This document shows positions 1-13,344 of a stretch of DNA of 13,344 bases, piece after piece. Position 1 is the first letter of the stretch. Each line of letters starts with the position of its first letter. Below the pieces are notes generated by a model. The model was not told where the DNA came from. It saw nothing but the letters and a program-made list of their open reading frames with translations, and did no database searches. The stretch lies in contig JAWXBZ010000121.1 of NCBI GenBank assembly GCA_034440375.1, positions 1-13,344 of the forward strand, in the 5' to 3' direction. The position numbers were made by a program, and so were the translations under genes. Source of the stretch: Candidatus Eiseniibacteriota bacterium (GTDB lineage Bacteria; Eisenbacteria; RBG-16-71-46; JABDJR01; JAWXBZ01).

Positions 1-1
1 C

Positions 2-1867
2 CCCTATATCCGGCACAACATGGCATTCACCCGGCAGGGGTTCGCACTGACGGACGACCATGTGGACGCCAGGGACTTTCCGCCCCTGGCGAGCCTCAAT
101 CCGGCCACACTGGTGGCCGACAGCCTGACTCTCAAGAACATGCGTTTGTGGGACTGGCGGGCACTCGAATCGACCTACGATCAGAACCAGTCGTTCCGCC
201 AGTACTACGATTTCTACGATATTGACATCGATCGTTATGTCGTCGACGGATCGATCCGACAGGTCATGCTGGCGCTCCGGGAAATGAACCCCGCCGCCTT
301 CAGCGAAAAGGCGCTTACCTGGGTCAATCAGCGGCAGGTGTACACGCACGGCTACGGCGTCTGCATGAACCCGACGAACGAGTTCACCGCGGAGGGACTC
401 CCCAACTACTGGCTGCGCGATATTCCTCCGGTGGCGACGCACCCCGAGGTGGCGGTCACAAGGCCGGAGGTCTACTTCGGCGAACTGACCCGGGACCATG
501 TTTACGTCCGGACCGGACAGCAGGAGTTCGACTACCCGAAGGGGGATGAGAATGCCTATGCCCGCTACGAGGGGTCGGGGGGCATTCCGCTCGGTTCCGG
601 GCTGCGCCGCCTGGCACTGGCGATGCGCTTTGACGGTATTCGACAGCTGACTTCAGCCGACATGACAGCGGACAGCCGTCTCCTCTTCCGGCGCGAGGTG
701 CGCGAACGGGTGTCCAGGCTGGCACCGTTTCTGCAATTCGACCGGGATCCCTACGCCGTGATCGTCGATGGTCGCATGGTCATCGTGATCGATGCCTACA
801 CCACCAGTGACCACTTTCCCTATTCGGAGCGGCAGAAGGGCGGCCTCAACTACATTCGCAACTCCGTCAAGTGTGTCGTCGACTGCCATGACGGCACCGT
901 CACCGTTTACGCCGTGGACGAACGTGATCCGATTCTGGCCGCATGGCGCGCCGCATTCCCGGCACTGATACAGTCCGGTTCCTCGATGCCGGCTGGTCTC
1001 GTGGCCCATCTCCGTTATCCGGAAGATCTGCTTGGCATTCAGGCGCGCGTCTATGCCACGTACCACATGACCGATCCGCAGGTGTTCTACAACAAGGAGG
1101 ACCGCTGGGCCATCGCCACGGAATCTCTTGGCCAGGCGGAGACGCAAGAGATGCTGCCCTACTACGCCGTCATGCGGTTGCCGGGTGAAGCCAAGGAGGA
1201 ATTCGTCCAGATTCTTCCGTTCACGCCCTACACGGCCCGAGGCACCTCGCGGAACAACATGGTGGGCTGGATTGCCGGCCGCTGCGACGGCGCGCACTAC
1301 GGCAAACTCCTCGTCTATCGTTTTCCCAAGCAGAGCCTGGTTTACGGCCCGATGCAGATCGAAGCGCGAATTGACCAGGATGCGGTCATCTCCAAGGATC
1401 TGACGTTATGGAATCAGCAGGGTTCGAGCGTCATCCGGGGCAACCTGATCGTCGTGCCGCTCGAGGGCGCGCTGCTCTACACCAAGCCGATTTTTCTCCA
1501 GGCCACTCATTCGCGGATGCCGGAGTTGAAGCGGGTGGTGGTGGCCAGCCAGGAGCGGCTCGGCTACGGTTCGTCCTACGCGGAGGCGCTGTCCGATCTG
1601 ATCGAGCAACCGCTGCCGGGACCCCTTTATCATGCGGTGACCGGTCACTGGCCGACCGGCGGGCACACCGGGGCCGGGCTGGCCGATTCCACTTCGACCA
1701 CGCTGACGCCGGGAATGTCAGTTGACCCGGAGCGGATGATCGCTGCCCGGCGGCTCTATCGGCGTTACCTCGAACTCATGGGCGCTGGCCGGGCCGGCGA
1801 GGCAGGCGGCGTGTTGGAGCAACTCGGTCGTGAACTGGGCAGCGCGCCAACGGGCGGGCGCAACTAG
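2..1867 (+). CDS. UPF0182 family integral membrane protein, C-terminal soluble region (5' end lies outside the window)
   Basis: The frame is open from the window edge (PYIRHNMAFTRQGF, matching the UPF0182 'PYI..NI..TR..Y/F' motif). Other family motifs: NMRLWD, YYDFYDIDIDRY, YTHGYG, YFGE, EFDYP, DPY..IDAYTTS..FPYS, NYIRNSVK, HLRYPEDL, YHMTDP..FY..ED.W, GP.QIEARIDQD, GS.VIRGNL. Confidence 0.93.
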   Translation, partial: PYIRHNMAFTRQGFALTDDHVDARDFPPLASLNPATLVADSLTLKNMRLWDWRALESTYDQNQSFRQYYDFYDIDIDRYVVDGSIRQVMLALREMNPAAFSEKALTWVNQRQVYTHGYGVCMNPTNEFTAEGLPNYWLRDIPPVATHPEVAVTRPEVYFGELTRDHVYVRTGQQEFDYPKGDENAYARYEGSGGIPLGSGLRRLALAMRFDGIRQLTSADMTADSRLLFRREVRERVSRLAPFLQFDRDPYAVIVDGRMVIVIDAYTTSDHFPYSERQKGGLNYIRNSVKCVVDCHDGTVTVYAVDERDPILAAWRAAFPALIQSGSSMPAGLVAHLRYPEDLLGIQARVYATYHMTDPQVFYNKEDRWAIATESLGQAETQEMLPYYAVMRLPGEAKEEFVQILPFTPYTARGTSRNNMVGWIAGRCDGAHYGKLLVYRFPKQSLVYGPMQIEARIDQDAVISKDLTLWNQQGSSVIRGNLIVVPLEGALLYTKPIFLQATHSRMPELKRVVVASQERLGYGSSYAEALSDLIEQPLPGPLYHAVTGHWPTGGHTGAGLADSTSTTLTPGMSVDPERMIAARRLYRRYLELMGAGRAGEAGGVLEQLGRELGSAPTGGRN

Positions 1868-1993
1868 GCGCGTCGGCGTTCGACTCCCAGACCCATGAGG
1901 ACGCAGAATTAACCGTGGCGCGAACAGGCGGTGCCTCTTATCTTTGCACAGGATGGGCGGCCCTCTCCATTGGCGCAACGGCAGCGCCAGGCC

Positions 1994-3136
1994 CTACCCC
2001 TTGAACAGCTCGCGCGCCATGATCATGCGCTGGATCTGGCTGGTGCCCTCGTAGATCTGGAAGACCTTGGCGTCGCGCATGAGCTTTTCGACCGGGTATT
2101 CCTTGCTGAAGCCGTAGCCGCCGAAAACCGGCACGGCATCGGTCGTCACCTTCATGGCTGTGTCGGCGGCGAAACACTTGGCGAAGGCGGCTTCCATCGT
2201 GTTCTTGTGGCCGTTGTCGATCAGCCAGGCGGCGTGCCGGACGAGATGACGGGCGGCGGCCACCTCCTTGGCCATGTCGGCGATCATGAAGGCGATGGCC
2301 TGGTGCTGTGCAATCGGTTTGCCGAACGTCTTTCGCTCCTGGGCGTAACGGACTGCATGTTCCATGGCTTCACGGGCCACGCCGACGGCTCCGGCGGCCA
2401 CCGGAGGCCGCGTGTGGTCGAAGGCGCTCATGGCGATCGGCCAGCCGGCACCCTCCGGTCCGATCCGGTTGGCGACGGGTATTCGCACCTCCTGAAAGGT
2501 GACGCCCCGCGTGTCCGAGGCTCGCTGCCCCATGTTGTCTTCCTTCTTGCCGATCCCCACTCCTTCCAGGTCCGCCGGGACGACGAACCCGCTCATCCCC
2601 TGGTACCGCGCGGCCGGATCGGTGTAGGCGAGGACGAAGAACCAGGAGGCGCGGCCGGCGCCGGTGATCCACATCTTGTTGCCGGTGATGACATACTCAT
2701 CCCCATGCCGGACGGCTCGCGTCTTGATACCGGAGACATCACTCCCGGCATCGGGCTCGGTGACCGCGTACGAGGCCAGCCGAAACTCGGTCGTCATGGG
2801 CGTGAGCCACTGCTTCTTCTGTTCGTCGCTGGCGGCGTGGATCAGCGGTGCCTCGGCCAGGACGTTGGCCTCGATGGCCGTATAGATGCCGCTGCAGGCT
2901 GCCGAGAGCTCCTCGGCGATCAGGCAACCGTCCAGGCTGGTGAGGTCGAGCCCGCCAAAGGCTTCCGGAATGTGGATGTTCATGAGACCCAGTTCCCAGG
3001 CCTGCCGGCATATCTCGATCGGGAATTCACCGGACTGATCGTGTGTGCGTGCCTGTGGCGCCACGACATCGCGGGCAAACTCACGGGCCAGGTCGCGGAG
3101 CTGTTTTTGATCGTCGGAGAGGGAAAAGTCAATCAC
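1994..3136 (-). CDS. Acyl-CoA dehydrogenase, medium-chain (MCAD)-like
   Basis: Motifs YAVTEPDAGSDV, GNKMWITG, GKKEDNMGQRASDTRG, ERKTFGKPI, GGYGFSKEYPVEKLMRDAK and IYEGTSQIQR (catalytic Glu). Start moved to the GTG at 3136 (VIDFSLSDDQ), which follows an AAGAGG RBS; 380 aa. Confidence 0.95.
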   Translation of the reverse strand: MIDFSLSDDQKQLRDLAREFARDVVAPQARTHDQSGEFPIEICRQAWELGLMNIHIPEAFGGLDLTSLDGCLIAEELSAACSGIYTAIEANVLAEAPLIHAASDEQKKQWLTPMTTEFRLASYAVTEPDAGSDVSGIKTRAVRHGDEYVITGNKMWITGAGRASWFFVLAYTDPAARYQGMSGFVVPADLEGVGIGKKEDNMGQRASDTRGVTFQEVRIPVANRIGPEGAGWPIAMSAFDHTRPPVAAGAVGVAREAMEHAVRYAQERKTFGKPIAQHQAIAFMIADMAKEVAAARHLVRHAAWLIDNGHKNTMEAAFAKCFAADTAMKVTTDAVPVFGGYGFSKEYPVEKLMRDAKVFQIYEGTSQIQRMIMARELFKG

Positions 3137-3261
3137 GGTACCGTCCTCTTGGGTCCAGATCCGGGCGTTTGAAGTTGTCGGATGGCGTTGCCCCGCCGCG
3201 ACAGGTCTGGCGCGTCGGCGCTTCAGCCTCCGGGGGCCAGCCATGCCGACCACCAGTGCTC

Positions 3262-3290
3262 ATCATACATCTCGCCCGCAACACATTGAA
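3262..3290 (-). promoter_or_regulatory. Candidate sigma70 promoter for the acyl-CoA dehydrogenase
   Basis: Minus strand reads TTCAAT-N17-TATGAT in the AT-richer divergent intergenic region. Confidence 0.35.
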
Positions 3291-3327
3291 CCACAAAGCT
3301 TTGAGATTAATCGCGAGAATCATGAAT

Positions 3328-3344
3328 CAGGCATGGCCCCTGCA
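3328..3344 (+). promoter_or_regulatory. Candidate sigma54 (-24/-12) promoter
   Basis: CAGGCATGGCCCCTGCA has GG at 3330-3331, exactly 10 nt of spacer, then GC at 3342-3343 (consensus TGGCACG-N4-TTGCW). An AT-rich tract lies just upstream (about 3280-3325). Confidence 0.45.
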
Positions 3345-3426
3345 GTGTGTAGCCGTGGATCCACCGGCCGGCCCGGGGAAAGTCCCGGCGGGTCGATCGG
3401 TTATTGGAGAAAGGAGGAGTTGGGAC

Positions 3427-3876
3427 ATGTCAACAACCTCTCTGCGGGGGGTGGCCTTCGGCCTCGCCCTGGTACTGGCGACTGCATCTCTATCGCCAGC
3501 CATCGCGGAGGCGGGGAATCGACGGAACAAACACCACCGCAATAACGGAAGGAGCCACCATCGAGTCGTGGAACGGCGTGACCATCATGATCGTGATTAT
3601 GATCGTTATCGTAATCGTTCGCAGTGCAACTCGAATGTTGGGACCTTCCTCGGTGGCGTTGCCGTCGGGGCTATCATCGGCCATCACACCGATCGGTATC
3701 CACCCCCGCCGCCCCCGCCGCGTCGCGCCTGGACCTACGATTGCGACCCGTGTGGCTACCACAATCAGAGCTATGACTCATGGGTCGTGCATCTGACGGT
3801 GGTGCACGAGGTTCCCAGATGTGACATCGCGGCAAGCTACCCACCCAACTACTGTGGTCACTGGGAGGATTACTGA
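3427..3876 (+). CDS. Secreted hypothetical protein: His/Arg/Asp-rich region, glycine-zipper-like segment, poly-Pro linker, C2H2-like motif
   Basis: ATG at 3427 follows a strong AAGGAGG RBS. Signal peptide MSTTSLRGVAFGLALVLATASLSPAIAEA; FLGGVAVGAIIG; PPPPPPP; CDPC-x12-H-x4-H. 149 aa; the ORF-track start at 3043 is too far upstream. Confidence 0.75.
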   Translation: MSTTSLRGVAFGLALVLATASLSPAIAEAGNRRNKHHRNNGRSHHRVVERRDHHDRDYDRYRNRSQCNSNVGTFLGGVAVGAIIGHHTDRYPPPPPPPRRAWTYDCDPCGYHNQSYDSWVVHLTVVHEVPRCDIAASYPPNYCGHWEDY

Positions 3877-3934
3877 CGTAACGTCTGATTGATCGGTCGC
3901 GGTCGCGTCGGACGTGGGAACGGCGCGGCCGCGG

Positions 3935-3963
3935 TTGGTTTTCCCCACCGATCAGCCTATCAT
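3935..3963 (+). promoter_or_regulatory. Candidate sigma70 promoter producing a leaderless mRNA
   Basis: TTGGTT-N17-TATCAT, then 7 nt to the ATG at 3971, with no Shine-Dalgarno sequence. Confidence 0.45.
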
Positions 3964-3970
3964 TTGACAC

Positions 3971-4828
3971 ATGAGCCCCTCACTCGCTGCCCCCCTTCGC
4001 CGCCGATATTGGATTCCCTGGTGCGCGGCCCTTGCCCTCTCGATCGTTCCACTTTCATTGACGCCGGACGATTTCAAGACATCTGCCGTCGCGTCGGAGC
4101 CCTCGGCCCCCCGCATCACCGCCGGGGCCCGGCCCATCCTCGATGCTCTGTACGGTTCGATGGGGGGGCGCGGCACGTTCGACAGTCTACCCACTCTCCG
4201 TTTCACTTTTACCTATGTCAGCCGCGATACGATCCGCACGAGCCGGACCCATTGGTGGGATCGGCGGGATGGCCGATATCGGATCCAGGGAACGAATCGC
4301 GCCGGCCAACCGTTCGTTGTCCTTTTCAACGTCCAGACACAGCTCGGTGAGGCCTGGCTTGACGGGAAGCTGCTCGCCGGCGAGGAGCGTGCCGCTCTGC
4401 TGACGCGGGCGTACGGCCTCTTCATCAACGATACCTACTGGTTCCTGATGCCATTCAAGCTGGACGACGACGGGGTAAACGTGGCCCGGGATGGCGAGGT
4501 CGTTGTGAACGGCTTGCCCTGCGACCGACTCAAGGTGACGTTCGATTCAGTCGGATTGACCCCGAACGACACCTACTGGGCCTATCTCGACAGGGCCACT
4601 CACCGGATGGTTCGCTGGGGTTTCATCCTGCAGGACGAAGCTGGTCCGGCCGCCAGGGAATCACTCTGGGACTGGGTTGCCTGGCAACCGGTCGGGCCGC
4701 TGGTACTATCGTCGGATCGCGTCAAGGTCAACGACCCCGAACGCAGCATCATTCGCCTGATCAATCTGGAAGCGGGTGCTGCCTGGCCCGATTCCTTTTT
4801 CACCAATCCTGCGCCGCTTCCGTTCTGA
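3971..4828 (+). CDS. Exported hypothetical protein, probably DUF6503-like
   Basis: N-terminal signal-like segment (RRRYWIPWCAALALSIVPLSL). Motifs LYGSMGG...FDSL..LRFTF, FINDTYWFLMPFKLDDDGV and LKVTF..VGLTP.DTYWAY recall the DUF6503 family (recognised from memory). Confidence 0.7.
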   Translation: MSPSLAAPLRRRYWIPWCAALALSIVPLSLTPDDFKTSAVASEPSAPRITAGARPILDALYGSMGGRGTFDSLPTLRFTFTYVSRDTIRTSRTHWWDRRDGRYRIQGTNRAGQPFVVLFNVQTQLGEAWLDGKLLAGEERAALLTRAYGLFINDTYWFLMPFKLDDDGVNVARDGEVVVNGLPCDRLKVTFDSVGLTPNDTYWAYLDRATHRMVRWGFILQDEAGPAARESLWDWVAWQPVGPLVLSSDRVKVNDPERSIIRLINLEAGAAWPDSFFTNPAPLPF

Positions 4829-4894
4829 TCTGCCTGGCGGCGCCCGACCCGAACTGTCCTCCTCGAGTAGAGGGGAGTGAAGGAGATTTAACCG

Positions 4895-5311
4895 ATGGAA
4901 TGGAACCGCTCCGGCCCCGGCGCCGAATCCTCACCGACGGTGCCGCCGATTCACATCGACGAACTCCGCGAGATCATTCGCGACTCAATCGACGAAGCCC
5001 TCGGGCTGTCCGACATCCGGTTGTCGCCGCGCTGGCAGGCCGGCACTCTTGTCCTGAAGCCGGGCGACCCCTCACTGAAGGACAAGGAGATACCGCTCGA
5101 GGCGTTTTTTCACAAGATCGTGATGCTTCGCGACCGACTTCGAGTTCTTGAGCAGAAGGTCAACGCACACAAGGTGCTGACGGACGCCGACAAGGTGGAG
5201 ATGCAGCAGTACGTGACCAAGATTTACGGCACGCTGACATCCTTCAACATCCTCTTCCGCGACAAAGGCGACCAGTTCGTCGGTGAGCGGGGTGGCCGGG
5301 ACGACGACTAG
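4895..5311 (+). CDS. Conserved hypothetical cytoplasmic protein
   Basis: AAGGAG RBS and GC3-biased codons. The core W..GTLVLKPGD..L..KEIP.E.FFHKIVM.RDRLRV.EQ..N...QQY.T..YG.LT.FN.LF resembles a widespread uncharacterised family. The stop codon abuts the rnr start. Confidence 0.8.
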   Translation: MEWNRSGPGAESSPTVPPIHIDELREIIRDSIDEALGLSDIRLSPRWQAGTLVLKPGDPSLKDKEIPLEAFFHKIVMLRDRLRVLEQKVNAHKVLTDADKVEMQQYVTKIYGTLTSFNILFRDKGDQFVGERGGRDDD

Positions 5312-7708
5312 GTGCCGCTGCCGACCCGGGCTGAACTGATCCGCCATCTCGAAGAGCAGGCCTCACACCCGGAAAAGCCCAAGGAAATGGCCCGGGCCCT
5401 TGGTGTGAAACCACACGAGTATCACGCCTTCAAGGAGATGCTCCGGGAGCTGGAAGACTCGGGGGAAGTGTACCGAGTCCGCAAGGGGCGCTACGGCCCC
5501 CCCGACCGGCTCAACATGGTCGTTGGGATTCTCCGTGTCGTGAAGAGCGGCCACGGCTATGTGATACCGGAGGCGGGCGGCGATGAAGTTTTCATCCATG
5601 CCGGCGCGATGAACACCGCACTCCACAGCGACAAAGTGGTCGTTCGAATCGAGCGAATGCGCCGACGCTCCGGCATCGGCCGGCCCGGCACACCGGGCGG
5701 TGCCGAAGGGGCCGTGATCAAGGTCCTGGAGCGGGCTCGAAGCGAGATCGTCGGGACGGCCAACGTTGGCCGATCTCATGTCGTCGTCTCGCCGGATGAC
5801 CCGCGGATCGCCCGCGACGTGATCGTGCCTCTTGATCAATCCCTCGGCGCCAAGGACCGGCAAAAAGTTCTGGTCGAGGTCCTTTCATGGGGAACGCCGC
5901 ATTCAGGGCCGGTCGGACGCATCACCGAAGTCCTGGGCTCCCCGGGCGACCCCGGCCTCGACATCCTGACGATCATCAAGCATCACGGTCTGCCGGACCG
6001 CTTTCCGGCCGAAGTCGAGGCGGCGGCGGAAGCACTGCCCCACGCCATTTCCGAGGCGGAGATCGCCCGGCGCGAGGATTTTCGCGACCGTTTCGTCGTG
6101 ACGATCGATCCGGTCGATGCCAGGGACTTCGACGACGCGTTGTCGCTCCGGCGGATCGACGACGCAACGTGGGAGCTGGGAGTCCACATCGCCGACGTCA
6201 GCCACTACGTCAAGGCCGGCGAGGCGATCGATCTTGAAGCCTATCGCCGGGCCACGTCGGTTTACCTTGTCGACCGGGTCATACCGATGCTGCCCGAAAG
6301 ACTGTCCAACGACTTGTGCAGCCTGAAGCCGCAGATCGACCGACTGGCCATGAGCGTCGTCATGACGGTCGATGACGGGTGTCAGGTCATCAAGGCCCGC
6401 GTGGCCGACACGGTGATCCACAGCCGCCACCGGCTGACTTATCAAAAAGTGCAGTCGATTTTCGAAGGCGATGCCCTGCTGCGTCAGCAATATGCCGATG
6501 CGCTCGAGTTGCTTGATAATCTCCGCCGGCTGGCAAAGAAGCTGACCGCTCGCCGCGGACTGCGGGGGAGCCTGGATTTCGATCTGCCGGAAAGCCGGGT
6601 CATCCTGGACAAGGATGGATTTCCGATGGACATCCAGCGGGTGGCCCGGCTGGAGAGCCACCGATTGATCGAGGAGTTCATGGTGCTGGCCAACGAGGTG
6701 GTGGCCAAGGACCTCCGAAAGCGGAAAATCGCCGGTCTCTTCCGGGTCCACGAGCCGCCCGACCCGCTGCGGATCGAACAGATGCTTGAAGTCATCACAC
6801 CTCTCGGTCACCGGTTGAAGCGGAGCAAGGATGGCGAGGTCGTGCCGTCCGCCCTGCAAGAGCTGTTGAAACGGGCCGAGGGACGGCCGGAGGAGAATCT
6901 CATCAACACGCTCGTCCTGCGAAGCATGAAGAGGGCCCGTTACGACCCGAGGCCGCTCGGCCACTACGGGCTTGCCAGTACCGATTACCTTCACTTCACC
7001 TCGCCGATCCGGCGCTATCCGGACCTGGTCGTTCACCGGGCCCTGCGCGAGGCTGCCGGGGTCGAGCCGGCAACGTTCTTGCGCCGGGAAGAGTGGGAAT
7101 CGCGACTCGGCCAGGTGGCCGTGCACTGTTCCGCGCGGGAGCAGGTGGCCGAGGAAGCCGAGCGCGACTCGGTGGAGGTGAAGAAGGCCGAGTTCATGCT
7201 GAGGCACCTTGGCGAGGAGTTCACCGGCACGATCAGCGGCGTCACCTCCTTCGGGCTTTTCGTTTCGCTGACCGACTATGCGGTCGAAGGGTTGATTCAT
7301 GTCAGCAACCTGGGCGACGACTACTACATCTTCCGCGAGGATTTGTATGCGCTGGTCGGCGAATCGACCAAGCGGATGTTCCGCCTGGGCGACGGGGTCA
7401 CGGTGCAGGTGATCGCCGTGAAGAAGGAGCTCCGGCAGATCGACTTCGGCCTGGTGGCCAAGGTGGGGGAAAAGGTGCCGACCGGCCCTCGAAGCCTTTC
7501 GGCGCCACCCCGGCCCCCTCGCGCCGGCGTGAAACCTCGAACCTCGACCGCGAAGGTCGGAAAGTCGGCCGGCCGCTCCCGGGCGGCTAAGGGCGAGGCG
7601 CGAGCACGAAGTACCACCCCGACGCCAGCCAGTGGGGGAGGCGGTCCACGAGGCGGCAGTCGGCGCGGGCCAGCCATGAAATCCGGCGGCCGCCGGGGAA
7701 AAAAGTGA
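5312..7708 (+). CDS. rnr: Ribonuclease R
   Basis: N-terminal HTH-like region, cold-shock domains (GHGYVIPE...VFI), RNB catalytic motif TIDPVDARDFDDALS, SHRLIEEFMVLANE, HFTSPIRRYPDLVVHR, S1 domain (GEEFTGTISGVTSFGLFV) and a Lys/Arg-rich C-terminal tail typical of RNase R. Confidence 0.96.
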   Translation: MPLPTRAELIRHLEEQASHPEKPKEMARALGVKPHEYHAFKEMLRELEDSGEVYRVRKGRYGPPDRLNMVVGILRVVKSGHGYVIPEAGGDEVFIHAGAMNTALHSDKVVVRIERMRRRSGIGRPGTPGGAEGAVIKVLERARSEIVGTANVGRSHVVVSPDDPRIARDVIVPLDQSLGAKDRQKVLVEVLSWGTPHSGPVGRITEVLGSPGDPGLDILTIIKHHGLPDRFPAEVEAAAEALPHAISEAEIARREDFRDRFVVTIDPVDARDFDDALSLRRIDDATWELGVHIADVSHYVKAGEAIDLEAYRRATSVYLVDRVIPMLPERLSNDLCSLKPQIDRLAMSVVMTVDDGCQVIKARVADTVIHSRHRLTYQKVQSIFEGDALLRQQYADALELLDNLRRLAKKLTARRGLRGSLDFDLPESRVILDKDGFPMDIQRVARLESHRLIEEFMVLANEVVAKDLRKRKIAGLFRVHEPPDPLRIEQMLEVITPLGHRLKRSKDGEVVPSALQELLKRAEGRPEENLINTLVLRSMKRARYDPRPLGHYGLASTDYLHFTSPIRRYPDLVVHRALREAAGVEPATFLRREEWESRLGQVAVHCSAREQVAEEAERDSVEVKKAEFMLRHLGEEFTGTISGVTSFGLFVSLTDYAVEGLIHVSNLGDDYYIFREDLYALVGESTKRMFRLGDGVTVQVIAVKKELRQIDFGLVAKVGEKVPTGPRSLSAPPRPPRAGVKPRTSTAKVGKSAGRSRAAKGEARARSTTPTPASGGGGPRGGSRRGPAMKSGGRRGKK

Positions 7709-8387
7709 GCGGGCCATCGGAGTGTTGCCGGCGCCGGATGTCATAGCCGGCCCGCCGGCACATCGTTTCGAACCGTTTCAGGGTGAAGTGCTGCAGATGT
7801 GGTGATTCGAAGTTGAACGTCGAGGTCTCGGCGTCCCTTTCCTCCCGGCGGACTCCCAGCACCTTCTTCACGGGTTGGTAAATACCGGTCTTCCGCGCCA
7901 GCCATCCGGCCGCCCGCCGGGGTGACAGCGCCTGGCCGATCTCCCACGGTCCCTGCCCGTTGGGAATGGTGACCAGGACCAGCCCGCGGGATGTCAGGGC
8001 CCCGCGAAATGCGGCCAGCGCCGCCGCGGGATCGTCCACATGCTCAAGGACCTCCGAGGCAATGATGGCGTCGAAACGCCGCCCGGCCGGCAGCTCGGTC
8101 AGTCCGGCCTGTTCAAGCTGCAGGGTCGACGGCAAGTCTTGTAGTCGCATGAATTCGAGCGACGCCGCATCGATGTCGGTGGCCAGCACCCGGTGGCCCA
8201 GCCAGGCCAGCGGCCGCGAGATGTTGCCGCTTCCGCACCCCACCTCCAGGATATCGAGAGGCAAGGGGCCGATCGCCGAAAGCGCACTGATCAGAAATCG
8301 CAGCTTCTTCAGATCGACGGGGTCACGGTAGCGCGTCTGGCCAAGCCAGGCGTCCGGGGGCGGCACCCGGGGCGCCGGCGGTGTCAT
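7587..8387 (-). CDS. Class I SAM-dependent methyltransferase
   Basis: Motif I ILEVGCGSG, then VLATDID, FDAIIASEVLEHV and GLVLVTIPN. The start overlaps the thiE stop (ATGA). Confidence 0.88.
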   Translation of the reverse strand: MTPPAPRVPPPDAWLGQTRYRDPVDLKKLRFLISALSAIGPLPLDILEVGCGSGNISRPLAWLGHRVLATDIDAASLEFMRLQDLPSTLQLEQAGLTELPAGRRFDAIIASEVLEHVDDPAAALAAFRGALTSRGLVLVTIPNGQGPWEIGQALSPRRAAGWLARKTGIYQPVKKVLGVRREERDAETSTFNFESPHLQHFTLKRFETMCRRAGYDIRRRQHSDGPLTFFPGGRRISWLARADCRLVDRLPHWLASGWYFVLAPRP

Positions 8388-9031
8388 GCTGGGTCACCCA
8401 TCGCTGTTATCAGCCCGCGGGCGGCGACGCCCGGGTCGTCGGCGCCCAGTATGGCCCCGATGACGGCCACGCCGGCGGGTGCTCGTCCGGCTCCGGGAGG
8501 TGGTGACATCAACAGCCGGCTCCGCTCGGCGTTGATTCCGCCGAGGGCATAGACGGGAATCGCCACCGCTGCTGCGATCGACCAGAGCGCCTCCGAACCG
8601 AGCGGGACCGCGCCGGATGTGACCGCCTTTGACCATGGCGTAAAGATCGGCGCCAGCAGCACGAAGTCGGCGCCGGAAAGGGTTGCCCCCTCGGCCTCGG
8701 CGGCTGAATGGGCCGAGTAACCAACACGGCATTCAGGTGGAAGAAGACGTCGTGCCTCACGGATCGGCAGCGAGGCCGCCCCGAGCTGCACGCCGTGGGC
8801 CCGGAGTGACAGCGCGAGGTCGATCCGGTCGTTAATGTAGAAGCTGGCTCCGTGACGGCGTGTGAGTGCCGAGAGTTCGCGGCCAAGCTGGTAAAGGTCG
8901 GCGCCGGAAAGATTCTTGTCACGGAGCTGCACGGCGTCCACGCCGCCGGCCAGCGCCGCCTCCACGGCCTCGAGGAGAGCCATCCGGGTGGTGGCCCGGT
9001 CCGTGATCAACAGGAGACGGAACGGCGTCAG
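8384..9031 (-). CDS. thiE: Thiamine-phosphate synthase (ThiE/TenI family)
   Basis: [43 protein letters not shown]...[18 protein letters not shown]. The start is uncertain; a CTG at 9031 overlapping the thiG stop gives 215 aa. Confidence 0.85.
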
Positions 9032-9795
9032 CGGCCGACAATCCCTTCGATGGGGCTGGAGGCGGTGGCGTGGAGCTTCATCGGGATCCGCCCGGCAAGG
9101 AAGGCCAGGCGGCCCGATTCCACCGCCAGCTTCATGGCCCGGGCCATCATCACCGGATCCCCGGCCCCGGCGATGGCGCTGTTCATCAGTACCCCGTCGC
9201 AACCGAGTTCCATCGCCAGCGAGGCGTCAGAGGCCGTGCCGACACCGGCATCCACGATAACCGGCACCCCGCACGTTTCCCGAATGATCCGAAGACTGTA
9301 GGGATTGCGGATGCCAAGCCCGGAGCCGATCGGCGCACCGAGCGGCATCACCGCCGGGCAGCCCAGTTCGGCCAGTCGTTTGCACAGGACCGGATCGTCG
9401 TGCGTGTAGGGGAGAACCGTGAATCCGTCCTTGATGAGGGCTGCCGTCGCCTCGAGCAGAGCCGGCCCGTCGGGATAAAGCGTTTGTTCGTCCCCGATCA
9501 CTTCGAGCTTGACCAGCGCGGTGCCGAGCGCCTCCCGGCCAAGTTGCGCGGTGAGAATGGCGTCCTTCGCCGTGTAGCAACCGGCGGTGTTCGGCAAAAG
9601 GCTCACGTTGAGCCGCTGGAGCGCGCCAAGGATCGAACCCTGGCCGCTGTCCGACAGATCAACACGGCGGATGGCCACGGTCACGAGGTCGGCGCCGGAC
9701 TCGCCGATGGCCGCCTCGAGCAGGTCGACCGATGGGTAGCGCCCGGTGCCAACGATGAGCCTCGATCGAAACTGGTACTCGCCGAATTGGAGCAT
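9028..9795 (-). CDS. thiG: Thiazole synthase
   Basis: [29 protein letters not shown] (Schiff-base Lys), [30 protein letters not shown]. Confidence 0.97.
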
Positions 9796-9800
9796 GCCCC

Positions 9801-10019
9801 TCAGCCGCCTCCCACGGCGCGGATGATTTCGACCCTGTCGCCGTCTGAAAGGACGAGAGTGCCGAGTTCGTTCTGTCGGACCACGATGTCGTTGACGGCC
9901 ACCGCGATGCCCGACCCTTCGAGGCCGAGGCGCGACAGGAGGTCGGCCGGCGTGGTGCCAGGGTCCACTATTTCCGCGGCGCCGTTCACCTGGATGCCAA
10001 TTCTCAATTCAAGGCTCAT
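9801..10019 (-). CDS. thiS: Sulfur carrier protein ThiS
   Basis: IQVNG...IAVAVN..VV....[15 protein letters not shown] with the C-terminal Gly-Gly, directly upstream of thiG. ATG at 10019; 72 aa. Confidence 0.93.
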
Positions 10020-10050
10020 CCGTGCATGGTAGCGCACTCGGCGGCGCGCC

Positions 10051-10086
10051 AAAAGCAAAACGGCGACCCCGAAGAGATCGCCGTTT
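10051..10086 (-). terminator. Intrinsic terminator downstream of the histone-like gene
   Basis: Minus strand: AAACGGCGATCTC-TTCG-GGGTCGCCGTTT followed by TGCTTTT. This is a GC-rich stem with a C(UUCG)G tetraloop and a U-rich tail, 36 nt after the stop at 10123. Confidence 0.8.
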
Positions 10087-10122
10087 CACAGTCCAGCGGC
10101 GCCCGGCGGGCACCGGTCGATC

Positions 10123-10323
10123 CTACAGATCGACGGGCTTGAGCGTCTTCCGCTTGTTGCCGATCGCGCGGGCTTCCGCGCCGGCGACCATCTCGCGCAC
10201 CTTCTTGTCGAGGGCACCGTAGAAATCGCTCGACACATTGCACTTCTTCGAGGCGGCCTTCGTGCGGCTCTTGGAGATGATCAGTTCCACGGGCTTCTTC
10301 GCCGACTTCTTGGCACCAGCCAT
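10123..10323 (-). CDS. Bacterial histone-fold protein (prokaryotic histone singlet) with a Lys-rich N-terminal tail
   Basis: 66 aa: MAGAKKSAKKPVELIISKSRTKAASKKCNVSSDFYGALDKKVREMVAGAEARAIGNKRKTLKPVDL. It shows alpha1 LIISKSRTK, L1 NVSSD, a long amphipathic alpha2, L2 RKTL and the R-x-T-x4-D clamp. AAGGAG RBS lies 8 nt before the ATG at 10323. Confidence 0.88.
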   Translation of the reverse strand: MAGAKKSAKKPVELIISKSRTKAASKKCNVSSDFYGALDKKVREMVAGAEARAIGNKRKTLKPVDL

Positions 10324-10417
10324 GTTATTCACTCCTTGCGTGTAGAGGTGGAGATGGGAGACGGCCCCCGCGGTCCCGCCGCAGCGTGGCCATGCTTCCG
10401 ACCCTTCAACGCCCGGG

Positions 10418-10445
10418 ACTATACCCGCGCGAAACTGCGTATCAA
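10418..10445 (-). promoter_or_regulatory. Sigma70-type promoter of the histone-like gene
   Basis: Minus strand TTGATA-N16-TATAGT; both hexamers match consensus at 5 of 6 positions in a GC-rich background. Confidence 0.65.
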
Positions 10446-10514
10446 AGCCCCCTTGCGCTGAAAAACCCATGTTTCCGCCCCGGCGTGCACATTTCATGAA
10501 TCGGTGGCCAGGGT

Positions 10515-10542
10515 TCAGGACCGCCGTCGGCCCGGCCGATAA
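10515..10542 (+). promoter_or_regulatory. Candidate sigma28-family promoter
   Basis: TCAGG-N15-GCCGATAA: a perfect FliA-type -10 element with a weaker -35, 75 nt upstream of the ATG at 10618. Confidence 0.35.
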
Positions 10543-10617
10543 CAAGGATCAAACCCCGTCTTGAATTGCTGACCGTCGGCCGACCAGGCCCAGGCCCTGC
10601 CACTTCCGAGGTGCACC

Positions 10618-11007
10618 ATGCCCAGACGCACTCTCCTTTCGATCGCCATCCTCCCCCTCCTCATGATCGGCTGCGGCTATCAAAAGACCTGGGTCGCCAG
10701 TGACCCGCTGCAGCTCACCGCCAAGCCCGGGGGCTACGACATGCCGGTATCCCGGGGGGGCACCAATCGGGCCCACAAGATCCTCGGCGACCTGTCCGTC
10801 ACGACCCGGATCAAGCCGAACTGGTCCACCGAAAGCAGCCACGACCTGGCGGTCAAGGATCTCCAGAAGGAGGCCATTCGCCGGGGCGCCGATGCGATCA
10901 TCGATTTGAGGACATCCGAGCGGGACAAGGATGGGCATACCCGGCTGACCGTCTCCGGCCACCTGATTCTGTTCACCGGGCCGCCGCCGATCGCGGCCCG
11001 CGGTTGA
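10618..11007 (+). CDS. Small lipoprotein with a YbjQ-like (heavy-metal-binding-like) domain
   Basis: GAGG RBS and lipoprotein signal MPRRTLLSIAILPLLMIG-C. Motif HKILGDLSV...AVKDLQKEAIRRGADAIIDLR...VSGHLI is typical of the YbjQ-like 'A..LGADAII' fold. Confidence 0.72.
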   Translation: MPRRTLLSIAILPLLMIGCGYQKTWVASDPLQLTAKPGGYDMPVSRGGTNRAHKILGDLSVTTRIKPNWSTESSHDLAVKDLQKEAIRRGADAIIDLRTSERDKDGHTRLTVSGHLILFTGPPPIAARG

Positions 11008-11085
11008 ACTGGGGGCGAGCGCGCCGTACGATCATGACTCCAGAACAGTCAATTACCCCGATTACCTCGTTGGAGGAGGATCGCG

Positions 11086-11634
11086 ATGACCCGCTCGCCT
11101 GCCGGCTCTTGGATACTTGTCCTGGGATTTGTCCTGGCCGGTCTGGCCGGCTGCGGAGCCGGAGGCCAGACGCCTCCCCCCGAAACCGGTGTTGTACCGG
11201 CCGGCCAGTCGTTGGAGACCTCGGGTGTCGAGGTCGAGATATTCACGTCGGCCGAGAGAATTCTCGTTCATGGCTTCCGCATCGATTTCCCGAAATTGCG
11301 AAACATAACCGAACTGATCGGTTTCGCTCCGGAGCAGTGGGATCGCATCGTCAGGATTCCGCTCGCCGATCTCCAGGAATTTCAGATTCGCGGCATCATC
11401 GATTCGGCGACGTTTGGCCGGATCTACGCCAACCGTGAACAGTTTTCCGTGGAGCCGGAGGAGTTTTTCAACGTCACGATTGTCGCGCTCGACGGCACCC
11501 GCAGCGATCTCGTGGCTATCCTGCCCCGATTTCGGGGCATCAGGGACGGCGTCGTATGGGAATTATCGATGCGCGGCAACCCCGCTCGCATTGACCGGGT
11601 CATCGTTCGCCACTCTGAACAGGGGAGGCATTGA
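11086..11634 (+). CDS. Hypothetical lipoprotein
   Basis: GGAGGAGG RBS, hydrophobic signal ending in a canonical LAGC lipobox, Pro-rich linker, then a globular region I do not recognise. Confidence 0.72.
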   Translation: MTRSPAGSWILVLGFVLAGLAGCGAGGQTPPPETGVVPAGQSLETSGVEVEIFTSAERILVHGFRIDFPKLRNITELIGFAPEQWDRIVRIPLADLQEFQIRGIIDSATFGRIYANREQFSVEPEEFFNVTIVALDGTRSDLVAILPRFRGIRDGVVWELSMRGNPARIDRVIVRHSEQGRH

Positions 11635-13309
11635 TCCACCAGAGGTCGAAATTGCCGCCCGATTGCCATGCGACGCGCGATCCGTCCCGGCTCACGGTGG
11701 CATGATCCTCGAGTGATGCCTCGTCATCCATGATCGGCACGACCGAGCCGTCGGTCCGGTTCAACCGGAACACGCCCGAATTGCCGCCCACGGACCGCGT
11801 GAAGACCAACCCTTCCGCATGATTCAACACGGGCGCCGGCCGTCCATCCCATGAGCCGGCTCCGGCCGGCGTCGTCAGGCGCCGCGGCATGCCCCCTTCG
11901 ATCGGCACACTCCAGAGTGCCCGATCGCCCCCCCGATCAGACTCGAAGACGATTGTCCGATTATCCGCCAACAGGCACGGCCACGCATCAACGGCCTTAT
12001 CATCGGTGACCCGTGAGGGCTCACCACCGGCCGCCGATACGACCCACAGGTCCGTTTGCCCCAGCCGATCCGACACGAACACGATCATCATCCCGTCCGG
12101 ACTCCACCGGGCTTCCCCATCCCTGGCCGGATCGTTGGTGAGATTGAAATACTCCACCCCCGATGGATCCATGATCCAGATGTCGGGATTCCCTGAGCGA
12201 TGGCTCGTGAACACAATACGATTAGCGGAGCCCGACCAGTCCGGATCGATATCGTTTTCCCGACTGGCCGTGACCGGCCCCGCGCCACCGTCGGAAACGC
12301 CCACCCGCCAGATGTCATCCTGCCCATCCAGATTCGAGTGGAACGCCAACTCCGTGGCATCCGGCGACCATGAGGGGTGGAGGTTCCGACCCCAGGCTGC
12401 CTGCACCGTATCGATTGTCCCGCCCCCCAGCGGCCGCGCCACCAGTGCCCAGGGGGAGGTCCGGGCGTACACCAGCCGCGAGCCACCATTCATCCAACAT
12501 GACTCGTGGATATCGGTGCGTTCGTCCGTGATCAGCGTCACCCGCCCATCCGGCTCGAGCACGTAGAGGTTGGCATATCCGGTCGTATCGGAGGTAAATG
12601 CCAGACGCCCATCCGGTGCGGGATTCGGATGTCGCTCACGGGCCGGTCCGGAGGTCAGCCGCATCCAGGGCCCGCCGGCTCCGGGGATCGCCCATAGATC
12701 CACCTCCGCACCGACCCGGGCTGACACGAGCACGTCAGTTCCTCGCCACACGGGATCCATCAGGACAAAATCGGGGGAGGGAGGTGCCACTGCCGAAACT
12801 GGGGAGGCCTGGCCTGTCGACATCGTCAGCACCCAGACTTCCGCACGCCCCGTACGATCACTCACGAACGCCAGACGATCGCCCGGCTGATTCCAGGCTG
12901 GTTGCCGATCCGCCCCCGCCTCCACGGTCAGCCGCCGCGCTTCACCGCCGGTCATCTCGATGACAAGAATGTCGGACTCCAAACCCACGACCTGAGTGAA
13001 CGCCACCCGCGTCCCATCCGGACTGATGGCGGGCTGCCGATCGTCACCGGCCCCCGCATACAACAGCCGTCGCTCACCCGGCTCTGCCGGGTCGATGACG
13101 AACAGATCAAGGTCGGCTTCGCCGAACGATGAGAAGACGAGGAGTTTTCCGTCTGGTGAGAGAGATGGTTCGCCATCAAATCGAGCTTCGTGGGTCAGAG
13201 CCGTGGGGTAGGGCCGCACCCACCTGGCCGACTTTTTCGCGCAGGAAGCCCCCGCCAACAGGGCCAGACCCCCACCACCCAGCACCTTCAACCATGATTG
13301 GTATCTCAT
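11600..13309 (-). CDS. PD40/TolB-like repeat beta-propeller protein, probable lipoprotein
   Basis: About 12 repeats of the type P.WSPDG..I.F.S.R.G..D.W. Signal GGLALLAGAS-C. No TolB N-terminal domain and no catalytic domain apparent. Confidence 0.88.
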   Translation of the reverse strand: MRYQSWLKVLGGGGLALLAGASCAKKSARWVRPYPTALTHEARFDGEPSLSPDGKLLVFSSFGEADLDLFVIDPAEPGERRLLYAGAGDDRQPAISPDGTRVAFTQVVGLESDILVIEMTGGEARRLTVEAGADRQPAWNQPGDRLAFVSDRTGRAEVWVLTMSTGQASPVSAVAPPSPDFVLMDPVWRGTDVLVSARVGAEVDLWAIPGAGGPWMRLTSGPARERHPNPAPDGRLAFTSDTTGYANLYVLEPDGRVTLITDERTDIHESCWMNGGSRLVYARTSPWALVARPLGGGTIDTVQAAWGRNLHPSWSPDATELAFHSNLDGQDDIWRVGVSDGGAGPVTASRENDIDPDWSGSANRIVFTSHRSGNPDIWIMDPSGVEYFNLTNDPARDGEARWSPDGMMIVFVSDRLGQTDLWVVSAAGGEPSRVTDDKAVDAWPCLLADNRTIVFESDRGGDRALWSVPIEGGMPRRLTTPAGAGSWDGRPAPVLNHAEGLVFTRSVGGNSGVFRLNRTDGSVVPIMDDEASLEDHATVSRDGSRVAWQSGGNFDLWWINASPVQSGER

Positions 13310-13344
13310 CCCACGAGGCTAGCAACCTCCGCCCTCCCCAACAA

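Follow-up and report, generated by a model that had tools for sequence, protein, structure and literature searches.

A lysine-rich N-terminal tail on a predicted face-to-face histone of an Eisenbacteria bacterium

The window considered here is a whole contig of 13.3 kb (13,344 nucleotides), which forms part of a metagenome-assembled genome of 3.96 Mb that is 93.7% complete and has a GC content of 63.8%. Its minus strand harbors a short gene for a histone, which is preceded by possible expression signals and followed by thiS, thiG, and thiE. The features of interest are as follows.

10418 to 10445, minus strand: promoter-like (sigma-70-like) site, TTGATA, 16 nt, TATAGT, from a consensus scan only
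10332 to 10337, minus strand: SD-like motif AAGGAG, 8 nt 5' of the ATG at 10321 to 10323
10123 to 10323, minus strand: histone gene, 66 codons plus a TAG stop at 10123 to 10125, from translation
10291 to 10323, minus strand: codons M1 to P11 (MAGAKKSAKKP), a basic N-terminal tail of net charge +4, predicted to be disordered
10288 to 10290, minus strand: GTG codon of Val12, an alternative start directly after the tail codons
10126 to 10290, minus strand: histone fold, V12 to L66, from the AlphaFold2 model, alignments A1 and A2, Foldseek, and a profile search against the PDB
9801 to 10058, minus strand: thiS, after the histone gene on the same strand
9028 to 9795, minus strand: thiG, after thiS
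8384 to 9202, minus strand: thiE, after thiG
7587 to 8387, minus strand: generic class I SAM methyltransferase, after thiE

The histone is encoded by a single copy in the 3.96-Mb assembly, since a search of the genome returned one full match and a second that is weak (E 0.7) and interrupted by a stop. ThiE is also found 3' of the histone gene in the closest syntenic relative (L006/L101). A terminator scan of positions 9900 to 10700 around the histone gene gave no terminator-like site, and an Rfam search across the full window returned neither a family at the gathering score nor a TPP riboswitch before thiS. The promoter-like site occurs once, against 0.2 expected from shuffles, and a leader running from it would measure about 85-90 nt. 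Among the remaining plus-strand reading frames of the window, those at 3043-3876, 3971-4828, 4895-5311, 10618-11007, and 11086-11634 have no Pfam or NCBIfam match; the frame at 10618-11007 is divergent from the histone gene and has an N-terminus that looks, by eye, like a lipoprotein signal.

On the minus strand, positions 10323 to 10291 read ATG GCT GGT GCC AAG AAG TCG GCG AAG AAG CCC. An earlier, sequence-only reading of this DNA had described a MAGAKKSAKKP stretch ahead of the fold, with two KK pairs, Ser7, and Pro11 at the junction, and this description is exact at 10291-10323. It had also raised the GTG of Val12 as a possible real start, in which case the Lys-rich stretch would be an untranslated leader. 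GTG is a legal start codon, and this one is a single codon upstream of the conserved E-L-I-I-S-K core of the fold. However, AAGGAG precedes the ATG, whereas inspection of the sequence upstream of the GTG found no SD-like motif. Comparison with related loci, all of them from metagenome-assembled genomes, points in the same direction. Eighty such genome loci were collected, from Eisenbacteria, Methylomirabilota, Latescibacterota/Krumholzibacteriia, Myxococcota ("Deltaproteobacteria"), and Planctomycetota, and the core motif was detected in 78 of them, L072 and L080 being missed. A start codon adjoins the basic tail in all 78 (71 ATG and 7 GTG), an SD-like motif stands before the tail start in 55, and an in-frame stop lies no more than 5 codons upstream of it in 15. 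In 64 of the 78 no further start codon falls between the tail start and the fold core, and only 14 have a start-type codon 0-3 codons ahead of the core, none of which has an SD-like motif. The histone loci of the same phylum combine an ATG with an SD-like motif in 13 of 13 cases. The frame of the tail is preserved, with length changing in multiples of three, and only 12 of the 22 same-length homologues among the 120 matches listed have Val at position 12, with A, L, T, or G in the others. Given these comparative start-codon data and the variability of position 12, initiation at Val12 is very unlikely, and the tail is very probably translated from the ATG.

Public RNA data add sequence from relatives. 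In every RNA sequencing run, at most 4% of the words sampled from the stretch are present. Four RNA libraries from three studies yield contigs that match the histone gene at 85-99% likeness, and five contigs extend upstream past the ATG (records 1 and 2 of X17, record 7 of X18, and records 14 and 15 of X20), the longest of these reaching 10377 and 10393. Such contigs come from relatives and may reflect DNA carry-over; as they mark neither a transcript start nor the translation start, they are not counted as evidence here.

The identity of the protein as a bacterial histone, which the sequence-only reading had proposed, is upheld by its residue signature, profile comparison, Foldseek, and AlphaFold2, all of which place it as a histone fold. 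The AlphaFold2 model, made from a 139-sequence alignment, has a mean pLDDT of 78, with residues 1-10 below 50, and these tail residues are predicted to be intrinsically disordered. In the model, alpha1 spans residues 18-24 or thereabouts and alpha2 residues 32-55, and the L2 loop reads KRKT. Alpha3 is truncated, with only 11 residues after alpha2, in which DSSP gives no further helix of at least 4 residues; the alpha3-truncated class is characterized by a shortened alpha2 and an alpha3 of just 3-4 residues (Schwab et al. 2024). The protein contains the signature R52-x3-N56-x-R58-x-T60-x4-D65, which is of the face-to-face (FtF) type. In the histone D4GZE0 the residues of the FtF (dimer-dimer) interface and of L2 are given as R41, N45, R47, T49, and D54 by Schwab et al. 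(PMC11390915). R52 and N56 stand 6 and 2 residues before R58, a spacing identical to that of R41 and N45 in D4GZE0, and the L2 motif R-x-T-x4-D is present as R58-K59-T60-L61-K62-P63-V64-D65. These residues are also well conserved: R52 and N56 are invariant in alignment A1 (28 sequences), while in A2 (139 sequences) R52, T60, and D65 are invariant and N56 and R58 are each kept in at least 90%.

Searches against known structures agree with this signature. Profile comparison with the PDB gives E-values of 3.6e-14 for HTkC, 8.3e-13 for HLp, 3.8e-07 for HBb, 1.4e-03 for HmvA, and 0.41 for HMfA, and the sequence is thereby nearer the solved FtF histones than other classes. Foldseek returns HTkC (9F2C) and HLp (9QT0/9QT1) at the top of its PDB matches, with 32% identity, a TM-score of up to 0.82, and an rmsd of 1.8 A, at E-values that are all above 0.001, as is expected with 56 aligned residues. 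The best structural matches, HTkC, HLp, and HBb, are all alpha3-truncated. An HBb-like "bacterial dimer" does not fit, since histones of that kind lack the interface Arg and Asn, which are present here as R52 and N56. Family databases were less informative: hmmscan of the 66-aa protein against Pfam-A (E<=1) gave only a chance match to Secretin_N_2, with neither PF00808 (CBFD_NFYB_HMF) nor PF09123 (DUF1931), and an NCBIfam scan gave no match. The source records of some database homologues nonetheless carry the names "DUF1931 domain-containing" or "histone H3/H4". On the grounds of the signature spacing, the conservation of R52 and N56, and the Ser and Asp that HBb has at these positions, we classify it among the alpha3-truncated histones as face-to-face (HLp/HTkC-like), an assignment made from sequence and model, with a putative tetramer.

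The closest characterized counterpart is HLp of Leptospira perolatii (PDB 9QT0-9QT2; PMC12701072). It is the best single-sequence PDB match of the window protein (E 0.0067) and is of similar size, at 63 against 66 amino acids. Both proteins have the truncated alpha3 and the R-x3-N-x-R-x-T-x4-D signature, and the folds match at 32% identity with a TM-score of 0.81-0.82 and an rmsd of 1.8 A. HLp has been shown to form tetramers and to wrap DNA, whereas the window protein was modelled as a monomer. HLp touches the DNA backbone through A13, S14, and K15, where alpha1 begins, through K17 and K21 within alpha1, and through loops L1 and L2, and in the structures with DNA its first six residues are disordered (PMC12701072). 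The N-terminal nine-residue stretch of HLp, MAQNAEKDT, is non-basic, where the window protein carries +4. HLp is therefore uninformative on basic tails, as its own N-terminal stretch is both non-basic and disordered in the crystals.

Two other histones of known structure differ at the N-terminus. HTkC, an archaeal FtF histone from Thermococcus kodakarensis (PDB 9F2C), is the top match in both the profile and the Foldseek searches and shares the Arg equivalent to R52, but it has a Glu at the position of N56 and begins at the fold, without a tail. HBb (Bd0055) of Bdellovibrio bacteriovorus (PDB 8FVX, 8CMP, 9EZZ) likewise has an alpha3-truncated fold with an RKT loop and is 19-21% identical to the window protein in Foldseek. 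HBb starts about 1-2 residues ahead of the fold, and the earlier statement that it begins near the fold is accurate, residue 2 of the HBb chain aligning to profile position 8-10. Removal of the four N-terminal residues from HBb is described as leaving its behavior unchanged in a FRET wrapping assay (PMC10627809).

Basic tails in this group of histones have already been noted. The sequence-only reading had treated such a tail as unusual among prokaryotic histones, a view that does not hold for the bacterial FtF subfamily, in which it is reported as the rule. The tails of bacterial FtF histones are reported to be common and mostly positively charged, have no conserved sequence, and are named "H3-like positively charged tails" (Schwab et al. 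2024, PMC11390915). The positively charged tail is a feature that these histones have in common with the window protein, and the lineages in which they are described overlap those of the related loci in Planctomycetota and Myxococcota (PMC11390915). Basic charged tails of bacterial FtF histones are thus already in print, and the present gene is a clean example of one and not a new kind of chromatin.

Tails of comparable character are known from other DNA-packaging proteins. Streptomyces HupS and mycobacterial HupB, which are abundant non-histone nucleoid proteins that package DNA, have disordered tails in which KK doublets are spaced by A, S, T, or P; these tails add DNA affinity and are acetylated in vivo (PMC11229371). 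The HupS/HupB tail is C-terminal, measures about 145 residues, and is attached to an HU fold, whereas that of the window protein is N-terminal, which makes the likeness one of analogy and not homology. The Asgard histones HLoB and HMpB and the eukaryotic core histones have N-terminal, disordered tails with more than 30% Lys, according to a preprint (bioRxiv 10.64898/2026.07.02.735847). Those tails, of 16-64 aa, are found on nucleosomal histones with a full alpha3 and have demonstrated writers and erasers, in contrast to the window protein, with its 11-aa tail and truncated alpha3, for which dedicated enzymes were not found. Literature searches turned up neither an experiment on the tail of any bacterial histone nor a report that such a tail is modified.

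The lysine content of the tail is out of keeping with the genome that encodes it. Across the 2284 long ORFs of this genome, Lys makes up 2.4% of residues and Arg 8.7%, and under that composition the occurrence of four Lys among the ten residues that follow Met has a binomial probability of 6.6e-05, on the basis of which chance composition is rejected. Homologues were collected by a word-indexed search that returned 2005 at E<=1e-3, and the tail counts were made on 120 listed matches, query included, the tail being taken from the last Met up to the residue preceding the conserved L of E-L-I-I-S-K. Among these 120 listed homologues, the stretch before the fold contains at least two K+R in 119, at least three in 103, and at least four in 73, with a median of 4. 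The stretch is 7-28 residues long, with a median of 13 (the query also has 13 by the same count), and consists of 31% K and 27% A; those of the listed close homologues with basic tails span several phyla. The tails of the 78 related loci are 32% K and 6% R, and K+R reach 38% in them as against 16% in the equal-length in-frame stretch upstream of the start. These 78-locus K+R figures are partly circular, because the rule that placed the tail start demanded at least two K/R within the next 7 residues, whereas the count on the 120 homologues is not.

At the level of individual residues, the 22 same-length tails among the 120 matches listed have Ala2 without exception (22/22) and a basic residue at positions 5, 6, and 10 in 21, 18, and 17 cases, respectively. 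Pro11 is retained in 15 of them and is otherwise S or T, while Ser7 is retained in 2. In the wider family, sampled as 118 representatives at 50% identity, the tail ranges from 0 to about 45 residues. At one extreme are 56-aa proteins that begin MAD-M/L-IISK, such as P0149 and P0189, and at the other are tails with around 45 residues of AKK-type repeats (P0146, P0148). The existence of tail-less relatives indicates, from sequence comparison, that the tail is dispensable for the fold. Since basic charge is kept while sequence and length both drift across the family, it is the charge that is under selection, and not the sequence or the length. The idea that the tail might be conserved within its clade is hence right with respect to charge, which is present in 119 of the 120 listed homologues, and wrong with respect to sequence and length.

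Small changes in the tail are also seen close to the window. One RNA-library contig of a relative has a 3-nt insertion at 10293/10294 (AGC on the plus strand); it separates codon K10 from codon P11, is in-frame, and makes the tail one residue longer. The near-identical database protein P0003 also has one additional tail residue, reading KKSSPKKP. The SPKK-type motif is a minor-groove motif; it was considered as a feature of the tail and set aside, as it is present in only 1 of the 120 listed homologues, namely P0003, and the window protein has SAKK.

We consider it likely, with a probability of about three in four, that the tail is a translated, disordered Lys/Ala-rich arm on an FtF-type histone and raises its non-specific affinity for DNA. 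Residues 1-11 would act as a flexible cationic arm leaving the N-terminal end of alpha1, a position corresponding to the part of HLp that touches the DNA backbone. The alpha1 region of the window protein has basic residues of its own (K18, R20, K22, K26, and K27), and basic residues on alpha1 sit where HLp contacts DNA. The arm would add four positive charges per chain, or 16 per tetramer if an HLp-like tetramer forms, and could through additional non-specific phosphate contacts and charge neutralization increase DNA affinity. It might also touch a second duplex or a neighboring particle, with some effect on compaction. The contribution of the tail may be small, as it carries only +4 of the net +11 of the protein, and its removal would shift the calculated pI from 10.25 to 10.01. 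The effect on DNA binding may likewise be modest. Measured effects are on record for the analogous lysine-repeat domains of HupS and HupB, and acetylation of that of HupS lowers DNA affinity about 2-fold (PMC11229371).

The sequence-only reading had suggested that the tail could increase DNA binding, a role that fits its conserved charge and predicted disorder, and also that it could be acetylated, methylated, or phosphorylated. In its full form the latter idea makes the tail a regulated modification platform on which reversible acetylation or methylation of Lys, or phosphorylation of Ser7, would tune the chromatin. The preference of the tails for Lys over Arg (32% vs 6%), in a genome whose proteome favors Arg (8.7% vs 2.4%), would suit such a role, as Lys can be acetylated and Arg cannot, but the same preference is typical also of unmodified H1-like DNA-binding tails. 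The invariant Ala2 of the same-length tails has been counted in its favor as well; with Ala at this position, the initiator Met should be cleaved off and Ala left exposed at the N-terminus. There is some precedent too, as the tails of eukaryotic and Asgard histones and the lysine-repeat domains of actinobacterial HupS and HupB are modified in this way. KK doublets near Ser or Thr have been proposed as acetyl-phosphate targets in HupS (PMC11229371), and a HAT acetylates the Lys-rich tails of Asgard histones, for which SIR2 proteins are the proposed erasers (bioRxiv 10.64898/2026.07.02.735847). What the locus and genome offer by way of enzymes is sparse, however. The genome, at 93.7% completeness, gave no match to SET or SIR2, and its one gene of the Hist_deacetyl family, which could be taken as support, lies on another contig (C129), unlinked to the histone, and belongs to a family so widespread that it is found in 9 of 14 control genomes. 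Two genes of the HU/IHF family are also present in the genome. Flanking ORFs were picked at the 49 related loci with full flanks, and of the 97 picked, 4 were dropped on account of a size limit; the 93 scanned include one GNAT, at L029, and no SET, deacetylase, or sirtuin, the others being varied housekeeping genes such as those for an amidase, DUF6178, IMPDH, dCTP deaminase, and PBP1. A role in histone methylation was weighed for the nearby class I methyltransferase (7587-8387) and rejected, as the enzyme is generic and all its NCBIfam matches are far below the cut-offs (the best, UbiG, scores 49.8 bits against 103). In the syntenic L006, neither of the next two downstream ORFs was seen to be a methyltransferase; the first of them, ThiE, was the one scanned with Pfam. 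Taken with the absence of Ser7 from most same-length tails, and with conservation that beyond basic charge is not position-specific, these findings leave a disordered basic extension lacking linked writers or erasers, and we regard the modification platform as unlikely. A narrower form of the idea, in which the tail Lys are reversibly acetylated, enzymatically or by acetyl-phosphate, and the sole deacetylase-family enzyme acts as eraser, is comparably doubtful. If true, it would mean that the bacterium adjusts histone-DNA affinity to its metabolic state and that bacteria have an independently evolved counterpart of histone-tail regulation.

Another alternative is that the tail has no selected function, being a tolerated low-complexity 5' expansion of a highly expressed gene or a feature of translation or of the mRNA. 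This would account for the lack of a conserved tail sequence, for a length that varies from nothing to about 45 residues, and for the existence of forms that are tail-less (P0149) or non-basic (L113). Lys/Ala-rich stretches are found, moreover, on unrelated proteins of the same genome, ribosomal proteins and a prolyl oligopeptidase among them. Against it stand the persistence of positive charge across several phyla and the bias toward basic residues at positions 5, 6, and 10 in the near-clade tails. The AAG-rich codons also run counter to a genomic GC content of 63.8%, and these tails contain Lys at about 13-fold the level of the proteome. We accordingly hold a tail without function to be improbable, and a translated basic arm that adds DNA affinity remains our preferred reading.

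The distribution of the histone within its own phylum is patchy, which is of specialist interest, as is the preference of the tails for Lys rather than Arg, which goes against the GC bias of the genome. The histone was found in 14 of 121 sampled genomes, that of the window (G000) included, and in every one of the 8 other genomes sampled from the window's order (families f1 and f2), whereas it was not found in the 45 genomes of family f3 or the 26 of f5 in this sample. The other histone copies of the phylum have basic tails in 12 of 13 cases. The thirteenth, L113 (G096:C1:2100696-2103860), has an N-terminal extension that is non-basic, and its sequence is MTEITDKIAAGE. It provides a natural comparator for tail function, and the tail-less variants of the wider family could serve in the same capacity.

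Bacterial histones have been recognized only recently. The present gene opens no new question, as the existence and the charge of such tails are published and no dedicated modification system is indicated. It is nonetheless well suited to a comparison of full-length and tail-deleted protein, since its start codon is clear, it is present once in the genome, its clade is conserved, and its tail is short.

Finally, GyrB of this genome (C8:9877-13386, L114) measures 650 aa, in an open frame of 661 aa, and lacks a Lys-rich extension at its N-terminus. A crude scan of the genome for Lys-rich stretches found 47 ORFs in which a run of 20 residues includes at least 6 K, and 15 of these ORFs were scanned with Pfam. 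Lys/Ala-rich low-complexity stretches are located at the N-termini of topoisomerase I and Lon protease, at the C-termini of the prolyl oligopeptidase and of three ribosomal proteins (L22, L17, and S12), and in two proteins without a Pfam match, one of which has PARKAAKP-type repeats. The Lys/Ala-rich ORFs are C103:8059-10575, C193:9275-12031, C17:3274-3810, C17:15823-16452, C222:2855-3280, C209:16323-18584, C205:5097-5909, and C209:2598-2990.
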